Assembly: GCA_038062165.1 (NCBI GenBank)
Contig: JBBTXQ010000018.1
Span: 1-58,776, forward strand
From: Patescibacteria group bacterium
GTDB taxonomy: Bacteria > Patescibacteriota > Minisyncoccia > Phycocordibacterales > DATDSR01
Direction of reading: 5' to 3'
Length of the DNA stretch: 58,776 nt
A model generated the notes under the pieces. That model ran no database searches. It had not been told where the DNA came from and saw only the letters and a list, made by a program, of their open reading frames with translations. Shown here piece after piece: positions 1 to 58,776 of the stretch. The position numbers and the translations under genes were made by a program. The first letter of the stretch is position 1, and the number at the start of each line of letters is the position of its first letter.

Positions 1-657
1 GAGGGCAAGCACATCAAGCAATCTGGCGGTCGTGGTCAATACGGACATGCGGTTATTACACTGCGTCCCATCAAACCGGGAATTGAGGAACTTAGTGGCA
101 AGGCCGCTAAGTTAAAAAAGAATGTCAAAAGAAGTGACGGTTTCGAATTCGTTAACTCGATTAAGGGTGGTGTAATTCCAAACGAATATATTCCAGCTGT
201 TGAGAAGGGGATTAAAGAGGCAATGGCTAGGGGCATTGTGGCCGGCTTCCCGATGACTAATATTTCAGCCGAACTCACTTTCGGTTCGTATCACGATGTT
301 GACTCAAGCGAGATTGCGTTCAAACTTGCTGGCTCACTTGCTTTCCAAGAAGCGGCCAAGCGCGCCGGCCCGGTTCTGCTTGAACCTATCATGAATGTAG
401 AAGTTATCGTGCCGGAGAAGTTCATGGGCGATATCACTGGCTCGATCTCAAGCAAGCGCGGTCAAGTTGATCAAATTGAAGACAGGCCAGGAGGAGTGAA
501 AGTAATTAAAGCAAAAGTGCCCCTATCAGAAATGTTCGGTTACGTAACTAATTTGCGAAGCATGACTGAAGGTCGTGGCACATTCACCATGACGCCATTC
601 GAGTATCAGATCGTCCCCAAAAACGTAGCCGAAACAATAATTGCCGCCCGCAAATAG
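1..657 (+). CDS. fusA: Elongation factor G, C-terminal fragment (5' end lies outside the window)
   Basis: Frame 1 reads [23 protein letters not shown]... [25 protein letters not shown] and ends at TAG 655-657. It lies in the str-operon position upstream of tuf. Confidence 0.9.
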
Positions 658-661
658 CAAA

Positions 662-688
662 GCACTCCAAGGGCGGCCCTTGGAGTGC
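662..688. terminator. Hairpin between convergent fusA and the orphan gene 706-1029
   Basis: gcactccaagg-gcggc-ccttggagtgc forms a perfect 11-bp stem between two convergent stop codons. Confidence 0.5.
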
Positions 689-705
689 GGATGTCACGAA
701 CAAGA

Positions 706-1029
706 TTAGGTTACTTTCTCGTGTCGTTCGCTCAACTCTCGTCGAGCCCTGACAGCGTCGCGGATCTTGCCCATCGCTTCCGCGACAAGCTTTTCCACCT
801 CGTTCGCTGAAATGCTCACGAACGTGGCATGTTCGATCTGAACGGGGCTCATCCGTTCGCCCGACTCAAGGCCTTCCTGTAGGGTGAGAGCCTTTTGTTC
901 ACGATCGGTGAGACCGGCTTCCCGCATCAGATTCGCGAGCGCCTCCTCTACTACGTGTTCTTTTGCCCCAGACGTGCCGATGCCTAGTCCTCGCAAGAAC
1001 GCGCATCGGTTGCTGTGCGCTGTTTTCAT
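706..1029 (-). CDS. Hypothetical protein (GC-richer orphan, 107 aa)
   Basis: Upstream sequence is cacgAAGGAGGAcggc then ATG, a strong SD. I recognise no family. It is antisense to the str operon. Confidence 0.55.
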   Translation of the reverse strand: MKTAHSNRCAFLRGLGIGTSGAKEHVVEEALANLMREAGLTDREQKALTLQEGLESGERMSPVQIEHATFVSISANEVEKLVAEAMGKIRDAVRARRELSERHEKVT

Positions 1030-1182
1030 GCCGTCCTCCTTCGTGAGTGTTCTGGATGGTTCTGGGTTTTGAAACGACTCGGATTAATGATTGTGACGTT
1101 GTTTTGGTATTAATTTCTTGAATTAAGTTGAATTGGCAAATTAGCAAAAGAGGTGGGCCTGCAAGTTTCGCAGGCCCTGATT

Positions 1183-1617
1183 CTACGAGTAGACTGGCAC
1201 ACGCACTCGTTCGCGCTTGCTCTCGAATTTAATCAAGGCGGCTCTTTGGACCTCCCCGTTTTGAGCATCGTCGTTGATGATGCTGTCGAGGATAATCGGA
1301 CTGAGTTCGCCAGTTTCGATTGCCACAAGGCAAAGCTCTCTGTCTTTCGAGCGAATCATCTGACCAAGTAGCCACGAAACCTTGTTGACCTCAAAGGCTT
1401 GCGACAGTCCGCCTGAGAGCAAGATTGATTTTGCCCTCTCTGGAATAAATCGACAGAACTCACCGTAAACATCCTCATCGTGATTGCGCGGTGGCTTCCA
1501 GCAAAGAACGGCTGAGAAGAGTTGGTGTCGGAGCCATGGCACCCCGCGTTTCATTCCAAGGCGATAAACGAAATTCGCCACTTTCAATTGCAACTCCTTG
1601 CGCAAGATCCTTCTCAT
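1183..1617 (-). CDS. Hypothetical protein (GC-richer orphan, 144 aa)
   Basis: Upstream sequence is gcgaAAGGAGGGtcttagt then ATG. A hairpin (gggcctgc-aagtttc-gcaggccc, 1154-1178) follows the stop. I recognise no family. Confidence 0.55.
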
Positions 1618-1650
1618 ACTAAGACCCTCCTTTCGCTAGACTACCAGAGC

Positions 1651-1679
1651 TTGACTTGTTTTACCAGTTCATATAAGAT
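1651..1679 (+). promoter_or_regulatory. Candidate sigma70-type promoter for tuf
   Basis: TTGACT (1651-1656), 17-nt spacer, TAAGAT (1674-1679). It sits just downstream of the inserted antisense genes. Confidence 0.45.
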
Positions 1680-1794
1680 GCTCGTACTTGTAATTTCGGT
1701 AGGCAAGCTTGCCTGCCGCAGGCAGGTTGGCATTTATAAGTTAGTTAAGACCTCCAATACCCTCTCGGGCAATGAGGCAAAAATAAATAAACAT

Positions 1795-2997
1795 ATGGCA
1801 GAAGCATTTGATCGTTCTAAGCCACACTTAAACGTTGGCACAATTGGTCATGTTGACCACGGCAAGACTACTCTCACCGCGGCTATTCTTCATGTCCTCG
1901 ACATGAATAAGGCGGCAGGTTACGGTGCGCGAGTTGAAGGTATTGACGCAATCGACAAGGCGCCAGAAGAAAAAGCTAGAGGTATTACTATTTCTCTCCA
2001 CCACAGCGAGTACTGGACACCCAAGCGCCACTACGCACACATCGACGCTCCGGGTCATGCCGACTTCATCAAGAACATGATCACCGGTGCCGCCCAGATG
2101 GATGGTGCCATTATCGTGGTAGCCGCCACTGACGGTGTCATGCCTCAAACTCGCGAGCACATCTTACTTGCTCGCCAGGTAGGTGTGAATAAGATCATAG
2201 TCTTCTTAAACAAAGTGGACATGGTTGATGACGCTGAAATGGTTGGTCTCGTAGAAGAGGAAGTGCGCGAACTCTTGACTAAGTATAAATACGACGGTGC
2301 TAACACCCCAATTATCAAAGGCTCAGGCTTGAAGGGCCTTGAAGCTAAGAGTCTTGACGATGAGTGGGCCAAGAAGATTCTTGAACTTGTAGACACTATC
2401 GATACTTATTTCCCAGAACCAGCTCGCGAAATCGACAAGCCATTCTTACTCCCAATTGAAGACATTTTCTCGATTGAAGGTCGCGGTACGGTTGTCACGG
2501 GAAGAATTGAGAGAGGAAAAGTGAAAGTGGGCGAGGAAGTTGAACTCGTTGGTTTCAATCCAACAACTAAGACTACCGTGACCGGCATCGAAATGTTCAA
2601 CAAGCAACTCGATGAAGGCATGGCCGGAGATAACGCCGGTATCCTCCTGCGAGGCTTGAAGAAAGAAGACATAACTCGAGGCCAGGTTATTGCCAAAACA
2701 GGTTCTGTTACCCCTCATACTGATTTCGAAGCTGAAGTTTATGTGCTGACTAAAGAAGAGGGTGGCCGTCACACGCCGTTCTTCAAAGGTTACAAGCCAC
2801 AGTTCTACATTCGCACTACCGATGTGACAGGTGAGATTACTTTGCCAGAGGGCACGGAGATGGTTATGCCCGGCGATACTATTAAAGTGAATGTCAAGCT
2901 CGTGGCCCCTGTAGCCCTTGAAAGCGAACAGCGCTTCGCTATCCGCGAAGGTGGCAAGACAGTTGGGGCAGGTGTAGTAACCAAGATCAATGCCTAG
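1795..2997 (+). CDS. tuf: Elongation factor Tu
   Basis: [38 protein letters not shown] and NKVD GTPase motifs; 400 aa from the ATG at 1795. Confidence 0.95.
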
Positions 2998-3382
2998 TGC
3001 AACTAAAGAAAAAGTTAGTTCTCCTAAAACAAAGAGGACTTCTAAGGCGACCAAGACAGCCGCGGCAAGTTCCGGCATTGGCAAACTGCGAATTAAAGTA
3101 AGCGCTTATGAGCATAAAGTTCTGGACATGAGTGTGCGACAAATCGTTGATACAGCTATCAGACACGAAGGCGAAGTACACGGACCAGTGCCACTGCCCA
3201 CAGAGATCACGCGCTACACAGTAAATAGGGGAGCATTCATAGACAAGAACTCGCGCGAGCAGTTCGAGATGCGAGTACACAAGAGAACACTCGATATCGT
3301 AAATCCTTCCGGAAAAATAATCGAAGCACTTACGAATATCGAACTGCCTTCCGGAGTTGGAATAGATCTGAAAATGATGTAG
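2990..3382 (+). CDS. rpsJ: 30S ribosomal protein S10 with a Lys-rich N-terminal extension of about 30 aa
   Basis: [14 protein letters not shown]...[32 protein letters not shown]. It overlaps the tuf stop by 8 nt. No alternative start lies nearer the conserved core. Confidence 0.9.
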
Positions 3383-3390
3383 GTTTTTTT

Positions 3391-3978
3391 ATGAAATTTT
3401 TAATCGGCCGAAAACAGAATATGGCCCAGATCTTCGATGAGAAGGGCCGAGTAACAGGAGTGACTATTGTTAAACAAGAGCCGCTTAAAGTTACTCAAAT
3501 TAAAACTCTTGAGAAGGATGGCTATGTTGCCACCCAAGTTGGCTTCGGCGTGCAAAAAGAATCCAGAGTAAATAAACCCCAAAGAACTAAAGGTCTGTTC
3601 AAGGGTTTCAAAGAAATTAAAGAAGTTAGTGAGCTCGAAAATTTCCAAGTGGGAGATACTGTCGAGGTTAGTGGCACTAGCAAAGGCAAAGGCTTCCAAG
3701 GGGTGGTCAAGCGACATGGCTTCCACGGTGGCAGACGCAGTCACGGCCAGAAGCATTCAGAACGTGAGCCCGGCTCGATAGGTGGCGCAGGTCGCGCCGG
3801 TGGCCGTGTGGCCAAGGGCATGCGCATGGCCGGCCGCATGGGAGGTGATCGCATTACTGTAAAAAATTTAAAAGTTATCGCAATTGAAGGTGACGACCTG
3901 TATCTGTCGGGCGCCGTGCCCGGGCGCAGAGGCACTTTGTTAGAAATCCGAGGCACGAAGCACGAAACACGAAACTAA
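3391..3978 (+). CDS. rplC: 50S ribosomal protein L3
   Basis: GRKQNMAQIFDEKG...GTSKGKGFQGVVKRHGFHGG, in S10-operon order. Confidence 0.95.
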   Translation: MKFLIGRKQNMAQIFDEKGRVTGVTIVKQEPLKVTQIKTLEKDGYVATQVGFGVQKESRVNKPQRTKGLFKGFKEIKEVSELENFQVGDTVEVSGTSKGKGFQGVVKRHGFHGGRRSHGQKHSEREPGSIGGAGRAGGRVAKGMRMAGRMGGDRITVKNLKVIAIEGDDLYLSGAVPGRRGTLLEIRGTKHETRN

Positions 3979-3979
3979 T

Positions 3980-4609
3980 ATGAACGCGCCACTATACAAT
4001 CAAGAGGGAAAAGATTTAGGGAAGTTGGAGCTTCCGGATAAGATTTTTGGTTTGCCGTGGAATGCTGATCTGGTTCATCAAGTTGTAGTCAGTCAGCAGG
4101 GTAATGCTCGCACTCCTGTGGCGCACGCTAAGGGTAGAGGCGAAGTGCGTGGTGGCGGTAAAAAACCTTGGAAGCAGAAGGGTACTGGCCGTGCTCGTCA
4201 CGGTTCTATTCGCTCACCACTATGGGTAGGAGGTGGCGTAACTCATGGGCCAACAAAAGAGAAAATTTATGCGCGCAAAATAAACAAGAAGATGGCCGCC
4301 AAGGCTTGGGCCACTATTGTCTCGCAAAAGTTGCGAGATGGGGAGGTATTTTTCATAGACAAATTAACATTGTCTGGTATAAAAACTAAATCAGCTTCAA
4401 GTATTATTTCTAACCTATCCAAAAAGTTAGATAAAAAAGAACTCGTTTACAAAAAAGGTAACAGAGCCCTGATTGCTTTGGGCAAGCGCGATAACGTGGT
4501 CGAGAAGAGCTTCCGTAATTTACCAGCAGTTAAAATGATAGAGTGTAGAAATATGAACGCACTCGTTGCCATGACTTACAAATTCATTTTCTTTGTAGAC
4601 TATAAGTAA
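3980..4609 (+). CDS. rplD: 50S ribosomal protein L4
   Basis: HAKGRGEVRGGGKKPWKQKGTGRARHGSIRSPLWVGGG, in operon order. Confidence 0.95.
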   Translation: MNAPLYNQEGKDLGKLELPDKIFGLPWNADLVHQVVVSQQGNARTPVAHAKGRGEVRGGGKKPWKQKGTGRARHGSIRSPLWVGGGVTHGPTKEKIYARKINKKMAAKAWATIVSQKLRDGEVFFIDKLTLSGIKTKSASSIISNLSKKLDKKELVYKKGNRALIALGKRDNVVEKSFRNLPAVKMIECRNMNALVAMTYKFIFFVDYK

Positions 4610-4613
4610 TTTT

Positions 4614-4880
4614 ATGTCAGTTATCAAACGCCAATATCTCACGGAACGCTCTAGTCTTCTTTCAGAAAAAGGCATATATTCTTTCGTTGTCACAAGTGAG
4701 GCAAATAAAAGTGAAATTGCTAAGGCCTTAGAAACTAAATATAAAGTTAAGCCCATAAACGTGCGAGTAATTAATACCAAAGGCAAAGTTGTGGTCAGGG
4801 GTTACAAAAAGGGTCGCAAAGCGGGTATGCGCAAGGCTTATGTTAAATTTCCAGCCGGTACTAAAATAGAATCTGTTTAG
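4614..4880 (+). CDS. rplW: 50S ribosomal protein L23
   Basis: Size, position and KSEIAKALETKYKVKPINVRVIN match L23. Confidence 0.9.
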   Translation: MSVIKRQYLTERSSLLSEKGIYSFVVTSEANKSEIAKALETKYKVKPINVRVINTKGKVVVRGYKKGRKAGMRKAYVKFPAGTKIESV

Positions 4881-4904
4881 TTCGACTACGCTCACTATAA
4901 ATAA
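4878..4904 (+). promoter_or_regulatory. Conserved 27-nt intergenic motif TAGTTCGACTACGCTCACTATAAATAA, copy 1 of 3
   Basis: It begins with the rplW stop codon and ends 2 nt before the rplB ATG. Near-identical copies lie at 14027-14053 and 14444-14470. Confidence 0.5.
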
Positions 4905-4906
4905 TC

Positions 4907-5755
4907 ATGAAGAAATACAAGCCAACAACTAAATCTCGCCGCGCTATGACTGGTATTAATTACCGGGAAGTTCTGTCGGGTGACAGGCCACACAAGGCTC
5001 TTGTCTCGGGTGGCAAGCGTAGGCAAGGCCGGGCCAGTTGGGGCAGGATCACTATGCGTCACAAGGGCGGCGGTTCTAAACGCTTGTTTAGAGATGTTGA
5101 TTTTATGTACGCCAAGAAGGATATCCCTGCCCGTATTGAGACACTTGAATACGATCCAAACAGAAGCGGCTTCGTAGGACGTGTCGTTTATGCTGACGGT
5201 GAACGAAGTTATGTGCTCCTGCCCACGACACTTAAAGTTGGTGATTCATTTGTAACGGGCGAGAAAGTGGCTATTAAAGTGGGCAACCGCTTACCTCTTA
5301 AAAATATTCCTACTGGCACATTTGTTTTTAATATAGAGTTGCAACCAAAGGGTGGTGCCAAACTTGTGCGCTCTGCAGGCGTCTTTGCTGAAGTACTTGC
5401 CCGTGACGGCGGTTTCGTTAACGTACGCATGCCCAGTTCCGAAATACGCAAGATTGATGAGAACGCCTGGGCCTCGATTGGTTCTGTTTCGAATCCAGAA
5501 AACATGCTGGTTAACTATGGCAAAGCCGGCAGATCACGCTGGAAAGGCATCCGTCCCACAGTCCGTGGCACAGCTATGAACCCAGTAGATCATCCATACG
5601 GCGGAGGTGAAGGTCGCCAGGGCCGTGGTACCAGACGTGCCAAAACGCGTTGGGGCAAACCGGTAGGCAAAGGCCAAAAGTCCCGCCGCCCCAAGAAGTA
5701 TAGCAACGTATTTATAGTCTCAAGACGCCGCGTCGGCAAGAAGAAAACTGTCTAG
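4907..5755 (+). CDS. rplB: 50S ribosomal protein L2
   Basis: GRITMRHKGGGSKR...TVRGTAMNPVDHPYGGGEGR. Confidence 0.95.
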   Translation: MKKYKPTTKSRRAMTGINYREVLSGDRPHKALVSGGKRRQGRASWGRITMRHKGGGSKRLFRDVDFMYAKKDIPARIETLEYDPNRSGFVGRVVYADGERSYVLLPTTLKVGDSFVTGEKVAIKVGNRLPLKNIPTGTFVFNIELQPKGGAKLVRSAGVFAEVLARDGGFVNVRMPSSEIRKIDENAWASIGSVSNPENMLVNYGKAGRSRWKGIRPTVRGTAMNPVDHPYGGGEGRQGRGTRRAKTRWGKPVGKGQKSRRPKKYSNVFIVSRRRVGKKKTV

Positions 5756-5764
5756 TAATTGAGA

Positions 5765-5795
5765 AACGGCCCGACAATTGCCGGGCCGTTCTTTG
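5765..5795. terminator. Hairpin between rplB and the convergent orphan gene
   Basis: aacggcccg-acaattgc-cgggccgtt followed by cttt. Confidence 0.6.
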
Positions 5796-5810
5796 ATCGC
5801 GGGCGACGGG

Positions 5811-6095
5811 TCACATCCCCATCCCTCCGTAAGGGGGAGGGTGGTAGGGTGACCTATAGGCTTCCTCGTTGGCCTTCTTTATCGCTGCGGCAATCCGGAG
5901 CTGCTCGTCTTCTGGCAGTCCAGAGAACCACACCTCGAGCTCGCGCACTGCGCGCATGCCGAGGTAGACAAGGGCGACCCCGCCGAGAGCGAGAACAACC
6001 CAGAATCGCCACCAGCTCTCCACGTTGTAGAACGCCCCGGTAAGTGTCCCCACAGTTACCGCGGCGGCAAGCACGACGTAGCCGATTGTTCTCAT
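5811..6095 (-). CDS. Hypothetical small membrane protein (GC-rich orphan, 94 aa)
   Basis: Two hydrophobic helices (IGYVVLAAAVTVGTLTGAFY, FWVVLALGGVALVYLGM). A purine-rich SD-like AAGGGGG lies upstream. A hand count gives 35/60 G+C in 5811-5870. Confidence 0.55.
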   Translation of the reverse strand: MRTIGYVVLAAAVTVGTLTGAFYNVESWWRFWVVLALGGVALVYLGMRAVRELEVWFSGLPEDEQLRIAAAIKKANEEAYRSPYHPPPYGGMGM

Positions 6096-6448
6096 GACCT
6101 ATGGACCCCCTTCCCTTTCCAAACAGCTGCGCACCCGTTTGAGTATAACGCAACAGAGCCCTCGCTGGTAGTGAGAGCTCTGTCCAGCTTAGGGCATGGA
6201 TTAAGAAGTTCATATTTGTTGTGGATTGGTTGGTAATATCGATTTTCGCTTGACAGGTTATTTATTTGGGTATAGTCTAGATATACATGAATCGTTTTGT
6301 CATAACTTCCCGATCGATTTGCATTGAGACCTCAACTAAGATGTGGGGTATGTTTTCCCATTTCTATTTTAAACAACATATGCGCGGGTAATTAATACAT
6401 AAATTAGTAAGCAAGAACCCCGCGCAGAAATGTGTGGGGTTCTTCTTT

Positions 6449-6815
6449 TCCCGAGGGGAGGGATCATCAGTACTGATCTCCCCCCGGGGCAAGTGCTCTC
6501 ACGACACCAATTGGTGCGTGATAGGTCTTTGAGGCTAATCCCGACATTCTGTCGGGACGCCCGATCAAAAACACAGTTTTTGATTTAGGGAGGTCTTTAT
6601 GTGCGTGAGGCGTTGTGAGTTGCCGTGGGTGCCCGGTTCGTCTGACCCGTGTAGCATCCCGGAGCATCTCCGAGGCAGTGCCCCAAGCGAACCTGGCCCT
6701 GACTCCAGAGAGGAGGAGGTTTCCCGGCGTGAGGACGGGTTGTCTACACCCGGTCCAGCCTATTTCCCCGAGGGTGCTCTCTAGCTTCACCCCCTCCGAC
6801 ATCTGTCGGAGGGGC
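6449..6815. repeat. GC-rich cluster of local hairpins/palindromes (non-coding)
   Basis: Hairpins at about 6449-6489, 6500-6520, 6539-6558 (tcccgaca-ttc-tgtcggga), 6562-6586, 6734-6752 and 6789-6812 (cccctccgaca-tc-tgtcggagggg). The string tttccc(c)gaggg...gtgctctc recurs at both ends. Confidence 0.4.
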
Positions 6816-6858
6816 AACTTGCAAATTATTAGGTTAAGAGTAGTTTTATGGACATGAG

Positions 6859-6936
6859 TCCCGTTAGAAGCTTCGGGATTCACGCCACCATGCTACATAT
6901 TATCAACGCCAAATATAGTGTTAGCTTCTAACGGGA
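6859..6936 (+). repeat. Start-codon hairpin element, copy 1 (13-bp stem TCCCGTTAGAAGC / GCTTCTAACGGGA)
   Basis: Perfect 13-bp stem. The 3' arm ends on the A of the pepA ATG. ATGAG flanks both sides (6854-6858 and 6936-6940). Confidence 0.6.
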
Positions 6937-8294
6937 TGAGAATAATTAACAAAGACAAGTTAGGGAAAGGCCTGCCTGCCGGCAGGCAGGAGTACAAAAA
7001 GGCTGATTTTAAGGACGCAAATAGCTTGCGTAAATTTGTTTTGGCTGTACGCAAGGCTGTGGCTGATGCCAAGAAAGACAAGATGAAAAAAGTGGCAGTT
7101 ATCCTGAAAGAGATTCACAAGTTCGGGATTGGCGAGAGAGAATTGGGTGAGATAATTGCTCGCGAGGTACTGATTGCTGATTATGAATTTACTAAATACT
7201 TGAGCAAGCCAAAAGAGGGCTGGAGCTTTATTTCTGGATTTGCTCTTATCGGTAAAGTTAGTAAGGAGTTTAAGGTGGGAATTGAGAGGGGCAAAATAAT
7301 TGCGGGAGAAGTTAACATGACTCGCGAGCTGGCTAATACTCCGGGTGGCGAGATGGTTCCCAAGACTCTTGCCTTAGCCGCTCGAGAAGCAGTTAAAGAT
7401 TTGCCCAACACAAAAATAACAGTACTTGGCAAAAAGGAACTTGAGAAGCTGGGGATGGGAGCAGTGCTCGGTGTAGCCAAGGGCTCGCCAGAAGAGCCGC
7501 AATTTATTGTTGTGGAGTATCGCCCCCTAGCCCCCTCTTATGATAAGAGGGGGAACAAAGGGGGAGATATCGTTCTGGTTGGCAAAGGCGTGACCTTCGA
7601 TACTGGGGGACTCAATCTCAAGCCTACTGATGGCATTAACGACATGCACTTGGATATGTCCGGTGGTGCGGCTGTGATACACGCTGTTGCACTTGCTGCT
7701 AAACTTGGTGTGAAGAAAAATATAGTGGCGCTTGTGCCCGCGGTTGAGAACATGCCCGGAGGTTACTCATATAGACCCGGCGATATTCTTAAGTCGTTAT
7801 CTGGCAAAACTATTGAGATCAAAAATACTGATGCTGAAGGCAGAGTAATTCTCGCCGACGCTCTCACCTACGCCAAGAAGTTTAACCCAAGATTAGTTAT
7901 TGATGTCGCAACTCTAACTGGCGCGGCTTGTGTCGCCCTTGGCGAACGCGCCTCGGCTATCTTCACGCGTGATCAAGAGCTTGAAAAGTTGACGAGGGAA
8001 CTGGGAGAGAAGTCAGGCGATTATGTTTGGCCGATGCCCATGTGGGAAGAGTATGAGAGTGAAGTGAAGGGAACATTCGGCGATGTAGCTAATCTTGGCA
8101 AGAAGGGCAGGATGGGCGGAGCAATCTCGGGCGCAATGTTCTTACTGCAATTCACCAAAGATTACCCCAAAAGTACAAAGTGGATGCACATAGACATGGC
8201 CCCCACAATGACAGCTACAGACGACGAGTTTCTAGCCAAAGGAGCCAAAGGCAGTCCCGTCAAGCTCCTGCTTGCCTTGATTGAGAGTTACTGA
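6936..8294 (+). CDS. pepA: Leucyl aminopeptidase (M17 family)
   Basis: VLVGKGVTFDTGGLNLKP and NTDAEGRVILADAL M17 signatures. I prefer the ATG at 6936 over the GTG at 6918 because the same cttctaacgggATG junction precedes rplV and rplN. Confidence 0.9.
   Translation: MRIINKDKLGKGLPAGRQEYKKADFKDANSLRKFVLAVRKAVADAKKDKMKKVAVILKEIHKFGIGERELGEIIAREVLIADYEFTKYLSKPKEGWSFISGFALIGKVSKEFKVGIERGKIIAGEVNMTRELANTPGGEMVPKTLALAAREAVKDLPNTKITVLGKKELEKLGMGAVLGVAKGSPEEPQFIVVEYRPLAPSYDKRGNKGGDIVLVGKGVTFDTGGLNLKPTDGINDMHLDMSGGAAVIHAVALAAKLGVKKNIVALVPAVENMPGGYSYRPGDILKSLSGKTIEIKNTDAEGRVILADALTYAKKFNPRLVIDVATLTGAACVALGERASAIFTRDQELEKLTRELGEKSGDYVWPMPMWEEYESEVKGTFGDVANLGKKGRMGGAISGAMFLLQFTKDYPKSTKWMHIDMAPTMTATDDEFLAKGAKGSPVKLLLALIESY
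7518..7569. repeat. 52-nt nested palindromic element inserted in frame in pepA
   Basis: tatcgccccct-ag-CCCCCTCTTA-tg-ATAAGAGGGGGA-acaa-agggggagata. All four blocks (44 nt) are identical to recG 45293-45342. Confidence 0.7.
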
Positions 8295-8317
8295 AAGTTT
8301 GTAGAGAGACATTCGTC

Positions 8318-8548
8318 GTGTATAATATGAAAGTGAAAACACTTAACTGGACAAACGTAATAAAGAAATACAAGGGACTATGGGTTGGATTCAAGAACGA
8401 CAACAGGACCGTTATCGCTTCTGGTAGAACTCCAGCTGAAGTTATTAAGAAGGCAAAAAGTAGCGGATATGAAAATCCAATACTTTTCAGAGTGCCCAGC
8501 AGGCTAGTTGCCTTCGTTGGGATAATAGATGAAATTTCCATACGCTAA
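8318..8548 (+). CDS. DUF5678-like small protein (the ATG at 8327 is a possible start)
   Basis: KYKGLWVGFKNDNRTVIASGRTPAEVIKKAKSSGYENPILFRVP fits the KGKWVAI...a-helix...RVP pattern of DUF5678 proteins, as recalled from memory. Confidence 0.65.
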   Translation: MYNMKVKTLNWTNVIKKYKGLWVGFKNDNRTVIASGRTPAEVIKKAKSSGYENPILFRVPSRLVAFVGIIDEISIR

Positions 8549-8936
8549 ATTTGGTAGAGTTGGGAGTGAAATTATTAAACGCCCCGTTGTTCCAATTGAA
8601 GTTAAATTTGAAGATGAAACCGTCCTTTACGATGCCTTGATAGACTCCGGAGCGGATATTTGTATATTCGATGCTGCAATTGGCGAACAACTTGGTATCA
8701 ACATAATTTCTGGAATCCCAATTGTTTTTGGTGGAGCTGAATATTCCAAGGGTTCTGCGGCATATTTGCATCAAGTCAAAATAAAGATTAAAAATAAAGA
8801 AATAAAAACGCAAGTTGCCTTTACATACAACATCGCTAACCATGGTCATGGCCTTTTGGGGCAAAAAGGGTTTTTCGATAAATTTGCAATCAAATTTGAT
8901 TATTCCAATGATGTTGTAGATATTAGTTCCAGATAA
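8529..8936 (+). CDS. Retropepsin-like (clan AA) aspartic protease
   Basis: Catalytic LIDSGAD motif plus downstream GLLGQKGFF. 135 aa. It overlaps the preceding small gene by 20 nt. Confidence 0.75.
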   Translation: MKFPYAKFGRVGSEIIKRPVVPIEVKFEDETVLYDALIDSGADICIFDAAIGEQLGINIISGIPIVFGGAEYSKGSAAYLHQVKIKIKNKEIKTQVAFTYNIANHGHGLLGQKGFFDKFAIKFDYSNDVVDISSR

Positions 8937-8939
8937 AAT

Positions 8940-8990
8940 ACCAAAGGCAGCCCGGTCAAACTCCTACTTACCATCATTGAGAACTTTTAG
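8940..8990 (+). pseudogene. Displaced duplicate of the pepA 3' end
   Basis: It translates to TKGSPVKLLLTIIENF* against the pepA C-terminus AKGSPVKLLLALIESY* (8244-8294). Several of the nucleotide differences are synonymous. Confidence 0.6.
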
Positions 8991-9033
8991 GCCTTTTTTT
9001 GAAAAGAAATTAGCCCGCGATGTTTGGTCGGGG

Positions 9034-9288
9034 CTAAAGGTTCCCGGTCTCGTCTTTGATTTTCTCCATTATTCGCACTGGAATCGCATTTTCCTTAAGA
9101 CAGTCACACTTATCAAGTTGTGTGCCAGCAAGTTTGCTGGCATGTGGTAATTGCCATTCCATATTAAGCGTTTGGCGGTCTCTAATTCGCAACAAAGGCA
9201 AGTGCCTTACGCCGTTGCAAACGATGTAGTGATAGCACTCACCGGCCTGATAAGCTAGGAATACCCGTATTTCCGAATTTCCTTCCAT
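9034..9288 (-). CDS. Hypothetical protein (orphan, 84 aa)
   Basis: aaGAGGAGGAGGT lies immediately upstream of the ATG. A hairpin and T-run follow the stop. I recognise no family. Confidence 0.5.
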   Translation of the reverse strand: MEGNSEIRVFLAYQAGECYHYIVCNGVRHLPLLRIRDRQTLNMEWQLPHASKLAGTQLDKCDCLKENAIPVRIMEKIKDETGNL

Positions 9289-9319
9289 ACCTCCTCCTCT
9301 TGTTCAAGTATACACTCTC

Positions 9320-9348
9320 TTGCGTGGTAATTGCTTGCGTGATAGGAT
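9320..9348 (+). promoter_or_regulatory. Candidate promoter restarting rpsS transcription
   Basis: TTGCGT, 17-nt spacer, TAGGAT, with TG 1 nt upstream of the -10 box. The same gtgaTAGGATa box occurs at 13747-13752 upstream of rpsZ. Confidence 0.4.
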
Positions 9349-9395
9349 AGCCTTCGTCCCGCGTAGCCTTGTGCGAAGTGGGACTCACGTCTATT

Positions 9396-9740
9396 ATGTC
9401 ACGATCGTTATACAAAGGCCCTTACGTTGACCCACGTGTTACTAAAAAAATAGTGGGGAAAGATCCGATGAAAACCGGCCTTATTAAGACTTGGGCTAGA
9501 GATAGCGTAATTAGTCCTGACATGGTTGGTTTTGCCTTCGGTGTGCATAACGGTAAAGACTTTATTGAGGTGAAAGTAGTTGAGGAGATGGTTGGACATA
9601 GACTGGGCGAATTTTCCCAGACTCGCAAATTTACTAAACATGGTGGCAAGATGCAGAAGGAGCAAGAGTTAAAGGCTAAAGAAGCCGAGATTGCCTCGGC
9701 CAAATCTGCCAAAGAAGCAGGCGAAGCCGCAAAAAAGTAA
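9396..9740 (+). CDS. rpsS: 30S ribosomal protein S19 with a Lys/Ala/Glu-rich C-terminal tail
   Basis: SRSLYKGPYVD...GHRLGEFSQTRKFTKHGG, followed by a low-complexity tail of about 30 aa. Confidence 0.9.
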   Translation: MSRSLYKGPYVDPRVTKKIVGKDPMKTGLIKTWARDSVISPDMVGFAFGVHNGKDFIEVKVVEEMVGHRLGEFSQTRKFTKHGGKMQKEQELKAKEAEIASAKSAKEAGEAAKK

Positions 9741-9760
9741 GAAGTAATAAGTAATATGAA

Positions 9761-9841
9761 TCCCATTAGAAGTATGTCTCAATTAAGTCACTGCGATATG
9801 TCAGGCGTATATACAATTAACGTAAGTAACTTCTAACGGGA
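9761..9841 (+). repeat. Start-codon hairpin element, copy 2
   Basis: TCCCATTAGAAGT...ACTTCTAACGGGA. ATGAA flanks both sides (9756-9760 and 9841-9845). A uORF runs 9756-9836. Confidence 0.6.
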
Positions 9842-10173
9842 TGAAAGCGAGTTTAAACAATTATAGGCAAGCTCCACGAAAAGTCAGATTAGTAACAGAT
9901 CTTATTAAGGGCAAGAGCGTAGAGAAAGCCAAAACAGAACTTGCGCATCTCTCTAAACGCGCTTCTACGCCTATTCTTAAACTTTTAAATTCAGCGATTG
10001 CTAACTCAAATTTAAATTTAAATGAGAGTGATAAAAATAACTTGTTTATAAAAAGTATTAGCGTAGACAAAGGGATTGTCTTGAAAAGGAGTATGCCACG
10101 CGCTCATGGTCGCGCATTTCCAATACACAAGCACACGTCGCACATCAAGTTAGAATTAGCCAGAAAATCATGA
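9841..10173 (+). CDS. rplV: 50S ribosomal protein L22
   Basis: NYRQAPRKVRLVTDLIKGKSVEKA...MPRAHGRAFPIHKHTSHI. Confidence 0.9.
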   Translation: MKASLNNYRQAPRKVRLVTDLIKGKSVEKAKTELAHLSKRASTPILKLLNSAIANSNLNLNESDKNNLFIKSISVDKGIVLKRSMPRAHGRAFPIHKHTSHIKLELARKS

Positions 10174-10529
10174 GTCATACAGTACATCCATACGCACATA
10201 GATTAGGAATTTTGCGAGACTGGAAGAGTCGCTGGTTCGTGGCGCGCATCAAGAAGCCTCTTTACAGACAGAATTTGAAAGCCGATGTGATGTTGCGCGA
10301 GACACTTGAAAAAGAGTTGCGTGCTTTCCTTGTTGATTCTATCGAAATTGAAAGAGGAGAGAATTATTTGAGAGTGATAGTGAAAACTGCCAGACCGGGT
10401 TTGATAATTGGTCGCTCCGGTGAAGGTTCAAATAAGCTCAAAGAGACTATTGTAAAAAGATTAAGAAAGTTAGGCGCCAATATTCCAAGAGATGTGCGTT
10501 TGCAGATTGAAGAGGTGCGCTCTCCCTAG
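10170..10529 (+). CDS. rpsC: 30S ribosomal protein S3, N-terminal (KH) part, ending at an in-frame TAG
   Basis: VHPYAHRLGILRDWKSRWF...ARPGLIIGRSGEGSNKL...QIEEVRSP then TAG at 10527-10529. Confidence 0.85.
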   Translation: MSHTVHPYAHRLGILRDWKSRWFVARIKKPLYRQNLKADVMLRETLEKELRAFLVDSIEIERGENYLRVIVKTARPGLIIGRSGEGSNKLKETIVKRLRKLGANIPRDVRLQIEEVRSP

Positions 10530-10544
10530 AGTCATGCCCAAATT

Positions 10545-10865
10545 GTGGCGCACATGATTGAAGAGGCCATAGAAAAGCGCACACCATTTAGACGCACTCT
10601 CAAACAGAGTATTGAGAAGATTATGGCTAATAAAGACGTTAAGGGAGTGAAGATTACACTTTCGGGTAGACTGGACGGTTCAGAAATGGGTCGGGTTGAG
10701 TCGCTCATGAAGGGGCGTTTGCCATTGCAAACTCTGCGAGCCGATATTGACTTCGCAAAGGGCCGAGCTCGCATGCCTTACGGAGATATTGGCATAAAGG
10801 TTTGGATTTATAGGGGAGAGATATTTGCTGAAACGCAAAACGCAAAACGCAAAACGCAAAATTAA
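10545..10865 (+). CDS. rpsC: 30S ribosomal protein S3, C-terminal part (same frame as 10170-10529)
   Basis: IEEAIEKRTPFRRTLKQSI...GVKITLSGRLDGSEMGR...LPLQTLRADIDFAKGRA...GIKVWIY. GTG 10545 and ATG 10554 are the only possible restarts. Confidence 0.85.
   Translation: MAHMIEEAIEKRTPFRRTLKQSIEKIMANKDVKGVKITLSGRLDGSEMGRVESLMKGRLPLQTLRADIDFAKGRARMPYGDIGIKVWIYRGEIFAETQNAKRKTQN
10834..10861 (+). repeat. Heptanucleotide tandem repeat (CGCAAAA x4)
   Basis: Four perfect 7-nt units in the last codons of rpsC, 6 nt upstream of the rplP ATG. Confidence 0.8.
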
Positions 10866-10866
10866 T

Positions 10867-11292
10867 ATGGGAATGTTGGTACCAAAAAAAGTTAAATATA
10901 GGAAGTGGCACACGATGCGTCGTAACCCAAAACGCGTGGGCCTAGATAGTCGTGGCACGGAATTATCTTTCGGGTCATTTGGTTTGCAAGCACTTTCGGC
11001 CGGGCGAATTAAGTCTAATCAACTTGAAGCATCAAGGAAAGCGATGTCGCGGGTCATTAAGAAGACAGGCAAAATTTGGATTCGCGTTTTTCCAGATATG
11101 CCGTATACTGCTAAGCCCGCGGAAGTGAAGTTAGGTAAGGGCAAGGGTGATGTGCAAGGTTATGTTGTGCCAGTTCGTGCCGGGAGAGTTCTGTTTGAAG
11201 TTGAGGGTTTAACGGAGTTAGAGTCGCGAGATGTTCTGCGTAAGGCTGGCTCTAAACTGCCGGTCAAGACTAAAATAATTGTTAGAGCATAA
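10867..11292 (+). CDS. rplP: 50S ribosomal protein L16 (start at ATG 10867 or 10873)
   Basis: MLVPKKVKYRKWH...IWIRVFPDMPYTAKPAEVKLGKGKG. Confidence 0.9.
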   Translation: MGMLVPKKVKYRKWHTMRRNPKRVGLDSRGTELSFGSFGLQALSAGRIKSNQLEASRKAMSRVIKKTGKIWIRVFPDMPYTAKPAEVKLGKGKGDVQGYVVPVRAGRVLFEVEGLTELESRDVLRKAGSKLPVKTKIIVRA

Positions 11293-11304
11293 TGCGAGTA
11301 AAGT

Positions 11305-11541
11305 ATGGAAGACACAAAAACAAAACATAAAATGTCTGGGATAGTAGTGGGAGACAAAATGAACAAGACTCGAGTCGTTTCTGTTGAACGTTTCGCTAAG
11401 CATCCCAAATACGGCAAGTTCATTCACACCAGTAAAAAGTACAAAGCTCACGATGAAACTAACTCAACCCATGTTGGTGATAAAGTGACTATAGAAGAAT
11501 GCCGGCCTATCTCACGCGATAAGCATTTCAGAATTGTATAA
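11305..11541 (+). CDS. rpsQ: 30S ribosomal protein S17
   Basis: [29 protein letters not shown]...[21 protein letters not shown]. It follows rplP after 12 nt, leaving no room for rpmC. Confidence 0.9.
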
Positions 11542-11621
11542 TCCCATTAGAAGTATAGTTATATAATGTCAATAAACATGTCAAATTTACACACAATTAA
11601 CGTAAGTAACTTCTAACGGGA
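11542..11621 (+). repeat. Start-codon hairpin element, copy 3
   Basis: It has the same arms as copy 2 and the shared internal block ACAATTAACGTAAGTAACTTCTAACGGG. It starts right after the rpsQ TAA and ends on the A of the rplN ATG. Confidence 0.6.
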
Positions 11622-11989
11622 TGATTCAACCACGAGCAATAGTAAAAATAGCTGACAACACCGGAGCCAAAATTGGGCGTATTTTCAAAGTGCTCGGCGG
11701 TTCTAAACGCAGATACGCTCGCGTAGGCGATTTGGTTGTGCTATCTGTCCAAACAGCCGAACCTCGTAAGATGGCCAAGAAGAAGGAAGTGCATAGGGCC
11801 GTGGTTGTGAGGCAAAGGGCCAACATGCGCCGTTCTGACGGATCTTATATCAGGTTTGATGAGAATGCAGTTGTGCTAGTTGACGTTAAGAATGAACCTA
11901 AAGGAGCACGTGTTTTCGGTCCTGTGCCTAGAGAGTTAACAGAAATGGGATTCCAGAAGATAGCCTCACTTGCGCCAGAGATTGTATAA
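11621..11989 (+). CDS. rplN: 50S ribosomal protein L14
   Basis: [17 protein letters not shown]...[10 protein letters not shown]. Confidence 0.95.
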
Positions 11990-11993
11990 ATAT

Positions 11994-12254
11994 ATGAATA
12001 TCAAGAAAGGGGATAATGTCATAATTTTGGCCGGGAAAGACAAAGGCAAGAAAGCCAAAGTTTTACGCGTTTTAAAAGCAGAGGGTAAATTGGTAATAGA
12101 GGGAGTGAATGAAGTAAAAAAACACAGACGACCCAAAAAAGCGGGAGAGAAAGGTCAAATAGTAACAATCTCCATGCCTATTGACGTTTCAAACGTGGCT
12201 CACTTTTGTGACAAGTGTAAAAAAGGCGTTAGGCGTGAACACAAACATGATTGA
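11994..12254 (+). CDS. rplX: 50S ribosomal protein L24
   Basis: [26 protein letters not shown] (KOW motif), in operon order. Confidence 0.9.
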
Positions 12255-12780
12255 TGTTAAGGCACAATTTGAAAAGTCTATCCCAGCCCTAATGAAAGAT
12301 TTGGGGGTGACTAATAAACTTGCCTTGCCAAGATTGGAAAAAGTGATTGTTTCCGTTGGTACGGGCTCTTTCAAAGACAAAAAGAAAATTGATGTGGTTA
12401 TGGATCGTCTGGCTAAGATCACTGGTCAGAAACCGGCTCGAACAGTGGCCAAGAAATCTATTGCCACGTTCAAGTTGCGCGCCGGCGATCCGGCTGGAGC
12501 CAAAGTAACACTGCGAGGCGCACGTATGAATGACTTTTTGAATCGCTTGATCAACGTAGCTATCCCACGTGAACGAGACTTCAGGGGCCTTAAAGAGAGC
12601 TCTGTAGACGAAATGGGCAATCTCTCAATAGGCTTCAAAGAACACACTATTTTCCCCGAGACCGCTGATGAAGACCTAAAAGATGTGTTCTCGTTCGGTA
12701 TAACCATAGCTACCACGGCAAAGAATAAGAAAGAAGCCTTGGCACTTTTCCACGCTCTCCACTTCCCATTTAAGAAGTAG
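12247..12780 (+). CDS. rplE: 50S ribosomal protein L5
   Basis: [14 protein letters not shown]...[19 protein letters not shown]...[14 protein letters not shown]. Confidence 0.95.
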
Positions 12781-12813
12781 TCTACTATAATTTTTACAGA
12801 GGAGGACCCGGCC

Positions 12814-13017
12814 ATGTCTCTCCGATTTGCTGTGGAAATTCCAGAACCAACGCCCCGCAATGTGGTTACGACCACCCAGATGAAATGTGGTCATGTCCAC
12901 GAATGTCTGGGTGATGCCCATCAGGCGATCTGTGGTGCGTATGTATGCCGTGCTCATGATTACGTTCATCGCTTCTGCACGGCTACGTACTGCGTTGCCA
13001 GGATCCCCCAGACATAG
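12814..13017 (+). CDS. Hypothetical Cys/His-rich small protein (orphan, 67 aa)
   Basis: GAGGAGGA lies 7 nt upstream of the ATG, and the gene has its own terminator at 13045-13075. A hand count gives 31/60 G+C in 12814-12873 against 25/60 in rplX 12001-12060. Confidence 0.5.
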   Translation: MSLRFAVEIPEPTPRNVVTTTQMKCGHVHECLGDAHQAICGAYVCRAHDYVHRFCTATYCVARIPQT

Positions 13018-13044
13018 CGCGCAACACACTCACTCCAGCATGCC

Positions 13045-13075
13045 CCCGTAGCGGTTCGCCGCTACGGGTTTTTTA
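13045..13075 (+). terminator. Rho-independent terminator
   Basis: cccgtagcgg-ttcg-ccgctacggg followed by tttttt. Confidence 0.75.
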
Positions 13076-13120
13076 TTCACGCAAATTATGGTATAACCGA
13101 AGAAGGAGGATCTCCATAAA

Positions 13121-13324
13121 ATGAGAACCAGAACTCGCGGCAAATGGAAGTGCGGTGGAGTCTGCAAACGGATGCTAGAATCAAGTGACGTTCGCAATCT
13201 AACGAAATGCGGCAAGACAGTCTGTAACGACTGTTTCCCACGCCACAAGATCTGTCAGAGAGGCAAGTGCATGGCCGGTTCGCAAGCGGCCAGCCACGGC
13301 CACGAAAACGCCACCGGCGACTAG
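13121..13324 (+). CDS. Hypothetical Cys-rich (zinc-ribbon-like) small protein (orphan, 67 aa)
   Basis: AAGGAGGA upstream. CGGVC...C..C and CNDC...C pairs. A hairpin aatgttcgagcc-ccg-gcctcgaacatt follows the stop. Confidence 0.5.
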   Translation: MRTRTRGKWKCGGVCKRMLESSDVRNLTKCGKTVCNDCFPRHKICQRGKCMAGSQAASHGHENATGD

Positions 13325-13391
13325 CCACCCAAAATGTTCGAGCCCCGGCCTCGAACATTTCCCCGTGCGGGTAGGAAGAAAGGAGAACTAG

Positions 13392-13628
13392 ATGACTCCA
13401 GAGGAAAGTCAGGCTTTACGAGATAGGGCCCTCCAGTTGTTCGCGGAAAAGAGAAATATGGATGCCGACGATCTTTCTAACAGGCTTGGTCAGACCAGTC
13501 ACGTTGCTCTGGTTGTAATCAAGCAATTGGAGAAAGATAATTTTGTTCGCGTCTCGCCCAAGCAACCCGGCGAGCATCATCCAGACGAGTTAAGTCAGTA
13601 CAGTGTAGTCTACGGAATCTCGCTTTAG
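13392..13628 (+). CDS. Hypothetical small protein, possibly winged-helix (orphan, 78 aa)
   Basis: AAAGGAG lies 6 nt upstream of the ATG. A hairpin ccccgtagtaa-gcttcgc-ttactacgggg follows the stop. Confidence 0.55.
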   Translation: MTPEESQALRDRALQLFAEKRNMDADDLSNRLGQTSHVALVVIKQLEKDNFVRVSPKQPGEHHPDELSQYSVVYGISL

Positions 13629-13683
13629 GTTTCACTTCTTTACCCCGTAGTAAGCTTCGCTTTACTACGGGGTTGCTCTTTTT

Positions 13684-13741
13684 GGGCTAAATCCGCCTCT
13701 GGCGGATCGCCCGAACATTACTTTTGCAATGTTTTAGGGGG
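13684..13741 (+). repeat. Two-hairpin GGGCTAAATC...AATGTTTTAGGGG element, copy a
   Basis: gggctaaATCCGCCtctGGCGGATcgcccgAACATTacttttgcAATGTTttagggg. It is homologous to 28101-28165, and both stems carry compensatory changes. Confidence 0.55.
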
Positions 13742-13752
13742 TGTGATAGGAT
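13724..13752 (+). promoter_or_regulatory. Candidate promoter restarting rpsZ/spc transcription
   Basis: TTGCAA, 17-nt spacer, TAGGAT, with the same gtgaTAGGATa box as at 9343-9348. Confidence 0.35.
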
Positions 13753-13843
13753 AAAGGGGTTCTAAGAATAGTCTCGCTAGACTGCCTGGCAGGTCCGGGT
13801 AAGTGGCGGGACCAAAATTATTCTTCAATTTCATTCAGAACAA

Positions 13844-14029
13844 GTGGCAAAAAAGAGCACAATTGCACGGTCGAAACGGACGCCTAAGTACAAAAGTCGC
13901 GTGGTGCGACGTTGTTTCAGATGCGGCCGCAAACGCGCTTATATGCGTGACTTTGACATGTGTAGGATATGTTTCCGCGAGGCGGCAAATGAAGGACGTA
14001 TCCCCGGCATTAGAAAAGCATCGTGGTAG
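13844..14029 (+). CDS. rpsZ: 30S ribosomal protein S14, type Z (zinc-binding); GTG start
   Basis: MAKKSTIARSKRTPKYKSRVVRRCFRCGRKRAYMRDFDMCRICFRE; 61 aa with CxxC...CxxC. Confidence 0.9.
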   Translation: MAKKSTIARSKRTPKYKSRVVRRCFRCGRKRAYMRDFDMCRICFREAANEGRIPGIRKASW

Positions 14030-14053
14030 TTCGACTGCGCTCACTATAAATAA
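14027..14053 (+). promoter_or_regulatory. Conserved 27-nt intergenic motif, copy 2
   Basis: TAGTTCGACTGCGCTCACTATAAATAA. It starts at the rpsZ stop codon, and the rpsH ATG follows 3 nt later. Confidence 0.5.
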
Positions 14054-14056
14054 ACT

Positions 14057-14446
14057 ATGGATCAAATTTCTGACATGTTAATTAGAATCAAGAATGCCGG
14101 TAGCGCCCGGCAGGATTCTACAATTGTGCCTTATTCTAAACTTAAGTTTGAGATTGCGAATGTTCTATTGAGTGAAAGTTATATCAAATCTTTTTCGGTT
14201 AAAGGTAAAAAAGTACGCAAGCACATAGAAGTAGAAATTGCTTATCGAGACGATGGCTCTGTTCGCATAACTGATGTTAATCGCATTTCTAAATTATCAA
14301 GACGCGTTTATCTTGGTGCTAAAGATATCAGACCCGTTAAACAGGGCACTGGCCTGCTCGTGCTCTCTACCCCCAAGGGTATCCTGTCAGGCAGAGATGC
14401 CCGCAAGCAGATGGTCGGAGGTGAAGCGTTATTTAGTATCTGGTAG
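14057..14446 (+). CDS. rpsH: 30S ribosomal protein S8
   Basis: DQISDMLIRIKNAGSAR...GTGLLVLSTPKGILSGRDARK. Confidence 0.95.
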   Translation: MDQISDMLIRIKNAGSARQDSTIVPYSKLKFEIANVLLSESYIKSFSVKGKKVRKHIEVEIAYRDDGSVRITDVNRISKLSRRVYLGAKDIRPVKQGTGLLVLSTPKGILSGRDARKQMVGGEALFSIW

Positions 14447-14470
14447 TTCGACTACGCTCACTATAAATAA
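14444..14470 (+). promoter_or_regulatory. Conserved 27-nt intergenic motif, copy 3
   Basis: TAGTTCGACTACGCTCACTATAAATAA. It starts at the rpsH stop codon, and the rplF ATG follows 2 nt later. Confidence 0.5.
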
Positions 14471-14472
14471 TT

Positions 14473-15012
14473 ATGTCACGTCTAGGCAAAAAAGAAATAA
14501 AGATCCCCTCTGGAGTAACTGTCACTCAAGACGGTAATTCTTTGCGTTTTAAAGGACCTAAGGGAGAATTAAAGCGTGACTTTTTAACCGAAATCGTGGT
14601 AACTGTTTCCGGTGATTCTATTACTCTTGCTTTGCGAGGCAATCCTACTGTATTCGGCCGATCGCTTTGGGGAACATACAGTTCGCACATTAGAAATATG
14701 ATTAAGGGTGTGACCGAAGGTTTCTCGGAGAAACTCTTGATCGAGGGCACGGGATATAAGTGGAGTGTGTCGGGAACTAATTTGGATCTATCTCTCGGTT
14801 TCTCGCACCCTGTCAAATTACCCATTCCAGCTGGTCTCACGGTTAAAGCAGAAAAAGGCGAGCTTGTAATAATAGGGATAGATAAAGAAATTGTGGGCAG
14901 TTTCGCGGCTCTAGTCAGGAGTTTAAAAAAACCAGAGCCCTATAAGGGCAAGGGCATTAGGTATCACGATGAGGTAATTGAACGCAAGCAAGGTAAGAGA
15001 TCTACGGCATAA
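14473..15012 (+). CDS. rplF: 50S ribosomal protein L6
   Basis: [16 protein letters not shown]...GTGYKW...[13 protein letters not shown]. Confidence 0.95.
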
Positions 15013-15014
15013 TC

Positions 15015-15320
15015 ATGAATAAAGCAAAAGAGAAACAACAAAAGAGAGTAACGAGGCACAGGAGAATTCGTGCTAAGCTAAGTGGCACGGCAGAGCGCCC
15101 TCGATTGTCAGTCTACAAATCCAACAGAGCTATCTACGCTCAAATCATTGATGACGATAAGGGCGTCACTTTAGTTGCAGGAACAGAGGTAAATGAATTG
15201 GTCAAGAAGGCGCTTACAAAAAAAATCACGAGAGTAGTTTTTGACCGGGGAGGTTTTAATTATACTGGTAAAATTAAACAGTTCGCCGATGAAGCCAGAA
15301 AAGCCGGACTAGAATTCTAA
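15015..15320 (+). CDS. rplR: 50S ribosomal protein L18 (short, 101 aa)
   Basis: [34 protein letters not shown]...[28 protein letters not shown]. Confidence 0.9.
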
Positions 15321-15327
15321 ATTATTT

Positions 15328-15915
15328 ATGGAAAACGATACAACAAAAATTATTCCCGCAATTCCTGAGACAGAATTAGTCCCAGAGACAGAAAAGAAAG
15401 CCAAAAAGACTTTCTCTTTTGTGGGCAAAGAGCGCGATAAACGCGGAGGTGGTAATAGAGGTGGCAGAGGCAAGCGCGAGCGCGCTCGTTCAGACATGGC
15501 CCAGAACATGATAAGCATCAGACGTGTAGCTCGCGTAGTTTCTGGCGGACGCAGATTTTCATTCTCTGTTACGATGGTAGTAGGAGATCGTAACGGTAAA
15601 GTGGGAGTGGGCATGGGCAAGGCGGGCGACACAACCCTTGCTATTGATAAGGCTATCAAACATGCCAAGAAGCACATGATCAGTGTGCCCATGACCAAAA
15701 GTAAAAGCATAACAAGAGAGACTAGCGCTAAGTTCTCTTCATGTAGAGTTTATATTCAACCAGCGCCGGGTAGAGGTCTCTCGGCTGGTGGCTCGGTGCG
15801 AACTGTTCTTGATTTGGCTGGTCTTACCGACGTGAATGCCAAAGTGCTTTCACGTAGCAAGAACAGATTCAATAATGCCAAAGCGGCAATTTTGGCTTTA
15901 AGCAAATTAAGATAA
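15328..15915 (+). CDS. rpsE: 30S ribosomal protein S5 with an N-terminal extension of about 50 aa
   Basis: ISIRRVARVVSGGRRFSFSVTMVVGDRNGKVGVGMGKA...SAGGSVRTVLDLAGL. Confidence 0.9.
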   Translation: MENDTTKIIPAIPETELVPETEKKAKKTFSFVGKERDKRGGGNRGGRGKRERARSDMAQNMISIRRVARVVSGGRRFSFSVTMVVGDRNGKVGVGMGKAGDTTLAIDKAIKHAKKHMISVPMTKSKSITRETSAKFSSCRVYIQPAPGRGLSAGGSVRTVLDLAGLTDVNAKVLSRSKNRFNNAKAAILALSKLR

Positions 15916-15937
15916 CTTTTAAATTTCGATTTCTAAA

Positions 15938-16339
15938 ATGCAATTACATAACTTAAAATCTAAAACCAAGCGCAAATTCGGCAAGACTGTCGGCCGAGGT
16001 GGTAAGCGTGGCAAAACTTCCGGCAAGGGAGGCAAGGGTCAAACGGCTCGTGCTGGTCACAGAGTCCGTCCCGAAGTGCGCGATGTAATCAAGAAGTTGC
16101 CCAAACTGCGTGGCTATCGCCAGAAGAGTTTAAATAAGCTCGCCAGTGTCATAAACGTTGGCGACTTAGAGAAGCGCTTCGAATCTGGCGCAGTTTTGAA
16201 TCCCAAAGTTCTTGGTCTGAAGGGAAAGGTTAAAATTCTCGGTGACGGTGAATTAACCAAGAAATTCATTATCGAGAATTGTTTTGTTTCAGAAAGTGCA
16301 AAAAATAAGATAGAAAAAGCTGGTGGTACGATTAACTAA
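15938..16339 (+). CDS. rplO: 50S ribosomal protein L15
   Basis: GRGGKRGKTSGKGGKGQTARAGH. It follows rpsE directly, with no rpmD (L30) between them. Confidence 0.9.
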   Translation: MQLHNLKSKTKRKFGKTVGRGGKRGKTSGKGGKGQTARAGHRVRPEVRDVIKKLPKLRGYRQKSLNKLASVINVGDLEKRFESGAVLNPKVLGLKGKVKILGDGELTKKFIIENCFVSESAKNKIEKAGGTIN

Positions 16340-16355
16340 TCCACGTAACTAATTT

Positions 16356-17627
16356 ATGAAAACTTTTGTAGAAAAATTAAGCTTACTCTTCTCGGACAAA
16401 AGCTTGCGCAAGCGCATACTCTTTGTTTTGGGTGCTCTTATTATTTTCCGTGCTCTTGCCGCTATTCCATTACCAGGGGTATCAGTTGGTTCACTTTCCA
16501 ATTTCCTTTCCAACAATCAATTTTTAGGGCTACTCAACATTTTCTCCGGTGGTGGTTTGGCCAATCTTTCGATTGTTATGCTGGGTGTGGGCCCTTACAT
16601 TACGGCCACGATCATCATGCAACTTTTAACTATGGTTTTCCCCAGGCTCAAAGAGATGTATCACGAAGAGGGTGAACTTGGTCGCAAGAAGTTTTCGCAG
16701 TACTCACGTATGCTGGCTGTGCCACTCGGCATTCTTCAAGGATTGGGTCTTATGGCCCTTTTGACTAGTCAGAACATTTTAGAGCCTATGCAAGGTTTCG
16801 AAAAAGTTGTAAGCCTTATTGTAATTACAGCTGGTTCGATCTTACTTATGTGGCTCGGTGAGCTTATTAATGAATTTGGCATTGGCAACGGTGTTTCCAT
16901 TATTATTTTCTCGGGTATTGTGGCCAGTATCCCCACATCAATTGCCAGAGCACTGTTCACTTTCGAGATTAGTCAATTACCAGTCTATCTCTTATTTTTA
17001 ATTATTGCTGTTTTGATAGTAGCTGGTGTAGTGCTCGTAACAGAAGCTGAACGGCCTATCCCTGTGACCTATGCCAAACGAGTGCGAGGCATGAAGATGT
17101 ACGGTGGCCAATCTACTTACCTGCCACTGCGCCTTAATCAAGCGGGCGTGATTCCTATTATCTTCGCGCTATCTATCCTACTTTTCCCTCAAATGATCAC
17201 TAATCTATTATCTGGATCAGGCAACGCGATTATTCAAAAAGTTTCAGGTCTTGCCAATACTATTCTTCAGAACCAACTTGTCTATGGCATTTTGTATTTT
17301 ATTCTTGTTTTCGTTTTCACGTATTTCTACACAGCTATTACTTTTGATCCACACGCAACTTCAGAGAACCTTCAAAAGTCCGGCGCGTTTATCCCCGGCA
17401 CTCGTCCAGGCGCTTCTACCACCGAGCATCTTTCGCAAATAGTTACTCGCCTCACGACTTTCGGCGCCCTATTTTTGGGCATCATCGCCGTCTTGCCAAT
17501 TGTTATGCAAAGCGTTACGGGGATCACAAGTCTCGCTATTGGTGGCACCGGACTGCTAATTGTTGTCTCGGTAGTCATAGATCTAATCAAACAATTAAAC
17601 GCCCAACTCTCCGTCCGCGAGTATTAA
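16356..17627 (+). CDS. secY: Preprotein translocase subunit SecY
   Basis: Ten-helix membrane protein with LGVGPYITATIIMQLL and GGTGLLIVVSVVID motifs. Confidence 0.95.
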   Translation: MKTFVEKLSLLFSDKSLRKRILFVLGALIIFRALAAIPLPGVSVGSLSNFLSNNQFLGLLNIFSGGGLANLSIVMLGVGPYITATIIMQLLTMVFPRLKEMYHEEGELGRKKFSQYSRMLAVPLGILQGLGLMALLTSQNILEPMQGFEKVVSLIVITAGSILLMWLGELINEFGIGNGVSIIIFSGIVASIPTSIARALFTFEISQLPVYLLFLIIAVLIVAGVVLVTEAERPIPVTYAKRVRGMKMYGGQSTYLPLRLNQAGVIPIIFALSILLFPQMITNLLSGSGNAIIQKVSGLANTILQNQLVYGILYFILVFVFTYFYTAITFDPHATSENLQKSGAFIPGTRPGASTTEHLSQIVTRLTTFGALFLGIIAVLPIVMQSVTGITSLAIGGTGLLIVVSVVIDLIKQLNAQLSVREY

Positions 17628-17649
17628 CAGCTAACAAGCGAAGAAGCTA

Positions 17650-18237
17650 ATGCAGCTGGGAACCTACATCATTATTGGTCGGTCGGGGTCAGGTAAGGGG
17701 ACACAAGCTAAGCTCTTGATTGAAGAGATTAAGAGGCGTGACCAGGAACACGGTGTTTTTTATCTCGAATCGGGGGACGGCTTTAGGCAGTTACTCACGG
17801 ACGATAATTTAACGGCGGAACTTGCTCGTCAGATTAGTGATGCAGGTCAGTTACAGCCGGCATTCTTGGCTATACATGTTTGGTCACACTTATTTATTTC
17901 AAACATGAAGAGCAACGAGCACTTGGTGATAGATGGTACACCTAGGAAATTAAACGAGGCGAGAATTTTGGCGGGCGCATTGCGATTCTACGGCAGAATC
18001 AAACCGACAGTTATATATGTTGATGTTTCGCGCAAGTGGGCTACAGAACGACTCCTTGCCAGGCATCGCAGTGATGACGAGATCAAAAATGTTGAGGGCA
18101 GATTAAACTGGTTCGATACTGACGTGTTGCCGGCCATAGAATATTTCCGCGACGAACAAGACTTCCGAGTGATTGATATTAATGGCGAGCAAGAGATTGA
18201 AAAAGTTCACAATGAAATCATCAGTAAAATCTTCTAG
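17650..18237 (+). CDS. adk: Adenylate kinase (short form)
   Basis: P-loop IIGRSGSGKGTQAKLL and LVIDGTPRKLNEA, in the position after secY. Confidence 0.85.
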   Translation: MQLGTYIIIGRSGSGKGTQAKLLIEEIKRRDQEHGVFYLESGDGFRQLLTDDNLTAELARQISDAGQLQPAFLAIHVWSHLFISNMKSNEHLVIDGTPRKLNEARILAGALRFYGRIKPTVIYVDVSRKWATERLLARHRSDDEIKNVEGRLNWFDTDVLPAIEYFRDEQDFRVIDINGEQEIEKVHNEIISKIF

Positions 18238-19012
18238 AGAAATCGAAATAATGCGTGAGGGAGGTAGACGTCTCTCAAATATTTTGCGTACTGTAAGCGA
18301 GCGAGTTGTGTCGGGTGTGCGTGCAGACGAGCTTAACGAGCTGGCCGAGAGCTTGATTAGAGCGGGGGGTGATCGGCCAGCCTTCTTGCATTATAAGCCA
18401 GATTTTGCCAGTAAGCCATTCCCTGCCACTTTGTGTGTCTCTGTGAATGATGAGATAGTGCACGGTATCCCCTCCGACCGCGTTTTAAAAGAAGAAGATA
18501 TTGTGGGCCTTGATTTGGGACTCGAACACGAAGGTCTTTTTACTGACATGGCCGTAACGGTTGCAATTGGCAAAATAAGTGATGCAGATAATAAACTTAT
18601 GCAAATAACTCGAGAAGCGCTTACGAGTGCCATTGCCGTAGTGAAAGGGGGAGTGCCTGTTGGGGAGATTGGCAAGGCGATAGACAAAGTAGTGCGACCG
18701 GCAGGCTTCGCCATAGTTACTGAACTCGGAGGCCATGGTGTGGGGCACGCTATCCACGAGCCACCATTCATTTCTCACAGTGCTCAACCAGACAAATCAG
18801 GCAACACGGGAAATAATAAGGGTGAGAAATTAGAAATAGGCCAAACAATTGCAATAGAACCAATGATCAACGCCGGTGGGCCTGATGTAATCTTCGACGA
18901 AAAAGATGGCTACACAGTTCGTACTGCCGACAAAAGCAACAGCGCCCACTACGAAGTGACATTGGCTATAACCGAAAAAGGAGCAGATGTCCTAACCCCC
19001 ATTTTCTGGTAA
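18212..19012 (+). CDS. map: Type I methionine aminopeptidase
   Basis: REIEIMREGG...VCVSVNDEIVHGIP...GHGVGHAIHEPP...IAIEPM...HYEVTLAI. Confidence 0.9.
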   Translation: MKSSVKSSREIEIMREGGRRLSNILRTVSERVVSGVRADELNELAESLIRAGGDRPAFLHYKPDFASKPFPATLCVSVNDEIVHGIPSDRVLKEEDIVGLDLGLEHEGLFTDMAVTVAIGKISDADNKLMQITREALTSAIAVVKGGVPVGEIGKAIDKVVRPAGFAIVTELGGHGVGHAIHEPPFISHSAQPDKSGNTGNNKGEKLEIGQTIAIEPMINAGGPDVIFDEKDGYTVRTADKSNSAHYEVTLAITEKGADVLTPIFW

Positions 19013-19023
19013 TATAGTTGCCT

Positions 19024-19503
19024 ATGCATAGCACAAAGTACGAACGATCGCTGATTATTGTTAAGCCGGATGCCATACAGCGCCGGCTCCTGGGGGAGAT
19101 TATTCATCGTTTTGAACGTAAGGGGTTGGATATTGTAGGGATGAAGATGATGGAACTTGGGGATGTGCTATTGGACGAACATTATGCTCATCACAAGGAC
19201 AAAGCTTTTTTCCCTAAATTGAAGAAATATATGCAATCTGCTCCTGTTGTGCTTATGGCTATTGCTGGAGTGGATGCTGTGGCCACAGTGCGCCTTATTG
19301 TGGGACCTACTAAGTCGCGAGAGGCGTCAGCGGGAACAATCAGAGGAGACTTCGCCATGAGTGTCCAGACTAATATAGTTCACGCCTCTGATACTCGAGA
19401 GAGTGCCGAGAAAGAAATTAAGCGATTTTTTGATGAAAGCGAGCTTTGTGAGCGCCCAAGGCATGATTTGCCTTATATATACTCGCCTGACGAGCTGGAA
19501 TAA
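19024..19503 (+). CDS. ndk: Nucleoside-diphosphate kinase
   Basis: ERSLIIVKPDAIQRRLLGEIIHRFERKGL...GTIRGDFA...NIVHASD. Confidence 0.9.
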   Translation: MHSTKYERSLIIVKPDAIQRRLLGEIIHRFERKGLDIVGMKMMELGDVLLDEHYAHHKDKAFFPKLKKYMQSAPVVLMAIAGVDAVATVRLIVGPTKSREASAGTIRGDFAMSVQTNIVHASDTRESAEKEIKRFFDESELCERPRHDLPYIYSPDELE

Positions 19504-19654
19504 AAGTAGACGAATAAGGGCTCGACCGACCCGAAGGGGACCTTCGGGTTTAGGGGAAAGATTGTGGAAAAGTCGTGGATGAATTGGCTTAATTGTGGCT
19601 CAAAAGTTTTTCTAATTCCTTGACATTATGTATGCGGGTTCTAACATTATATGT

Positions 19655-19822
19655 AGGACTACTTATTGCCAACTAGCTGCCACGTTCAGGGCTCGCCCGT
19701 TAATAAATAGTCGCAGGTTCTCTACACGAGACCGCGCAGGGTGCCCACCTAGTGATTTGCTAGGTTCTGGCTTATAAGTAGCCCTAAGCAAGCCGCCACC
19801 GCAAGGTGGTTGTTTGCTTTTC
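19655..19822 (+). ncRNA. Candidate structured sRNA: a roughly 130-nt rod-like hairpin plus a terminator
   Basis: TTGACA at 19620-19625 with an A/T-rich -10 region. AGGACUACUUAU (19655-66) pairs with AUAAGUAGCCCU (19774-85). Further inward pairings are CUAGC/GCUAG, CAC/GUG, GGGC/GCCC and an apical GGUUCUC/GAGACC. A hairpin with a T-run lies at 19786-19822. Confidence 0.3.
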
Positions 19823-19842
19823 GTGCTATTATTTACTAGCAA

Positions 19843-21225
19843 ATGACCCGCGATACGGTCAAAATTCATTTTTTTGGGGGGGCCGGTGATGTGACCGGTT
19901 CTAATTTTCTTATTGAGACAACTAAGTTACCCAAAAATATAAAAATTTTGGTTGACTGTGGTATGTTTCAAGGCTCTAAGATATGTGACGAGAAAAATCG
20001 CCAAGCTTTTCCCTACGATCCTGCTCAAATAGATTACTTAATGGTTACGCACTCTCACATAGATCACGTGGGCAGGATTCCCAAATTAGCGCGCGACGGA
20101 TTCCGAGGCAAAATAATTTCTACCCCGCCCACTAAGGAGTTGGCCGAGGCTATGCTAATTGATAGTCTGGGCGTGCTCGAAAAAGAGGCTCGTCACGAAG
20201 GCTTGCCGCCCTTTTACGACGAAAGTAATGTAATGAGTGCAATGAGCTTGTGGCAGACACTCAACTATCACGAGGTACTAAATATCGGGCCGATTGGTAT
20301 AACTTTGCGCGATGCGGGTCACGTGTTGGGATCAGCCATGATCGAGTTCCATTATAATGGCAAAAAAATAGTGTTCACGGGCGACTTGGGCAACACGCCC
20401 ACACCCTTATTGCGCGATACGGAAGTAATCAGTGATGCTAATGTGCTCTTGATAGAGAGCGTGTACGGCGATCGCAATCACGAGACGCAAGTAGAACGCA
20501 AGCGCAAACTCGAAAGCGTGATAGAAGATACATTCAAGAAGCGGGGCACGCTTATGATCCCGGCATTTTCACTCGAACGCACACAAGAGATCTTGTACGA
20601 AATAGAGCGCATGATGGAACAGGATCGCATCCCGCTTATTCCAGTTTATGTAGATTCGCCACTTGCCATTAAAGTGACTGATATTTATAAAAAATATGAA
20701 AGTGAATACTTTAATAAAGATGTGAAATATATTATGAATTCAAGCAACGAGATTTTCTCATTCCCACAATTGCAATTTACTCACAGCACTGATGATTCGC
20801 GCGCGATCGACAAATCGCCTCTGCCCAAGATTGTGATAGCCGGATCGGGGATGAGTAATGGCGGTAGGATCTTGCATCATGAGAAGCGTTTCTTGCCCGA
20901 TAAGAACAGCACGCTCTTACTGGTTGGTTACCAAGCATTTGGCACACTGGGCCGACGTTTACAAGAAGGACAGAAGCGAGTGCGCATTATGGGTGAAGAG
21001 GTAGACGTGCGAGCAAGGGTAGAAACAATAGGTGGATACAGCGCACACAAAGATTCCGATGCACTTCTCGAGTTCGTCGCTTCAAACACTGACACACTCG
21101 AGCATGTGTACACGATTCTAGGCGAGCCAAAGTCGAGCATGTTCTTGGCCCAGAGAATAAGAGATTATCTGGGAATAAGAGCAACAGCGCCAGCCACGGG
21201 CGAAGTCGTCGAAATAGAAGTGTGA
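19843..21225 (+). CDS. MBL-fold beta-CASP family RNA-metabolising hydrolase (RNase J/CPSF-like)
   Basis: VTHSHIDHVGRIP metallo-beta-lactamase motif, beta-CASP middle part and a C-terminal GGYSAHKD motif. Confidence 0.85.
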   Translation: MTRDTVKIHFFGGAGDVTGSNFLIETTKLPKNIKILVDCGMFQGSKICDEKNRQAFPYDPAQIDYLMVTHSHIDHVGRIPKLARDGFRGKIISTPPTKELAEAMLIDSLGVLEKEARHEGLPPFYDESNVMSAMSLWQTLNYHEVLNIGPIGITLRDAGHVLGSAMIEFHYNGKKIVFTGDLGNTPTPLLRDTEVISDANVLLIESVYGDRNHETQVERKRKLESVIEDTFKKRGTLMIPAFSLERTQEILYEIERMMEQDRIPLIPVYVDSPLAIKVTDIYKKYESEYFNKDVKYIMNSSNEIFSFPQLQFTHSTDDSRAIDKSPLPKIVIAGSGMSNGGRILHHEKRFLPDKNSTLLLVGYQAFGTLGRRLQEGQKRVRIMGEEVDVRARVETIGGYSAHKDSDALLEFVASNTDTLEHVYTILGEPKSSMFLAQRIRDYLGIRATAPATGEVVEIEV

Positions 21226-21229
21226 GATT

Positions 21230-21265
21230 AATGATGAAATGTTAAAATTTGCAATTTGCAAACAA
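21230..21265 (+). repeat. Left 36-bp terminal inverted repeat of a 1.07-kb two-gene element
   Basis: aatgatgaaatgttaaaatttgcaatttgcaaacaa matches the reverse complement of 22268-22303 at 35 of 36 positions. Confidence 0.8.
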
Positions 21266-21288
21266 TGATTTGGGGAAAATGAGACAAT

Positions 21289-21816
21289 GTGCAAATGGGC
21301 AATTTGAAAACAATGAACGAAATGAAAAAATTGCAGAAACAAAATGTTGGCAACGCCGGGGAATATTACATAGCCGCTAGACTTTCGGCGCTCGATTTTA
21401 CAGCAACTATCACACTTGGGCGAGCTGAAAAATACGATATACTGGCGCTAAGTCCAACAGGTAGATTGGTAAAAATTTCCGTTAAGACAACTCAGATTAA
21501 CAATGCGACCAATTTTCCTTTGTCAGCCAAGGATGAGAAAGGTGAGGCGGATGATTTTTATTACGTATTCGTAAAGCTTTACAATTTTGGCAAAGAGCCC
21601 GACTTCTGGGTCATACCAAGCATAGTGGTTTGCCCAATTGTGAAACAATCTGACGAGATTTGGCTAAAAACTCCCGGAAGAAATAACTCGGAACATAAAA
21701 TGACGACAATGAGAATATTGCCGATTGAAACAAGAGGAGGAGAAGTACAACTGTTTCCAAGAAACTGGAACGAGGAAATTAAGAAATATTATAAAAACCT
21801 AGATCAATTATTATAG
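21289..21816 (+). CDS. Hypothetical protein, PD-(D/E)xK (Hjc/restriction-endonuclease-like) fold suspected
   Basis: GNAGEYYIAARL...EKYDILALSPTGRLVKISVKT fits an E...D...(S/E)xK nuclease core. The start is uncertain (GTG 21289 or ATG 21295). Confidence 0.55.
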   Translation: MQMGNLKTMNEMKKLQKQNVGNAGEYYIAARLSALDFTATITLGRAEKYDILALSPTGRLVKISVKTTQINNATNFPLSAKDEKGEADDFYYVFVKLYNFGKEPDFWVIPSIVVCPIVKQSDEIWLKTPGRNNSEHKMTTMRILPIETRGGEVQLFPRNWNEEIKKYYKNLDQLL

Positions 21817-21822
21817 CCTCCA

Positions 21823-22194
21823 ATGACCTATGATTTGGAAGAACGTACCAGGAAGTTTAGCAAGGCGGTGATTGAATGTTTGCGGAGTTTGCCGAAAGAT
21901 CAGATTAATCTCCCGCTCGTGAGTCAGTGTGTGCGGGCCGCTACTAGTGTTGGTGCGAATTATCGAGAGGCGAATGCTGCCAGTTCAAAAAAGGACTTTA
22001 AGAACAAGATTGCTATTTGTCGCAAAGAAATTCGTGAGACAAAATATTGGTTTGAACTCTTGTCTGACGCAAATCCTAAGGAAAAGGTAACACTAGACAA
22101 ATTATATGACGAAGCCCGTCAACTTGATTTAATCTTCAATAAAATCTATAGTTCTGTAGGTGGATTTGAGAGATTTGATAATCCACCTAAATGA
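21823..22194 (+). CDS. Four-helix-bundle protein (23S rRNA intervening-sequence protein / Avd-like family)
   Basis: DLEERTRKFSKAVIECLRSLP...CVRAATSVGANYREANAASSKKDFKNKIAICRKEIRETKYWFELL is typical of the TIGR02436-type family, as recalled from memory. Confidence 0.8.
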   Translation: MTYDLEERTRKFSKAVIECLRSLPKDQINLPLVSQCVRAATSVGANYREANAASSKKDFKNKIAICRKEIRETKYWFELLSDANPKEKVTLDKLYDEARQLDLIFNKIYSSVGGFERFDNPPK

Positions 22195-22267
22195 GCTAAT
22201 GAGAAATGTGCAATTTGCAAACAACGACTTTAATGAACAAAGTTTTTAAAAATTTATCATTTGCACC

Positions 22268-22303
22268 TTGTTTGCAAATTGCAAATTCTAACATTTCATC
22301 ATT
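22268..22303 (-). repeat. Right 36-bp terminal inverted repeat
   Basis: See 21230-21265. It ends on the base before the ATG of the next gene. An extra partial direct copy (atgtgcaatttgcaaacaa) lies at about 22206-22232. Confidence 0.8.
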
Positions 22304-22912
22304 ATGTCTGTAGACAGACATTCACATTTTAAGATTAAGATTGCTATTTCGGGCGCGGCCGAGACTGGCCACTTAACAGAATCTGCTACGCTTATGGCCG
22401 AAGAACTTGGCCGTGAGGTTGTGCGTCAAGGGGCTATTCTTGTCACGGGCGCTACCACAGGCATTCCACTTTGGGCCGCTAAGGGTGCAAAGGAAGAGGG
22501 CGGCACTTCGATAGGTATATCACCTGCTCTGGGCGAGCGCGAACATGTAGAGCAATACGGCTTGCCACTCGACTACATGGACCTGATTATGTTCACCGGG
22601 CAAGGTTATTCCGGACGCGATATTCTTATGACCCGCTCATCTGATGCCGTAATAATATGCGCAGGCAGGATTGGCACGATACACGAGTTCACTGTTGTGT
22701 TCGAGGATCACAAGCCTCTGGGGATTCTGGAAGGAGACTGGTCAACAGATGACATAATCAAAGAGATTATCGAGAAGAGTAATCGGGCAAATGAAGATAA
22801 GGACATAGTCTACGACTCTGATCCTAAAAAATTAGTTGAAAAAGTGATAAAGATGGTTAAAGAATCTAAAATAGAATATTACAAGGCACCTAAAGTTACT
22901 AAACTCAATTAA
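22304..22912 (+). CDS. TIGR00725/LOG-like Rossmann-fold protein
   Basis: KIAISGAA...AEELGREVVRQGAILVTGATTGIPLWAAKGAKEEGGTSIGISP...SDAVIICAGRIGT. Confidence 0.65.
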   Translation: MSVDRHSHFKIKIAISGAAETGHLTESATLMAEELGREVVRQGAILVTGATTGIPLWAAKGAKEEGGTSIGISPALGEREHVEQYGLPLDYMDLIMFTGQGYSGRDILMTRSSDAVIICAGRIGTIHEFTVVFEDHKPLGILEGDWSTDDIIKEIIEKSNRANEDKDIVYDSDPKKLVEKVIKMVKESKIEYYKAPKVTKLN

Positions 22913-22915
22913 TTG

Positions 22916-23692
22916 ATGAGTTTGAAACTGGCTAGCTGGAATGTGAATGGCCTGCGCGCAGTAGAGCGCAAGGGTCTATTCCGTCCTTTTCTTGTATCCT
23001 ACAAACCCGACATTGTCGCTCTGCAGGAAATCAAAGTAGATGAGAATTCGCACAAGAAGTCAGAAATAGATTTTCCCGGTTTCACAGAATATTACAATCA
23101 CGCTCGCAAACCTGGCTACTCGGGCACGGCAGTGCTTTTGCGGGAAGGCTTGCCCACACCCAAAGTAACATTAGGTATTGGGAAAGAGGAGTTTGATGGT
23201 GAAGGGCGAGTGATTACGCTAGAATTCGAGAAGTTCTATTTCGTCAACGCGTATTTCCCGCACACTCGTCACGATCTCTCAAGACTCATATTCAAACAAA
23301 AGTTTAACATCGCAATGTTTGCGTATATCAAAAAACTTGATAAGAAAAAGCCGGTTATTTTCACCGGGGACTACAATGTGGCTCACGAACCGATCGATCT
23401 AGCCCGGCCCAAAGATAATGACGGCAATCCCGGGTTTCACCCCCTAGAACGCAAGTGGGTGAGCAAATTTCTCAAAGCTGGATTCACTGACACATTCCGT
23501 AGTTTGCATCCCAAAGACGTGAAATATACGTGGTGGAGCATGCGCTTCGGCGCCCGTAAGCGCAACGTAGGCTGGCGCATAGACTATTTCTGCGTAAGCG
23601 AGCGCATCGCCAAGAAAGTAAAAAATGCCGCAATCCACGACCTGATATTAGGCTCGGATCACTGCCCGGTGACACTTGAGATCGACATATAA
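22916..23692 (+). CDS. xth: Exodeoxyribonuclease III
   Basis: LASWNVNGLRA...DIVALQEIK...FTGDYNVAHEPIDL...WWSMRFGARKRNVGWRIDYF...GSDHCPV. Confidence 0.9.
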   Translation: MSLKLASWNVNGLRAVERKGLFRPFLVSYKPDIVALQEIKVDENSHKKSEIDFPGFTEYYNHARKPGYSGTAVLLREGLPTPKVTLGIGKEEFDGEGRVITLEFEKFYFVNAYFPHTRHDLSRLIFKQKFNIAMFAYIKKLDKKKPVIFTGDYNVAHEPIDLARPKDNDGNPGFHPLERKWVSKFLKAGFTDTFRSLHPKDVKYTWWSMRFGARKRNVGWRIDYFCVSERIAKKVKNAAIHDLILGSDHCPVTLEIDI

Positions 23693-23709
23693 TTTGCAGA
23701 TGATACAAT

Positions 23710-23982
23710 ATGGACATGAGGGATCTAACTAAAGTTGATATGAGTGGCATATCTAAGAATGGTCAAAAGATTTATGCCAAGCTAAGCAAGGAGTACAAGC
23801 GTAAGAACAAAGGCAAGTACATTGCCGTCAATGTTAAAAATGGTGAGATTTTTAAGGCTGATAGAACTGCAGAGGCGGTACAGAAAGCTTTAAAAAAATA
23901 TCCAAACGAAGTCTTTTATGCCGTACGGGTGGGATATTCTGTTGTTGAAACTCTGGGTAGTTTCGGTGTCCGAATTGAATAA
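23710..23982 (+). CDS. DUF5678-like small protein (second copy of this type)
   Basis: KGKYIAVNVKNGEIFKADRTAEAVQKALKKYPNEVFYAVRVG has the same architecture as 8318-8548. Confidence 0.6.
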   Translation: MDMRDLTKVDMSGISKNGQKIYAKLSKEYKRKNKGKYIAVNVKNGEIFKADRTAEAVQKALKKYPNEVFYAVRVGYSVVETLGSFGVRIE

Positions 23983-24366
23983 ATGATTAGAGGTTATTTC
24001 GACAATAATAGACCTCACATTCCTTTGACTATTGGCTGGGGGCCGTCGGTAGAAGATACTTTCGTCCTGGTGGATACCGGTTTTAATGGTGAAATAAAGA
24101 TAACTCCTGAAAACGCAAAACGACTTGAGCTCAACATTACGCATGATGAGACAGTTGGTCTAGCAAATGGGCAGCGTGTCAGTATGTCAGCCGCACTAAT
24201 TTATGTAGACATGGGCGGATCAATTGGCGTTGTAAATGCGATCATTGCCCCAGGCGACACAGTTATAGGCGTTAACCTAATGAAAAAGTTCGCCTGCCTC
24301 CTTACCGCCAATTTCAAAACCTCAACCCTCCGCCTCAAACCACAACCTGCGAAACGAACCAGTTGA
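23983..24366 (+). CDS. Retropepsin-like (clan AA) aspartic protease (second copy)
   Basis: VLVDTGFNG catalytic motif and TVIGVNLMKKF. It starts on the base after the stop of the preceding small gene. Confidence 0.7.
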   Translation: MIRGYFDNNRPHIPLTIGWGPSVEDTFVLVDTGFNGEIKITPENAKRLELNITHDETVGLANGQRVSMSAALIYVDMGGSIGVVNAIIAPGDTVIGVNLMKKFACLLTANFKTSTLRLKPQPAKRTS

Positions 24367-24425
24367 TTGAGATTTAGCTACTTTTGAGTTATACTATCGT
24401 TGTTTAGCAGGTTAAGACCAAAATT

Positions 24426-24833
24426 ATGAAAGAAAGAGAATATGCAAAGTACGGAAGAGTGATCAGGCCAGAATTTGAGAAAGAAGACATAAAATTTTGG
24501 TTGGAAAGTTATTATAAAAGATATGGAACGGAGTATTCTCATCCCAACATGCCTGACAAGCCAGCTAAGTTCAAAGACATGACCGTCAGTCAGGCCCGAG
24601 AGATTCTCCGTGTTCTAAGAGAGTGGAAAGTTGACGAGATGAAAGAACATTCTAGGACGGCTACTGGTTATCAGGAAGGAGATCCAGGTCACGATTATGC
24701 CGTCGCGAAAGGTGATGTTGCACAAAAGGGAGCTGGGAATATTAACGAAGTAGAGTCGTTTTTACTTGGCCAACCGGAGTCGATGACAATGAAAGAATTC
24801 CTCGGCTTAACAGAAAACGACAAGGCCGCCTGA
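24426..24833 (+). CDS. Hypothetical protein (135 aa)
   Basis: Clean ORF. I recognise no family. Confidence 0.5.
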   Translation: MKEREYAKYGRVIRPEFEKEDIKFWLESYYKRYGTEYSHPNMPDKPAKFKDMTVSQAREILRVLREWKVDEMKEHSRTATGYQEGDPGHDYAVAKGDVAQKGAGNINEVESFLLGQPESMTMKEFLGLTENDKAA

Positions 24834-24843
24834 TTCTCTAAGA

Positions 24844-25185
24844 TCATTTTACAAACTCTACGACGCGTTTGAAGACTTGAGGTTGGTGTTCGGCTAGTCC
24901 GGCTAGGATTTTGCGATCGAGCCTAACTCCTTTTTTGTCTAGCACGTGGATGAACTTAGAATACGATAAGCCTAATGGTTTGACTGTTGCGCCGATTTTA
25001 ATATTCCATAATCTCCTGAAATCACTTTTCTTGTCACGCCTGTGCGCTCTTGCGTATGCTAGCGCTTTCGTTACTGCTACTTTAGCAGCGCGCTCTTTGG
25101 TACTCCTGCCGTGACGGTAGCCCTTAGCTGCTTTGAGCAGATTGCGACGACGCTTAAGTGCATGTACTCCCTTTTTAATTCTCAT
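24844..25185 (-). CDS. rplT: 50S ribosomal protein L20
   Basis: MRIKKGVHALKRRRNLLKAAKGYRHGRS...AYARAHRRDKK. Confidence 0.95.
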   Translation of the reverse strand: MRIKKGVHALKRRRNLLKAAKGYRHGRSTKERAAKVAVTKALAYARAHRRDKKSDFRRLWNIKIGATVKPLGLSYSKFIHVLDKKGVRLDRKILAGLAEHQPQVFKRVVEFVK

Positions 25186-25216
25186 TGTTTAGGTATTAGT
25201 TGCTAGGTATTAGGTA

Positions 25217-25408
25217 CTAGATATTTGGAAGATTACGAGCGATCGTCTTGGCTGACATATGGAAGACTCGACCGCGTTTGGCGTCCAGCTGACTACTGCG
25301 CGAGGCCTTGGCGTTGAAATGGTTCTGTCCTGCCTTGCGCACCAAGAATTTGCCATTTCTGGTGATCTTAATTCGCTTCGTGAATGATTTGTTTGTTTTT
25401 GCTCCCAT
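25217..25408 (-). CDS. rpmI: 50S ribosomal protein L35
   Basis: MGAKTNKSFTKRIKITRNGKFLVRKAGQNHFNAK, lying between infC and rplT. Confidence 0.85.
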   Translation of the reverse strand: MGAKTNKSFTKRIKITRNGKFLVRKAGQNHFNAKASRSSQLDAKRGRVFHMSAKTIARNLPNI

Positions 25409-25409
25409 A

Positions 25410-25925
25410 TTATTTTCTAACACGCTCGATTGTCACAGATAATCCTTTGGGGCCCGGTTTGACGTCGTCAACAACTCTAAATTCTTCGGTAATTAATTTC
25501 AAAATTCTATCAAGTCGTTCTTTCAAGAAACCCTTGTCCATGTACTTGGCTCGGCCCCGCAGATATAGATCAACTTTCACTCTATGGCCTGCACTCAAGA
25601 ACTTACTTGCTTGGCCGGCCTTGAGGTCAAGATCGTGATCTCCAGTGCCAATCTTGACCTGAATATTTTTGGTCTCTTGAACGTGCGTTTTGGCCTTGGC
25701 CTCCTTCTGCTTCTTGCTCTCCTGATATTGCCATTTGCCGAAGTCTATTATCTTGGCAACTGGGGGAGTGGCCGTGGGCGAAATTTCTACCAAATCCAAT
25801 CCATATTCCTCTGATTTTGCAAGAGCTTGGTCTCGGGAAAGAACACCCAAATTAGTGCCGTCATGCACGAGTACACGCAATTCTTTAGCCTGGATCTCGT
25901 GATTTATACGAATGCCCCTATTCAC
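25410..25925 (-). CDS. infC: Translation initiation factor IF-3 (start uncertain; the GTG at 25925 is proposed)
   Basis: INHEIQAKELRVL...LVEISPTATPPVAKIIDFGKWQYQ...VQVKIGTGDHDLD. The long ORF up to 25985 would overlap the smpB start. Confidence 0.85.
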   Translation of the reverse strand: MNRGIRINHEIQAKELRVLVHDGTNLGVLSRDQALAKSEEYGLDLVEISPTATPPVAKIIDFGKWQYQESKKQKEAKAKTHVQETKNIQVKIGTGDHDLDLKAGQASKFLSAGHRVKVDLYLRGRAKYMDKGFLKERLDRILKLITEEFRVVDDVKPGPKGLSVTIERVRK

Positions 25926-25972
25926 TTCTGCAAATTCATACGAAAAGGAGTATATACTAAATATAGAAATGT

Positions 25973-25978
25973 TACAAT
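25973..25978 (+). promoter_or_regulatory. -10 box 5 nt upstream of the smpB ATG (leaderless-type arrangement)
   Basis: TACAAT-aggcc-ATG. Confidence 0.4.
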
Positions 25979-25983
25979 AGGCC

Positions 25984-26430
25984 ATGGCTACTTTGCTAGA
26001 AAATAAGAAGGTCTGGCATGATTACGAGATACTCGAACGTTTCGAGGCGGGGATTGTGCTCTTGGGGACGGAAGTTAAATCGTTACGCTCTGCTCATGGC
26101 GTCTTGGCTGGTTCGCATGTTTTAGTCAGGGGTGCTGAAGTGTACATTGTGGGCATGCAAGTTCCAGCGTACCAGATTGCGAACGCAGGCAAGGATTATG
26201 ATCCATCACGAACGCGCAAGTTACTACTCACTCAAAATGAGATAGCCACGCTCTCTGGTTTGAGCGCGCGCAAGGGTCTGACAATAGTGCCACTGTCTGT
26301 TTATACAAAAAGTAAAAAGATTAAACTTGAAATCGCGATCGTAAAAGGCAAGAAGAAGTTCGATAAGCGTGAGGATATTAAGAAGCGTGACGACAAGCGC
26401 GCAATTGCCAGATTAATGCGAAATAAATGA
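25984..26430 (+). CDS. smpB: SsrA-binding protein SmpB
   Basis: ENKKVWHDYEILERFEAGIVLLGTEVKSLR...LVPLSVY...KLEIAIVKGKKKFDKRE. Confidence 0.9.
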   Translation: MATLLENKKVWHDYEILERFEAGIVLLGTEVKSLRSAHGVLAGSHVLVRGAEVYIVGMQVPAYQIANAGKDYDPSRTRKLLLTQNEIATLSGLSARKGLTIVPLSVYTKSKKIKLEIAIVKGKKKFDKREDIKKRDDKRAIARLMRNK

Positions 26431-27233
26431 ACAGAAAAATTTGGGTGTTTGCAGTTTTGAGCATTGTTGCAACTTTAGCTTTTCGAGTTTGGGTTTTGAA
26501 TCCTGAACTTTCTCTTGCTGTGAGTGACTCGTTCTCTGACGTATCAAGCTTATTTAACAATCTGTCTGGTTCGATGCTTGCGTCGGCGAGTTCTCGGATT
26601 GTGTATGTACGAGAGGGAATGCGCAAAGAAGAAGTGGGCGAACTATTTGCTCGCAAACTAGATTGGAATGATACCCAAAAGTTAGCATTCTTGAGAGGTC
26701 CAGAGGGTGAGTATTATCCTGGCACTTATTCTATTTCAAATAGCAAGGATGAGAACGTAATGCGAGAGTTAATGCTACACAGATTCGAGCGCGAAGTTGA
26801 AGAAAGATTGTCGAGCAGTACCAAGAGTGTGGTATCAATTCCGACGATTATTAAAGTGGCTTCAATAATTGAGCGCGAAGCGGGCGGGAAGAGAGACATG
26901 AGGCTTATCTCTGGCGTGATCTGGAATCGTATTTTTACCGACATGAATTTGCAAATAGATGCAACTGTTCAATATGCCATTGGGACAGAAGAGAAAGGCT
27001 GGTGGCCGACAGTCTATCCAGAGGACTTACACGTAGAGTCACCCTTTAATACATACAAATATGAAGGTTTCCCGCCGGCTCCCATCTCTAATCCCGGGTT
27101 AGCGTCAATAGACGCGGCCATGAACCCGGCCAAAACAAAATGCTTGTTTTATATCCACGACAAGAGACGTCGCATCCATTGCGCTGAAACATACGAAGGC
27201 CACAAGAAAAATATAAACAGATATCTTAAATAG
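26427..27233 (+). CDS. mltG: Endolytic transglycosylase MltG (YceG-like)
   Basis: N-terminal TM helix, ASIIEREAG, and SPFNTYKYEGFPPAPISNPGLASIDAAMNP. Confidence 0.85.
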   Translation: MNRKIWVFAVLSIVATLAFRVWVLNPELSLAVSDSFSDVSSLFNNLSGSMLASASSRIVYVREGMRKEEVGELFARKLDWNDTQKLAFLRGPEGEYYPGTYSISNSKDENVMRELMLHRFEREVEERLSSSTKSVVSIPTIIKVASIIEREAGGKRDMRLISGVIWNRIFTDMNLQIDATVQYAIGTEEKGWWPTVYPEDLHVESPFNTYKYEGFPPAPISNPGLASIDAAMNPAKTKCLFYIHDKRRRIHCAETYEGHKKNINRYLK

Positions 27234-27346
27234 CTTGACTTAGGTAAGAAAGTGTGTATAATTGGGGGTAGAGGTAAAGTAGAAGGTTGGGATACCAAAA
27301 AAATAACGAGGTCGATAACGGCCCGTCAGAAGTAAGGAGCCCACCA

Positions 27347-27703
27347 ATGAGTTTGAAAAGTCTTTTCAAGAAACTCGCTCTCGCCGTGCGAGTGCCGCGG
27401 GAATTGCTCATGGGCAAGACGCATGAGCCCAGGGTGTTTGAGTCTGATTTGTCCTCCAACCCGAACCACTACGAGCTCTCGGCACATCTGGGTTACCAGT
27501 GTGCAGATATCCCGGAGCCGTTGCCGGGCCGCCACGAGGTCACGCTCTGTGCTACTCTCCAGAAGGTGGAGGACGAGAGAGCTGTGGAAGAGGCGCGTGT
27601 TGCGGCAGAGCGAGATGAATCGCTCATTGCCCTGCGCAAGTTCTGGGCAAGAGTTGAGGAGGGCAAGGCCCACTCGGCCCATGCGGTGGCGGCGAGAAGA
27701 TAA
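27347..27703 (+). CDS. Hypothetical protein (GC-richer orphan, 118 aa)
   Basis: TAAGGAG lies 7 nt upstream of ATG 27347. A hairpin gggctc...gagccc (27713-27740) follows the stop. I recognise no family. Confidence 0.5.
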   Translation: MSLKSLFKKLALAVRVPRELLMGKTHEPRVFESDLSSNPNHYELSAHLGYQCADIPEPLPGRHEVTLCATLQKVEDERAVEEARVAAERDESLIALRKFWARVEEGKAHSAHAVAARR

Positions 27704-27830
27704 GCAGTGTAGGAAGGGCTCTCGACAGAACGTCGGAGCCCAACCTAATATCTTAGAACTTTGAAAATTATGACCTAAATCCGTATTTCGGATCGGTCAA
27801 GCCGGTCACTCACTAAAACATTACGACCTG

Positions 27831-27836
27831 TATAAT
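27831..27836 (+). promoter_or_regulatory. -10 box abutting the GIY-YIG start codons (leaderless-type)
   Basis: TATAAT-tga-ATGATG. Confidence 0.4.
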
Positions 27837-27839
27837 TGA

Positions 27840-28169
27840 ATGATGATTTTCACCGTCTATATTCTCTACTCAGCAAAGACGCGAACTCTATATGTTGGAT
27901 GTACATCTGATCTAGACAATAGGCTTAATAAGCATTTTCGAGGAGAAGTTTTTTCAACCAAAAACAAAAGGCCACTATCCTTGATTCATCAGGAATTATT
28001 CAAGGACAAGGGGAAAGCATTTCAACGAGAAAGATTCCTAAAAAGCCTTTGGGGCGCAAGAGAGAAGAAAAAAATATTGACTAATTACCTATCTGTTTTA
28101 GGGCTAAATCAATCGCTTTGCGATTGGTCGCCCGAACATTGCGACATGTCGCAATGTTTTAGGGGATGA
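27840..28169 (+). CDS. GIY-YIG nuclease family small protein; the 3' tail reads into a repeat and the tmRNA 5' end
   Basis: FTVYILYSAKTRTLYVGCTSDLDNRLNKH...RERFLKSLWGAREKKKIL. The last 20 or so codons translate the repeat at 28101-28165. Confidence 0.7.
   Translation: MMIFTVYILYSAKTRTLYVGCTSDLDNRLNKHFRGEVFSTKNKRPLSLIHQELFKDKGKAFQRERFLKSLWGAREKKKILTNYLSVLGLNQSLCDWSPEHCDMSQCFRG
28101..28165 (+). repeat. Two-hairpin GGGCTAAATC...AATGTTTTAGGGG element, copy b
   Basis: gggctaaatCAATCGCtttGCGATTGgtcgcccgAACATTGCGACAtGTCGCAATGTTttagggg. Its terminal GGGG is the first 4 nt of the tmRNA. Confidence 0.55.
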
Positions 28170-28558
28170 TCGGCCTAGACATAGATCGTGCACTTTGTGC
28201 GCAAGTCGTGAGAGTATGTGTCACGCTAATCACACATGCAAAAGTTACCTGCAAAGGAAACTAATGGGGAGCAGGGTTCATTTGTGGCTAGTCCATTTAT
28301 GTTCTCTGCTTTCGCGCTCGCTTAAGTCGAGCGCCATTCTATCCGCAAGAAGCTTCGGTAACGGATAGGGTGTAACCACAGGAGCTAGCCCAGCCCTTAA
28401 CTTCAAGGGCTGGGTGAAATAAAGAAGTTATACTGTGAGCGCTTTCGTTTATCTTCTATACTCACAGCGAAATCCGCCAGCTGGCGGAAAGATAAACTAA
28501 ACTTGTAGATCCACTCTCTGCATTTCTATGCACGGCGGTTCGATTCCGCCCATCTCCA
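28162..28558 (+). ncRNA. ssrA: tmRNA (SsrA)
   Basis: The 5' GGGGATG pairs with the 3' CATCTCC and includes a G3:U70 pair. T-arm GGCGGTTCGATTCCGCC. The tag ORF ends ...FSAFALA-TAA (stop 28323-28325), with a possible resume codon GCA at 28251. A terminator lies at 28617-28645. smpB is 1.7 kb upstream. Confidence 0.8.
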
Positions 28559-28616
28559 TTCGACTCCTTCGCTTTTAGCGAAGTCGCTCATGGTAAACCA
28601 CCATGAGAGAAAAACA

Positions 28617-28645
28617 AAAGCGCCCTTCGGGGTGCTTTTGTTTTG
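28617..28645 (+). terminator. Rho-independent terminator after tmRNA
   Basis: aaaagcgccc-ttcg-gggtgctttt followed by gtttt. Confidence 0.7.
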
Positions 28646-28708
28646 TGGCGAATGCCCTGAGTGAGGAACACAGTGACGAATCGAACGGGCCGGAATATAC
28701 TCTTATCT

Positions 28709-28912
28709 ATGTACTTCGTTTACATGCTCAAAAATAGTTTCAATGATTTATACACCGGCATAACCGAAAACCCAACAGAACGCCTGAACTATCACAACTC
28801 AAAGCTGGGTGCACGGTTTACAAAAAACAAGCAAGCTTTTAATATTGTCTTTCTTGAGCAACACCAAACTCTTGCTGAAGCCCGCAAACGCGAAATCCAA
28901 ATCAAGAAGTAG
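28709..28912 (+). CDS. GIY-YIG nuclease family small protein, ending at a TAG that occupies a conserved Trp position (homology continues to 28981)
   Basis: MYFVYMLKNSFNDLYTGITENPTERLNYHN...ARKREIQIKK-TAG-RREKKELLIERY. TATACT lies 7 nt upstream of the ATG. Confidence 0.65.
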   Translation: MYFVYMLKNSFNDLYTGITENPTERLNYHNSKLGARFTKNKQAFNIVFLEQHQTLAEARKREIQIKK

Positions 28913-29084
28913 CGCAGGGAAAAGAAGGAGCTGTTGATCGAAAGATACTCCAGAGGTTTGCCTACCAAGCAACGGTGTTAATATATTATTCGCGACCGAT
29001 TACGCCCATCTCTTTCAATACGGAGGCTTAGCCTCCACAAGATAAGTTCTAGACACGATCATCTGTTGGCACTACAATTAAGCC

Positions 29085-29435
29085 GTGACAGAACAAGACA
29101 ACAGTGGCTGGGTGTGGGGTATCCTGCTTATTGTCGTATTAGCATGGCTCTTGTGGCCCATGATTAAACCCTCCGAAACGGAAGGAAAGTGGCGGGCTAC
29201 CTACTACCCAGACGGTTGTCTTAACTGTTCAGATAGGGGGATATCCAGCCCATTTTTCGATACTGTAAACGAATGTACAGTGTGGGTTCACCAAAAGAAG
29301 TTGGAGCGTAATCATCTCAATAATTCAATGGATACAGCAGAATGTGGGTTTGATTGCAAAATGAATTACGACTTGGGAGCTGGGATCGAAGTCTGCAAGG
29401 AAACAGTAGATGTGTTTGGTAAGCCTAGTTTTTAG
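29085..29435 (+). CDS. Hypothetical membrane-anchored Cys-rich protein
   Basis: N-terminal TM helix WVWGILLIVVLAWLLWPMI; GTG start. I recognise no family. Confidence 0.45.
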   Translation: MTEQDNSGWVWGILLIVVLAWLLWPMIKPSETEGKWRATYYPDGCLNCSDRGISSPFFDTVNECTVWVHQKKLERNHLNNSMDTAECGFDCKMNYDLGAGIEVCKETVDVFGKPSF

Positions 29436-29487
29436 ACCAGAGATATTACCCCCCACAAATATCAAAAGAAAATAAGCATCAACTATT

Positions 29488-29805
29488 ATGGATCTACCGG
29501 CATTAAATTTGAAAGACGTCTTTAGGTCACTCGGAAAACAAACTGTGTATCTAACACTGACACTTTTGAGTGGTATATTTATCGTTTTCTCAATTATTTA
29601 TGATAGATATATTTTGTTCGGAATCATGGTGTTTCTCTATGCAATTGTGGGTGTTTTCTGGAGGTTTTGTATAAAAGATCTACAAGACCTTTACCCTAAT
29701 GCAAAAAAGCAACTTACTATAATATTTCACATCGGCAACTTTGATTTGCTAGCCATTCTTTTGTATTGCCTCGAACACATCTTGCTTGCTACTATTTTCG
29801 TATAG
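29488..29805 (+). CDS. Hypothetical membrane protein
   Basis: About three predicted hydrophobic helices. I recognise no family. Confidence 0.45.
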   Translation: MDLPALNLKDVFRSLGKQTVYLTLTLLSGIFIVFSIIYDRYILFGIMVFLYAIVGVFWRFCIKDLQDLYPNAKKQLTIIFHIGNFDLLAILLYCLEHILLATIFV

Positions 29806-29867
29806 CACACGCAATCTTTTGGTGTAACGAGCGGCCTATTTGTTGGACGTCCGAAACACGCAACCTA

Positions 29868-30089
29868 TCAGTAAGGCCTGGCGTAGTCCCACCTACTTTC
29901 CTCAATCTGGTCATCCATTATAACCTCATACGGTTTACTCTGGTGAATTTTACGCTCATCGTTCGCAACATAAGTTAGGATAACAAACACGACAGCAACA
30001 AAGAGTAGCAAACCGAGGGTTTGCAAAATTTTTTCACCCAACCAAGACCACAAAGGGCTGGGGAAATTTTTGGTAAACCAATCTTTCAT
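29868..30089 (-). CDS. Hypothetical small membrane protein
   Basis: One TM helix (LGLLLFVAVVFVILTYV). I recognise no family. Confidence 0.4.
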   Translation of the reverse strand: MKDWFTKNFPSPLWSWLGEKILQTLGLLLFVAVVFVILTYVANDERKIHQSKPYEVIMDDQIEESRWDYARPY

Positions 30090-30109
30090 ATTTTGATAAA
30101 AATCAAAGA

Positions 30110-30805
30110 TTATTTTTCTATTAGGAATTCGCTTGACTCGTAGTCCTTAATAATTTTACCTGCCTGGCTCCAGTCGAAGTATGTTGATTGACACTCTGCA
30201 TCAAGGTTTGTTGGGCTAATAGGTGTAGTTTTCCTAAGATAATCTTCTGAACAATTGATAACGGTATAGTCGTTTTCATAAATGCACGATGCGTGAGTGT
30301 TGATATATGTCAGGCTCGTGCAAAAATTGTAATCAGCCCTTACCTTATTTTTCCTTTTGTTACACTCATAAACAGCATCTTGAACACTATTTTCAATGAT
30401 AGGCTTATAACACTCCGCAACTTTTGGCGTCAATTCATCGTAATGCTCTTTAGCTTCAGCATACTCTTTTTTCGCTTCGACTTTTGCTTGTTCATCTGCT
30501 CTTATTTTCTTTGCCCTATCTATCGGAATGAGCACTAAACCGATCGCTAAGACACTCAGGCTAACGACAAAAAGGATTGCCTGAAGTTTTGACGTCCTCC
30601 CCTTCTGAATTTTTACCCCTTTAATTACATACCGTATGATTCTGATTACAAATTCTGTGACTAAATAAAACACAACCATTCCTAAGCCTGAACTAACAAG
30701 AGCTACCCAAGTGGTAGTCCAAGAATCAAAGAAAACTCCATTAACGGCTGTGCCTAAACCGACGAGGGCAACCAGTAGTAACCAGTAATATGTACAACAT
30801 TCCAA
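30110..30805 (-). CDS. Hypothetical membrane protein with a Cys-rich C-terminal domain
   Basis: Several N-terminal TM helices, a Lys/Glu coiled segment, then multiple Cys residues. Confidence 0.5.
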   Translation of the reverse strand: MECCTYYWLLLVALVGLGTAVNGVFFDSWTTTWVALVSSGLGMVVFYLVTEFVIRIIRYVIKGVKIQKGRTSKLQAILFVVSLSVLAIGLVLIPIDRAKKIRADEQAKVEAKKEYAEAKEHYDELTPKVAECYKPIIENSVQDAVYECNKRKNKVRADYNFCTSLTYINTHASCIYENDYTVINCSEDYLRKTTPISPTNLDAECQSTYFDWSQAGKIIKDYESSEFLIEK

Positions 30806-30983
30806 AACCTACCAACTCCAGCCTTTAGTTCTTTTCCGACACCTTCTTTATTTTGCTCAATATTATTATCCATCGGACTAGTTTGTTTAACTCCCTATTT
30901 GTGACTCCTAAATGCTAGCACAAGGAGTGGTACATATCCACACCGAAACTTGCTATTTTGTATAAATTCGGTATATTAGCAAT

Positions 30984-31583
30984 ATGGCTAAGTTAGTGAA
31001 CCGTGCTGATTTTGTGGCTAAGATTAAGGCTAGGGGGATAGTCCTCTTTTCACCGCGCGATATACAAACAGTGTTCGGAGTTTCTAAGGTTGCTGCCACT
31101 TTCTTACTCCATCGCTATAAAAAAGGAGGTATTATCGTTAGCGTCAAGCGGGGTTTATATTCTTTCCCAGACGCCTTACCTCCTGAATTGTATCTAGCCA
31201 ACAAGCTTTATAATCCATCTTATGTATCACGCGAGTTTGCACTTTCCTACCACGGGATCATTCCCGAGACTGTCTACGAGATAACATCAGTAACTACAAA
31301 GGCAACTCGGCGGTTTGAGACGGTGGGTAAAATATATTCGTATAGGCGAATCAAGAAATCAGCATTTACAGGATACGTTGTGGAGAAACAGCGTGGATTT
31401 ACTTTCCGCATCGCAGATATTGAAAAAGCTTTTGTTGACAGCCTTTACTACCGAGTCCTTTTTAGCAAGAAACCTATTAGTCGTTTTGACAAGACTAAAA
31501 TTAACAAAGACAAGGCGCTTAAGTATGCGCAGTTATTTAATAATCAAAAACTTATTGCTATACTAAAAAGAACACTTCAATGA
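30984..31583 (+). CDS. abiEi: AbiEi-family antitoxin (type IV TA / abortive infection)
   Basis: N-terminal wHTH-like FSPRDIQTVFGVSKVAATFLLHRYKKGGIIVSVKRGLYSF. It overlaps the AbiEii gene by 4 nt. Confidence 0.8.
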   Translation: MAKLVNRADFVAKIKARGIVLFSPRDIQTVFGVSKVAATFLLHRYKKGGIIVSVKRGLYSFPDALPPELYLANKLYNPSYVSREFALSYHGIIPETVYEITSVTTKATRRFETVGKIYSYRRIKKSAFTGYVVEKQRGFTFRIADIEKAFVDSLYYRVLFSKKPISRFDKTKINKDKALKYAQLFNNQKLIAILKRTLQ

Positions 31584-32335
31584 TAGGGTCAGAAATATTT
31601 GAACGTATTGCTCGGCAGGAACAAACAAGTGTATTCCCAAACATTGTCCGTGAATACGCGCAACACTTGTTTCTGACAGAACTATACCAACTTCAAGGAT
31701 CGGAGAGGTTGCTTTTCAAGGGCGGAACTGCGCTACGTATTGTCTATAACTCGCCACGTTTTTCAGAGGATTTAGACTTCTCTTTATTTGGGGTATCAAT
31801 TCCAGAGGCTACAAAATTTGTGGAGGACTTATTTGTTGGTGTTCTCGCGAAAATGGAGGCGAACGGCATTCGTGTGGACATAAGTAACAAATCACACTCG
31901 ACAAGTGGCGGATACGTTGGATTAGCCACCCTACACGCAGATGGCTATGCGCCTATAAACATAGAGTTAAACATATCATTCCGTAATGGCCGTGTTGTTC
32001 AAGCAGAAGTTGATAGCATTAGTAATAATTTCGTGCCAACTTACACATTATACCATCTACCACAGGAAGAACTGGTTGACGAAAAAGTGTTTGGGGCACT
32101 CATGCAACGAAAGAAGCCTAGGGATTACTACGACCTATACTTTATAATGAGAAAAGGGATGTTGTCACAAGAGCAAAAGGGCAAGCTGGCCAAAGTTTCT
32201 GCACAGATTGTTAATGAGGCTAGCAAGGTTGATTTCCGTACCGAACTTGAGGCATTTCTACCAGCAAGCCAACAAGCTATCATTCGCAACTTTTCACAGA
32301 CGTTAGAACGTGAGATGAGAAATCAACTCGCGTAG
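31580..32335 (+). CDS. abiEii: AbiEii/AbiGii-family nucleotidyltransferase toxin
   Basis: LLFKGGTALRIVYNSPRFSEDLDFS and KPRDYYDLYFI motifs. Confidence 0.85.
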   Translation: MIGSEIFERIARQEQTSVFPNIVREYAQHLFLTELYQLQGSERLLFKGGTALRIVYNSPRFSEDLDFSLFGVSIPEATKFVEDLFVGVLAKMEANGIRVDISNKSHSTSGGYVGLATLHADGYAPINIELNISFRNGRVVQAEVDSISNNFVPTYTLYHLPQEELVDEKVFGALMQRKKPRDYYDLYFIMRKGMLSQEQKGKLAKVSAQIVNEASKVDFRTELEAFLPASQQAIIRNFSQTLEREMRNQLA

Positions 32336-32424
32336 GCAACTTTGGCTAAATCGGGAATGTAAACGTAACCTTTTGTATTGTGAATCATAGTTCCAACACC
32401 CTTCACTGTGTTCCACCACTTCGC

Positions 32425-32453
32425 AAAAAAGGTCCCTTGGGGGACCTTTTTTT
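32425..32453. terminator. Hairpin flanked by an A-run and a T-run
   Basis: aaaaaaggtccc-ttg-ggggacc-ttttttt. Confidence 0.7.
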
Positions 32454-32562
32454 GCTTCGCGGTGCACGCACCTAACTTTGATAAATAATGGAGAGTCGTT
32501 TGTAAATTAACGTCGGCATTGCGAGAAGTGGTAGGACCCTGCGTAGCGTTAGCGAAGCAGGG

Positions 32563-32568
32563 TATAAT
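32563..32568 (+). promoter_or_regulatory. -10 box 6 nt upstream of the GIY-YIG ATG (leaderless-type)
   Basis: TATAAT-tatcaa-ATG. Confidence 0.45.
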
Positions 32569-32574
32569 TATCAA

Positions 32575-32811
32575 ATGTTTTACGTTTACATACTTAAAGA
32601 CGAGACAGGTAGAAAGTACATTGGTTGCACTTTTGATTTAAAAAATCGTATAGCTGAACATAACGCAGGAGAAACAAAATCGACTAAAAATCGTGGGCGT
32701 CAATCTTTAGTCTGGTACGGTTGTTTTCCTAGCAGGAAGTTAGCTTATGATTTTGAAAGTTACCTTAAATCCAGCTCCGGCCACGCTTTCACCCGCAAAC
32801 ATTTAATCTAA
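32575..32811 (+). CDS. GIY-YIG nuclease family small protein
   Basis: MFYVYILKDETGRKYIGCTFDLKNRIAEHNAGETKSTK. Confidence 0.75.
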   Translation: MFYVYILKDETGRKYIGCTFDLKNRIAEHNAGETKSTKNRGRQSLVWYGCFPSRKLAYDFESYLKSSSGHAFTRKHLI

Positions 32812-32861
32812 CAAGAGACTCTTAATTGAGAGCCTTTTGTTTATAACGGGGTTGGCCTATA

Positions 32862-34763
32862 ATGTTAAATGTGGGCAGTGCTAATAATAAAACGAAATTA
32901 CCTGTAGTTATTCTGTTTGTTTCCATTATTTTTATTGCTGTTTTGGGTTATTCAATTGCTGATATTGATAACAACGTAGCTATTAGTCCAGCTTCAAACC
33001 TAGCTCAATCGTTACCCCAAAGTGGGCCGGACGGTTATTTTGATATTGCGGTTATTGATGCGCTCTATGGGACAAGTGCGCTCGGACAGAGAAATTTTGA
33101 CAGAGATGTGCTCGGGGTTATTAATTTGATTTCGACCACTTCGCCTTTCAAAGAACGTAAGTCCCAGTTAAAAGTTAACAAAGTTTTTACTGGACTTAAT
33201 TTTAACTGCGTTGCACTGGCTACCACAACCATTGGTTGTGATCTGACTCAAGTAACAGCCGAGCTCGCGAATAGGGGCATTAAATATGATAAGGCGATAC
33301 TGCTTACAAATTCCAAGGGATCTGGCCATGCCAGTTTGAATGCAACAATCACTCGAATTACTCGAACTAATTTGAACCTCTCCTTACATGAATTGGGCCA
33401 CATGCTCGGACTCTATGATGAAGGTCGTGTTTACAAATCAAATGCGCCATGGCAAGGTACAGATGCGAATATATACTCCGGCACATTGCCGAGTAGTACC
33501 TGGGTAAATCAAGGGATTGCGGCCCAATATACAAGAGGTTGTCTCTATCGAGATACATACTGTGCGTTGCCAATGAGTGTGATGCGCAGTCTCAACAAGC
33601 AGTACTTATACTACAGTCCGCCGGGGGAGTATGTGATTAATCAGAAGTTGGATGCTATTGCCGGGCCTTCACCGACTCCTTTCGTGCGTTTAACCACAAA
33701 CAAAACAATTGTTAAAAAGGGTGGCAGCTTGAACATGGGATGGTTTACTTTTGGCGCTACAAGTTGCATTGCCTCGGGAGAGTGGACAGGAGACAAGCCC
33801 ACGCACGGATATATTACCGTTACCCTTACTCAACCAGGCACTTATGTCTACACCATAAGCTGTATGGGTGGAGGCATAACTCTAAGCCGCAGTGTCTCGT
33901 TGATTGCGGATGATATACCGCCCATTGTGGACGCGCCCACAGTTGCGCCGATTAATTCTACGGGTCAACTGGAACGCTCGGTTACGATTTCTGCCGTGGC
34001 AAGTGACAATGTGGGCCTCGCTTCTGTTTCGTTTTACGTTGATGGTCGCAGAGCTGCTACCGACACTAAACCGCCATACGCTATCGGCTGGAATACAAAG
34101 AAGATTATAAACGGTCCGCACACGCTCGAAGCGGTGGCCACTGACCTGGCTGGGCACATGTCAACGAGTAGTCCCACGTTTGTAAATGTTTTAAATATTA
34201 ACGCTCCTCCGAGTGTTGACGCGGGAGCCGACAAAGTAGTCGCACAGACGGGTCCTGTGTCGCTTGTTGCCAAGATCATAGACGACGCTCTGCCTTATCC
34301 GTACAAGCTAATCGTTAGGTGGAAACTACTTACAGGCCCAGGGGCAGTCAAGTTTAACACAACTACAAAGAGTGCCGTGACGGCCACATTGTCTCTGTTT
34401 GGTACTTACAATTTCCAGATCGTGGTTTATGACAGGCAATACTATGCCACTGATACGATCTCTGTCTTGGTAGACAAGGATGCATTTGCAACCCCAACAT
34501 CAAGCTCAACCACCTTGACTCCTGAAGTGCCTAAAATAATCAAGAATTCACCCACGAGCTTCACTCTAACCACTATCGGCAGTGCAATATCAATTTCTTG
34601 GAGCAAAGTAAGTGGTCCGGGCGAAGTGACTTTCAGTAGACCGGATTCATTCTTCACCGACGTTACAGTCGATACTTCCGGCGAGTATGTTATAAGGCGC
34701 ACTGTTACCCTAATGGGAAGAAAATCTATAGACACAGATTTTAAAATCGTTGCAGATGAATAG
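32862..34763 (+). CDS. Secreted/anchored protein with a zinc-metalloprotease-like HExxH motif and Ig/PKD-like domains
   Basis: N-terminal TM/signal anchor; LHELGHMLGLYDE; Ig-like VSFYVDGRRAATDTKPPYAIGWNT...GPHTLEAVATD; C-terminal WSKVSGPGEVTF module. Confidence 0.6.
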   Translation: MLNVGSANNKTKLPVVILFVSIIFIAVLGYSIADIDNNVAISPASNLAQSLPQSGPDGYFDIAVIDALYGTSALGQRNFDRDVLGVINLISTTSPFKERKSQLKVNKVFTGLNFNCVALATTTIGCDLTQVTAELANRGIKYDKAILLTNSKGSGHASLNATITRITRTNLNLSLHELGHMLGLYDEGRVYKSNAPWQGTDANIYSGTLPSSTWVNQGIAAQYTRGCLYRDTYCALPMSVMRSLNKQYLYYSPPGEYVINQKLDAIAGPSPTPFVRLTTNKTIVKKGGSLNMGWFTFGATSCIASGEWTGDKPTHGYITVTLTQPGTYVYTISCMGGGITLSRSVSLIADDIPPIVDAPTVAPINSTGQLERSVTISAVASDNVGLASVSFYVDGRRAATDTKPPYAIGWNTKKIINGPHTLEAVATDLAGHMSTSSPTFVNVLNINAPPSVDAGADKVVAQTGPVSLVAKIIDDALPYPYKLIVRWKLLTGPGAVKFNTTTKSAVTATLSLFGTYNFQIVVYDRQYYATDTISVLVDKDAFATPTSSSTTLTPEVPKIIKNSPTSFTLTTIGSAISISWSKVSGPGEVTFSRPDSFFTDVTVDTSGEYVIRRTVTLMGRKSIDTDFKIVADE

Positions 34764-35493
34764 ATTGCTAAAAATTATAGTATCTTTTTTTGTTATTTAC
34801 GGATTATTTACTTATTACAAGGGAGTAGAGATTAGCAAACCACAAACAGCGACCTCAACATCCATCTCAACCTATACGAACGATGTAGAGATTAGCAAAC
34901 CACAAACAGTAACTTCTACGAAAAAAGTTATTTCAACCTCAACAACAACTCCAGAGATCGAGATAGATACAATAGAGGCAGGAGATCTGATAGGGGATTG
35001 GGATAGCAGTTTTTATCTAGATGAACTATCTGACACAGAAGAGTATGTAGAAGAATCTGAAACGGAATACCCAGAAATGGTAGAAGTTGAATATGAAGAA
35101 ATTACGTTGTCCGAGCAAGTTGTCGATTTTGGCACCGAGAACGAAAACGAAAATGAGGATGAGGTGGATGAGGAGATTGATATTGAAGAAACTATGTTAC
35201 CCGAGGAGATTGATAATGAAATGAGCCCTACTCAAGTTCAAACCCAAACACAAACCCAAACAATTAGTTTGCCAGTTTTGTATGCGGGTATCAATGTACC
35301 CCTACCTATTGGCGAGGAGATTATTGTCTCTTGGAGCAAAATAAGCGGTCCGGGCAATATGACTTTCAGCAACCCAAACGATTTAGTAACAAACGTTACT
35401 GTAGATAGTGTGGGCAATTATTTATTGCGCCGGACTATCTCTCAAGATGGAGTAGCTCCGATAATTTATGACTACGTCTTTATTGTGCAGTAG
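34750..35493 (+). CDS. Anchored acidic protein sharing the C-terminal WSK[IV]SGPG module
   Basis: TM helix; 25-nt direct repeat (34825-34849 and 34885-34909, coding VEISKPQT); Glu/Asp-rich middle; VSWSKISGPGNMTFSNP...GNYLLRRTI. Confidence 0.55.
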   Translation: MQMNRLLKIIVSFFVIYGLFTYYKGVEISKPQTATSTSISTYTNDVEISKPQTVTSTKKVISTSTTTPEIEIDTIEAGDLIGDWDSSFYLDELSDTEEYVEESETEYPEMVEVEYEEITLSEQVVDFGTENENENEDEVDEEIDIEETMLPEEIDNEMSPTQVQTQTQTQTISLPVLYAGINVPLPIGEEIIVSWSKISGPGNMTFSNPNDLVTNVTVDSVGNYLLRRTISQDGVAPIIYDYVFIVQ

Positions 35494-35521
35494 TCAGGAT
35501 TGTGTGCTAGAATGATTTTCT

Positions 35522-35608
35522 ATGGCTTTTCACAAACATCTTAATTGGCTCTTCGTGGCTTGTTTGGTTGTACTCGGGGCATTGACTATCATGGCCCTTT
35601 TCCTGTAG
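35522..35608 (+). CDS. Possible 28-aa hydrophobic micro-protein upstream of ftsH
   Basis: [34 protein letters not shown] lies 8 nt upstream of the ATG. Coding evidence rests on the ORF alone. Confidence 0.25.
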
Positions 35609-35618
35609 GAATAAGAAT

Positions 35619-38600
35619 ATGTCTCAAAATCTCAAGAACGACAAGCCCGACAAGGGCAGCAATAAGGGCGGCAATCCTTGGCGAGGACTTGGCACACATC
35701 TCTTTTCGGTTGTTTTAATTCTGCTTCTTCTTTCTAGTTTGTATTCTTTTTTCGCGGGCGAAGCTGGCAAAGCTGATCTAATTAGTATCTCGCAACTCGC
35801 TGCTGACATCCAAACAGAGAAGGTTTCTAAGATTAACGTAGAAGGAGACAGTCTTACAATCTCCTACAAAGATGGCACTGAAAAGAAATCTAAGAAGGAA
35901 GTTGAGTCAGCCCTTTCACAGAGCCTGATTAATTACGGCGTCACGAATGATAAATTAGCAAAAGTGTTGGTAGATGTCAGCAACCCAAGCGGCTTCGGCT
36001 ACTGGTTTCTCAATCTCCTGCCCATACTTGCCCCTATTCTCTTAATAGTATTCTTTATTTGGATGCTTACGCGACAAGTCAAGGGTTCGGCTATGCAAGC
36101 TTTCTCTTTCGGCCAAAGCAAAGCCAGAGTGATTGATCCAAATGATAAAACGCAGAAAGTTACATTCAAAGATGTTGCGGGGGTCAAGGAAGCCAAAGAA
36201 GAATTAAAAGAAATTGTAGATTTCCTAAAAAATCCAAAAAAGTTTCTGGATATCGGCGCCCGCATTCCCAAGGGCGTGCTCTTGATGGGTGCGCCCGGCA
36301 CAGGGAAATGCGTGGTGGGAGATACTCTAGTGCTTACAAACAAGGGTGTGATGGAAATACAAGATATCCCAAACTTCTTCGCGGTTGACGAACAGAATGT
36401 AGTTCACGGAGCCTCGCTACCTTCCTTTGATGACAAAAAGATAGAAAATATAATATCTAATGCCACACACTGGTACGATCTCGGAGTACAGAGGACAATA
36501 AAGATTACCCTTCGAAGTGGGTTAGAACTCGAAGGAACTCTTGAGCATCCAGTATTGATCATGTCTCCTGAAGGTTCGCTGGAGTTCAAAAAATTGGAGC
36601 ACCTTATGGCCGGAGATCAAATCGCCGTGTCTATAGATAATGGTGTTTTTGGAAGAAACAATAAAGTAGATGAGAAAACCGCTTATGTTATGGGTCTTCT
36701 CACGGGTGACGGTAATATGAGTCATTCAAGTAGGGTTGGCTTTACTACCACAGACAAGGAGTTGGAAGAAGTTTTTAAATCATTCATAGGAACTTACGAT
36801 ACTACCTCTCATGTTAGTTTGGCCACTGACGGAATAACGCACGTTGTAAATTCTTGGAAGTTAAAAAAGTATCTATATCAGGCAGGCATGTCATATTTAC
36901 TTTCCTATGATAAAGTTATTCCACCAACAATTTTACAATCACCTAGAGGTGTTGTCAGTGCTTTTTTGCGTGGTCTGTACGATACAGATGGCTCTTTTGA
37001 ACGATACGCTGTGACTTATTCAACGGTAAGTAAAAAGCTTTCGGAACAAGTTATGTCAACACTTTTGAATCTTGGCATATTACCTAACCGTCGTGTCAAG
37101 ATGCCAATAGCTTCTAATCGCCCTCGCCCTGTCTACGAAATCTCGATCACAGGGGAATCACTGATTTCCTTTGCTCGGGAAATTAATTTTGGACTTGGTC
37201 GGAAAAGAGACTTGCTCGAAAAATATATAAAGGAACATAAAGTTGGCAACACTAATGTAGATGTATTTCCTTATATTGCCAAAAAAGTTGATTCATGTTG
37301 GCGAGCAATGAGCAGCATGTCTTTAAGTCATGAAAAGCTGAGTAAATTAAATCAAAAAATTAGATACCGAGGGCGTATATCACGCTCCTCTCTTAAGTAC
37401 TTTGTAGGTGAATTCGAGAAAAGTGGGTGCAAACATTCAGATTTCCATTTTCTCAAAAGTCTTGTAGACGCCAAGCTCTTTTTCTCACCTGTTGATAGTT
37501 TAGAGAAGAGTGAGAATAGGGTTTACGATTTTACAATATCAAGAACACATTCGTTTATATCAAACGGGTTTATTTCCCACAATACGCTTCTAGCTCGGGC
37601 TGTAGCCGGTGAGGCCAAAGTGCCATTTTTGTATTTATCTGGTAGCGAATTTGTAGAAATGTTTGTAGGAGTTGGAGCTAGCAGAGTTAGGGATTTGTTT
37701 AAGATGGCCAAGAAGGTAGCTCCCGCAATAGTCTTCGTAGACGAGATTGACGCAGTGGGCCGTCATAGAGGATCGGGTTATGGTGGCGGCAATGACGAGC
37801 GTGAACAAACACTTAATCAGATCCTAGTTGAAATGGACGGTTTCGAGCCCAATGACAAAGTGATTGTCATGGCGGCGAGTGTGACCGGAGATACGCCTGT
37901 CCTAGTCAAGATAGATGGCAGATATGAACTAAAAGCAATAGCCGAAGTCGTAGATCCGCTCTATATGCCAAACGAAGAAGGCGTGGAGAAAGAAGCTAGA
38001 TCCCTTGAGGTTTTGGGCATGGAACCGTTGGTGCGAAAAAATCTAAAAAATAAGCAAAGTAAAAATATCTATTTTAAGTCAAGCGCCTTCAAGTATGTTA
38101 GAAGTGTGTTCAGACACCGTGTGTCTGAAATATACAAAATAGATTTTTTGGGAGGTTCACTTAGGACGACAGGCAACCATTCAGTTTTTGTTCGCAATAG
38201 GCTGGGAGTTCAAGCCCAGCGAGTCGATGAACTGAAGGCGGGTGATATTCTGGTTGATATCCCGTACGTAGCCAATAGGACAAATAAGTACCGCGAATTG
38301 CGTGCTCATAACTTTGTCCAGTCCGAAAATTACCACCTGACTATAAAAGTTTTTGAGGACAATCAGGATCTGCTCGCTGATTATGATTTTGCCATGCAAA
38401 ATAGATCAATTATGTCCCAATCAGCCATCGCTGGCCAGGTTGGAGTATCACAGACCACTATTTCCAAATGGCAGATTACTGACAGACGACCGAGAGAATT
38501 AAGCCGCGCCTATTTCGCCCATACACTGCCTGAGTGGGTGACAGTTACCCCAGGACTATGCAGACTATTGGGATATTACGTGGCTGAAGGATACGCTCGC

Positions 38601-40175
38601 AAGGAGTTAGATTTCTGTTTTAATTCTGGAGAGCGTGACTACATTGAAGATGTCAAGGAATTAATGCGATCAATTTTTGGCCTTGAAGCCCTAGCAGAGA
38701 GATCAATTACCCCCAATGCCACGAATATTGTCTTCTCCTCTGCCCCTCTGGCTCGCCTTTTCACCCAACTTTGTGGGAAGGGTGCACACAACAAACATGT
38801 TCCCGAGTTTCTTTTTGGGGCGCCACCGGACTACTTTATGGAGTTTTTTAGGGGTTATTTCAATGGTGATGGACACATAGATAAGCGTGGCCGGGTTGAG
38901 GTAACGTCAGTAAGCAAACAACTAATAACTGAATTGGCGTGGCTTTCAAGGATGCACGGGCTCAAGAGCTTCGTCCATAACTTCACTGTGCCCGCTGGTA
39001 GGACTATAAACGGTGGCCAACCTCTGCCGGAGACTTTGGCTTGGCGTCTTGGTTTCGGTAAAACACAAAACCCCTTGGGTCAAGCAGAGGGTAAGGCTAG
39101 TATAAAAAGACCCAAAATAATCAGTGTTACTAAGGAGAAATACGACGGGTATGTTTATGATTTTTGTGGTTGTGAGAACGAAGCATTTTTTGGTGGTATT
39201 ACGCCGATCCTTCTTCATAATACCAATCGGCCAGACGTGCTCGACCCGGCATTACTTAGGCCTGGCAGGTTTGATAGACGAGTAGTGCTTGATTTGCCAG
39301 ATCTAAAAGATCGAGAAGAGATCTTGCACATTCATGCTCGCAAGGTGCCAATGTTTGAAGACGTAGACTTTAAAGTGATCGCCACGCGCACGCCTGGTTT
39401 CTCGGGTGCGGATCTGGCTAATCTTGTGAATGAAGCGGCAATACTCGCCGCTCGCGAAGAACGCAAAGTGATCAGTCAGTATGATCTTATAAGAAGCGTG
39501 GAGAAGGTGATGCTTGGTCCCGAACGCAAATCACACGTTCTCTCACAAGAAGAGAAGCGCATTACTGCTTATCACGAAGGCGGACACGCACTTGTTGCGA
39601 GCGTGCTCGAACACGCTGATCCGGTGCACAAGATCTCGATTATTTCCCGTGGCCGTGCCGCTGGTTACACCCTTAAACTGCCGTTAGAAGAGAAGCGTCT
39701 GCATAATAAAAAGGCATTTCTAGATGATATTGCCGTGGGCTTGGGTGGTTACGCGGCCGAGGAACTTGTATTCGGTGATATCACAACCGGTGCCTCGAAC
39801 GACATCGCCAATCTCACTAATCTCGCTCGCAACATGGTAGCCCGTTTCGGCATGAGCGAAAAAGTCGGTCCGGTGGCGTATGACGATAGTGAATCACTTG
39901 CGCCCGGGCAAATGATAACAAGTAACGCATATTCAGAAGAAATGGCAGCGGTGCTAGATCAAGAAACTAAGCGCATAGTAAACGAAGCACTTGAGAAAGC
40001 AAACAAAGTGCTAAATAAGCATCGCAAAGCACTAGATGCCATAGCAGATAAACTAACCGAAGTCGAAACTCTTGAACAAAAAGATTTCGAAGATCTCTTA
40101 ATCCTCCACGGCATCAAACCTAAGAAATTAGCCCAGCGTAGCATCGGTGAAGTTGGGAAAGGGCAAGACAATTAG
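35619..40175 (+). CDS. ftsH: ATP-dependent zinc metalloprotease FtsH precursor containing two inteins
   Basis: Exteins read GAPGTGK|[24 protein letters not shown]|[18 protein letters not shown] and HEGGHAL. 1518 aa minus 425 and 448 aa leaves 645 aa. Confidence 0.95.
36309..37583 (+). mobile_element. Intein 1 in the FtsH Walker A (P-loop), with a LAGLIDADG homing-endonuclease domain
   Basis: It starts [10 protein letters not shown], has block [18 protein letters not shown] motifs LLTGDGN and [10 protein letters not shown], and ends FISHN followed by +1 Thr. Confidence 0.85.
37878..39221 (+). mobile_element. Intein 2 in the FtsH AAT|NRPD (sensor-1) site, with LAGLIDADG and HTH segments
   Basis: It starts [10 protein letters not shown] (Ser1), has block [10 protein letters not shown], an HTH-like [19 protein letters not shown], motifs [11 protein letters not shown] and [10 protein letters not shown], and ends ILLHN followed by +1 Thr. 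Confidence 0.85.
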
Positions 40176-40199
40176 AGCGTCTTGTGATAGTATATAAAT

Positions 40200-40451
40200 G
40201 TGAAAAAACAAAAACATAAAATATTGTCATATTTTGCAATTTTTGAACCAGCAGAAGAAGGTGGGTATAATGTAGCGTTCCCTGACTTTCCCGGCTGTGT
40301 CACTTTTGGTAAAAATTTTGAGCATGCCAAGGAGATGGCGAAAGAGGTTCTCGAACTCTGGCTTGAAGAGCTAGGATCACAGAAAGAAGAAATTCCAATA
40401 TACTCCGCTCGACCAATTATAGACCAAGTTGATATTGTTTTGGCATATTGA
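40200..40451 (+). CDS. hicB: HicB-family antitoxin
   Basis: YFAIFEPAEEGGYNVAFPDFPGCVTFGKNFEHAKEMAKEVLELWLEEL; GTG start 6 nt after TAGTAT. Confidence 0.8.
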   Translation: MKKQKHKILSYFAIFEPAEEGGYNVAFPDFPGCVTFGKNFEHAKEMAKEVLELWLEELGSQKEEIPIYSARPIIDQVDIVLAY

Positions 40452-40666
40452 TGAAACCATTAAGTGCTAAGAAGTTAATCGTTGTTCTTGAGAGCAACGG
40501 TTTTCTGTTTTCTCGTTCTAAAGGTAGTCATATGATTTATATTAATTCTCGAAATGGTGCCATGGTCCCGGTACCTCTCCATGGCTTAAGTCGCCCTATT
40601 CCGATAGGTACTTTTCTTAGTATTGTTAAACAATCAAGACTACCTAAAAAAGAATTCGGGGAGTAA
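40448..40666 (+). CDS. hicA: HicA-family mRNA interferase toxin
   Basis: LSAKKLIVVLESNGFLFSRSKGSHMIY...VPVPLHG...IPIGTFLSIVKQ. It overlaps hicB by 4 nt. Confidence 0.8.
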   Translation: MMKPLSAKKLIVVLESNGFLFSRSKGSHMIYINSRNGAMVPVPLHGLSRPIPIGTFLSIVKQSRLPKKEFGE

Positions 40667-40746
40667 TATATCAAGTTGCATGGTGTTTGTTTATATGGCG
40701 GGGTGACCTTTTCTTTTTGCGTTCAGCGCTTATACTACAGATATTC

Positions 40747-40819
40747 GGGCGTGTAGCTCAGTTGGTAGAGCGTTCGTCTTATACACGGAGGGTTCTTGGT
40801 TCGAGTCCAAGCGGGTGGA
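40747..40819 (+). pseudogene. tRNA-Ile(UAU)-like gene with a non-complementary acceptor stem
   Basis: The D-arm, anticodon arm (TTCGT-CTTATAC-ACGGA) and T-arm (CTTGG-TTCGAGT-CCAAG) all fold. However, the 5' GGGCGTG faces the 3' CGGGTGG, giving 3 mismatches. Its first 25 nt are identical to the tRNA at 43315. Confidence 0.5.
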
Positions 40820-40829
40820 CATGTCGAGT

Positions 40830-41102
40830 TTAGCCGTGATCGGGTTCGCTTTGGAGATCTTCAATGAGTATTCTCGCTTTGTCTCTTAGGGCGCGGCACT
40901 CGTTCTCACTATCTAAATCTGGGTGCTGTAACCCATATTTGTTGCATATTTGGGCGATTTTGGATTCTACCTCTAATATCTCGGCATTTATAATAGCTCC
41001 GCCGTGCCTTGCCATAATAAGTTCGGCCAGATCACCTAAATCCTGTATCTTCTCCTCTTTTGACCATACCACACTTTCTTTATTTTCCAGTTGATTTGCC
41101 AT
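40830..41102 (-). CDS. Hypothetical protein (90 aa)
   Basis: Clean ORF. I recognise no family. Confidence 0.45.
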   Translation of the reverse strand: MANQLENKESVVWSKEEKIQDLGDLAELIMARHGGAIINAEILEVESKIAQICNKYGLQHPDLDSENECRALRDKARILIEDLQSEPDHG

Positions 41103-41210
41103 GTTTGTTATTATATCACCATAAAATATTTGACTGGGGATAACATTATAGCGTTTTGTCTAGGGGGGGTTATAATGTGAAAGTATTGTATTAATAAATT
41201 AATAGAAATT

Positions 41211-42365
41211 ATGGATACTGAAAATAATAGTGGTAATAAGGGGCTCTATTGGATAGCGCTGTCAGGTCTCATTGTTGGTTTGATCACACTAATTATTGTG
41301 TATAAGCAACAGTCAGCCGTTAGAGTAAATCTTAACGAATCAGATGCTGCCGGTAATCCTTATATGTACGATGAGCCCCTCGATGTAAGTAATTTTATGG
41401 ATGCAGGGGATACTAGTGGTGCAGAATTCATTCCGTTGGAAGAAGGTCTAGATTCAGAAGATCTTGCCGCGGAAGTTATAAATACCACAAGTGTTAAACC
41501 GAGCTTTGAAATAGATGTAATTGTCCCTTCAGATCCCATATATATCGACGCTCCAACCATACTTGTGGGTAGTAATATAACCCCGGTCGCGCAATGGGCT
41601 ACGAAAACACCGGGTTCGTATCAGGGAGAGTCTGCCGCGGGAATGAGATTAACCATGGTCAGTGGTCCTTCTCAAGCAATGATACAGGCTAATGGGGGCA
41701 TTCCGGTTGCAGGTTCTCGGATTAAGGGCGATGGGCGTGTGTCTTTTGGCACACAATATCTGGCAATATTTACAGCTCCCGGCGACTACGTATTGAGGTA
41801 CACTTATACGTTGTGGAGAACTCCCATAGACAAAACACGGCCACCCACAAGATATCTTTGCTCCAACAATACTTGTCCAATCTATCCTACCCTCAAACTC
41901 CCTCCGGAAATTGTTACCAAAGACATTACGGTAACGGTCCTGGATAAGAGCGTGGCAACCGATCAGAAAGCATCCGCAAATCCTGATATAAAAATAGATG
42001 CTGGGAAAGATCAATCTGCTCGAACAAACAAGGCAATACGCTTGAGCAAGCATAGCTATGTGACTAAACGTTGCCTGGGAAAGCCCGCTGGATATTGCAA
42101 TGACAACATCGGGACTATCGGTGGCTGGACCAAAATATCAGGTCCTGGAGCAGTGACGTTTACCGGGAGTTTTTGGCGCTGTACCACAGGAGCAAACTAC
42201 GGAGAATCCTGCACGACAAGGAAGTTTACTAAAGCATATTACCCTTCGTTTGACACCACCTTTGCCGCTAAGTTTTCTGCCCCCGGAACTTACGTTCTGC
42301 GCTATGCGGTGTATGACACCAGTTATGGTTACGCGTATGATGACAAGGTGGTGACAGTAAAATAA
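41211..42365 (+). CDS. Anchored surface protein with PKD/Ig-like modules
   Basis: TM anchor LYWIALSGLIVGLITLIIV; C-terminal GGWTKISGPGAVTF...APGTYVLRYAVYD module related to those at 34.6 and 35.3 kb. Confidence 0.55.
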   Translation: MDTENNSGNKGLYWIALSGLIVGLITLIIVYKQQSAVRVNLNESDAAGNPYMYDEPLDVSNFMDAGDTSGAEFIPLEEGLDSEDLAAEVINTTSVKPSFEIDVIVPSDPIYIDAPTILVGSNITPVAQWATKTPGSYQGESAAGMRLTMVSGPSQAMIQANGGIPVAGSRIKGDGRVSFGTQYLAIFTAPGDYVLRYTYTLWRTPIDKTRPPTRYLCSNNTCPIYPTLKLPPEIVTKDITVTVLDKSVATDQKASANPDIKIDAGKDQSARTNKAIRLSKHSYVTKRCLGKPAGYCNDNIGTIGGWTKISGPGAVTFTGSFWRCTTGANYGESCTTRKFTKAYYPSFDTTFAAKFSAPGTYVLRYAVYDTSYGYAYDDKVVTVK

Positions 42366-42457
42366 AAGGAAGGTAGATCAGTACTTGAGAAAAGGTCGGA
42401 TCAATCAATTGAGCCGATCTTTTCTTTTATCTTTATGGTTAATCTTTCTTAATTCGC

Positions 42458-42463
42458 TATAAT
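42458..42463 (+). promoter_or_regulatory. -10 box 6 nt upstream of the CBS-protein ATG (leaderless-type)
   Basis: TATAAT-agaaag-ATG. Confidence 0.45.
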
Positions 42464-42469
42464 AGAAAG

Positions 42470-43126
42470 ATGAAGGTAACTGACATAATGACCACGGATG
42501 TGGTGACCGTTTTGCTAACGGATTCTATTGTGGTTGCGGCCGAGCGTCTTTTCACGCACGGCTTTGAAGGGTTGCCCGTGATTGACGAGCACGGTACTCT
42601 TGTGGGGCTTGTCACTCAAGGCAATCTGGTGGCCAAGAAGACGAACATTCACTTGCCCACACTACTCGTGCTCTTTAAAGAATTTGACCTATATCGCAAA
42701 GATAAGAAGTTCGTAAAAAGGGAGATAGACAGACTGCTCTCGCTCAAAGTCTCTGACGTTATGAACACCGAACCACCCCTCCTCTACGAAGGGGAGTCAG
42801 TAGATAGAGCCATCATGTATCTTAGTGCCATACACGGAGTTAATCCTACCTCCATAGTGACAGAAGCAAGACGACTCCTGGGAGTAATCACCAGACGTGA
42901 TCTATTTAAATTTTATAAAGAGAGTTCACCCAACATTGCTCCGGAGATACCTGCCGTTTCTCCTCTCGTTGACAACAGAGTGAACACTTTCATGAAGGAG
43001 TTCAAAGACAACTTTTTATTTATCTCCAGATGGCGTACTAAGGTTTGGATTACGGCAAACATTTTCTTCTTACTTACCGGTGTCATTGTCGCAGCCATCT
43101 TTATGTTGAGAGTGACATTTAATTGA
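42470..43126 (+). CDS. CBS-domain pair protein with a C-terminal TM helix
   Basis: MKVTDIMTTDVVTV...GFEGLPVIDEHGTLVGLVTQGNL and a second CBS repeat VSDVMNTEPP...GVITRRDL. Confidence 0.75.
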   Translation: MKVTDIMTTDVVTVLLTDSIVVAAERLFTHGFEGLPVIDEHGTLVGLVTQGNLVAKKTNIHLPTLLVLFKEFDLYRKDKKFVKREIDRLLSLKVSDVMNTEPPLLYEGESVDRAIMYLSAIHGVNPTSIVTEARRLLGVITRRDLFKFYKESSPNIAPEIPAVSPLVDNRVNTFMKEFKDNFLFISRWRTKVWITANIFFLLTGVIVAAIFMLRVTFN

Positions 43127-43314
43127 AGTGAGTATCCCGAACTCCATGGGCTACCTATTCGACAATTTCGTAGGCCGTATATTAAGAAAGCTACGTTTAA
43201 ATCACTTACTTACAAGGGAGGTTTTGGTCACGGTACCCGTAATGTTATGATTAGCAACGCGGGTTTGATGAGGAAGATTATGATGGGGTTACAGGTGTTG
43301 AAAGATCACTTTAT

Positions 43315-43387
43315 GGGCGTGTAGCTCAGTTGGTAGAGCACGGAGCTTATACCTCCGCGGTCCCTGGTTCGAGCCCAGGCACGCCCA
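43315..43387 (+). tRNA. tRNA-Ile, anticodon UAU
   Basis: 73-nt cloverleaf: GGGCGTG/CACGCCC acceptor, GCTC-AGTTGGTA-GAGC, CGGAG-CTTATAC-CTCCG, CCTGG-TTCGAGC-CCAGG. CCA is not encoded. Confidence 0.85.
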
Positions 43388-43412
43388 TTAGCCAAACTCG
43401 GACTCTTTTTTG

Positions 43413-43655
43413 TTAGTTGCCACTACAACCATTCTCTTTGCAGAAGGCGCAGACCTCCGGATTGCCGGTGTTTCTGCAACCAGTCCTACAGACTTCACAA
43501 TCAATTTTTTTCAGCCCGGATGTCTGCACTATGTTCTCTATATATGCATTCGTATCACTTAGCTCAACCTTTGATCGAGTGTATTGAACGAGGATAACGA
43601 GAATAGCGATTGTAACTACAAGAGTCAGAATCGAAATTAGTGTATCTTTATTCAT
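43413..43655 (-). CDS. Hypothetical small membrane-anchored Cys-rich protein
   Basis: TM helix ISILTLVVTIAILVILV followed by CEVCRTGCRNTGNPEVCAFCKENGC. Confidence 0.45.
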   Translation of the reverse strand: MNKDTLISILTLVVTIAILVILVQYTRSKVELSDTNAYIENIVQTSGLKKIDCEVCRTGCRNTGNPEVCAFCKENGCSGN

Positions 43656-43726
43656 GCGAATTTAAATAAATTATTAAAGTATATATATCATACAGTAATT
43701 TCGTGGTTTCCATAGTCCCTTATCCA

Positions 43727-46330
43727 CTATTCGAAATGGTGGTTCTGTGAGATGAGACGCTCGGCAAGGAGTGGGTGATTTGCAAGCGCGGGATCAGATT
43801 CGAGGATCGCGCGGGCTTCGGTTCTTGCCGCTTCTACCATTTTCAGATTTAGCAATGCTTCCATGCCCACGTCAGAGATGCCAGACTGTTTGATGCCAAC
43901 AAGTGAACCCGGGCCGCGCAGTTTGAGATCTTCTTCGGCCAGATCAAATCCTGATTTTGCTTTTTCGATAGCCTTCAAACGTGCCGATGTGGTACCTGCC
44001 CCGAGCGTAGTCGAGGGGAAGAGATAGCAATGTGCCTGATAACTTGAGCGCAACACCCGCCCTCTTAATTGGTGCAACTGGGCTAAGCCGAATCTCTCTG
44101 CCCCTTCTATGATAATTATTGTGGCGTTGGGTACGTTCACGCCCACTTCGATCACACTTGTCGCCACCAGAATGTTTATTTCGTTGTTGGCAAATTCGCT
44201 CATGATCTCATCTTTTTCTTTAGCCGACATTTTTCCATGTAGCGAAGCTACAACCAATTCTGGAAAAATGTTTAGGCCCAATTTCTCTGTCTCGCTCATG
44301 ACGTCTTTAGTTTCGAGCGCAAGTTCTTTTTCTGGATCGGGCTCGCTTATTCTGGGGCAGATTACGTATGCTTGTCGGCCAGATTTTATTTCGCGCCTGA
44401 TATGCTCGTACACATTTGCTCTCTCTTTTGGTTGAACTATTTTAGTGATAATTGGTTTGCGGCCGGGTGGCGACTCATCAAGTAGAGTCAAATCCAGATC
44501 TCCATAAATTGTGAAGGCGAGTGTGCGCGGGATAGGCGTAGCCGTCATAGATAAGAGATGCGGAACAAACGCGGAACTATGCGGAATTGACGCGGACGGG
44601 GAACGGGCTTCGTCGTAAACCAAACGTTTTATATCTAATTGTGTGGGGCCGAAATTGACTATGAGGGCCAGTTTATATTGTGATCCTTTAAGGTATTTCC
44701 ATGTTTGAGACGCTACTGTATCACCTAAAAATGGGAGAGCCTTGAGCTCAACTATTACTGAATCCTCGACAAGAAAATCAGGTTGATACAACCCAATCTT
44801 CTTCTCCTTATAGTAAATATCAATTCTTTTTTCTCTAGCAAACTGAAGACCGATCCGTCGGAATTCTTCCTCTAGTGCTCGTTGATAGACAACCTCCGGG
44901 TGACCACCTCCAAGTGTTTTGCGAACCTCGAATGCCGCACCACGTATTTTGTACGTAAGTTGTTCGTACAACAACTCCGTCTTTTCTTTGTTTTGTCTCC
45001 CTTCCGCATTGTTCAGCGTTTGGTCCGCGTTTCTTCCGCGAGCAACGAGCAAGGCTCGTTGCTCTACTCCGAAGCGGTGCTGTTCGTCGATGATTGATAG
45101 GGCCAACTTTTTGAACTTAACAGATTCCTGAATGAGGGCGTGTGTGCCAATCACGATGCTCATCGAGCCGTCAGCAATCCATTTGAGTAATTGTGTGCGC
45201 GATATGTGAGTGCCTGCTCCGAGCGTAATCGAGGGGTGGTTAATTTTTGAGGGAAACTTGCGACATTCACTGCCCGTGAGCAGGCCTATCTGTATCGCCC
45301 CCTCGATCCCCCTCTTACCATAAGAGGGGGAAGGGGGAGATAGGAGTGAAATGAAGCTTTCGAAATGCTGCTTGGCCAGGATCTCTGTGGGGGCCATATA
45401 GGCGACCTGCAAATTATTTTGAATTACAGCATGTGCCGCCGCCGCGGCAACATAAGTTTTGCCCGAACCGACATCGCCTTCAAGTAAGCGCATCATGGGG
45501 TGCGCTCTACCCATGTCATTTAAGATAATTTCAAGGGCCCAGTTCTGTGCTTGGGTGGGCCTGAAGGGGACTTCTAACTTGTCCTTGCTCGATATCTTGT
45601 ATGCCCCAGCCGTTTCGTATTCGTTGCGCGCCTTCTGCCTTGCAATCTGAATGAAGAAAATTTCTTGAAACGAGAAGCGCTTCCTGGCCGCCCGCGCGTC
45701 ACTCTCTCGCTTGGGGCTATGTATATATATGAGTGAGTGAGCAAGCGACGGTAATTTGTACTTCGTCAGAATATCTGTAGGGATCGGATCCCTATGTCTA
45801 TGTTGCTCTACAATCCCAGATTTGAGAACTTTTTGAATCGCATAAGTGAGCCAGAGGCTTGAGATGCCACGGGATTCAGGGTAGACGGGAACTAAGTTAC
45901 CGGGTAACCCCCGGTTACCCGGTAACTGGGAACTGAATAGAGGACCAGATAAATCAGTATCACTGGCAAGTTCTATTGCGGGATTAGTGAAACTTCGTGA
46001 GCCTTTGTACTCTTTAGATTTTCCAGATAGCCTAACAAGAGCGCCTTCAGCGAACTTTTTGGCCATATAAGCCTGACTAAACCAAATTGCTTTAACTTTC
46101 TTGCCCGAGATATCCTCAAGCGTCATCTCGGCAATTGCGACGCGCTTATGCCAACCCTTGCGTGTGCCTTGCGATACTACCTTGGCTATCACGCTCTCCT
46201 CGTGCGATGCGTAGCGAGCAGGGAAGTGGTGCAACAAATCATGAACAGTCAAGAGCCCCAGCTTCTTAAGCCCCCGCCTCTGCGCGTCTTTGAGTCGGAA
46301 GTGATTTTCTAGTTTATCGTTTGGAGTCAA
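43727..46330 (-). CDS. recG: ATP-dependent DNA helicase RecG carrying in-frame insertions; TTG start
   Basis: GDVGSGKT, DEQHRFGV, MTATPIPRTLA and QLHQLRGRV helicase motifs. At 867 aa it looks longer than typical RecG because of the inserted segments. Confidence 0.9.
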   Translation of the reverse strand: MTPNDKLENHFRLKDAQRRGLKKLGLLTVHDLLHHFPARYASHEESVIAKVVSQGTRKGWHKRVAIAEMTLEDISGKKVKAIWFSQAYMAKKFAEGALVRLSGKSKEYKGSRSFTNPAIELASDTDLSGPLFSSQLPGNRGLPGNLVPVYPESRGISSLWLTYAIQKVLKSGIVEQHRHRDPIPTDILTKYKLPSLAHSLIYIHSPKRESDARAARKRFSFQEIFFIQIARQKARNEYETAGAYKISSKDKLEVPFRPTQAQNWALEIILNDMGRAHPMMRLLEGDVGSGKTYVAAAAAHAVIQNNLQVAYMAPTEILAKQHFESFISLLSPPSPSYGKRGIEGAIQIGLLTGSECRKFPSKINHPSITLGAGTHISRTQLLKWIADGSMSIVIGTHALIQESVKFKKLALSIIDEQHRFGVEQRALLVARGRNADQTLNNAEGRQNKEKTELLYEQLTYKIRGAAFEVRKTLGGGHPEVVYQRALEEEFRRIGLQFAREKRIDIYYKEKKIGLYQPDFLVEDSVIVELKALPFLGDTVASQTWKYLKGSQYKLALIVNFGPTQLDIKRLVYDEARSPSASIPHSSAFVPHLLSMTATPIPRTLAFTIYGDLDLTLLDESPPGRKPIITKIVQPKERANVYEHIRREIKSGRQAYVICPRISEPDPEKELALETKDVMSETEKLGLNIFPELVVASLHGKMSAKEKDEIMSEFANNEINILVATSVIEVGVNVPNATIIIIEGAERFGLAQLHQLRGRVLRSSYQAHCYLFPSTTLGAGTTSARLKAIEKAKSGFDLAEEDLKLRGPGSLVGIKQSGISDVGMEALLNLKMVEAARTEARAILESDPALANHPLLAERLISQNHHFE
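44558..45040 (-). mobile_element. In-frame GxxExxY-family (PD-(D/E)xK-like) ORF insertion between RecG helicase motifs II and III, bounded by inverted GCGGAA-type repeats
   Basis: Insert reads LLYEQLTYKIRGAAFEVRKTLGGGHPEVVYQRALEEEF...QPDFLVEDSVIVELKA...LALIVNFG. Flanks 44558-44601 and 44999-45040 are inverted repeats (core gcggaaSaaacgcggaMc, 16/18). Confidence 0.65.
45293..45342. repeat. 50-nt nested palindromic element inserted in frame in recG (antisense to the gene)
   Basis: tatcgccccct-cgat-CCCCCTCTTA-cc-ATAAGAGGGGGA-agggggagata has the same four blocks as pepA 7518-7569. It encodes LSPPSPSYGKRGIEGA in RecG. Confidence 0.7.
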
Positions 46331-46736
46331 GCCCCCAGATTCTACCAGAGTCTGAGGCGGCTAACACGAGAAGTACGAATATGTAGATGATGTGTTCGTC
46401 TATTATGTAGGCGTGGGCATTGGGCATCGGAAATGGCAAGACCAGATAGTAGAGCAACATGAGCAACGCGCCCAAGGGGGCGGAATATTTCACAAAAATT
46501 CCCAAGATAAGCGAGATACCTAAGAGCGTGAGACCCCACTCATTCACGAAATTAGTGATGCTAATAAGGAATGGTGACGAGACTAGCTTGAAAAACCAGA
46601 TGAAGTTCTTGGCCGAACTAATATAACCTGCCGCTGTCCAACTGGGATCAAGCACTTTGGTAATGCCAGCGTAAAGCATGAGCCAACCAGCACCTAGTCT
46701 TAATAATAGAAGCGAAACTTTTTGATATGTACTCAT
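46314..46736 (-). CDS. DoxX-family membrane protein
   Basis: MSTYQKVSLLLLRLGAGWLMLYAGITKV... and four TM helices. Confidence 0.7.
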   Translation of the reverse strand: MSTYQKVSLLLLRLGAGWLMLYAGITKVLDPSWTAAGYISSAKNFIWFFKLVSSPFLISITNFVNEWGLTLLGISLILGIFVKYSAPLGALLMLLYYLVLPFPMPNAHAYIIDEHIIYIFVLLVLAASDSGRIWGLDSKR

Positions 46737-46743
46737 AGCTAAA

Positions 46744-47256
46744 TTATATACCCAAGATGATTTTGGGAAGGGCAAGTTTGAACCAATATGTGTATTTCTC
46801 CGGGTGGGTTGCCAAATCGGCTTGTAGTTTAGCCATATCTATCCAAGCCCACTCATCAGCTTCTTCTGGATCGACCTTGGGTGTGGCGTCCCAAGTGCCG
46901 ATGAATATGTGTAAGAACTCGTGCTCAACCAAACCATTTTCAAAATTGGTTTTGTATATAAAAGAAAATTTTTCTTTCAAGTCACAATCGAAACCCATTT
47001 CCTCTTCTAATCGCCGGTGGGTGGCTTCTTGTAATTTCTCGTTTGGATGTGGATGAGAGCAACAAGCATTAGACCAAAGTCCCCCCGAATGATACTTGCT
47101 CATCGCCCGACGTTGAATAAGCATCTCGCCCTTGCTATTAATTACAAAAATAGAGAAAGCTCTGTGCAAGAGCCCCTTTTTGTGTGCCGCAAGTTTCTCT
47201 TCCGTCCCTATCTCCTTGTCACTCTCGTCAACTAAGACGACTCTGATTTCTTGCAT
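46744..47256 (-). CDS. idi: Isopentenyl-diphosphate delta-isomerase, type 1 (Nudix)
   Basis: LLHRAFSIFVINSKGEMLIQRRAMSKYHSGGLWSNACCSHP...RRLEEEMG. Confidence 0.85.
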   Translation of the reverse strand: MQEIRVVLVDESDKEIGTEEKLAAHKKGLLHRAFSIFVINSKGEMLIQRRAMSKYHSGGLWSNACCSHPHPNEKLQEATHRRLEEEMGFDCDLKEKFSFIYKTNFENGLVEHEFLHIFIGTWDATPKVDPEEADEWAWIDMAKLQADLATHPEKYTYWFKLALPKIILGI

Positions 47257-47310
47257 AGAGTAGCTATGATAACATCTATATGGTAGTTTATAGTTTCAAG
47301 AAGTTGGTGG

Positions 47311-47402
47311 GGAGGCGTGGCTGAGTGGTCTAAAGCGGCACGGTGCTAACGTGTTGAGGGGGTAAAACTCCTCCGCTGGTTCGAATCCAGCCGCCTCCGC
47401 CA
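47311..47402 (+). tRNA. tRNA-Ser, anticodon GCU (CCA encoded)
   Basis: GGAGGCG/CGCCTCC acceptor, anticodon arm GCACG-GTGCTAA-CGTGT, long variable arm, GCTGG-TTCGAAT-CCAGC, G-CCA. Confidence 0.85.
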
Positions 47403-47485
47403 GATGTCCAAGTTCGAACCGAAGTGAAATGAGGGTTTTATACGAGATGTTAAACTTTCCCCTGTTTCCAGTGGATCATTGTTGC

Positions 47486-47491
47486 TATAAT
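47486..47491 (+). promoter_or_regulatory. -10 box 6 nt upstream of the R-M gene ATG (leaderless-type)
   Basis: TATAAT-tactgt-ATG (47498). Confidence 0.45.
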
Positions 47492-47497
47492 TACTGT

Positions 47498-49882
47498 ATG
47501 TCAAAAAACGAGAAAAAAACTGAAAATTTATCTCGTAAACTTCTGACCAAGGCTGGTATCTTTGATAACAGTGATTTTATTGTAGAGGAACAAAAAAGTG
47601 ATAACCCTATAATTCAAAAACTTCTAAAGGGTGCTAGTAAATCGGGTGCAGGTCTAGGGAAACCAGAGTTTATAATTCGTAAAAAGGATGACAACGATTT
47701 TCTGATGATCATTGAGTGTAAGGCAGATACAAAATATCACGAATCAAAAAATAGGGATCTATATAAAGACTATGCCGTTGATGGTGCACTTTTGTACGGA
47801 AGTCATCTGGCTCGGACATTTAATGTCATTGCAATTGGCATAAGTGGAGAAAATGAAGATGATTCAAAAATCAGTACCTATTTATATCCTAAAAATTCAT
47901 CTATTTATACAGATTTGTTGGATGAAAATAATCAAAAGATTCAAAAGATATTAAATTGGGGTAGGTACATCGAAAGAGCGAAATTTGACCCCGTCATGGC
48001 AAAAACACGTCATACAGATTTGATGAAATTTTCCCGTGAATTGCATGATTACTTGCGTGATTACGCAAAAGTAACTGAAGCTCAAAAGCCACTTTTAGTG
48101 AGCGGTGTATTGCTTGCGCTCATGGAAAAGGGTTTTGAGAAGGCATACATTGCCTATGAAGGCGAAGATCTAGCAAGAAAGACATTTCAAGCAATAAAAG
48201 ATGTTATTGATAGTGTCCAGCTTGGAGAAAACCAAGAGTCAAAGAAAAAAGCGGTCATTAACGCTTTTAGTTTTATCGAGCATCATCCAGAATTACATAA
48301 AATTGACATAAAAAAGAACGAATCACCCCTAAAGCATGTGATTCAGGAATTACATCTCCATGTTAAACCTTTTACAGAAAACCACTATGATTTTGATATC
48401 ATCGGTAATTTTTATGGTGAATTTATTCGATATACTGGTGGTGATAAACAGGGACTTGGTATAGTTCTTACTCCTAAACATATTACTGATCTTTTTGCAG
48501 ATATTACAAAAGTCAATAAAAACTCTGTAGTACTTGATATTTGTGCCGGAACCGCTGGATTTCTTATATCGGCCATGAAAAAAATGACTCGAGATGTCGA
48601 TGCAGATGAAAAACGAAGGATACTTGAAAACTCACTCATCGGCATCGAACAGGAGCCTCAGATGTTTGCTCTTGCTGTCTCTAATATGATTCTGCGTGGT
48701 GACGGAAAAACCAACCTTTATCAGGGTGATGGTTTGAGAGATCAGAACATTATTGAAAAAGTAAGAGAAAAAGCAGATACGGGTTTTATCAATCCTCCTT
48801 ATTCACAAAAAGGCGAGGATGTTTCAGAGTGGCATTTTATTATTCAAATGCTTGATTTATTAAAAACAAAAGGCACAGGCATTGCGATTGTGCCGATGCA
48901 ACTTGCTATCGACACAAAGAACCCAATGAGAGAAAAGCTTTTGAAAAATCACCGTCTTGAGGCTGTTATGAGTATGCCGGATGACTTGTTTTATCCCGTC
49001 GGAGTCGTCACTTGCATTATGGTTTTTACTGCACATGTACCACATGAGGGTGACCCACATCATGAAAGTTGGTTCGGATATTGGAAAGATGATGGATTCA
49101 AAAAAGATAGGGTGCAAGGCAGAATTCCCAAGAATGATAAGCTATGGAAAACCATAAAAAATGAATGGTTAGTTAATTTTAGTAATAAAAAAGAAACACC
49201 TGGAAAATCAGTAAGAAAAAAAGTTAGCCAAACAGATGAATGGTGTGTGGAAGCTTACCTAGAAACTGATTACTTAAATTTGTCTGATCAAGAGTTTATT
49301 GAATCTGGAAGACGGTATCTTGCTTTTTTGATAAGGAACGGTGATTTTGCTTTAGTCAGAGAACTTTCCGGAAATAATCGGGAGGTCAAATTAAATTTGG
49401 GGCAATTTAACTGGTTTACATATCAAGATTTGTTTAATAATCCAAAAATCGGAAAAAGTATCGATTTAAACAAACTTGAGGAGTCAGAGGACGGCATAAA
49501 TTATGTTGGTCGTACTGAAGAGAATAATGGTATTACCGCAAAGGTTATAAATGATGGAAGCTTTGAAGTTTATCGAGGTGGGTGCATTACAGTCCCAATG
49601 GTTGGCAATGAGCTTAAGTCAAGTTATCAAACAGATCCTTTTTGTGTATCCCAGAATATCGCTATTTTAGAACCAAAGAATTTTACACTAAATCCATTTT
49701 TAGCTATTTTTCTGAACACAATTATTCGTAAAGATAGATTCCGGTTTGCTTATGGAAGAACTTTAAGTCTTGACCGACTAAAGATGTTAAAAATTAAACT
49801 TCCAACAGACAAAGAAGGGAATCCCAATTGGAAATTTATGGAAGATTATATAAAATCTTTGCCGTATTCAGCGAGCATATAG
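47498..49882 (+). CDS. Single-chain restriction-modification enzyme (Type IIG/IIB-like: PD-ExK nuclease + gamma-class N6-adenine methyltransferase + one target-recognition domain)
   Basis: N-terminal DFLMIIECK; methylase motif I VVLDICAGTAGFLISA and motif IV FINPPYS; C-terminal roughly 250 aa resemble a Type I S-subunit TRD. Confidence 0.75.
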   Translation: MSKNEKKTENLSRKLLTKAGIFDNSDFIVEEQKSDNPIIQKLLKGASKSGAGLGKPEFIIRKKDDNDFLMIIECKADTKYHESKNRDLYKDYAVDGALLYGSHLARTFNVIAIGISGENEDDSKISTYLYPKNSSIYTDLLDENNQKIQKILNWGRYIERAKFDPVMAKTRHTDLMKFSRELHDYLRDYAKVTEAQKPLLVSGVLLALMEKGFEKAYIAYEGEDLARKTFQAIKDVIDSVQLGENQESKKKAVINAFSFIEHHPELHKIDIKKNESPLKHVIQELHLHVKPFTENHYDFDIIGNFYGEFIRYTGGDKQGLGIVLTPKHITDLFADITKVNKNSVVLDICAGTAGFLISAMKKMTRDVDADEKRRILENSLIGIEQEPQMFALAVSNMILRGDGKTNLYQGDGLRDQNIIEKVREKADTGFINPPYSQKGEDVSEWHFIIQMLDLLKTKGTGIAIVPMQLAIDTKNPMREKLLKNHRLEAVMSMPDDLFYPVGVVTCIMVFTAHVPHEGDPHHESWFGYWKDDGFKKDRVQGRIPKNDKLWKTIKNEWLVNFSNKKETPGKSVRKKVSQTDEWCVEAYLETDYLNLSDQEFIESGRRYLAFLIRNGDFALVRELSGNNREVKLNLGQFNWFTYQDLFNNPKIGKSIDLNKLEESEDGINYVGRTEENNGITAKVINDGSFEVYRGGCITVPMVGNELKSSYQTDPFCVSQNIAILEPKNFTLNPFLAIFLNTIIRKDRFRFAYGRTLSLDRLKMLKIKLPTDKEGNPNWKFMEDYIKSLPYSASI

Positions 49883-49906
49883 TGACTTAAAAATGAAACC
49901 CGATGT

Positions 49907-50122
49907 CTATATTGACTCGATTAACCCTCTGCTATAAGAGTTAATTGAATAATCCACGGCATTTCGCCCCTTATCCGACTTCGGTTTTGGCACCTCAAAC
50001 CATTGCGGATGTTGCTTGAACATAGCTCGTAATTCCTGTATACTTTTATCAAGATCTTCGAAGTTCCGGACATCGTCTCCGTCTATGCAATATGTGTATA
50101 ATATATAAATGCAAGATACCAA
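49907..50122 (-). CDS. Hypothetical small protein (weak call)
   Basis: ORF only. It overlaps the start of the next gene by 14 nt. Confidence 0.3.
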   Translation of the reverse strand: MVSCIYILYTYCIDGDDVRNFEDLDKSIQELRAMFKQHPQWFEVPKPKSDKGRNAVDYSINSYSRGLIESI

Positions 50123-51146
50123 GATACAGAATTACTTTTATGTTTTGATTTTGCTTCTGGTGGCCACTCTTTTCGTTTTTATCGCCCTGCCATTTTTATC
50201 TGCTATATTACTTGCCGTTGTGCTCGCTGTTTTGTTCCGGCCGGCTTATGAATTTATTTTGCGCGAGATCACTCGAGGTCGCGAATCTTTAGCCGCTCTC
50301 TTGACAATCTTGGGCGTAGTGCTAGTGATCCTTGTACCGCTTGGCTTTTTGGCCGGACAGATGGTGGGGGATGTGATTGACTTAAGTGAGAAAGTAACAG
50401 AGCCCGGAAGAGTTGATAGCTTCTTTGATTACGCTCGGGACACATTTTCTCGCATCGGAATCAATATTCCCGACAGTGGCAATGATTTACCTGTGCGCGA
50501 CTATGCTCTGCCAGTGGCCAACTGGATCATTGCACACGTTGGCGGCATCTTTGCATCAGTGGCAAGTATCACGCTTACCCTCTTCATTTCTCTCTTGGGT
50601 TTCTTCTCGCTTTTGAAAGATGGTCAGAAGTTGAAAGAATATATTATCAAACTCTCACCCGTGGCCGACAAACTAGATGTGCAAATATTCGATAAAATGC
50701 GTTTGACTGTTAATTCTGTAGTGCGCGGCGCATTAGTACTTGCTGTGATCCAGGGTGTAATTGCAACAATGGGCTATCTCTTATTCAGTCTACCACAACC
50801 CATTCTCTGGGGCGGCCTCACAGCTGTCTCGGCACTTGTGCCCGGGATTGGCACAGCTTTGATAGTTTTTCCCGCGGCCATTTTCTTGCTCATCAGTTCT
50901 GGTTTAGTTAATGGGGTGGGTTTACTTATTTGGGGTATGCTTGCGGTGGGTCTCGTTGATAATTTCTTGGGGCCCAAACTCATGGGCAGGGGAGTCAAGA
51001 TTCATTCGTTTTTAATTTTAATTTCAGTGTTGGGCGGTTTACAGTTTTTTGGTCCGATAGGCTTCATCGCCGGGCCACTAGTTCTCTCGCTCTTGATTGC
51101 CCTGCTTGATATATACCCAATCATCGCCCGCAATCTACAACAATAA
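50109..51146 (+). CDS. AI-2E family transporter (PerM-like permease)
   Basis: Eight or so TM helices and a typical length. A VDNFLGPKLMG motif lies near the C-terminus. Confidence 0.8.
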   Translation: MQDTKIQNYFYVLILLLVATLFVFIALPFLSAILLAVVLAVLFRPAYEFILREITRGRESLAALLTILGVVLVILVPLGFLAGQMVGDVIDLSEKVTEPGRVDSFFDYARDTFSRIGINIPDSGNDLPVRDYALPVANWIIAHVGGIFASVASITLTLFISLLGFFSLLKDGQKLKEYIIKLSPVADKLDVQIFDKMRLTVNSVVRGALVLAVIQGVIATMGYLLFSLPQPILWGGLTAVSALVPGIGTALIVFPAAIFLLISSGLVNGVGLLIWGMLAVGLVDNFLGPKLMGRGVKIHSFLILISVLGGLQFFGPIGFIAGPLVLSLLIALLDIYPIIARNLQQ

Positions 51147-51216
51147 GAAACACCTTTTTGTAACTTTTATTTGACTTAGTTAACCGGTAAGTGTAAGTTA
51201 GTGCTGGAGGTGAACT

Positions 51217-51540
51217 TTGGCCAATAAAATTTGCAGGCGCTGCGAAATAGGTCTTCTTCTTTATTCAGATGATCTAATGAGAGGTTCTGCCGACGGAGTA
51301 CACTGCAACAGTTGCGCCCGTGATCTCGTGATCGAGAAGGAATCAAAAAAGCGGAAAGAGGTTTTGCGCCGACAGAACATTGTTGTTACGACTATAACCC
51401 CAACCGCTACGCCCGAAACGAGTGCAGATAGAGCAGTCAGCAACTTCGAGCCCCTCGACCCAGATGTCCAGGTTATCGACATCCGTTTCTTCAAGGCTGA
51501 AATCAAAGCCTTCAGAGACTATCTTAAGAGCGCAAAATAA
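51217..51540 (+). CDS. Hypothetical zinc-ribbon small protein (GC-richer orphan; TTG start)
   Basis: GGAGGTG lies 6 nt upstream of TTG. CRRC...CNSC. A terminator lies at 51542-51575. Confidence 0.5.
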   Translation: MANKICRRCEIGLLLYSDDLMRGSADGVHCNSCARDLVIEKESKKRKEVLRRQNIVVTTITPTATPETSADRAVSNFEPLDPDVQVIDIRFFKAEIKAFRDYLKSAK

Positions 51541-51541
51541 A

Positions 51542-51575
51542 CCCCGTGAGAGGTCGACCCTCTCACGGGTTTGTT
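51542..51575. terminator. Hairpin between convergent orphan genes
   Basis: cccgtgagagg-tcga-ccctctcacggg followed by tttgttt. Confidence 0.7.
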
Positions 51576-51878
51576 TCATATTAACTTTTTAATGTTGAGC
51601 AATCTTGGTGCTAACCCACCACCAACGAGTTTGAGAAGTTCAGCCCACGAAGCACCAACTCCTCTTCTCGTTTCCCAAGCAAGTGACTGCAAATGCTTCA
51701 AGCGCCACCCGCAGGTGAGTGAATTCTCCATACCCATCCATGCCGTGCGTGACCAAATTCTGCCAGCCAGCATGGCCTCCGCCAGTTTGTCATAAGCCAC
51801 GCCCCCGAGCCACGGCTCGGCAAGGGCAAACTCCGGCCAGCACTCCTTACAGAGTCCTTCTCCGAGTTGCTCAATCAA
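51576..51878 (-). CDS. Hypothetical protein (GC-richer orphan); start unresolved
   Basis: The ORF starts at TTG 51878. A strong GAGGAGGT + ATG at 51910 is in another frame and gives MAKIQMGSSIT-TGA, whose stop overlaps the TTG (TTGA). This is either a coupled uORF or a frameshift. Confidence 0.45.
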   Translation of the reverse strand: MIEQLGEGLCKECWPEFALAEPWLGGVAYDKLAEAMLAGRIWSRTAWMGMENSLTCGWRLKHLQSLAWETRRGVGASWAELLKLVGGGLAPRLLNIKKLI

Positions 51879-52016
51879 GTAATGCTCGATCCCATTTGTA
51901 TTTTGGCCATTTCAGACCTCCTCTGTCTGCATTCTAAACACTAAGGCTTTAATGTCAACTTGCGCGCGTATAATAAGAAGTATAAAGTTAGTCACATTAA
52001 TGATTAGAAATAAAAA

Positions 52017-53948
52017 ATGAGAAATAAGAATTTTTTGATCGGCACAGTTGTTTTGGGAGTTGTTCTGTTCGCTGGTTTCGCAGGGGCCAACATTAGTAGC
52101 AATTTACTTCCTATTTCCGACGGTACGTACCTTCAGTGGACACCTAAATCTGGTTCCAGCCATTACGTGATGGTAGACGAGACCACTTGCAATGGTTTGA
52201 CTGATTACAATTATACCAATACTGTGGGCCAGAGAGATTCATACAATGTAAATTTATCTTCTATTCCAAACGGAGCAACGATCACTCAAATTGATATTAA
52301 ACCTTGTGCTTCACGTAACAGTAATGGGGGAAGATCTTCTAGTATGAATGTTTTTTACAGGTTAAATGGTGTTAATGGTGCCGACGCTGGCAATTACGCT
52401 CTCACGGGAACTAAGCCTGTCGAACTTGCAACTACAAGTTTCAGTGGTCTTGGCACAATTAAAGCATCCAGCACAAGTCTTGAAATTGGCGCAGTGCTTG
52501 CCACCAGCACCAAGGGCGCTCGTCTTGGTCGCATTTCCTCGCAAATAACCTACACGCCACTTTTGGCTCCAAGTTCTCTGATTGGGACTGCCTCGACCAC
52601 GGCTACAGCCGTTCGTCTTGATTGGACTGACAACTCAACAAATGAAACTGGGTTCTTGGTAGAAAGGAGTACTGATTCAATCAATTTTACTAATATCGCC
52701 ACCACTACAAGCAATGTTGTCTCATATGACGATGCCGGGCTTCTCTCTGGGACAACTTACTATCACCGCGTGCGAGCATATAACTCTGGAGCAAACTCTG
52801 CTTACACCAATACTGCTACCACCACGACTAATCTAATCATCCCAGCTCCAACTTCACTCTCTGCCATAGCCGCTACCACAACCCTAAACATTGATCTCTC
52901 GTGGGCAGACAATTCTTCAAATGAATCGGGTTTCTTGATTGAGCGCAGTACTGATGATCTAAATTACACCAACGTTGCTACTACAAGCTCAAACACGATT
53001 GCTTATTCTGATGTGGCTATTGCAGAAAATACAACTTATTACTACCGCGTACGGGCCTTCAATTTGCCTACTTACTCTGCTTATTCCAACACTGCTTCTG
53101 CCACAAGTGGCACAGCGCCTATTGCTCCATCGAGTCTCTCGGCCACTGCTTCAGCAACTGAATTGAGAATAACTCTAGAATGGGTAGATAACTCAAGCAA
53201 TGAGAGTGCGTTCTTGATCGAGCGCAGTATAGATGCAGTGAATTACTCTAATATTGCCACCACTAGCATAAACGCGGTTGACTATGCTGACGACAGTGTA
53301 CTTCCGGGGACAACTTATTATTACAGAATTAGGGCGCATAACGATATTGGGAATTCTGGTTACTCTAACACTGCTTCAGCCACTACTATCTCCACTCCGC
53401 TCCAACCCACAAGTCTTACTGGCACAACGGCCACCACGAGTATATCGATTCGCTTGCGTTGGACGGATAATTCTAGCAATGAAGACGGCTTCAATATTGA
53501 ACGCAAACTAGCAAGTCTGCCCAATTGGACATCGCTTGCCACAACCACTCTCAATATAGTTGATTACGACGACTTCACTGTGGCAGAAAATACAACTTAT
53601 CACTATAGAGTGCGTGCCTTCAATGGTGCTGGGTACTCCGCTTATTCCAATACCGCCTCCACAACTTCACCCGGTGTCCCACCATCGCCATCTGGGTTGG
53701 GTGCTACCGCAAGTTCTACTTCAAATGTTGCCTTAAGTTGGTTGGATAATTCACACAACGAGCTTAACTTCAATATTTGGAGAAGTTCAGATGCTGTTAA
53801 TTTCTCGTCTCTTGCCACCACAAGCGCTAACATTAAGAGTTACCTCGATGTGGCTCCAGGATCGGGTACCTGGTATTACAAAGTGAGAGCTTACAATTTC
53901 TTCGGTTACTCACTATTCTCAAATACAGCAAGTACTACGTTGCCATAA
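52017..53948 (+). CDS. Secreted protein with tandem fibronectin type III repeats
   Basis: Signal/TM anchor, then repeated units of about 95 aa: L.WTDNS.NE.GF.[IV]ERS.D..N[FY].N[IV]ATT....Y.D.....TYY[YH]R[VI]RA.N..G.S.YSNTA. Confidence 0.7.
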   Translation: MRNKNFLIGTVVLGVVLFAGFAGANISSNLLPISDGTYLQWTPKSGSSHYVMVDETTCNGLTDYNYTNTVGQRDSYNVNLSSIPNGATITQIDIKPCASRNSNGGRSSSMNVFYRLNGVNGADAGNYALTGTKPVELATTSFSGLGTIKASSTSLEIGAVLATSTKGARLGRISSQITYTPLLAPSSLIGTASTTATAVRLDWTDNSTNETGFLVERSTDSINFTNIATTTSNVVSYDDAGLLSGTTYYHRVRAYNSGANSAYTNTATTTTNLIIPAPTSLSAIAATTTLNIDLSWADNSSNESGFLIERSTDDLNYTNVATTSSNTIAYSDVAIAENTTYYYRVRAFNLPTYSAYSNTASATSGTAPIAPSSLSATASATELRITLEWVDNSSNESAFLIERSIDAVNYSNIATTSINAVDYADDSVLPGTTYYYRIRAHNDIGNSGYSNTASATTISTPLQPTSLTGTTATTSISIRLRWTDNSSNEDGFNIERKLASLPNWTSLATTTLNIVDYDDFTVAENTTYHYRVRAFNGAGYSAYSNTASTTSPGVPPSPSGLGATASSTSNVALSWLDNSHNELNFNIWRSSDAVNFSSLATTSANIKSYLDVAPGSGTWYYKVRAYNFFGYSLFSNTASTTLP

Positions 53949-54010
53949 CCCACGTAATCTGAAGGAGTAGAGAAAACAGCAAACCCGGCGGTGAAACCGT
54001 CGGGTTTGGA

Positions 54011-54670
54011 CTAATGGGCAAGGGTATAGGTGAGAACTTTTTTAGCTCCTGACTTCCTGAGTATTCTTGTGATTTCGCGTGATGTGGCTCCTGTTGTGTA
54101 CACGTCATCTATCAAGATTATATTTCGCTTCTTGATTGGCTCAAGATTATTTTCTGTGCCGTCTATATTTATTGCAAAAGCATTATTAAGATTAGTTAAT
54201 CTTTCGCGTTTATTTTTAAGTGAGACTTGGGGTACAGTGTGTCTGGTTTTTATTAGCAAGTTTGCAATGAGCTGGAAGCCAGTGCGCTCCGATACAATTT
54301 CTGCCAATAATTCTGCTTGATTGAAGCCCCTTTGTTGCAAACGTTTATGCGACATAGGCGCGGGGATGATTATTGGGTTCTCGATCCTCTCGAAAATCCC
54401 CCTTTCACTCAAATCTTCTAAAATAAATTCAGATAAATGCTTACCCAGAATGGGGGCAAGACGTTTGGCATGTCTATACTTGAGCATCTTGATTGCCTTG
54501 CGCATGGTTGGATGCGCGTAGGAGAAGCAAGATCTCGGGTTATCTTCATGATCATAAGCCGGCGGAATCTCGTATATACACTCTTCACACAAGGGAAGAG
54601 AGCCATTGTGGCAGGAGAGACATGATTCTGGAAAGAGGATATCAAGGAAGGTGTTTAAGAGTCGGATCAT
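54011..54670 (-). CDS. comFC: ComF family protein (phosphoribosyltransferase domain, ComFC-like)
   Basis: N-terminal CLSC...CEEC zinc finger, RGFNQAELLA, and ILIDDVYTTGAT PRTase motif. Confidence 0.8.
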   Translation of the reverse strand: MIRLLNTFLDILFPESCLSCHNGSLPLCEECIYEIPPAYDHEDNPRSCFSYAHPTMRKAIKMLKYRHAKRLAPILGKHLSEFILEDLSERGIFERIENPIIIPAPMSHKRLQQRGFNQAELLAEIVSERTGFQLIANLLIKTRHTVPQVSLKNKRERLTNLNNAFAINIDGTENNLEPIKKRNIILIDDVYTTGATSREITRILRKSGAKKVLTYTLAH

Positions 54671-54690
54671 GTTATAATTATGTCATATCT

Positions 54691-55800
54691 ATGCTAGAGA
54701 ACTTTTCGGTCGGCAAATTATTTGGAAGTTTCTTGTCTAAAGAACAGAGTGTGCTTGGAATTGATATTGGCTCGTCATCCATTAAAGTAGTTCAACTTAA
54801 AAAAAAGAAAGGCAAGGCAATATTGGAAACGTATGGTGAATTAAGTTTAGGTCCCTATGCCGAGTTATCAATTGGTCAAGCCACGATTCTCTCCACCGAG
54901 AAGACGATAGAAGCGATGAAGGATTTGTTCAGAGAAGCGAACGTGACCGCCAAGATCGCGGCTGTGGCTTTGCCCTTACGCTCTTCTCTTTTGAAGGTCA
55001 TAGAACTGCCCTCGTCAAAAGACGAGCAGATCAATCGAATGGTGCCAATAGAGGCGCGCAAACATATTCCGGTGCCGATCTCGGAAGTGACACTTGATTG
55101 GTGGGCCATTCCGAAGAAAGATTTTCAAACTCCAGAAATGGTGAGTCCAGATGCTTCGGGACAGCCAAACATGTCTAGCAAGACAGAAATTTTACTAGTG
55201 GCTATTCATAAAGCGGCAGTCAAGAAACAGCAAGACGTAGTTGCTGGCATGGGCCTTGACGCTCGCACATATGAAATAGAAACATTTAGTTCAATCAGGT
55301 CAGTGCTCTCACGCGATATTTCAGCCATGGCTATTCTTGACGTGGGGGCTGGAACAAGCAAGCTCACGATAATTGATTATGGGGTGGTAAGAGTTTCGCA
55401 CGTGATCAATAAGGGCGCGCAAGATGTGACAGTGGCTATAGCCACAGCAAGCGGCATCCCTTTTGCTGATGCTGAAAAAAAGAAGCGCAAAGAAGGCTTG
55501 GCCGAGCAGGCCAGTGCCGGTTCAATCCTCGATTACATCTTATTTGAAGCGAACGCTGTCATTGAGGAATATCAAAAAGCACACGCGCGACTTATTAATA
55601 AGATTGTTTGCACTGGTGGCGGAGCTGTTATGCAAGGCTTCGTTCAGATAGCCCAGAAACATTTCCAAGCCGAAGTAACATTAGGTGCCCCATTCACAAG
55701 AATAGAAGCGCCAGCATTCTTGACCGATATCCTAACTCAAGCCGGCCCCGAATTCGCCGTGGCGATCGGCCTCGCGCTCCACGAACTCGAAGAAGTGTAG
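54691..55800 (+). CDS. pilM: Type IV pilus assembly protein PilM
   Basis: VLGIDIGSSSIKVVQLKKKKG (actin-like ATPase fold), ILDVGAGTSKLTII, VCTGGGA. Confidence 0.85.
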   Translation: MLENFSVGKLFGSFLSKEQSVLGIDIGSSSIKVVQLKKKKGKAILETYGELSLGPYAELSIGQATILSTEKTIEAMKDLFREANVTAKIAAVALPLRSSLLKVIELPSSKDEQINRMVPIEARKHIPVPISEVTLDWWAIPKKDFQTPEMVSPDASGQPNMSSKTEILLVAIHKAAVKKQQDVVAGMGLDARTYEIETFSSIRSVLSRDISAMAILDVGAGTSKLTIIDYGVVRVSHVINKGAQDVTVAIATASGIPFADAEKKKRKEGLAEQASAGSILDYILFEANAVIEEYQKAHARLINKIVCTGGGAVMQGFVQIAQKHFQAEVTLGAPFTRIEAPAFLTDILTQAGPEFAVAIGLALHELEEV

Positions 55801-55818
55801 GTTTGACATGTTAGGAGA

Positions 55819-55845
55819 ACCCCGAAGGCCAGGCCTTCGGGGTTT
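55819..55845. terminator. Hairpin between pilM and the convergent orphan gene
   Basis: aaccccgaaggcc-a-ggccttcggggtt. Confidence 0.7.
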
Positions 55846-55850
55846 GTGCG

Positions 55851-56243
55851 TCACTTCATCAATCTCAGGCAATCATAGAACCTGTTGCGTAGAAGTTCTT
55901 GCCAGGTGAAGAGTTCTGGGATAGAGATGTTCTTGGGTGAATCTACTTCCTTGATCGGTCGCAATGGGCTCTCGGGGATAGGGAAGCCACAAGGCGGATT
56001 GGTGCAGGTCGGGACACCCGATGCATCCCTACTCTCGATCTTGAACAAGTGTCCGGGCAAGTTATTCGCATCGCCTGGGAGAAAAAGGAATCTCCACTTT
56101 TCAAACTGATTTTCGAACAGAATGCCTTGTCCAGTAACCATCTTTGGCTCAAGGAACACATCACCCGTCGATGCCATTGTGGTGTAATCGAACTCCACAA
56201 GTGTAGCGGTTGTGATGGCGGCAATCTTTTCCTTTAGGCCCAT
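55851..56243 (-). CDS. Hypothetical protein (GC-richer orphan, 130 aa)
   Basis: GAAGGAGGA lies 6 nt upstream of the ATG. I recognise no family. It is antisense within the pil cluster. Confidence 0.5.
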   Translation of the reverse strand: MGLKEKIAAITTATLVEFDYTTMASTGDVFLEPKMVTGQGILFENQFEKWRFLFLPGDANNLPGHLFKIESRDASGVPTCTNPPCGFPIPESPLRPIKEVDSPKNISIPELFTWQELLRNRFYDCLRLMK

Positions 56244-56343
56244 CTGCAGTCCTCCTTCCGTAGACAGTCTATTCCTACCCCACCCCGAAGTAAATAGTTG
56301 GGTACAAGTTGACTTCTTGTATACTGGGTATATACTGCAGGAT

Positions 56344-56622
56344 ATGGAGAAGACAGTTATAAATATAAAAACTGATCCGGTTGTTAAGAAACAGGCAAGC
56401 CAAATTGCGGCTCGTCTCGGTTTGCCTTTGGGTACAGTGATGAATAACTATTTGCGTCAATTTATTCGTGAACGCAGGGTAATTTTTGAGGAAGGGCTTA
56501 CCCCTAATAAGGCAACCGCCAAGCGGCTATTGATTGCCGAGCGAAATATTGCCGAAGGTAAAAATTTGTCACCTATTTTTAATACACCGGAAGAACTGTT
56601 TAAACACCTCAATTCTCTATGA
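56344..56622 (+). CDS. RelB/DinJ-family antitoxin
   Basis: INIKTDPVVKKQASQIAARLGLPLGTVMNNYLRQFI (ribbon-helix-helix). It overlaps the toxin gene by 4 nt. Confidence 0.7.
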   Translation: MEKTVINIKTDPVVKKQASQIAARLGLPLGTVMNNYLRQFIRERRVIFEEGLTPNKATAKRLLIAERNIAEGKNLSPIFNTPEELFKHLNSL

Positions 56623-56882
56623 GATTTATTACTGAGCGCGGTTTTGATAAGCAATTCACTAAATTATCCCCGAAGGTAAGACAAAAGTTTGAAGAAAGGT
56701 GGCTGATGTTTATTGATAATCAGACCCACCCTCTTTTAGAGAACCATCCACTTAACCCACCGTTTGCCGGGTCAAGAAGCATAAACGTAACCGGTGACTA
56801 TCGAGCAATTTTTAAGCAAATAAATCCTGATCTTATTATTTTCACAGACATTGGCACGCACCATCAGCTCTTCGGCACTTAG
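56619..56882 (+). CDS. RelE/YafQ-family toxin
   Basis: FDKQFTKLSPKVRQKFEERWLMF...HPLNPPFAGSRSINVTGDYRAIF...IIFTDIGTHHQLF. Confidence 0.75.
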   Translation: MRFITERGFDKQFTKLSPKVRQKFEERWLMFIDNQTHPLLENHPLNPPFAGSRSINVTGDYRAIFKQINPDLIIFTDIGTHHQLFGT

Positions 56883-56939
56883 ATTATCTGGGTATAAGTT
56901 GTTTTGAAGATATTTTTATAGTGTTAGAATGTTGATAGC

Positions 56940-57560
56940 ATGGATATTCCAGGAACATCATTGGGGACAAACACGGGGGTACGCACTTCTTTCATTCCTA
57001 AAACTTCCCTTGCGGTCCGACCGCCCAAGAGGGAAGGATTGGGCTTCTTGATGTTTCTCGGTCTTACTATTTTTTTAATATCACTCTTGGGTTGGTTGGC
57101 CGCTTATAGTTATAACTCATTGGTTGAGAAAGATGTGCATAATCTTGAGGCTTATTTAACGCAAGCCAAGGAATCTTTTGACCCGGCATTACTTAAAGTT
57201 TTCGAGAATCTTGATCGTCGCTTGAACTCGGCTGAGGATCTTATGGATGCTCACTCTGATCTTACCCCCCTTTTTGTAATGCTTGATCGGGTGACGCTTA
57301 AAACGGTGCGCTATACCCATTTTTCTTATATCAATAACGGAGCGGCCGCCGCAGTCAAGATATCCGGTGAGGCTCTTGATTTCCCTTCTGTCGCACTGCA
57401 GGCACTTGAATACAGCAAGGAAGATAAAATTATGAATCCTATATTTTCAAACTTTGGGGTCGAACAAGGTGGCAAGGTGACGTTTGATGTTTCATTTAAT
57501 ATTGATACAAGCTTAGTTTCTTACGCTCCCAAGACTGGCTCACCATTGGAGGGAATATAA
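56940..57560 (+). CDS. pilN: PilN-like pilus assembly protein (single-pass membrane)
   Basis: One TM helix and a periplasmic domain, positioned between pilM and the pilO-like gene. The call rests mainly on context. Confidence 0.5.
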   Translation: MDIPGTSLGTNTGVRTSFIPKTSLAVRPPKREGLGFLMFLGLTIFLISLLGWLAAYSYNSLVEKDVHNLEAYLTQAKESFDPALLKVFENLDRRLNSAEDLMDAHSDLTPLFVMLDRVTLKTVRYTHFSYINNGAAAAVKISGEALDFPSVALQALEYSKEDKIMNPIFSNFGVEQGGKVTFDVSFNIDTSLVSYAPKTGSPLEGI

Positions 57561-57564
57561 ACAT

Positions 57565-58113
57565 ATGCGCGCACTAATACCATTAATTGCAATCGTAGCG
57601 GCCGTGGCTATCTTTTTCGGTCCCACCAAGAGTACTCTTCAAGCCACGGATCCCTTAGTGGCCAAACGCACAAGTCTTGAGCAAGCTCTCGATAGCGCCA
57701 AGAAGATCCAATCGGTGCGTGAGACCTTGCAAGAGCGATACAATTCCTTCTCAAGTTCTGATCTAACGCGCTTGAACAAAATGGTACCTTCACACGTGGA
57801 TAACGTGCGCCTTGTGATAGACATTAATGGCATGGCCCGCACTTATGGCATGGCCCTTAAAGATATTGAAATCGGACAGACAGTGAGCGTGGTAGAGAAT
57901 CCTGCCGCCGGCACTATCGTGGGCGACGGGCCGGAGCATCTTGATATACGATTTGCGGTTAGTGGCAGTTACGATTCTCTCAAACTTTTCTTGGCGGATC
58001 TGGGCAAGAGCTTGCGCATTGTTGATATCACCGATCTTACTTTCAGTTCACGCGATGTGGATCTCTATGATTTCTCTATTTCACTTAGAACTTATTGGTT
58101 GCAAGACAAATAA
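57565..58113 (+). CDS. pilO: PilO-like pilus assembly protein
   Basis: N-terminal TM helix, coiled segment, and LDIRFAVSGSYDSLKLFLADL typical of the PilO C-terminal domain. Confidence 0.55.
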   Translation: MRALIPLIAIVAAVAIFFGPTKSTLQATDPLVAKRTSLEQALDSAKKIQSVRETLQERYNSFSSSDLTRLNKMVPSHVDNVRLVIDINGMARTYGMALKDIEIGQTVSVVENPAAGTIVGDGPEHLDIRFAVSGSYDSLKLFLADLGKSLRIVDITDLTFSSRDVDLYDFSISLRTYWLQDK

Positions 58114-58115
58114 AT

Positions 58116-58475
58116 ATGTCTAACCCCGCCAAAATTATCATGGTTTTAGTCGCACTTTTGTTGGCTTTTGTCGGCTTCAACTATTTGAAGGGAGACGAAG
58201 AGTCTTCGCCCACAACCGGTCTTGTGCGAGAGAACTTCGATTCTAGTGTTGGAGGAGGGGATAATAGCGAATTTTTGCGAGTACTCAAGAATCTTGAAAG
58301 TGTTTCGCTCGATGGCTCATTCCTTTCCACAGAAGCTTTCACCAACCTCATTGATTTTAGTCTCGAGCTTACTCCTGAACCAGTGGGCCGACCTAACCCC
58401 TTTAGGCCAATCAATCTTTTAGAGCGTGATTTAGCCACATTTCAAAATGCCTCAAGCACAGGAACCTCGCAGTGA
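58116..58475 (+). CDS. Hypothetical membrane-anchored protein in the pilus cluster
   Basis: TM helix IIMVLVALLLAFVGF. Context only. Confidence 0.4.
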   Translation: MSNPAKIIMVLVALLLAFVGFNYLKGDEESSPTTGLVRENFDSSVGGGDNSEFLRVLKNLESVSLDGSFLSTEAFTNLIDFSLELTPEPVGRPNPFRPINLLERDLATFQNASSTGTSQ

Positions 58476-58776
58476 TGCTCGTGAGATACCGGTAAGGGAT
58501 CTCTCGGGTAAGAAGGTCTCACCGGATATTCTCAAGTACATTCCGCAAGAATCAGCGGATTATTATAAGTTCGTGCCAATCGGTATCAAAGATTCTGCCC
58601 TTGAAGTGGGCATGGTAGATACCGAGAATACCGAGGCTCATAATGCCATCTCTATTATTGCCGACAAATTGGGCATGCCATTCAAGATTTTCAAAATAAG
58701 CGCCGATGATTTCCACGCCATCATTGATGATTACAAGAATCTAGCAAGTGAGGTAAACAAGGTCTTGAGCGAACTT
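58447..58776 (+). CDS. pilB: Type IV pilus/T2SS ATPase PilB (GspE N-terminal domain), 5' fragment running off the window
   Basis: The open frame from ATG 58447 reads ILKYIPQESADYYKFVPIGIKDSALEVGMVD...ISADDFHAIIDDY, which looks like a GspE-N domain. Confidence 0.7.
   Translation, partial: MPQAQEPRSDAREIPVRDLSGKKVSPDILKYIPQESADYYKFVPIGIKDSALEVGMVDTENTEAHNAISIIADKLGMPFKIFKISADDFHAIIDDYKNLASEVNKVLSEL

Follow-up and report, generated by a model that had tools for sequence, protein, structure and literature searches.

A MITE found at start codons in Patescibacteria, whose last base completes the ATG of the downstream gene

Three hairpins that lie on the start codons of pepA, rplV and rplN in a 58,776-nucleotide stretch of DNA from a Patescibacteria group bacterium (contig JBBTXQ010000018.1, the whole stretch being referred to here as the window) are copies of a MITE, a small non-autonomous inverted-repeat DNA transposon that has no gene of its own and is present in many copies. 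The element is widespread in ultra-small uncultured bacteria and can occupy a start codon without destroying the start of the gene. Taken together, the results are very probably explained by such a MITE, with the start codon being rebuilt at insertion and the gene probably being expressed by re-initiation after a short upstream open reading frame (uORF).

All three copies and their genes are on the forward strand. Copy 1 (6859-6936, 78 bp) has 13-bp inverted termini at 6859-6871 and 6924-6936, and it ends with the A that opens the ATG of pepA (6936-8294). Copy 2 (9761-9841, 81 bp) and copy 3 (11542-11621, 80 bp) end in the same manner on the A of the ATG of rplV (9841-10173) and rplN (11621-11989), respectively. 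The termini read TCCC(G/A)TTAGAAG(C/T) ... (G/A)CTTCTAACGGGA, and the window contains exactly three instances of the right terminus CTTCTAACGGGATG. When the window was searched for the terminus on both strands with up to two mismatches, seven matches were found compared to 0.31 expected, and none of 100 shuffled sequences gave seven. The stem is closed at position 13 by C:G in copy 1 and by T:A in copies 2 and 3, while the left arm of copy 2 has an A at position 5 that leaves an A:C mismatch. Thus, the three copies, their coordinates and the compensatory change at the inner end of the stem, all of which were given in a preliminary description of this DNA, were confirmed when the sequence was read again, and the identity of the three genes was confirmed by their open reading frames (Peptidase_M17, Ribosomal_L22 and Ribosomal_L14).

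The repeats reported there for the first two copies, ATGAG/ATGAG and ATGAA/ATGAA, are exact. Copy 1 is flanked on the left by TGAG (6855-6858), which together with A6854 is the original pepA start and now the start of a uORF, and on the right by TGAG (6937-6940), which together with A6936 of the element is the working pepA start. Copy 2 is preceded by ATGAA (9756-9760), where its uORF begins, and followed by TGAA (9842-9845). The pair ATAAT/ATGAT proposed for copy 3 does not stand, as it requires the first T of the element to be counted twice; in a plain reading there is no duplication, and the stop codon of rpsQ (TAA, 11539-11541) directly adjoins the first base of the element.

Mobility was indicated by a comparison of orthologous sites, which the preliminary description had proposed. 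In L118, the closest relative found, the sequence at pepA is ggacATGAGaataa, which corresponds to the window sequence with the element and one of the repeats removed and retains a single ATGAG. The rplV site is filled in the window and in L120 and empty in L118, with a single ATGAA, and in L122. The rplN site is filled in the window only (empty in L118, L120 and L122), and the rplX site is filled in L120 only among the four relatives compared. The species tree of these four is ((window, L118), L120), L122. L118 branches between the window and L120, yet its rplV site is empty, which represents either seamless loss or two independent insertions. In the L120 copy at rplV an upstream TAA adjoins the element and there is no repeat. 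Other signs of a dispersed repeat were noted as well. For example, L070 and L084, which belong to one MAG, have interiors that are 96% identical, one at gyrB and the other at an unrelated gene; and nested copies are present in L030 and L116. Contigs of the groundwater metagenomes break at the repeated terminus and gave no information on polymorphism. The three hairpins are mobile DNA and not an ancestral leader, and the earlier suggestion of a MITE-like element with a target-site duplication is borne out by the empty pepA site and by presence and absence among relatives.

The duplication differs in length from the one first suggested. A true duplication at ATGA(R) was upheld, but it is, judging from the flanks, 4 bp long (T-N-N-A) rather than 5 bp, and the last base of the element supplies the A with which the right-hand ATG begins. 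Perfect 4-nt repeats flank 86 copies with T...A termini and 74 copies with C...G termini among the matches listed. In about 88% of copies the duplicated sequence starts with T and has A as its fourth base, with the middle bases free (TGAA, TGGA, TAAA and TTGA were all seen). A 5-bp duplication was ruled out by three observations. First, left flanks of GTGAA, GTGGA or GTGAG are paired with ATG on the right in the T...A class. Secondly, in the C...G class the arrangement ATGAA|C...G|TGAA yields GTG as the rebuilt start. Third, the base preferences at -1 and +1 are mutually independent, symmetric and mirror the terminal base of the element. It was also ruled out that the right repeat is carried by the element, as in IS200/IS605, because the repeats vary within one subfamily (ATGAA, ATGTA, ATGGA) and still match within each copy. 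Flanking ATGAR repeats are not universal: TTGA and TAAA duplications exist, about a third of the copies have no matching duplication, and 12 copies without a repeat share the left flank AC(T/C)TG.

These flanks suggest how insertion would proceed. An enzyme supplied in trans would insert the element by a 4-bp staggered cut at T-N-N-A, a chemistry read from the duplication alone because no transposase or autonomous copy was found. The enzyme would prefer, roughly two-fold, a flanking base identical to the terminal base of the element, which for the T...A class is A before and T after, and these two preferences together would favor A|TG(A/G)A as a target. Because the element contributes a terminal A next to the duplicated TG, an intact ATG is rebuilt on the right side and the reading frame is left unchanged. 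The start codon survives for this reason, and insertions therefore persist even in ribosomal-protein and other essential genes. Elsewhere, insertions survive only between genes, at stop codons or in frame.

The family comprises at least 117 loci in species-representative genomes, mostly of Patescibacteria, and at least 120 further loci in metagenomes, where 119 of 134 elements among the matches listed have C...G termini. Elements are 67-97 bp long. The consensus terminus is (T or C)CCCRTTAGAA followed by two variable, complementary bases, giving a 13-bp inverted repeat; the C...G class begins with C (CCCCGTTAGAA) and the T...A class, including the window copies, with TCCC. Among the matches listed, stem position 12 is complementary in 87 of 88 members and position 13 in 80 of 88 despite variation, and pairing is random from position 14 onward. 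The interior is not conserved between subfamilies, and an internal partial copy of the terminus is found near one end. The same 13-bp terminus is found in Patescibacteria, Planctomycetota, Omnitrophota, WOR-3 and others. Lone termini were considered as candidates for autonomous copies and were traced to nested or degenerate copies or to longer ones (about 277 bp). A search of viral contigs for a phage vector gave two matches only, neither at a gene start. No description of the element was found in the searchable literature by sequence string or by topic.

A stem conserved in this manner could also point to mobilization as single-stranded hairpin DNA by an HUH/Y1 transposase (IS200/IS605, REPIN-RAYT) or by an integron-type integrase acting on attC-like sites, instead of by a DDE transposase. 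This is suggested by the conservation of the stem with a free loop, by compensatory changes at stem positions 1, 12 and 13, by termini conserved across phyla and by bare mini-palindromes of the same sequence at L120 8881-8908 and L035 7077-7125. However, HUH/Y1 and integron systems make no target-site duplication, whereas the repeat of the element is a true duplication and the empty site has one copy of it. In addition, no GTAG-type REP signature was seen by eye in the conserved termini, and GTTAGAA is 5' and TTCTAAC 3' on both strands, whereas attC requires RYYYAAC 5' and GTTRRRY 3'. We consider mobilization by this route improbable.

The element resembles other bacterial MITEs, namely the Correia/nemis elements of Neisseria, ERIC and the Tn3-derived TIMEs, in being short and non-coding with inverted repeats and a target-site duplication, in its many copies with presence and absence among relatives and in being co-transcribed with its neighbors as a hairpin. 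It differs in that it is smaller than most of them, in that an 11-13 bp terminus is constant across several phyla with an unconserved interior, and in that about 70% of one class lies on start codons with the ATG rebuilt by the last base. Correia elements duplicate TA, whereas this element duplicates 4-bp T-N-N-A. We know of no parent insertion sequence for it.

The presence of one 13-bp terminus across phyla points to a horizontally travelling transposase, not yet found beside copies of the element. In 1.76 Mb of loci there was no pair of termini 140-5000 bp apart that enclosed a gene, no repeated transposase-like open reading frame and no cluster of such frames, and no transposase domain was identified by Pfam in the 10 window open reading frames selected for scanning. 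By analogy, an enzyme similar to those of piggyBac and IS1380 may be taken as a lead. PiggyBac combines 13-bp terminal repeats with asymmetric sub-terminal repeats, duplicates a 4-bp TTAA target and excises precisely, and termini in its superfamily are 12-19 bp long with a conserved initial C, usually CCC (PMC5381638). The element likewise has 13-bp termini, (Y)CCCGTTAGAA, a 4-bp T-N-N-A duplication, of which TTAA is one form, and a partial internal terminus near one end. It differs in that the T...A class starts with T and not C, the middle two bases of the target are not constrained, the rplV pattern can be read in two ways of which precise excision is one, and no transposase of the piggyBac/IS1380 type adjoins any copy in the loci examined. 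IS1380-family elements end in CC and produce 4-5 bp duplications; papers on IS1380 yielded no details of the terminus or duplication. The terminus of piggyBac, which we take to be CCCTAGAAAGATA, resembles CCCGTTAGAAAGAT of L016 and L040.

The preliminary description had the element inserted exactly at start codons. The excess at start codons is real, but the element is not restricted to them. Among the matches listed, the ATG opens an open reading frame of at least 60 codons in 88 of 125 elements (about 70% of T...A copies), and only 7.6% of 4379 ATGRA sites in the same loci look like N-termini. The N-termini next to the elements are native, as in DnaA, DnaG, GyrB, GlyRS, L4, L13 and S21. At these starts position 4 of the gene is R in 94% compared to 66% in the background, and position 5 is A in 80% compared to 37%, among the matches listed. 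Copies are also found in frame within genes, at stop codons and between genes. Thus, what appears as start-codon targeting would be a preferred motif, A|T-N-R-A, together with the survival of harmless insertions, and this is the best explanation of the excess from the sequences compared. The genomes of Patescibacteria are very small and leave hardly any intergenic DNA to spare, and the element illustrates that selfish DNA can spread in streamlined genomes by landing harmlessly on a start codon, on a stop codon or in frame.

Alternatively, the insertion mechanism itself could be targeted at start codons or at sites of transcription initiation, such as the melted open promoter complexes of leaderless genes. 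Several results are in line with this. The excess over the base rate is about nine-fold. In 21 of 57 copies the left ATG is preceded, at a distance of 5-9 nt, by a strong -10 box, compared to 14.6% of 658 background starts, a difference that may be overstated because background starts were approximated crudely, as the first ATG of long open reading frames. The window subfamily consists of seven copies in three genomes, all seven at start codons, and rplV was hit in two lineages with the intermediate relative empty. Orientation relative to the gene is not random either. A comparison of L032 with L074 had suggested that it was, and this was overturned by a count by subfamily of 14 in the same and one in the opposite orientation and by the skew of motifs on the sense strand (CGGGA 19 and TCCCG 2; GGAGG 10 and CCTCC 1). 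On the other hand, TTGA or TAAA duplications flank copies with the same termini in coding regions, at stop codons and between genes, and only 23 of 117 C...G copies among the matches listed are at starts. The symmetric, independent preferences at -1 and +1 are what is expected of a symmetric enzyme that reads sequence, and rplV, rplN and rplX lie within an operon. Directed insertion is therefore regarded as unlikely beside motif preference and survival.

The copies within genes bear on how the element is tolerated. In-frame copies flanked by TTGA or TAAA duplications were seen in RsmH, PepA, GatB, UvrC and PurD. All 10 copies in open reading frames are 68, 71 or 74 bp long, so that length plus 4 is divisible by three, and none contains a stop codon. 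Five of them are inside conserved domains, with the Pfam domain continuing on both sides of the element, and the other five lie within less well defined proteins or slightly upstream of them. The frame reads xPVRS...SNGx, a peptide of about 25 residues. From this constraint on length and stop codons, the copies are probably translated. Gene callers may thus report odd 25-residue inserts in RsmH, GatB, UvrC, PurD and PepA; they may also pick the wrong ATG or predict phantom peptides of 25 residues.

The constraint on length also bears on whether the element is skipped after transcription, either as a tiny intron or by translational bypass as in T4 gene 60 and the byp elements of yeast mitochondria, with the repeats as take-off and landing sites. 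Identical short repeats do flank a hairpin, as in bypass elements, and insertions are tolerated within essential genes. However, multiples of three nucleotides without a stop are needed only if the element is translated, the right-hand ATG can start on its own, many copies lack the left ATG or left repeat, and no ribozyme or intron family was matched in Rfam. Skipping is scarcely credible on this evidence, and translation of the in-frame copies is preferred.

Translated copies recall the Rickettsia palindromic elements (RPEs), which are likewise palindromic selfish DNA, inserted in frame in conserved genes and translated as an extra peptide. The element differs from RPEs in its hosts (Patescibacteria and other uncultured phyla), in its sequence, in its clear target-site duplication and in that most T...A copies are at start codons and not within genes. 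RPEs are about twice as long. To our knowledge, no transposase has been assigned to either of them.

A hairpin that ends on a start codon might also be a conserved structured leader RNA, i.e. a regulatory 5' UTR hairpin or an RNase processing site, with the repeats being incidental. Apart from its position, this is suggested by the 12 copies without a repeat, many of which have, by eye, a -10-like box upstream of the element, so that the element could form most or all of the 5' UTR. In addition, the CGGGA in excess on the sense strand can pair with the left arm, as it does in the minimum-free-energy RNA fold of copy 1. Against this, orthologous sites are empty and copies lie in frame within coding regions. 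The interior is not conserved between subfamilies, and Rfam gave no relevant match for the window at the gathering threshold or for copy 1 and a GC-rich copy at E up to 10. Copy 2 folded as RNA no better than shuffled sequences (z = -0.6), and the excess of G:U mismatches expected from selection for a sense-RNA hairpin was not seen, with G:U (62) and A:C (56) balanced in the stem. This balance speaks neither for nor against the suggestion in the preliminary description that the stem occludes the region just upstream of the start codon. A leader RNA as the origin of the element is largely refuted, and we judge this explanation highly improbable compared to a MITE.

No Shine-Dalgarno sequence was present in 32 starts inspected in this genome. 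A -10 box 6-9 nt upstream is frequent among the starts and points to leaderless mRNAs. A possible pepA promoter was seen by eye at 6819-6846 (TTGCAA, 16 nt, TAGTTT, then 7 nt to A6854). It is conserved in L118 and was not called by the consensus promoter scan. If it holds, the pepA transcript would start at the left ATG and be leaderless. TATAAT-like boxes are common in element interiors, and an internal sigma-70 promoter was considered; the scan called none in the window copies.

The uORFs of 25 and 26 residues noted in the preliminary description were confirmed, although they are in frame only with their TAA and not with the downstream gene. The uORF of copy 1 (6854-6931) has 25 codons (MSPVRS...VSF) and a TAA at 6929-6931, 4 nt before the pepA ATG. 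That of copy 2 (9756-9836) has 26 codons (MNPIRS...SNF), an internal in-frame ATG at 9798 and a TAA at 9834-9836, 4 nt before the rplV ATG. Copy 3 contains a mini-ORF (11566-11616) with ATG at 11566 and again at 11578 and TAA at 11614-11616. All seven subfamily copies in the alignment retain the second of these ATGs and have no stop in the frame. Coupling to the gene received statistical support in the family. Of the 29 copies among the matches listed that keep the left ATG, 21 have no stop in frame ahead of the TAA, compared to 8 of 29 reverse-complement controls. The uORF ends at a TAA at -7 or at an overlapping TGA in 46 of 88 copies, and half of the copies at start codons lack a uORF in a suitable position, again among the matches listed. 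In-frame interior ATGs number 22 on the sense and 7 on the antisense strand, compared to 14.3 +/- 3.3 in shuffles, among the matches listed.

After insertion the old ATG would probably still initiate, giving a short uORF through the element. Its stop would be either the TAA borne by the terminus, which lies 4 nt ahead of the rebuilt ATG, or the TGA of ATGA, and re-initiation at the rebuilt ATG could follow. Copies without the left ATG may depend on internal ATGs or on acquired GGAGG boxes.

A stronger version, which we hold to be doubtful, is that the T...A class is a transposon shaped for the start codons of organisms with leaderless mRNAs and not merely tolerated there. The terminal A, the TAA 4 nt upstream and the sense mini-ORF or GGAGG would then be a portable re-initiation cassette by which expression of the host gene is maintained, and melted promoter DNA at the +1 ATG may attract insertion. 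By analogy with piggyBac, the element may excise seamlessly and, if so, insertions in essential genes would be reversible.

The arrangement resembles uORFs of the termination-reinitiation type in that the stop overlaps the main start codon or precedes it by 4 nt, and it resembles leaderless translation in that the transcript start probably coincides with the uORF ATG. It differs in that the uORF is not a dedicated regulatory gene and is made by a transposon, with its stop within the terminus. The family provides dozens of natural constructs in which the uORF stop is 4 nt from the main ATG, in hosts that seemingly lack Shine-Dalgarno sequences, so that re-initiation after a leaderless uORF is directly testable.

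Three elements of about 80 bp lie on the forward strand of the window, with left termini TCCC(G/A)TTAGAAG(C/T) and right termini (G/A)CTTCTAACGGGA. The last A of each element is the first base of an ATG: copy 1 (6859-6936) opens the Peptidase_M17 ORF 6936-8294 (pepA), copy 2 (9761-9841) opens the Ribosomal_L22 ORF 9841-10173 (rplV) and copy 3 (11542-11621) opens the Ribosomal_L14 ORF 11621-11989 (rplN). The 14-mer CTTCTAACGGGATG occurs exactly three times in the window, and a search of both strands for the terminus with up to two mismatches gave 7 matches against 0.31 expected, a number reached by none of the shuffles. Thus, the inverted termini and the 3' arms ending on the start-codon A were borne out as in the preliminary description, the former by the sequence at all three coordinates and the latter by the ORF and Pfam assignments. 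The same holds for the uORFs of copies 1 and 2, which are 25 and 26 codons long and stop at the right-terminus TAA, separated from the real ATG by 4 nt. The flanking repeats are exact in copy 1 (ATGAG/ATGAG) and copy 2 (ATGAA/ATGAA). The ATAAT/ATGAT proposed for copy 3 requires the first T of the element to be counted twice; the rpsQ stop TAA (11539-11541) directly abuts this copy and the duplication is absent there. With that exception, the hairpin observation as a whole was confirmed by reading the sequence.

The hairpins had been taken for a MITE-like mobile element, and a comparison with orthologous empty sites had been proposed. For this comparison, the ribosomal-protein clusters of the nearest relatives were retrieved via their L16 proteins. 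The closest relative among those retrieved, locus L118, shares 85.7% identity with the window across six ribosomal proteins, and the tree with the relatives L120 and L122 is ((window, L118), L120), L122. Upstream of pepA, L118 reads ...gttaagagtagttttatggacATGAGaataatta..., which is the window minus the element and minus one repeat copy; L120 is not comparable at this start, which is not present at this locus in L122. At the rplV start, the window and L120 have the element and L118 and L122 have an empty site; the rplN start is filled in the window and empty in all three relatives, and the rplX start is filled in L120 and empty in the window, L118 and L122. In addition, loci L070 and L084 of the same MAG carry copies with interiors 96% identical, before gyrB and before an unrelated gene, and nested copies (element within element) were found in L030 and L116. 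An ancestral leader RNA cannot give such a pattern of filled and empty sites with nested and near-identical copies, and is largely ruled out as the origin by the empty orthologous sites and the copies at unrelated genes. The empty pepA site of L118 and the differences at rplV, rplN and rplX support a MITE-like mobile element. The rplV site, which carries the element in the window and in L120 but not in L118, placed between them in the tree, is compatible with seamless excision as well as with two separate insertions.

The genome-wide search for the termini, also suggested in the preliminary description, utilized the pattern TCCCRTTAGAA N45-75 TTCTAACGGGA over species-representative genomes and identified at least 117 loci of the class with terminal T and A (T...A), to which the window copies belong. 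Most are Patescibacteria (Saccharibacteria, Nomura-, Yanofsky-, Kaiser-, Kerfeld-, Levyi-, Morani-, Zambryski- and Uhrbacteria, Kazan), and some are Planctomycetota (Phycisphaerae, Pirellulales, Sedimentisphaerales), Omnitrophota, WOR-3 and Stahlbacteria; only 2 viral contigs carry the element. Lengths range from 67 to 97 bp among the matches listed, and interiors of different subfamilies show no relationship to one another. The inverted repeat extends over exactly 13 bp, with pairing at chance level from position 14 onward, and stem positions 12 and 13 are variable yet complementary in 87/88 and 80/88 copies. A second scan, of metagenomes with a terminal A forbidden, identified a class with terminal C and G (C...G), whose termini are CCCCGTTAGAA...TTCTAACGGGG in 119 of the 134 elements among the matches listed; the two classes are equally large, the counts on both sides being lower bounds. 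Thus, the outermost base pair too varies in a compensatory way. Compensatory change at positions 1, 12 and 13 would fit equally ends that co-evolve with a transposase or an enzyme that reads the hairpin. The stem has no RNA-specific signature (G:U versus A:C mismatches, 62 to 56), Rfam gave no family match for any copy tested, and literature searches found no paper on this element.

Several related forms were also observed. Bare mini-palindromes of terminus sequence alone, such as CCCCGTTAGAGGtgaaCCTCTAACGGGG, occur in L120 (8881-8908) and L035 (7077-7125); they are similar to REP-like hairpins that either descend from the element or gave rise to it. Relatives with variant termini CCCGTTAGAGAT...ATCTCTAACGGG and a greater length, about 277 bp, occur in L207 (431-707) and L236 (2343-2620) and may be intermediates toward a parent element. 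The copy at L037 1981-2064 and a GC-rich subfamily (L003, L018, L020, L057, L071, L079, L115) were noted together; interiors of this subfamily have a very stable predicted Y-shaped fold (single-stranded DNA, -32 kcal/mol, z = -8.9), and its copies are those most often in frame within proteins.

The target-site duplication placed at ATGA by the preliminary description is real, as the single repeat of the empty site indicates; its extent has to be revised. Only 4 bp are duplicated, and the element itself supplies the A of the right-hand ATG. Perfect repeats in the T...A copies listed read TGAA, TGGA, TGAG, TGTA, TTGA, TAAA or their reverse complements, about 88% of them following T-N-N-A. Three observations place the terminal A outside the duplication. 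First, some copies pair a left flank of GTGAA, GTGGA, GTGAG or CTGAG with ATG on the right. Secondly, C...G copies in ATGAA give ATGAA, the element and then TGAA, so that the rebuilt codon is GTG. Third, beside the repeat the T...A class prefers A at -1 (67%) and T at +1 (60%) and the C...G class G at -1 (43%) and C at +1 (38%), and the joint counts of these matches to the element's terminal bases are consistent with independence. The target of the window's class is roughly T-N-R-A preceded by A and followed by T. Element-bearing genes have a purine at position 4 in 94% and A at position 5 in 80%, versus 66% and 37% in background genes, with no base preference at position 6. In one subfamily the repeats vary among copies (ATGAA, ATGTA, ATGGA) but agree within each copy, and therefore were made at insertion and not transported by the element. 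A flanking ATGAR duplication is not universal, since TTGA and TAAA repeats and repeat-less copies were found among the matches listed. A start-codon class without duplication comprises L007, L009, L012, L013, L014, L019, L023, L031, L060, L075, L080, L095 and L101. The left flank AC(T/C)TG is common to 12 repeat-less copies from distant lineages, and L007 reads GCTTG. A -10-like box precedes many AC(T/C)TG copies, and the 5' UTR could then consist mostly or entirely of the element; in RNA, the YUG of this flank could form wobble pairs opposite AUG and lengthen the stem. The rplV copy of L120, like copy 3, has an upstream TAA touching the element and no repeat, and could reflect a microhomology deletion (AA...AA).

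The association with start codons is real but not exclusive. The terminal A and flank form an ATG opening an ORF of at least 60 codons in 88 of the 125 T...A copies listed; of 4379 ATGRA sites in the same loci, only 7.6% resemble N-termini. Native N-termini downstream, identified by eye from N-terminal sequences, include DnaA, DnaG, GyrB, GlyRS, ThrRS, MetRS, MreB, Ndk, HisA, TrmD, SecE, L4, L13 and S21. Against start-codon targeting as it had been proposed, other copies lie in frame within ORFs and the C...G class lies mostly elsewhere, with only 23 of the 117 copies listed at gene starts; several others have a long upstream ORF ending at the TAA within a TAAA-type duplication. Insertion drawn directly to promoters or start sites seems to us unlikely. 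In our interpretation, the enzyme reads a short motif in which ATG-RA happens to be included, and selection then leaves almost only harmless positions; at start codons the T...A class does particularly little harm, since it rebuilds ATG. Ten further copies from the T...A scan lie inside ORFs. All ten are 68, 71 or 74 bp long, have a length that plus 4 is a multiple of 3, leave the host frame stop-free and read xPVRS...SNG(I/T), and for five of them host Pfam domains continue on either side (RsmH (Methyltransf_5), PepA, GatB, UvrC, PurD). Judged from sequence, this rule means that such inserts would be translated; splicing or bypass is at odds with ten of ten coding copies being 3n and stop-free. 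Rickettsia palindromic elements are likewise in-frame translated inserts. On the C...G-class metagenome contig L144, an ABC-transporter-like ATPase ORF from 2654 begins MSVNPVRNS...IISNGVS, where the element would be read as an N-terminal extension. The kind of element is already known, a MITE with an RPE-like coding habit; its small size, spread across phyla, start-codon lifestyle and stop codon built into the terminus are new.

That the duplication is short and of constant length suggests a mobilising enzyme of DDE type. In 1.76 Mb of fetched loci no terminus pair encloses a gene and no repeated transposase-like ORF was found, and Pfam gave no transposase domain in ten selected window ORFs. 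The piggyBac/IS1380 superfamily is the nearest nameable resemblance, as a lead and not a membership. IS1380-family elements have CC ends and 4-5 bp duplications, and the piggyBac terminus, which we take to be CCCTAGAAAGATA, resembles CCCGTTAGAAAGAT of loci L016 and L040. The piggyBac element has 13-bp terminal repeats with a conserved first C, commonly CCC, asymmetric sub-terminal repeats, a 4-bp TTAA duplication and precise excision (PMC5381638). However, the initial base of the T...A class is not C, and no such transposase was seen in the loci examined.

No Shine-Dalgarno sequence was found at 32 window gene starts inspected (for example 4907, 14057, 42470 and 50109), and many have a TATAAT-like box, read by eye, 6-9 nt before ATG, some within the ribosomal cluster, a pattern suggesting that this organism translates mostly leaderless mRNAs. 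In 21/57 copies the left ATG, the original start codon, is preceded at a distance of 5-9 nt by a strong -10 box, versus 14.6% of 658 approximate background starts. Thus, element-bearing genes probably give leaderless mRNAs starting at ATG. After insertion, the old ATG would remain the 5' end of the transcript and would now start the uORF. Where the left ATG is kept and the length is divisible by 3, 21/29 copies have a frame that stays open as far as the TAA 4 nt ahead of the real ATG, versus 8/29 in the reverse-complement control, so that the element-installed uORF of the preliminary description appears real, with signs of selection. A left-ATG uORF continues into the gene in the same frame (length 2 mod 3) in 1/12, and 46/88 copies listed have some ATG-started uORF that terminates either at that TAA or at the TGA within ATGA.

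We read several asymmetries between the strands as pointing to post-insertion selection on the strand that is transcribed. Interior in-frame ATGs number 22 in sense and 7 in antisense (14.3 +/- 3.3 in shuffled interiors), GGAGG about 13 nt before ATG in other subfamilies 10 versus 1, and interiors within subfamilies have the same orientation relative to the gene in 14 cases versus 1 opposite. A partial third copy of the terminus favors the sense strand (CGGGA 19 versus TCCCG 2); CGGGA can pair with the left arm, freeing the right arm, as in the predicted minimum-free-energy RNA fold of copy 1. In the window's own subfamily (7 copies, three genomes), every copy has retained an internal ATG whose 12-codon frame runs uninterrupted to the TAA; this could serve copy 3, where the left ATG is missing.

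Other features of this Patescibacteria-type contig, whose relatives are Paceibacterota, were noted. In the S10/spc ribosomal-protein cluster, an insert (5756-9368) with pepA and other genes separates rplB from rpsS; it also holds a GC-rich stretch packed with short palindromes (about 5760-6850) and a small aspartyl-protease-like ORF (8529-8936). Upstream of rpsS, L118 carries ParE-like, response regulator and DUF6612 genes, L120 NUDIX, and L122 genes for an M20 peptidase and a DNA methylase (no rplB was seen in these loci); this stretch looks like a gene-insertion hot spot. A second repeat family, GTTCGACT(A/G)CGCTCACTATAAATAA, occurs at 4880-4904, 14029-14053 and 14446-14470 (3 found versus 0 expected), ending 2-3 nt before the ATG of rplB, rpsH and rplF with a TATAAA box about 6-7 nt from ATG, and may be a repeated, possibly mobile, leaderless promoter. 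The rpsC gene is split by an in-frame TAG (10527-10529) into ORFs 10170-10529 and 10545-10865; at 10527, three public runs have contigs with G in place of T (GAG), so the stop is probably an assembly error or rare variant. In addition, the window holds a small GIY-YIG nuclease ORF ending at the start of the tmRNA gene 28162-28558 (together 27840-28558), an AbiEi/AbiEii toxin-antitoxin pair (30984-32335), an N6 DNA methylase fused with a type I specificity domain (47429-49882), a truncated tRNA-like Rfam match with no ARAGORN call (40752-40813) and a tRNA-Ile with anticodon TAT (43314-43388).

Follow-up and report, generated by a model that had tools for sequence, protein, structure and literature searches.

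A nested palindrome within pepA and recG of a Patescibacteria contig belongs to a cross-phylum hairpin family linked with DUF559 genes

Two copies of one nested palindrome of about 50 nt lie in frame within pepA and recG of a Patescibacteria group bacterium, in the 58,776-nt stretch of contig JBBTXQ010000018.1 that was analysed as a whole (the window). They belong to a modular family of hairpins that is spread over at least six phyla, occupies genes in frame and is tightly linked, in both directions, with genes of the DUF559 family. We believe it probable that the window copies are miniature non-coding selfish elements of this family, and that its largest members, the units with a DUF559 gene, are the movers that we propose; the window copies are most likely non-autonomous miniatures of these units, which measure about 0.5 kb.

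Results

The host genes, the two copies and their parts are located in the window as follows.

6936..8294, + strand: pepA, M17 leucyl aminopeptidase, 452 aa from ATG; the insert is residues 196-211
7518..7569, + strand: element copy 1, 52 nt, in frame in pepA; linkers TAG and AACAAA
7518..7527, + strand: outer left arm of copy 1, TATCGCCCCC
7531..7553, + strand: inner hairpin of copy 1, CCCCCTCTTA-TGA-TAAGAGGGGG, the family-wide core
7560..7569, + strand: outer right arm of copy 1, GGGGGAGATA, paired with 7518-7527 at all positions but 5 (G.A mismatch)
43727..46330, - strand: recG, 867-aa ORF; the insert is at about residues 330-347
45293..45342, + strand: element copy 2, 50 nt, within the minus-strand gene recG; linkers TCGAT and AA
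45308..45330, + strand: inner hairpin of copy 2, CCCCCTCTTA-CCA-TAAGAGGGGG

Copy 1 reads TATCGCCCCC-TAG-CCCCCTCTTA-TGA-TAAGAGGGGG-AACAAA-GGGGGAGATA and copy 2 reads TATCGCCCCC-TCGAT-CCCCCTCTTA-CCA-TAAGAGGGGG-AA-GGGGGAGATA, which gives the shared nested palindrome TATCGCCCCC / CCCCCTCTTA-nnn-TAAGAGGGGG / GGGGGAGATA. The first-pass annotation of this DNA had claimed the same in-frame element in both genes, with four identical blocks totalling 44 nt; both copies and the blocks (11+10+12+11) were found in the sequence as described. The nested stems were recovered by folding as single-stranded DNA: the inner stem has 10-11 bp, the outer stem has one mismatch (position 5), and each strand folds with -15.7 to -19.5 kcal/mol (z from -4.6 to -5.4). 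The orientation of an element is set only by the asymmetry at position 5, with G in the left arm and A in the right arm. By this mark both copies are oriented alike on the + strand, as had been stated, and the element is therefore sense in pepA and antisense in recG. The near-identity of the encoded peptides also holds: PSYDKRG in pepA and PSYGKRG in recG are read in the same element-relative frame (in context, APSYDKRGN and SPSYGKRGI). Copy 1 encodes (Y)RPLAPSYDKRGNKGGD, and its left arm starts with TAT, which codes for the invariant Tyr in the conserved EY motif; copy 2, read on the - strand, encodes (L)SPPSPSYGKRGIEGA(I).

It is hardly credible that the two copies are a chance similarity, palindromes arisen locally by template switching, or an assembly artefact. 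Strand-switch replication can make palindromes, and MAG assemblies can collapse repeats; but the inner palindrome has two matches in the window with 0.00 expected (100 shuffles), and the element occurs in hundreds of independent assemblies. With a covariance model each of the two copies reaches 58 bits (E about 1e-17), and the next best place in the window has 8 bits. The PepA protein with its insert is on record from three contigs, and both host ORFs are open with every motif intact. Moreover, the two linker signatures are seen again elsewhere, in other genes or contigs, as inherited sublineages: a near-identical subtype of copy 1 with identical linkers and other flanks is found in metagenome locus L211, and one of copy 2 in locus L125, within an MnmA gene, where it encodes SPPSPSYGKRGTEGAI. 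No further copy beyond these two was found in 74 kb of the source contig (the window and 16 kb outside it).

Both host genes are clearly identified, pepA by its M17 peptidase domain (Pfam E 4e-109) and recG by the wedge, DEAD, Helicase_C and RecG_dom3_C domains. The earlier claim that the extra residues occupy positions where homologues have short loops stands for recG and is qualified for pepA. In RecG the insert lies between helicase motifs Ia and Ib, just ahead of IQIGLLTGS, and its 11-12 extra residues are absent from all 19 of the closest orthologues aligned (up to 77% identity). PepA has 8 extra residues compared with the solved structure 3JRU; the site is a loop that is naturally 7-19 aa long in homologues, so the insertion is less clean there than in recG. 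Only one homologue, P0004, carries the element at the same PepA site. In both genes part of the native loop was replaced, since the net gain is 8 and 11-12 aa for an element of 16-17 codons. Structure modelling had been suggested in the same annotation; in an AlphaFold2 model of PepA the insert forms a coil, predicted with low confidence (pLDDT about 58), that joins two beta strands predicted with confidence.

A search of genomes and metagenomes had been proposed in the first-pass annotation. The exact 23-nt core is present in at least 120 genome loci (about 7 are expected by chance, by our own arithmetic), and the subtype with TATC ends in at least 119 metagenome loci. The genome loci come from CPR, Nitrospirota, Desulfuromonadales/Geobacter, Chloroflexota, Myxococcota and Bacteroidales, thus from at least six phyla, and the core is also found in 29 viral contigs, so the element is not confined to the lineage in which it was noticed. 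The family is modular and includes simple hairpins of about 50 nt, Y-shaped forms of 85-100 nt, half forms and loop-expanded forms, the last carrying GNRA, UUCG or GAA mini-hairpins. The outer stem, TA[A/T]C-N-CCCCC paired with GGGGG-N-G[A/T]TA, encloses one to three small hairpins. Its position 3 covaries (A-T in 29 copies, T-A in 6), and at position 5 a G.A / T.C mismatch recurs, being present in 24 of 40 copies. We dropped a claim of compensatory linker trinucleotides, which were complementary in just 4 of 39 cases. Each end has an invariant dinucleotide TA, which coincides in part with native codons for Tyr and Ile; no direct repeats were seen in the flanks beyond this TA, which could be a target-site duplication but may simply be part of the element itself. 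No site was found in both an empty and a filled state at nucleotide resolution. A blastn search of the consensus against curated plasmids and phages gave no match, to which the low-complexity filter may have contributed, and a literature search (element sequence, CPR palindromes, DUF559, Vsr-like miniatures) found no earlier description.

Copies in the middle of an ORF are common in CPR, at 40-50%: among the matches listed, CPR genomes have 11 of 22 and the metagenome TATC set has 34 of 83. Other phyla have 11 of 112 (about 10%), and viral contigs 8 of 37. The loci were picked by exact sequence match, so such family-wide proportions are biased. Within genes the elements lie in either orientation, and the mid-ORF copies use only the two stop-free reading frames. 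The hosts of in-frame copies in CPR include LeuRS, RuvB, MutL, UvrA, MnmA and TrmD, and ten host genes were confirmed by Pfam.

Considering that attC R'' and R' boxes carry AAC/GTT, it is tempting to compare the TAAC...GTTA ends of some elements with them, and thus to regard the family as integron attC sites, or integrase-less attC clusters, inserted at secondary sites. The bulged stem with its strand-specific mismatch and the arrays in loci L028 and L066 are in line with such an origin. However, the window copies end in TATC...GATA and, as the whole TATC subfamily, have no AAC/GTT; the array in L028 lies in a type I restriction-modification locus, where the 3' end of hsdS has been duplicated in tandem, and does not consist of cassettes; no integrase recurs among the neighbouring genes; and about half of the CPR copies (among the matches listed) are inside ORFs. 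Of all the explanations considered here we give this one the least credence.

The linkage with DUF559 was observed from both sides. In the loci selected by the element, each of the 14 DUF559 genes has a hairpin at 0-97 nt (joint probability about 1e-11, conservatively estimated), and all 5 DUF559 homologues chosen independently of the element are flanked by such hairpins. Among 148 neighbouring ORFs, DUF559 alone recurs as a Pfam family, with 9 members where no other family exceeds 2; in the large family members, the only ones concerned, its Pfam E ranges from 1e-30 to 1e-36. No transposase or integrase recurs among these 148 ORFs. PDDEXK_3 (GxxExxY) genes were rejected as a partner, their matches in the loci not adjoining the elements, and a search of 1.6 Mb for an insertion sequence with these termini gave just 3 incidental pairs.

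In loci L171, L353 and L358 complementary far arms bracket a hairpin, the gene and a second hairpin, the unit of outer arms, hairpins and DUF559 gene measuring about 0.5 kb; in some other units the arms face the gene instead of bracketing it. A conserved element end, GGGGGAGTT-ATG-A, is the Shine-Dalgarno sequence and start codon of DUF559 in L085, L090 and L012. This end is kept at 44 of 123 element ends, and sometimes it also holds the first DUF559 codons even when the gene does not follow. The window copies themselves have no ORF, and no DUF559 gene was found in the window or in the 74 kb of its contig; both copies may thus be fossils.

DUF559, a very widespread "domain of unknown function", adopts the PD-(D/E)XK fold, and its relatives include Vsr and the homing endonuclease I-Bth0305I. 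Its profile matches PDB 3HRL (E 3e-29) and 3R3P (E 2e-4); the latter is annotated as "mobile intron protein", and we take it to be I-Bth0305I. This relationship allows one to suppose that DUF559, as a free-standing homing-endonuclease gene, seeks out palindromes already in place and settles in them, the elements themselves spreading by another route. The heterogeneous layout around the gene agrees with this supposition, and so does the abundance of elements with no DUF559 nearby, as in the window contig and in the viral loci. We nevertheless think it unlikely, although it deserves more attention than the other alternatives. The outer arms bracket the gene cleanly in the three loci named above, no other candidate mobiliser recurs among the neighbours, and gene-less element ends hold the Shine-Dalgarno sequence and start codon of DUF559, at times with its first codons too, which fits derivation from gene-bearing units better than invasion by a gene.

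Another proposal is that the hairpin is primarily an RNA or DNA structure useful to the host (an operator hiding a Shine-Dalgarno-like G-run, an mRNA stabiliser or a terminator) and recruited repeatedly, the copies within genes being by-products or pause sites. Many CPR half-copies are indeed followed by an ATG after 8-15 nt, the G-rich 3' arms are Shine-Dalgarno-like, the mini-hairpins are typical of stable folded nucleic acids, and in viral contigs the relatives of DUF559 are directly preceded by C-run/G-run hairpins of other kinds. Yet identical 23-nt cores are found in six phyla and in dozens of unrelated genes, which speaks for copying and not for recruitment time after time. Elements inside genes have either orientation, half of the CPR copies (among the matches listed) are inside ORFs, and a terminator would be expected to have a T-run, which is lacking. 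The ATG at the element end (GTTATGA), considered for a time as a general gene start, usually opens a short ORF with a median of about 18 codons; the start codon of DUF559 later accounted for it. A scan of four element-rich loci (L028, L066, L056 and L015) against Rfam 15 matched no family, giving just sub-threshold microRNA-like chance hits. All this makes a primary host function of the hairpin quite improbable.

The stable folding of the elements as single-stranded DNA also brings to mind REP/REPIN-type elements moved by RAYT, an IS200-like Y1 transposase whose substrates are single-stranded hairpins. At a distance of 9 kb from the window, its contig does encode a weakly Y1_Tnp-like protein (26 bits) flanked by hairpins; however, these have the unrelated sequence CGAAGGTTWAACCTTCG, which is absent from the window. 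Since Y1_Tnp is not recurrent among the 148 neighbouring ORFs, and the elements have no conserved 5' tetranucleotide of the GTAG/CGTC type, we regard movement by RAYT as very improbable.

Discussion

From the linkage and the unit structure we infer that the elements are mobile and that DUF559 would be their mover. The DUF559 units would be the autonomous form; loss of the gene between two identical hairpins would leave the Y-shaped form and then the 50-nt form; and the nuclease would cut so that the miniatures are copied in trans to new sites, their DNA probably folded into a hairpin. A lone PD-(D/E)XK nuclease is incapable of strand transfer, so insertion would need host repair. We presume that the element landed, or survived, only where the frame was kept and an added surface loop could be tolerated.

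A broader generalization can be offered tentatively, and we would not wager on it as a whole: DUF559 proteins may be the nucleases of an unrecognised minimal class of mobile elements. Its autonomous form of about 0.5 kb would consist of hairpin inverted repeats and a Vsr-like nickase, and its gene-less derivatives of 50-100 nt would colonise intergenic DNA and, in frame, essential genes in many phyla, with phages as possible carriers; the conserved G.A / C.T mismatch of the folded outer stem may then be what a mismatch-type, Vsr-like nuclease recognises on extruded or single-stranded DNA.

With this family the phenomenon of Rickettsia palindromic elements (RPEs), selfish palindromes that become part of proteins, is no longer limited to a single genus of obligate intracellular parasites but extends across phyla. 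The tiny CPR genomes were thought poor in mobile DNA, and here the family is found in essential genes that serve translation, repair and cell-wall synthesis. For DUF559, a very common orphan domain, a concrete and testable function is proposed, and a candidate answer is proposed to the question, shared with RPEs, of how miniature palindromes move. In practice, the recurrent insert peptides (NSPQPPLKLRGG..., SPPSPSYxKRG...) can confuse orthology, alignment and domain annotation of metagenomic proteins. Many DUF559 genes are on contigs of 0.5-2 kb, for which reason we think that these repeats probably break assemblies.

Comparison with known systems

Intergenic palindromes with C-runs and G-runs, e.g., CCCCCTCCCGTCAAGGGGAGGGGG, were described in Geobacter as "multicopy nucleotide sequences" (PMC2700814, PMC2996986). 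Their published consensus sequences differ from our element, the core strings of which were not found among the palindromes listed in the G. bemidjiensis supplements (PMC2996986), and neither paper proposes cross-phylum spread or a partner gene.

Bacterial MITEs (Correia elements, Nezha, Chunjie, Coxiella QMITEs) are small, non-coding and multicopy with inverted-repeat ends; some of them overlap ORFs or lie in frame, and they are thought to be deletion derivatives of larger, gene-bearing elements that have identical ends (PMC3184786, PMC5896051). Our elements agree with the MITE definition in being shorter than 300 bp, non-coding and multicopy, with terminal inverted repeats, but they are far below the typical MITE size. 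The Chunjie MITE of Geobacter (178-235 bp, A+T-rich, with 9-bp direct repeats) is not this element. The larger partner also differs: in L171, L353 and L358 the gene-bearing units with the same arms and hairpins carry a PD-(D/E)XK endonuclease of the DUF559 family, not a DDE or other recognised transposase.

REP/REPIN sequences are hairpin repeats whose putative mobiliser, RAYT, was recognised by the repeats flanking it and is outnumbered by the miniatures (PMC3116915). Here too the putative mobilising gene is itself flanked by the repeats; in contrast, it is DUF559 and not Y1/HUH, the RAYT-like gene of the source contig has another hairpin, and REPs are extragenic whereas our elements are often within genes.

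Free-standing homing endonuclease genes of the Vsr-like, I-Bth0305I type are small selfish ORFs encoding a Vsr-fold nuclease (PMC2677866), and the match of the DUF559 profile to 3R3P is a point of likeness. Classical homing is directed to one cognate allele, whereas we observe a gene framed by hairpins and gene-less miniatures at many unrelated loci.

The closest parallel is with the RPEs, reportedly described by Ogata et al. in 2000 (a work cited in the review PMC10969869) as non-coding palindromes lying in frame in unrelated housekeeping genes. RPEs have 100-150 bp, are confined to Rickettsia, add surface peptides to proteins and also occur between genes; we know of no transposase identified for them. 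Our element is likewise a palindromic non-coding repeat that is inserted in frame and translated, and the RPE-like behaviour noted at first is supported by in-frame copies in numerous further housekeeping genes of other genomes. Judged by its length (50-52 nt) and CPR host, the element does not belong to the RPEs proper, and the comparison proved too narrow for a cross-phylum, DUF559-linked family. The smaller size was also noted correctly, although the ~50-nt form is the smallest of a modular series, the largest forms of which carry the DUF559 gene. Thus, unlike RPEs, the element has a minimal form of 50 nt and a Y-shaped form of 85-100 nt, a presumably unrelated sequence, a distribution over at least six phyla and, in DUF559, a candidate partner.

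Results

The two copies in the window

The copies and their host genes are as follows.

7518-7569, +, copy 1: TATCGCCCCC-TAG-CCCCCTCTTA-TGA-TAAGAGGGGG-AACAAA-GGGGGAGATA
45293-45342, +, copy 2: TATCGCCCCC-TCGAT-CCCCCTCTTA-CCA-TAAGAGGGGG-AA-GGGGGAGATA
6936-8294, +, M17 aminopeptidase (pepA), host ORF of copy 1
43727-46330, -, RecG, host ORF of copy 2

The first-pass annotation held that one palindromic element lies in both genes, and this is confirmed by the sequences: the inner palindrome is found twice versus 0.00 expected from shuffles, and a covariance model built on 13 family members gives 58 bits for both copies and at most 8 bits for the rest of the window. An origin by chance or artefact is at odds with the shuffles and with the recurrence of both linker signatures in other loci: TAG/AACAAA of copy 1 in locus L211, and TCGNT/AA, the type of copy 2, in locus L125 within an MnmA gene, where it encodes SPPSPSYGKRGTEGAI. 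From this recurrence we conclude that the sublineages are inherited by copying. When folded as single-stranded DNA, each strand of both copies forms the nested hairpin (-15.7 to -19.5 kcal/mol, z -4.6 to -5.4) with one outer-stem mismatch, at position 5.

One of the element's three frames contains TAA, and the remaining two encode PPLxxRGG or PSYxKRG. Both copies are read in the same element-relative frame, so the near-identical peptides noted earlier, PSYDKRG in pepA and PSYGKRG in recG, hold. These are the only copies in 74 kb of contig CAYIWS010000001.1 (89,245 nt; GCA_964367285.1), of which the window is positions about 7670-66445; the same 74 kb contain no DUF559 endonuclease gene. The nearest PepA and RecG matches are labelled Candidatus Paceibacterota or Patescibacteria.

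The extra residues had been taken for insertions, which stands for RecG: it reads FISLLSPPSPSYGKRGIEGA-IQIG, while 19/19 closest orthologues read FIxFFK-HLP-IQIG, a net gain of 11-12 residues. In PepA the element occupies the loop from the invariant EY to (P)IVLVGKG, which has 8 residues more than the solved structure 3JRU, but its length varies naturally from 7 to 19 aa among homologues. Among those compared, P0004 (76% identity) alone has the element, and its hairpin loop holds 10 additional residues. The structural check covers PepA: in the AlphaFold2 model (pTM 0.87), residues 196-211 form a coil that links strands 189-195 and 211-216 and has pLDDT about 58 versus 85-91 in the flanks. At its TA ends the element shares bases with native codons, namely Tyr TAT in pepA and an Ile codon in either gene (ATC in pepA, ATA in recG). 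Since the net gain is below the element length, the native loop was partly replaced, or partly deleted later.

Distribution and anatomy of the family

The proposed search of genomes and metagenomes was productive. The pattern CCCCCTCTTA-N(0-12)-TAAGAGGGGG, applied to one genome per species, matched at least 120 loci versus about 7 expected by chance (our own arithmetic, uniform base composition); nearly all matches listed have a 3-nt core loop. The hosts among them include Uhr-, Gottesman-, Doudna-, Ames- and Zambryskibacteria and Saccharibacteria within CPR, and Nitrospirota, Geobacter/Desulfuromonadales, Syntrophia, Chloroflexota, Myxococcota and Bacteroidales outside it. The flank consensus is (TCA)TAAC[T/G]CCCCC-n2-4-core-n1-4-GGGGG[A/C]GTTA(TGA). 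The TATC...GATA variant, found in Saccharibacteria and the window, gave at least 119 metagenome loci, many in 0.1-um groundwater fractions. The core is also present in 29 IMG/VR contigs.

Simple nested palindromes of 49-52 nt make up only 13/137 copies among the genome-scan matches listed; the remainder are of three kinds. A Y-shaped form (85-100 nt) combines the core with a second hairpin, CCTCCCCTTA-nnn-TAAGGGGAGG, and the outer stem; a half form has the core and a single outer arm. In the loop-expanded form (L123, L129, L135, L189, L197, L198, L226, L238 and P0004), the 3-nt core loop gives way to about 30 nt of mini-hairpins with GNRA (GCAA), GAA or TTCG loops, so small hairpin modules nest within each other; within proteins this adds about 10 residues and accounts for those of P0004. 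At position 3 of the outer stem the paired bases covary (29 copies with A-T, 6 with T-A, 5 mismatched). Position 5 is mostly non-Watson-Crick, G.A in 13/40 and its strand-complement T.C in 11/40; both window copies have G.A.

Tandem arrays with a 170-nt period occur at L182 709-1072 and in L144, L199, L241, L149, L202 and L203; the unit is a variant, TATCTCCCCCCTG-CCCCCTCTTA-CGAG-TAAGAGGGGG, followed by TTGATAGATAG. The 3' tail of 16S rRNA is GATCACCTCCTTA; the C-rich arms (TATCACCCCC, CCCCCTCTTA) of copy 1 and of the family resemble it, and the G-rich arms are similar to an extended Shine-Dalgarno sequence, a likeness that may reflect function or base composition alone. In many CPR half-copies an ATG follows 8-15 nt downstream.

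Copies within genes

Copies in the middle of ORFs (open frame of at least 150 codons, at least 40 codons on either side)
CPR genomes: 11/22, among matches listed
Metagenome TATC set: 34/83, among matches listed
Other phyla: 11/112, among matches listed
Viral contigs: 8/37

Such copies use the PPLxxRGG frame 51 times and PSYxKRG 12 times. Pfam confirms ten hosts: LeuRS, transketolase (two copies in one gene), MurB, RuvB, MutL, MnmA, UvrA, ArgRS, a GatA-type amidase and TrmD. This in-frame occupancy of many unrelated genes supports the earlier likening to Rickettsia palindromic elements.

Two CPR housekeeping ORFs, each with a palindromic element, also carry whole additional domains in frame: NUDIX inside LeuRS (L088 630-3572) and PDDEXK_3 fused to the MurB N-terminus (L056 3644-5317).

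Linkage to DUF559

In 239 element-selected loci (1.6 Mb), tblastn found 14 DUF559 genes (Pfam E 1e-30 to 1e-36). A hairpin lies 0-97 nt from the gene in 14/14, usually with elements on both sides; the joint chance probability is, conservatively, about 1e-11. Conversely, five DUF559 homologues chosen only by homology and size of the surrounding contig were all flanked by family-type hairpins. DUF559 is the only recurrent family among 148 randomly drawn element-adjacent ORFs (9 versus at most 2 for others); no transposase, integrase or Y1 enzyme recurs among them.

The layout around DUF559 is heterogeneous. In L353, L358 and L171 hairpin-gene-hairpin is enclosed by complementary arms at the far left and far right. 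In L085, L090 and L012, the conserved end GGGGGAGTT-ATG-A provides DUF559 with its Shine-Dalgarno sequence and start codon. The TGA-extended end occurs at 44/123 element ends, mostly with no gene behind it, which speaks against a regulatory hairpin, as do the mid-ORF positions (half of all copies in the CPR genomes listed) and the lack of any Rfam match in the element-rich loci scanned.

The DUF559 profile matches PDB entries 3HRL (E 3e-29) and 3R3P ('mobile intron protein', E 2e-4); we take the latter to be I-Bth0305I. A PD-(D/E)XK survey places DUF559 with Vsr and 3R3P. Among viral-contig relatives, 11/80, chiefly the closest, have different C-run/G-run hairpins just upstream. Most genes of homologues P0243-P0360 come from short contigs (0.5-2 kb), consistent with repeated sequences breaking assemblies.

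In a type I restriction-modification locus of a Desulfuromonadaceae MAG (L028 2700-4210), the hsdS 3' end and a Y-shaped element are duplicated in tandem four times (period about 220 nt). Next come a DUF559 gene and then hsdR, which starts at the ATG within the element end GGGGGAGTTATGATG. Reading the elements as attC sites conflicts with this array, a duplication of the hsdS end, with the TATC...GATA ends in the window and with the absence of a recurrent integrase among the 148 neighbours.

Other features of the contig

A second, much larger in-frame insert in recG (44553-45035, -) is a PD-(D/E)XK 'GxxExxY' domain (PDDEXK_3, aa 457-569) between helicase motifs II and III. Inverted repeats of 34 nt, at 44553-44586 and 45002-45035 and 85% complementary, enclose it. 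The insert resembles a nuclease module that is flanked by inverted repeats and translated within its host protein, paralleling the DUF559 units.

The pepA gene sits within the S10/spc ribosomal-protein cluster (4907-9740; L2 4907-5755 to S19 9369-9740), and relatives keep the arrangement (pepA, DUF6612 gene, S19 in L121). At 21229-22304, 37-nt inverted repeats (97% complementary, 1002 nt apart) enclose two small ORFs (21289-21816, 21823-22194), and direct repeats of the AAATTTGCAATTTGCAAACAA type also occur; the segment is small and may be mobile or invertible. Two short repeat families just upstream of ORFs, GTTCGACTACGCTCACTATAAATAA (4855-4904, 14004-14053, 14421-14470) and ACAATTAACGTAAGTAACTTCTAACGGGATGA (9798-9844, 11578-11624), may be promoter or leader motifs.

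Discussion

The simplest account, which we propose, is that an autonomous DUF559 unit gave rise to gene-less miniatures spreading in trans. The unit would be about 0.5 kb, with DUF559 between two hairpins and an outer arm at either end. Were the gene lost from between the two identical hairpins, the Y-shaped form and then the 50-nt form would be left, and the gene-less forms would spread in trans. Copies in genes would persist only if the frame is kept, stops are avoided and the loop is tolerant, a filter that would weigh most in gene-dense CPR genomes. To our knowledge, strand transfer is beyond a PD-(D/E)XK nuclease alone, a point against DUF559 as sole mover. No empty/filled site pair was found, no target-site duplication was proven, and the DUF559 layout is heterogeneous, which also weighs against our account. 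The chief alternative is homing of DUF559 into elements that already exist. This family offers a realistic chance of revealing the function of DUF559.

A REP/RAYT system was also considered. On the same contig, about 9 kb past the window end, a 213-aa ORF (L351 14845-15550) with a weak IS200-like Y1_Tnp match (26 bits) has hairpin CGAAGGTTWAACCTTCG on both sides, the classic RAYT/REP arrangement in a CPR genome. This hairpin differs from our element and is absent from the window, and Y1 does not recur among the 148 neighbours, which argues against such a system.

Geobacter genome papers (PMC2700814, PMC2996986) describe different multicopy C-run/G-run palindromes, one family of which sits in genes without frameshifts. 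We found no description of the present family in the literature. Palindromic miniatures that insert in frame are a known kind of element; the family itself, its breadth across phyla, the modular architecture, the conserved stem mismatch and the linkage to DUF559 are new.

Follow-up and report, generated by a model that had tools for sequence, protein, structure and literature searches.

A mobile DUF5678-retropepsin-like protease cassette between two pepA ends in a Patescibacteria group bacterium

The pepA locus and its cassette-free counterpart

The window analysed here is the whole of a 58,776-nucleotide stretch of DNA (contig JBBTXQ010000018.1, assembly GCA_038062165.1) from an uncultured groundwater bacterium of the Patescibacteria group. 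It carries an intact pepA gene, which encodes an M17 leucyl aminopeptidase and is the target of the insertion described below, at positions 6936 to 8294 of the forward strand (Pfam Peptidase_M17, 3.9e-109). The pepA product on record is 452 amino acids long and starts at the ATG at 6936, and the open reading frame (ORF) list opens at the GTG at 6918; the protein is a 100% match to P0001 (452 amino acids). Across six lineages, pepA sits between rplB and rpsS. What follows pepA in the window is a cassette of 645 nucleotides (8295 to 8939, forward strand), consisting of a promoter-like site and two overlapping genes, and then a second, diverged copy of the pepA 3' end. The left member of this direct repeat (copy 1, 8244 to 8294, forward strand) comprises the working last 16 codons of pepA and its TGA stop codon, and the right member (copy 2, 8940 to 8990, same strand) comprises 16 codons and a TAG stop codon. 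Downstream of copy 2 are a 43-nucleotide spacer (8991 to 9033) with a hairpin at 9002 to 9025 (AGCCCGCGATGTTTGGTCGGGGCT) that is present in the centroid fold, and a convergent small ORF of 84 amino acids and no assigned family (9034 to 9288, reverse strand), which is a called gene in L022, another assembly of the same strain. The series of ribosomal-protein genes then resumes with rpsS, the gene for ribosomal protein S19 (9396 to 9740, forward strand; Ribosomal_S19 in L022).

The recurrence of the last 51 nucleotides of pepA was first claimed in the initial annotation of this DNA, and it holds. The two copies align without gaps at 37 of 51 identical bases, with 83% identity in a core that pairs 8245-8286 with 8941-8982. 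Elsewhere in the window the best ungapped 51-mer match is 30/51, and when the entire window was shuffled 300 times, the 51-mer maximum had a mean of 27.2 (sd 0.9) and a highest value of 31. Likewise, local alignment of the two flanks of the window cassette gives a score of 24.5, as compared with 7.8 ± 1.0 for shuffled sequences (n = 400), which places the repeat far beyond the chance similarity that the annotation had named as a ground for abandoning its reading. The similarity starts at 8244/8245 and stops at the stop codon, the sequences outside it are unrelated, and the direct repeat measures 47-51 nucleotides. Because the copies share no perfect match longer than 10 nucleotides, a RecA-type crossover within the repeat itself would be inefficient. 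Copy 1 translates as AKGSPVKLLLALIESY and copy 2 as TKGSPVKLLLTIIENF, with the stop at the same codon in both. Eight of the 14 base differences lie at third codon positions; by codon, there are four differences that are synonymous only and five conservative replacements. Four assemblies, which come from three samples, show this structure of pepA, cassette and pepA end and have 1 mismatch over 8.5 kb. Apart from that of the window, three assemblies of this strain share the arrangement, and one of them, L022, differs from the window at one base in 8544. Since these assemblies match, the second copy is not an assembly artefact.

A cassette-free counterpart of this locus is found in L077, where the pepA stop codon is followed by a 49-nucleotide spacer with a hairpin at the equivalent place (GGCGAC-TTTT-GGTCGCC), a convergent ORF of 88 amino acids, and rpsS. 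The convergent ORFs of the window and of L077 share their position and orientation, are 27% identical (E = 5e-6), and have the motifs CNG..H and C.CLKE in common; the ORF at 9034 to 9288 is regarded on this comparison as part of the ancestral pepA-rpsS interval and not of the insertion. The L077 arrangement is that of the window minus 696 nucleotides, namely the cassette and one pepA end, and it has a single pepA end; L077 is a distant relative (approximately 75-80% pepA identity) and not a member of the same species. The pepA loci of all other lineages examined are also free of the cassette, and among the eight pepA lineages compared a second pepA end is present only in the window and in L021. 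It had been suggested that the cassette is an insertion near the pepA 3' end and that relatives should reveal the empty site, and the cassette-free loci, including L077 with its matching context, bear this out. The cassette is foreign DNA inserted in the last 16 codons of pepA. The left copy keeps pepA whole, and the right copy, which borders the native downstream context, is a non-functional relic on that ancestral sequence.

In L021, as well as in L071 to L076, the pepA end is also duplicated, and a RelB/RelE pair lies between pepA and the second copy. The duplicated end in L021 is 78 nucleotides long and 93.6% identical between copies; the duplicated stretch overlaps that of the window, and the junctions differ. 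All seven of the contigs with P0009 or P0010 carry the insertion, and no same-species empty site was found for it. Given that an unrelated RelB/RelE cassette did likewise at the pepA end, this behaviour is not peculiar to the DUF5678-protease pair. A search for repeats flanking other toxin-antitoxin-like genes upstream of pepA in relatives (ParE in L015 and a nucleotidyltransferase pair in L080) gave nothing convincing.

The two-gene cassette and its copies elsewhere

The GC content of the cassette is 0.371 as compared with 0.481 for pepA, and GC3 is 0.28 for the protease gene as compared with 0.50. DNA homology among cassettes at different loci extends from approximately 40-70 nucleotides 5' of the DUF5678 start codon to exactly the protease stop codon, and only 3 nucleotides lie between that stop codon and the pepA relic in the window. 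A candidate promoter (TTGTAG and TATAAT, 16 nucleotides apart; 8299 to 8326, forward strand) was read by eye directly 5' of the DUF5678 gene, and L065, the closest cassette, has TTGAGA-16-TATAAT at the same aligned position. The site is missing from the consensus scan because TTGTAG agrees with the -35 hexamer at 3 of 6 bases.

The two genes agree with what the initial annotation had placed between the copies. The first (8327 to 8548, forward strand; ATG at 8327, alternative starts GTG 8318 and GTG 8333) encodes a DUF5678 protein of 73 amino acids (Pfam PF18929, 5.6e-8), and the second (8529 to 8936, same strand) encodes a retropepsin-like aspartic protease of 135 amino acids (Pfam Asp_protease_2, 1.2e-5; score 26.4, above the cut-off of 24.3). 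They overlap by 20 nucleotides in the window and by 4 nucleotides (ATGA) in most homologues. The DUF5678 protein is 75% identical to P0242 and P0243, and its family comprises 660 representative clusters. Its structural model (pLDDT 78) has an alpha-beta-beta-alpha-beta order, and a PDB structure search with this fold returned nothing at E below 1. The protease also matches TIGR03698 at 2.8e-5, which is under the curated cut-off. Its D-S-G-A motif is intact (residues 39-42, nucleotides 8643-8654), and D39, S40, G41 and A42 are invariant across 52 protease homologues. The top PDB matches of its model (pLDDT 92.4) in Foldseek are the HIV-1, EIAV and SIV proteases, the Ddi1 protease domain, and Rickettsia APRc, with E values of 4e-5 to 5e-4. 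With both a D-[ST]-G-A motif and a modelled retropepsin fold, the protein is predicted to be a retropepsin-like (clan AA) protease.

Neither of the two ORFs belongs to a transposase or integrase family according to the ORF list, Pfam and NCBIfam, in agreement with the earlier statement that none is visible in the module, and no tyrosine or serine integrase ORF was found between or beside the repeats in the ORF list or with Pfam. Known toxin or antitoxin families in Pfam, NCBIfam and PADLOC gave no match to either protein; the cassette weakly matches the PADLOC candidate PDC-M52B (2.4e-4). The literature on DUF5678 yielded nothing beyond an unrelated mention, a search that combined "retropepsin-like" with toxin-antitoxin terms yielded no paper, and we know of no aspartic protease described as a toxin. 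We infer that the cassette is a putative addiction-type or defence-type selfish module.

Several other explanations were considered and rejected. A viral origin of the cassette was set aside, with no relative of the protease in IMG/VR and no PHROG matches. So was an RNA explanation, with no Rfam families in 5700-9400 and a fold of 8925-9045 that is no more stable than that of shuffled sequence (z = 0.57). Read-through of the protease stop codon into copy 2, which lies in the same frame beyond TAA AAT, has no support, the chance of sharing a frame being 1/3.

The DUF5678-protease pair occurs at approximately 40 distinct sites in Patescibacteria; a single archaeal MAG also carries it. The closest copy (61% identity for the protease and 75% for the DUF5678 protein) lies downstream of the 16S rRNA gene in GCA_036517655.1, whose pepA locus has no cassette. 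Among the cassette targets are pepA, sequence downstream of 16S rRNA, several tRNAs and the rpsG-fusA interval. The distribution is patchy, the neighbourhoods are rich in toxin-antitoxin genes, and decayed cassettes that lack the second gene are found in L013, L061 to L063, and L082; one cassette subfamily has a palindrome, GTCAATATTGAC, at its promoter. These many sites, among them a different site in the sampled genome closest to the window, uphold the proposal that the pair is a mobile module.

Flanking direct repeats at P ≤ 0.005 were detected at 8 of 36 testable cassette loci, as compared with an expected 0.2. At five of the eight, the left copy ends 40-92 nucleotides 5' of the start codon and the right copy begins 3-23 nucleotides 3' of the stop codon. 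Near-identical repeats flank the cassettes of L040 (24/26) and L035 (22/23). Several cassettes adjoin tRNA 3' ends, and the tRNA-Tyr 3' end of L045, CGGCGCACAAA, is repeated just past the cassette. L013 and L048 have a 16-mer resembling a tRNA end on the left side of the cassette, L045 has it on the right side, and approximately 100 nucleotides to the left of the cassette are common to L011 and L040, which are otherwise non-syntenic. Thus, the idea that other copies would also be flanked by duplicated gene ends stands in part: eight loci have repeats and one repeats a tRNA 3' end, whereas the remaining 28 of the 36 have no significant flanking repeat.

The repeats range from 15 to 100 nucleotides in length, some being shorter than 30, and are unrelated in sequence, with no shared core. 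Given that both targets and repeats vary from locus to locus, the suggestion of site-specific insertion is not sustained. A possible shared target motif, CCAAAGGCAG, which opens the window repeat, shows no enrichment in either the window or the fetched loci and was therefore dropped as chance. In L014 the motif also occurs in the loop of a hairpin that lies upstream of pepA, and in L065 the right repeat opens with the string CCAAAG. There is support for mobility and for duplication of a gene end, and none for insertion at a fixed site.

Comparison with known systems

The closest known phenomenon to the insertion in the window is insertion with long target duplication, known from restriction-modification gene complexes (Nobusato et al. 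2000, as cited in Furuta, Abe and Kobayashi 2010, PMC2853133). The insertions of this type are flanked by repeats of 30 to more than 400 bp that often span a stop codon, vary in length from case to case, and are 90-100% identical between copies; they carry no mobility genes, have been seen in operon-like structures and keep the targeted gene whole, and the empty site holds one copy (PMC2853133). Furuta et al. 2010 used as criteria an insert of less than 20 kb without a mobility gene, a direct repeat of more than 30 bp, a single-copy empty site, and near-identity of the repeat copies. The cassette in the window is likewise a small, putatively selfish unit without a transposase or integrase, and its 645 nucleotides are within that size limit. 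The repeats of the window and of L021 both exceed 30 bp, and the empty site in L077, a relative outside the species, has a single pepA end. However, several cassette repeats elsewhere are under the 30-bp threshold of PMC2853133, the cargo is a DUF5678-protease pair (RelB/RelE in L021) instead of a restriction-modification system, and the hosts are Patescibacteria. The two copies in the window are also allele-like, with 73% identity, unlike the near-identical copies in L021, L040 and L035.

As with islands at tRNA and tmRNA genes, a duplicated gene 3' end brackets the cassette, the gene remains functional, and in L045 the repeated end is that of a tRNA. Such islands, and prophages, restore the 3' end of the gene from attP. 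In contrast to them, the cassette has no integrase in or beside it and no fixed target or core, its target in the window is protein-coding, and the insert is very short. Type II toxin-antitoxin systems are similar in their small, overlapping, co-directional genes with a promoter-like site of their own (and a promoter palindrome in one subfamily) and in their patchy presence at many varied sites with decayed copies, and a bona fide RelB/RelE pair inserts in the same way; neither cassette protein, however, falls in a known toxin or antitoxin family. Integron gene cassettes hold one or two genes and no recombinase, and toxin-antitoxin genes are common among their cargo. Unlike in integrons, the repeats that flank the cassette here consist of local target sequence, neither IntI nor a cassette array was seen, and attC would have no room at the cassette 3' end because the conservation of the DNA stops at the protease stop codon. 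Homology-facilitated illegitimate recombination, a process of naturally transformable bacteria, would bring in foreign DNA through one homologous anchor, here pepA, and one illegitimate join; it depends on no enzyme encoded by the element, and a resident fragment can end up beside an imported homologue. Such a route is a reconstruction here, with no donor, anchor breakpoint or junction microhomology found.

Origin of the two pepA ends

The synonymous and conservative character of the differences between the copies supports the claim that the second copy was once coding. Simulations of neutral decay gave P = 0.0005-0.002 when all 14 differences were random; when the ancestor was polarised by outgroups, an open frame and a BLOSUM score at least as high as that observed had P = 0.003-0.005 (approximately 0.001 if retention of the stop was also required). 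The substitutions are too conservative for neutral decay (P of approximately 0.003), suggesting that the two ends in the window probably derive from two pepA alleles. Copy 1 is typical of its clade, with 35/48 positions identical to L077 and to L014. The two copies agree with one another at 36/48, and either of them agrees with any relative at no more than 35/48. No sampled lineage is closer to copy 2 than copy 1 is (29-34/48 as compared with 36/48), and among the sampled relatives neither a pepA allele that ends like copy 2 nor a donor with a pepA-cassette junction was found.

Derived changes number 10-12 in copy 2 and 3-5 in copy 1, that is, about double in copy 2; four of those in copy 2 are unseen in the relatives compared, and many are G-to-A. 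This pattern also fits relaxed constraint after duplication on the spot. Sliding-window identity of pepA against seven relatives revealed no mosaic break, a test of low power because all of these relatives are 69-80% identical. The ribosomal-protein similarities around the site are a mosaic between two relatives, which suggests that these lineages recombine with one another.

Given that the copies differ like two working alleles, the most likely history is import of a cassette that was already flanked by a pepA end. We lean towards a recombinase-free cassette that was inserted in the long-target-duplication mode, that has allele-like ends, and that was probably imported together with the pepA end of a related lineage. 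The cassette would have acquired its flanking pepA end in that lineage, and it could have entered by a homology-guided single crossover of an excised circle, containing one repeat and the cassette, or through a homologous anchor in pepA and an illegitimate join approximately 50 nucleotides before the resident stop codon. Either route would leave a foreign pepA end next to a resident one; the route and the choice of which copy is foreign are what we infer. The earlier view that the cassette brought a surrogate gene end with it is plausible in this light, but it is inseparable from a target duplication that formed on insertion and was later reshuffled between lineages through recombination.

The copies could instead have arisen on the spot, through one insertion that duplicated approximately 50 nucleotides of pepA identically, for example through the filling-in of staggered breaks or through template switching, with the left copy then kept by selection and the right copy left to decay. 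The phenomenon was published in this form (PMC2853133), and near-identical copies are seen in the other cases (94% in L021, and the repeats of L040 and L035). Derived and unique changes are more numerous in copy 2 than in copy 1, copy 2 has lost GC, and the copies are slightly closer to each other than to any relative. Nevertheless, we consider this origin possible but rather doubtful, since the changes in copy 2 are too conservative at the P values given above, most of the differences (8/14) are at third codon positions, and the similarity stops exactly at the stop codon.

Alternatively, integration could be site-specific, with a recombinase acting in trans on a non-autonomous integrative element whose att site copies a gene 3' end, as in islands that target tRNA and tmRNA genes, and with the integrase encoded elsewhere. 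Cis-mobilisable elements that are mobilised in this manner are described in streptococci. The consistent repeat geometry at five loci, the cassettes that abut tRNA 3' ends, the repeated tRNA-Tyr end of L045, the 16-mer of L013, L048 and L045, and the sequence common to L011 and L040 would all be accommodated. This explanation is nonetheless quite unlikely, given that the cassette holds no recombinase, that the repeats differ by locus with no shared core and no enrichment of CCAAAGGCAG, that the same pepA end received the unrelated RelB/RelE cassette at different junctions, and that no cassette relative is found on viral contigs. That the repeat is a chance match, or a chimera assembled from two co-existing strains, is barely credible even for metagenomic data in which related strains co-occur in the same samples, given a match of 37/51 against a shuffle maximum of 31, conservation that is in-frame and codon-aware, the near-invariant structure in four assemblies, and an analogous structure in seven contigs of another lineage.

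Import of the cassette with a related pepA end could be an instance of something wider. Recombinase-free minimal mobile elements, in the form of putative addiction pairs, may spread in Patescibacteria, and perhaps in DPANN archaea, by gene-end capture, whereby they would excise with one repeat copy, the 3' end of a host gene or tRNA, and re-insert by homology at the orthologous end in another lineage through host recombination alone, and would thus bring along a surrogate gene end as integrase-borne islands do; the DUF5678-protease pair would then be an undescribed type of such elements, and the pepA end a preferred landing pad of unrelated cassettes. We offer this as a speculation that is unlikely to hold.

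Long target duplication has so far been reported for restriction-modification systems, mainly from bacteria that are naturally competent. If the reading that we favour is correct, the phenomenon also takes in toxin-antitoxin-like cassettes and reaches the reduced genomes of Patescibacteria, where intergenic space is scarce and target-sparing insertion therefore has an obvious selective advantage. The work also identifies the DUF5678-retropepsin-like protease pair as a mobile two-gene module and, given the number of DUF5678 clusters and the lack of literature found on them, as a specific candidate for an addiction or defence system based on a protease. The allele-like pepA ends, together with the RelB/RelE insertion at the same end, would provide a testable handle on the movement of recombinase-free cassettes between lineages.

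The DUF5678-protease cassette and the repeated pepA end

In this clade, pepA lies among ribosomal-protein genes, with rplB on one side and rpsS on the other. The target of the insertion is the pepA ORF ending at 8294, which encodes an M17 leucyl aminopeptidase (Pfam, 3.9e-109); the source names of homologous proteins assign the organism to Patescibacteria / Paceibacterota. The last 16 codons and stop of pepA (8244-8294, copy 1) recur without gaps at 8940-8990 (copy 2) with 37 of 51 bases identical, confirming the initial annotation's claim that the pepA end is repeated after the cassette. The likeness begins at 8244/8245 and extends as far as the stop codon, and its core (8245-8286 and 8941-8982) is 83% identical. 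As a check on chance similarity, we compared this match with the runner-up for the 51-mer across the 58.8-kb window, which is 30 of 51, and with the best matches in 300 shuffled windows, which average 27.2 (sd 0.9) and reach 31 at the highest. Copy 1 translates as AKGSPVKLLLALIESY and copy 2 as TKGSPVKLLLTIIENF, with the stop at the identical codon; four codons differ only synonymously and five by conservative replacement. An assembly artefact is ruled out because three further same-strain assemblies have the identical arrangement, one of which (L022; L-numbers denote loci or contigs from other genomes or metagenomes) has a single mismatch to the window in 8544 nt. That mismatch is an in-frame TAG at 10527-10529 in rpsC (ribosomal protein S3; peptide EEVRSP, stop, SHAQ), where L022 and all relatives have GAG (Glu). 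As the sole mismatch, the TAG probably reflects an error in sequencing or assembly or else a rare variant.

The 645-nt cassette between the two copies (8295-8939) has a GC content of 37%, versus 48% for pepA and 44.5% for the window. It contains a promoter-like TTGTAG-16-TATAAT (8299-8326), which was read by eye, is absent from the output of a consensus promoter scan and aligns with TTGAGA-16-TATAAT of the closest relative. There follow genes for a 73-aa DUF5678 protein (Pfam, 5.6e-8) and, with a 20-nt overlap, a 135-aa aspartic protease (Pfam Asp_protease_2, 1.2e-5, above the cut-off). The structure model of the protease (pLDDT 92.4) matches retroviral proteases, the Ddi1 protease domain and Rickettsia APRc, and its D-S-G-A motif is unchanged across 52 of 52 homologues. 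The DUF5678 model (pLDDT 78) has a predicted alpha-beta-beta-alpha-beta fold with no PDB match; the family comprises 660 representative clusters, nearly all of them stand-alone proteins of 60-90 aa.

The empty site and a second cargo at the pepA end

Eight pepA lineages were examined (69-80% protein identity), and a second pepA end is confined to two of them, those of the window and L021. A cassette-free locus with a single end, the empty site, was found in L077, which has the simplest arrangement: the pepA stop, a 49-nt hairpin spacer, a convergent 88-aa ORF and rpsS. In the window, copy 2 is followed by the same series, namely the stop, a 43-nt hairpin spacer, a convergent 84-aa ORF (9034-9288) and rpsS. 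The two convergent ORFs agree in position and orientation and are homologous (27% identity, E 5e-6, Cys motifs in common). Therefore, the window has the layout of L077 with 696 nt added, namely the cassette and a further pepA end.

L021 and six more contigs of its lineage carry a RelB/DinJ-RelE/StbE pair (NCBIfam, 7.7e-7 and 1.3e-7) after pepA, and then a second pepA end. The repeat there is 78 nt long and 93.6% identical, running from codon -14 to 33 nt beyond the stop. Counted from the stop, the L021 duplication covers -43 to +33 and that of the window -50 to 0; the two stretches overlap. The RelB/RelE cassette is unrelated to that of the window and hit the same pepA end. The rplB-pepA interval in relatives holds ParE-like and nucleotidyltransferase-type toxin-antitoxin genes as well.

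Other features were seen in the window. Two GC-rich stretches of about 1 kb interrupt the run of ribosomal-protein genes, one from rplB to pepA (5760-6850, up to 59% GC) and one, GC-rich by eye, from rplE to a probable rpsN (S14; 12800-13800); the ORFs in them are all short or doubtful, and Rfam gives no match. A hairpin element of about 85 nt, also without an Rfam match, occurs three times (6860-6939, 9762-9844 and 11543-11624) and reads CCC(G/A)TTAGAAG, about 55 nt, then CTTCTAACGGG followed by ATGA. Its 3' arm enters the start codon of pepA, rplV and rplN, one copy each; one possibility is a regulatory or mobile intergenic repeat of the ribosomal-protein gene series. Two 97% identical copies of a 30-nt repeat, TGGTAGTTCGACT(G/A)CGCTCACTATAAATAA, at 14024-14053 and 14441-14470, sit directly 5' of ORFs at 14057 and 14473, which from their place in the gene series are probably rpsH (S8) and rplF (L6). 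Two tRNA-like sequences (40747-40812 and 43315-43380) are 76% identical; for the former, the Rfam match is limited to model positions 6-65 and has the lower score (46.9 bits).

Cassettes and flanking repeats at other loci

DUF5678-protease loci number 13 in species-representative genomes and 40 in metagenome contigs; every one is a pair or a decayed pair, one belongs to an archaeal MAG, and no relatives of the cassette were found on viral contigs. The cassette adjoins tRNA genes in L002, L006, L009, L011, L036 and L045, occupies the rpsG-fusA interval in L004 and lies downstream of 16S rRNA in L065-70 and L082-89. The closest copy (L065, GCA_036517655.1; protease 61% and DUF5678 75% identical) is among those downstream of 16S rRNA, and the pepA locus of that genome is without the cassette. 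In L082 (899-3700), the 16S rRNA gene 5' of the cassette is broken by insertions with LAGLIDADG endonuclease genes, and Rfam reports a group II intron domain. Across sites, DNA homology between cassettes runs from 40-70 nt 5' of the DUF5678 start to the exact protease stop, limits that point to a moving unit of promoter and two genes, about 650-700 nt, which leaves no space for a recombinase or an attC-like site. The proposal of a mobile module lacking integrase and transposase is supported by the same pair at diverse sites with no recombinase.

We then searched 200 nt per side of 36 independent cassette loci for flanking repeats, with 400 shuffles per locus. Repeats at P<=0.005 are present at eight loci (window, L040, L035, L033, L025, L052, L065 and L002), versus 0.2 expected by chance, and are not significant at the other 28, so duplicated flanks hold for some cassettes only. 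Five loci (window, L035, L040, L052 and L065) have a common geometry, in which 40-92 nt separate the end of the left copy from the start codon and the right copy follows the stop at a distance of 3-23 nt. The repeats (15 to 100 nt) are unrelated in sequence between loci and the targets are diverse, which goes against insertion at one fixed site. In L045, a tRNA-Tyr 3' end (CGGCGCACAAA) is repeated just 3' of the cassette.

In the cassette subfamily with the GTCAATATTGAC palindrome, L011 (~5640-5735) and L040 (3713-3757) share sequence left of the cassette and are otherwise non-syntenic, and a tRNA-3'-end-like 16-mer, GTCCCAGACGGCGCAC, lies left of the cassette in L013 (~1915-1940) and L048 and right of it in L045 (~4415-4434). 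Judging from such sequences, one repeat copy may travel with the cassette. Just downstream of the L065 cassette lies a tRNA gene (5649-5721, minus strand) with a diverged duplicate of part of itself on each side, one of the 3' part (83% identical; 5524-5553/5648-5677) and one of the 5' part (92%; 5687-5724/5792-5829); relic gene fragments thus seem common in these genomes.

Origin of the two ends and comparison with known systems

The claim that copy 2 was once coding is supported. When the 14 differences were placed as random substitutions, 0.05-0.24% of trials kept an open frame and equalled or exceeded the observed BLOSUM score. Polarised by outgroups, the copy 1 branch has 3-5 changes, almost all silent, and the copy 2 branch has 10-12, for which neutral simulation gives P=0.003-0.005 (~0.001 if stop retention is also demanded). 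Copy 2 would thus have acquired most of its differences as coding sequence, and the two copies most likely descend from two pepA alleles. This conclusion is weakened by the shortness of the segment (16 codons), by the use of distant relatives to reconstruct the ancestor and by the greater number in copy 2 of derived, partly unique, GC-to-AT changes, as in a relic. Neither a donor allele among the sampled relatives nor a mosaic break in pepA was found. In a comparison of window 3980-12254, L077 is the nearest relative for S19 (90.4%) and for the N-terminal half of S3 (84.9%), and the L015 lineage for L2 (94.6%), L22, L16, S17, L14 and L24, which suggests that the window, L015 and L077 lineages recombine, near the pepA-rpsS junction. 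We consider it somewhat more probable that the cassette brought a surrogate pepA end than that the end was duplicated in place.

An integron cassette is excluded because there is no attC site. The analogy with tRNA- and tmRNA-targeting islands holds for the outcome, a restored gene end, but those islands are defined by an integrase and a fixed target, and the cassette has neither. The anatomy of the window matches insertion with long target duplication, described in PMC2853133 (citing Nobusato et al. 2000) for restriction-modification gene complexes. According to that account, the inserts are short and lack mobility genes, enter operon-like structures and are flanked by direct repeats of 30 to over 400 bp, present once at the empty site; a start or stop codon often lies inside the repeat, so the target gene survives. 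The cases come mainly from naturally competent species, the mechanism is not established, and a cycle of insertion, amplification via the repeats and release is proposed (PMC2853133). The window differs in cargo, host phylum and the allele-like divergence of its repeat copies. Overall, a mobile, recombinase-free cassette inserted at the pepA end between working and relic gene ends, with empty sites in relatives, is supported; a single fixed site is the part of the original reading that is not supported.

Toxin-antitoxin genes are plentiful near pepA in relatives and near cassettes elsewhere (L015 3019-3480, L080 2624-3332, L033 3814-4206 and L012 518-1029), examples being ParE, a nucleotidyltransferase and NTase_sub_bind pair, PemK/MazF and, by eye, a HicA/HicB-like pair. 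The DUF5678-protease pair may be called a putative toxin-antitoxin system by architecture and behaviour, not by family membership. In decayed cassettes (L082 4002-4293, L013/L057 and L061-L063), DUF5678 is retained and the protease gene is mostly deleted, the DUF5678 ORF of L082 being fused directly to the last ~30 protease codons. Such one-sided loss, of the protease but not of DUF5678, would be expected of a pair in which the protease does the harm.

Follow-up and report, generated by a model that had tools for sequence, protein, structure and literature searches.

An in-frame TAG in the ribosomal protein S3 gene confined to a single metagenome contig

In Gracilibacteria and Absconditabacteria, genetic code 25 assigns UGA to Gly, and UAG is decoded elsewhere as pyrrolysine. 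To our knowledge, the only ribosomal protein S3 that is split is that of ciliate mitochondria, encoded by rps3_a and rps3_b. The halves of this protein are specified by separate genes at distant loci, an arrangement conserved across species (PMC3318907). The rpsC gene described here lies in a contig of 58,776 bp that was analysed over its whole length (hereafter the window). With bacterial stop reassignment, the locus shares the occurrence of an in-frame stop at a conserved sense position in a CPR bacterium. With the ciliate genes, it would share the division of S3 into an N-terminal part and a C-terminal domain.

The interrupted rpsC reading frame

The gene for 30S ribosomal protein S3 occupies positions 10170–10865 of the forward strand and comprises 231 codons, from ATG at 10170 to TAA at 10863–10865. 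Codon 120 is a TAG (10527–10529) in this contig only. The surrounding codons read GAA GAG GTG CGC TCT CCC TAG AGT CAT GCC CAA ATT GTG. The 119 codons before the TAG match the KH_2 domain of S3 (Pfam PF07650, E = 1.3e-12; residues 42–119, positions 10293–10526), while the 111 codons after it match the Ribosomal_S3_C domain (PF00189, E = 6.4e-28; residues 129–212 of the full protein, positions 10557–10808). A KH_2 match on the 5' side and an S3_C match on the 3' side place the TAG in the inter-domain linker. The original prediction, that the codon splits S3 between its KH and C-terminal domains and that both halves are good S3 sequence, is thus confirmed by the reading frame and the Pfam matches. 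In the S10-spc operon the gene is flanked by rplV and rplP, the order being rpsS-rplV-rpsC-rplP-rpsQ. With both domains and these neighbors it is a bacterial uS3 gene.

A search of 5.8 billion proteins returned as best matches only full-length Candidatus Paceibacterota proteins of 225–236 aa, with identities of 88% or lower. In an alignment with full-length Paceibacterota S3 sequences (60–85% identity), the residue replaced by the TAG is Glu in 36 of 37 and Asp in the remaining one, and all 37 continue through this position without interruption. The stop had been proposed to occupy a Glu position one base removed from GAG, and the homologues bear this out, as do the siblings, which read GAG. 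The C-terminal tails of S3 are highly variable among relatives. At the 3' end of rpsC in the window, a short tandem repeat, (AAACGC)n at 10831–10855, encodes ..QNAKRKTQN and overlaps the region upstream of rplP.

The base at position 10527 in other runs and assemblies

The window was compared with Logan contigs of public groundwater-metagenome runs from two studies and with independent assemblies. All of these are assembled contigs rather than raw reads, and Logan contigs drop rare variants. Words of the window were present in five runs at 99% (X3), 97% (X1), 90% (X2), 73% (X4) and 65% (X5). Logan contigs from X1 (669 nt), X2 (278 nt) and X4 (163 nt) have G at position 10527, and in each of them this base is the sole difference from the window. 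The X5 contig has G at 10527 too, so that the four runs reading G come from both studies. In X3, the best-matching run, no contig extends over 10520–10833, and the depth of the contig next to this gap is 4.3. No indexed run matched a 61-mer spanning the T, as judged by two sampled index words.

Three independent assemblies were found by exact-protein look-up, using the neighboring L22 and the Glu version of S3. In ENA assembly Hain_H51_01um_R3 (1.5 kb, coverage 3.6), rpsC is identical at 617 of 618 bases, the one difference being G at 10527. ENA assembly Hain_H51_01um_R2 (11.9 kb, coverage 5.3) also has G at this position, as does the 89-kb contig CAYIWS010000001.1 of the NCBI MAG GCA_964367285.1. 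The MAG contig differs from the window at only four of 19,654 bases (1337, 2802, 3210 and 10527). Exact look-up in a collection of 15 billion proteins recorded the intact 231-aa Glu form of S3 on this 89-kb contig, and the 119-aa and 103/106-aa pieces of S3 on the 58,776-bp contig only, that is, on the window itself.

The T at 10527 is confined to one contig, every other covering source having G, and the rpsC gene of the organism is intact, with GAG encoding Glu120. As the T is seen only here and the others read GAG, an error or an allele that is rare and unfixed very probably accounts for it, rather than a split gene or recoding. No special translation mechanism is involved, whichever of the two it is. 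A sense codon at 10527 had been named in advance as the mark of an error, and GAG was indeed found, at the level of contigs and not of reads, in four runs and three assemblies. The comparison of rpsC among siblings, likewise proposed, gave GAG at this codon in all three assemblies. Among the three options that the original prediction had listed, a sequencing or assembly error is therefore favored, alongside a rare unfixed variant, while a naturally split gene and readthrough gained no support.

Further features of the window were noted. An insertion of about 3.6 kb (5756–9368) lies inside the S10 operon between rplB and rpsS, and the layout is the same in the MAG and in Hain_H51_01um_R2. It contains an M17 leucyl aminopeptidase gene (6918–8294), followed by an ORF of 135 aa resembling Asp_protease_2 (8529–8936). 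Its GC-rich stretch of about 1.1 kb (5756–6900) has no Pfam-bearing ORF and gave only sub-threshold matches when searched with Rfam at E ≤ 1 and by folding. A second insertion of about 1 kb (12781–13780), between rplE and rpsZ, contains three short ORFs with no Pfam match, given as 67, 67 and 78 aa by the gene calls of the MAG. Eight clustered SNVs at 13429–13457 in this insertion distinguish Hain_H51_01um_R2 from the window. In the MAG contig, a 100-N scaffold gap (19655–19754) stands where the window has 18 real bases (19824–19841).

No SD motif precedes any of the ribosomal protein genes. The sequence TAGTTCGACTaCGCTCACTATAAATAA is repeated upstream of rplB, rpsH and rplF (4855–4904, 14004–14053 and 14421–14470), and an element of about 85 nt ending in ACAATTAACGTAAGTAACTTCTAACGGG is repeated upstream of rplV and rplN (9759–9844 and 11540–11624). 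These intergenic repeats may act as common signals for translation or processing. Farther downstream, 21265 is connected directly to 22268 in one X1 contig, which thereby lacks 1002 nt with two ORFs (21289–21816 and 21823–22194). Direct repeats of 27 nt, AAATTTGCAATTTGCAAACAATGATTT, border the skipped segment at 21245 and 22204. A presence/absence cassette is one possibility; another is that the X1 contig comes from a related genome.

A probable base error and a possible minority allele

Relative to every covering run, the whole window has five bases that are private to this contig. At 1337 the window has T and the others C; this site has no annotated gene on the forward strand and falls inside an unannotated minus-strand ORF (1183–1617). 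At 2802 (G in the window, A in the others) the change is synonymous, for Gln in tuf. At 3210 (C, others A) it gives Thr versus Lys in S10, at 10527 (T, others G) a stop versus Glu in S3, and at 58326 (T, others G) Ser versus Ala in a hypothetical protein. Two of the five, 10527 and 58326, are thus a T where the others read G, and four of the five are counted in the first 10.5 kb. Random single-base changes in the coding sequence of the window create a stop in 4.2% of cases. With five private bases the probability of at least one stop is 0.19, and one stop among them is therefore statistically unremarkable.

On balance, we lean toward a low-coverage base error rather than a real rare allele as the origin of the TAG. 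The organism, a member of Candidatus Paceibacterota (CPR) from the groundwater of Hainich well H51, has an ordinary, uninterrupted rpsC carrying GAG (Glu120). The T would be a wrong base left uncorrected in a single-sample metaSPAdes contig of low coverage, fixed there by one or two reads in a local trough. The hole in the X3 contigs at 10520–10833 points to such a trough, in a run that otherwise shows zero differences over 20–40 kb. SPAdes coverage of the sibling contigs is 3.6–5.9, a value that describes the siblings and not the library of the window itself. In the source study, each replicate filter was assembled separately with metaSPAdes v3.13 from NextSeq 2x150 reads, and triplicate samples were taken from well H51 on one occasion (PMC8672522). 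The sibling assemblies are thus replicate samples of one population, and wherever another assembly or run of the strain covers the site, the T is missing. Moreover, a fixed nonsense allele is a priori unlikely, given that S3 is a universal ribosomal protein and that all 37 homologues have Glu or Asp at this position.

Alternatively, the T could be a rare but genuine nonsense SNV of a minority strain in one replicate, the assembler having taken that path while the majority rpsC is intact. Such an allele would be deleterious or transient, not an adaptation. We hold this reading to be possible, if tentative, and several observations weigh for it and against an error. Contigs of X3 stop at 1336 and 3209, exactly one base before the private sites 1337 and 3210. 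Breaks of this kind are the signature of a real graph branch and suggest that both alleles were present in the reads, with strain heterogeneity at these sites, so that some of the contig-private bases may be true strain variants. The synonymous base at 2802 looks like a natural polymorphism, and the Thr/Lys change in S10 appears conservative. That the first 10.5 kb contain four of the five contig-private bases is expected of a linked haplotype, and a minority haplotype of this kind accounts for it better than errors scattered along the contig would. Together, the branch breaks, the synonymous base and the clustering may reflect a minority haplotype coexisting in the X3 sample. T-bearing reads could also be missed in Logan contigs, because these drop rare variants.

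Nevertheless, X3 does not break cleanly at 10527: its contig stops at 10519, ahead of a hole of about 310 nt. The two sampled T-bearing words occur in no indexed run, and the replicate filters taken from the same well on the same date lack the allele. A nonsense mutation in the single-copy essential rpsC should also face strong negative selection. A low-coverage base error remains our preferred reading.

TAG codons in the window and comparison with known systems

A second in-frame TAG is found at 28910–28912 in a GIY-YIG nuclease-family gene (28709–28981, forward strand), in place of Trp68, which is invariant in this family of about 88 aa. The 22 codons 3' of it still match the family consensus. 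The status of this TAG rests on Logan contigs, and those of X1, X3, X7 and X8, from two studies, cover it with zero differences. Its recurrence in four runs identifies it as a genuine nonsense mutation, TGG having become TAG, that is fixed in the population and lies in a dispensable gene. At least three GIY-YIG copies are present in the window (27840–28169, 28709–28981 and 32575–32811; PF01541), and ordinary pseudogenisation explains the TAG. The interrupted copy is located just 3' of the tmRNA gene (28162–28558), and the copy at 27840–28169 is on the 5' side of the tmRNA. The original prediction had drawn attention to this second TAG at a conserved residue. Its presence at such a residue is verified, but it does not corroborate a TAG phenomenon: although reproducible, it replaces Trp and not Glu, in a small multi-copy gene that tolerates nonsense. 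With different residues replaced, the two TAGs do not point to one decoding rule.

TAG is otherwise used as a terminator. In a greedy, non-overlapping set of 88 ORFs, 37 end in TAA, 29 in TAG and 22 in TGA, and the TAG-terminated ORFs include ones of 1518, 867, 817 and 633 aa. TAG also ends fusA, tuf, rpsJ, rplW, rplB, rplE, rpsZ and rpsH, whose last residues we take to be the usual C-termini of their families. The earlier statement that TAG is a normal stop, made from fusA, tuf, rplB, rpsZ and rpsH, is borne out by these counts. The proposed search for a suppressor tRNA found none with a CUA anticodon in the 58.8-kb window, where tRNA-Ile(UAU), tRNA-Ser(GCU), tmRNA and a second, tRNA-like element with a UAU anticodon were seen. 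The tRNA-Ile(UAU) lies at 43314–43388 and the tRNA-like element, a paralogue of 76% identity, at 40747–40813. The acceptor stem of the latter is unpaired, ARAGORN missed it, and its Rfam tRNA match covers only model positions 6–65.

With the second TAG in view, one might imagine that a co-occurring strain truly carries the T at 10527 and makes S3 as two polypeptides by reinitiation, or through low-level near-cognate readthrough of UAG. The GIY-YIG TAG would then be further evidence that UAG termination is leaky in this CPR lineage. We regard this combination as very unlikely. A T allele that truly existed and was tolerated would constitute the first case in bacteria of an S3 divided at the linker between the KH and C-terminal domains; nothing found supports that.

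Still less probable is a naturally split S3 in which the KH half ends at the TAG, the C-terminal half restarts at GTG 10545 or ATG 10554 (10545–10556, forward strand), and both halves join the 30S subunit. The TAG coincides exactly with the linker that joins the two Pfam domains, in-frame start codons follow 16–25 nt downstream, and the split rps3 of ciliate mitochondria provides a precedent (PMC3318907). However, the candidate restart codons are ordinary sense codons in all homologues, where they encode the conserved Val and Met of ..AQIVAHMIEE.., and a restart would remove the conserved residues E120–V126. The interruption is absent from every other covering assembly and run of the strain, no other split S3 occurs among close relatives, and the split is thus conserved across neither strains nor species. 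No SD motif precedes GTG 10545 or ATG 10554, which is uninformative because no ribosomal protein gene of the operon has one.

Readthrough of TAG, by a suppressor tRNA-CUA, by reassignment or in a context-dependent manner, would yield full-length products of both rpsC and the GIY-YIG gene and has in its favor two in-frame TAGs at conserved positions within 58.8 kb, the second of them stable in four runs and followed by family-like codons; it is as improbable as a split gene, since TAG terminates a third of the ORFs (29/88), only two in-frame TAGs occur and these replace different residues, no tRNA-CUA is present in the window, and the UAG of rpsC is conserved neither in siblings (GAG) nor in homologues (Glu/Asp). 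Because the rpsC TAG is irreproducible, a single TAG is left to explain, in a redundant GIY-YIG gene.

Both a split gene and readthrough presuppose a TAG that belongs to the lineage as such, and the one in rpsC does not. A single exact-protein look-up and a single contig overlay were enough to decide the case. When a low-coverage metagenome contig shows an in-frame stop in an essential gene, sibling assemblies should be consulted before a split gene or recoding is invoked.

Against the known systems, the locus compares as follows. Unlike the ciliate rps3_a and rps3_b, the two halves of S3 are contiguous here, with one codon between them, and the interruption is absent from siblings. Unlike bacterial stop reassignments, all three stop codons terminate genes at conserved C-termini, and no tRNA-CUA was seen in the window. 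The GIY-YIG gene, with its truncated product of 67 aa, conforms to nonsense pseudogenisation of a redundant gene, with TGG changed to TAG at an invariant Trp, paralogues present and the change fixed across four runs, and no departure from that pattern was noted. For the rpsC TAG, no feature sets it apart from the errors and strain SNVs of low-coverage, short-read metagenome contigs. Like these, it is a single-base difference in one per-sample assembly at about 4–8x depth, located in a stretch that the best-matching run left unassembled and contradicted by all other assemblies that cover it.
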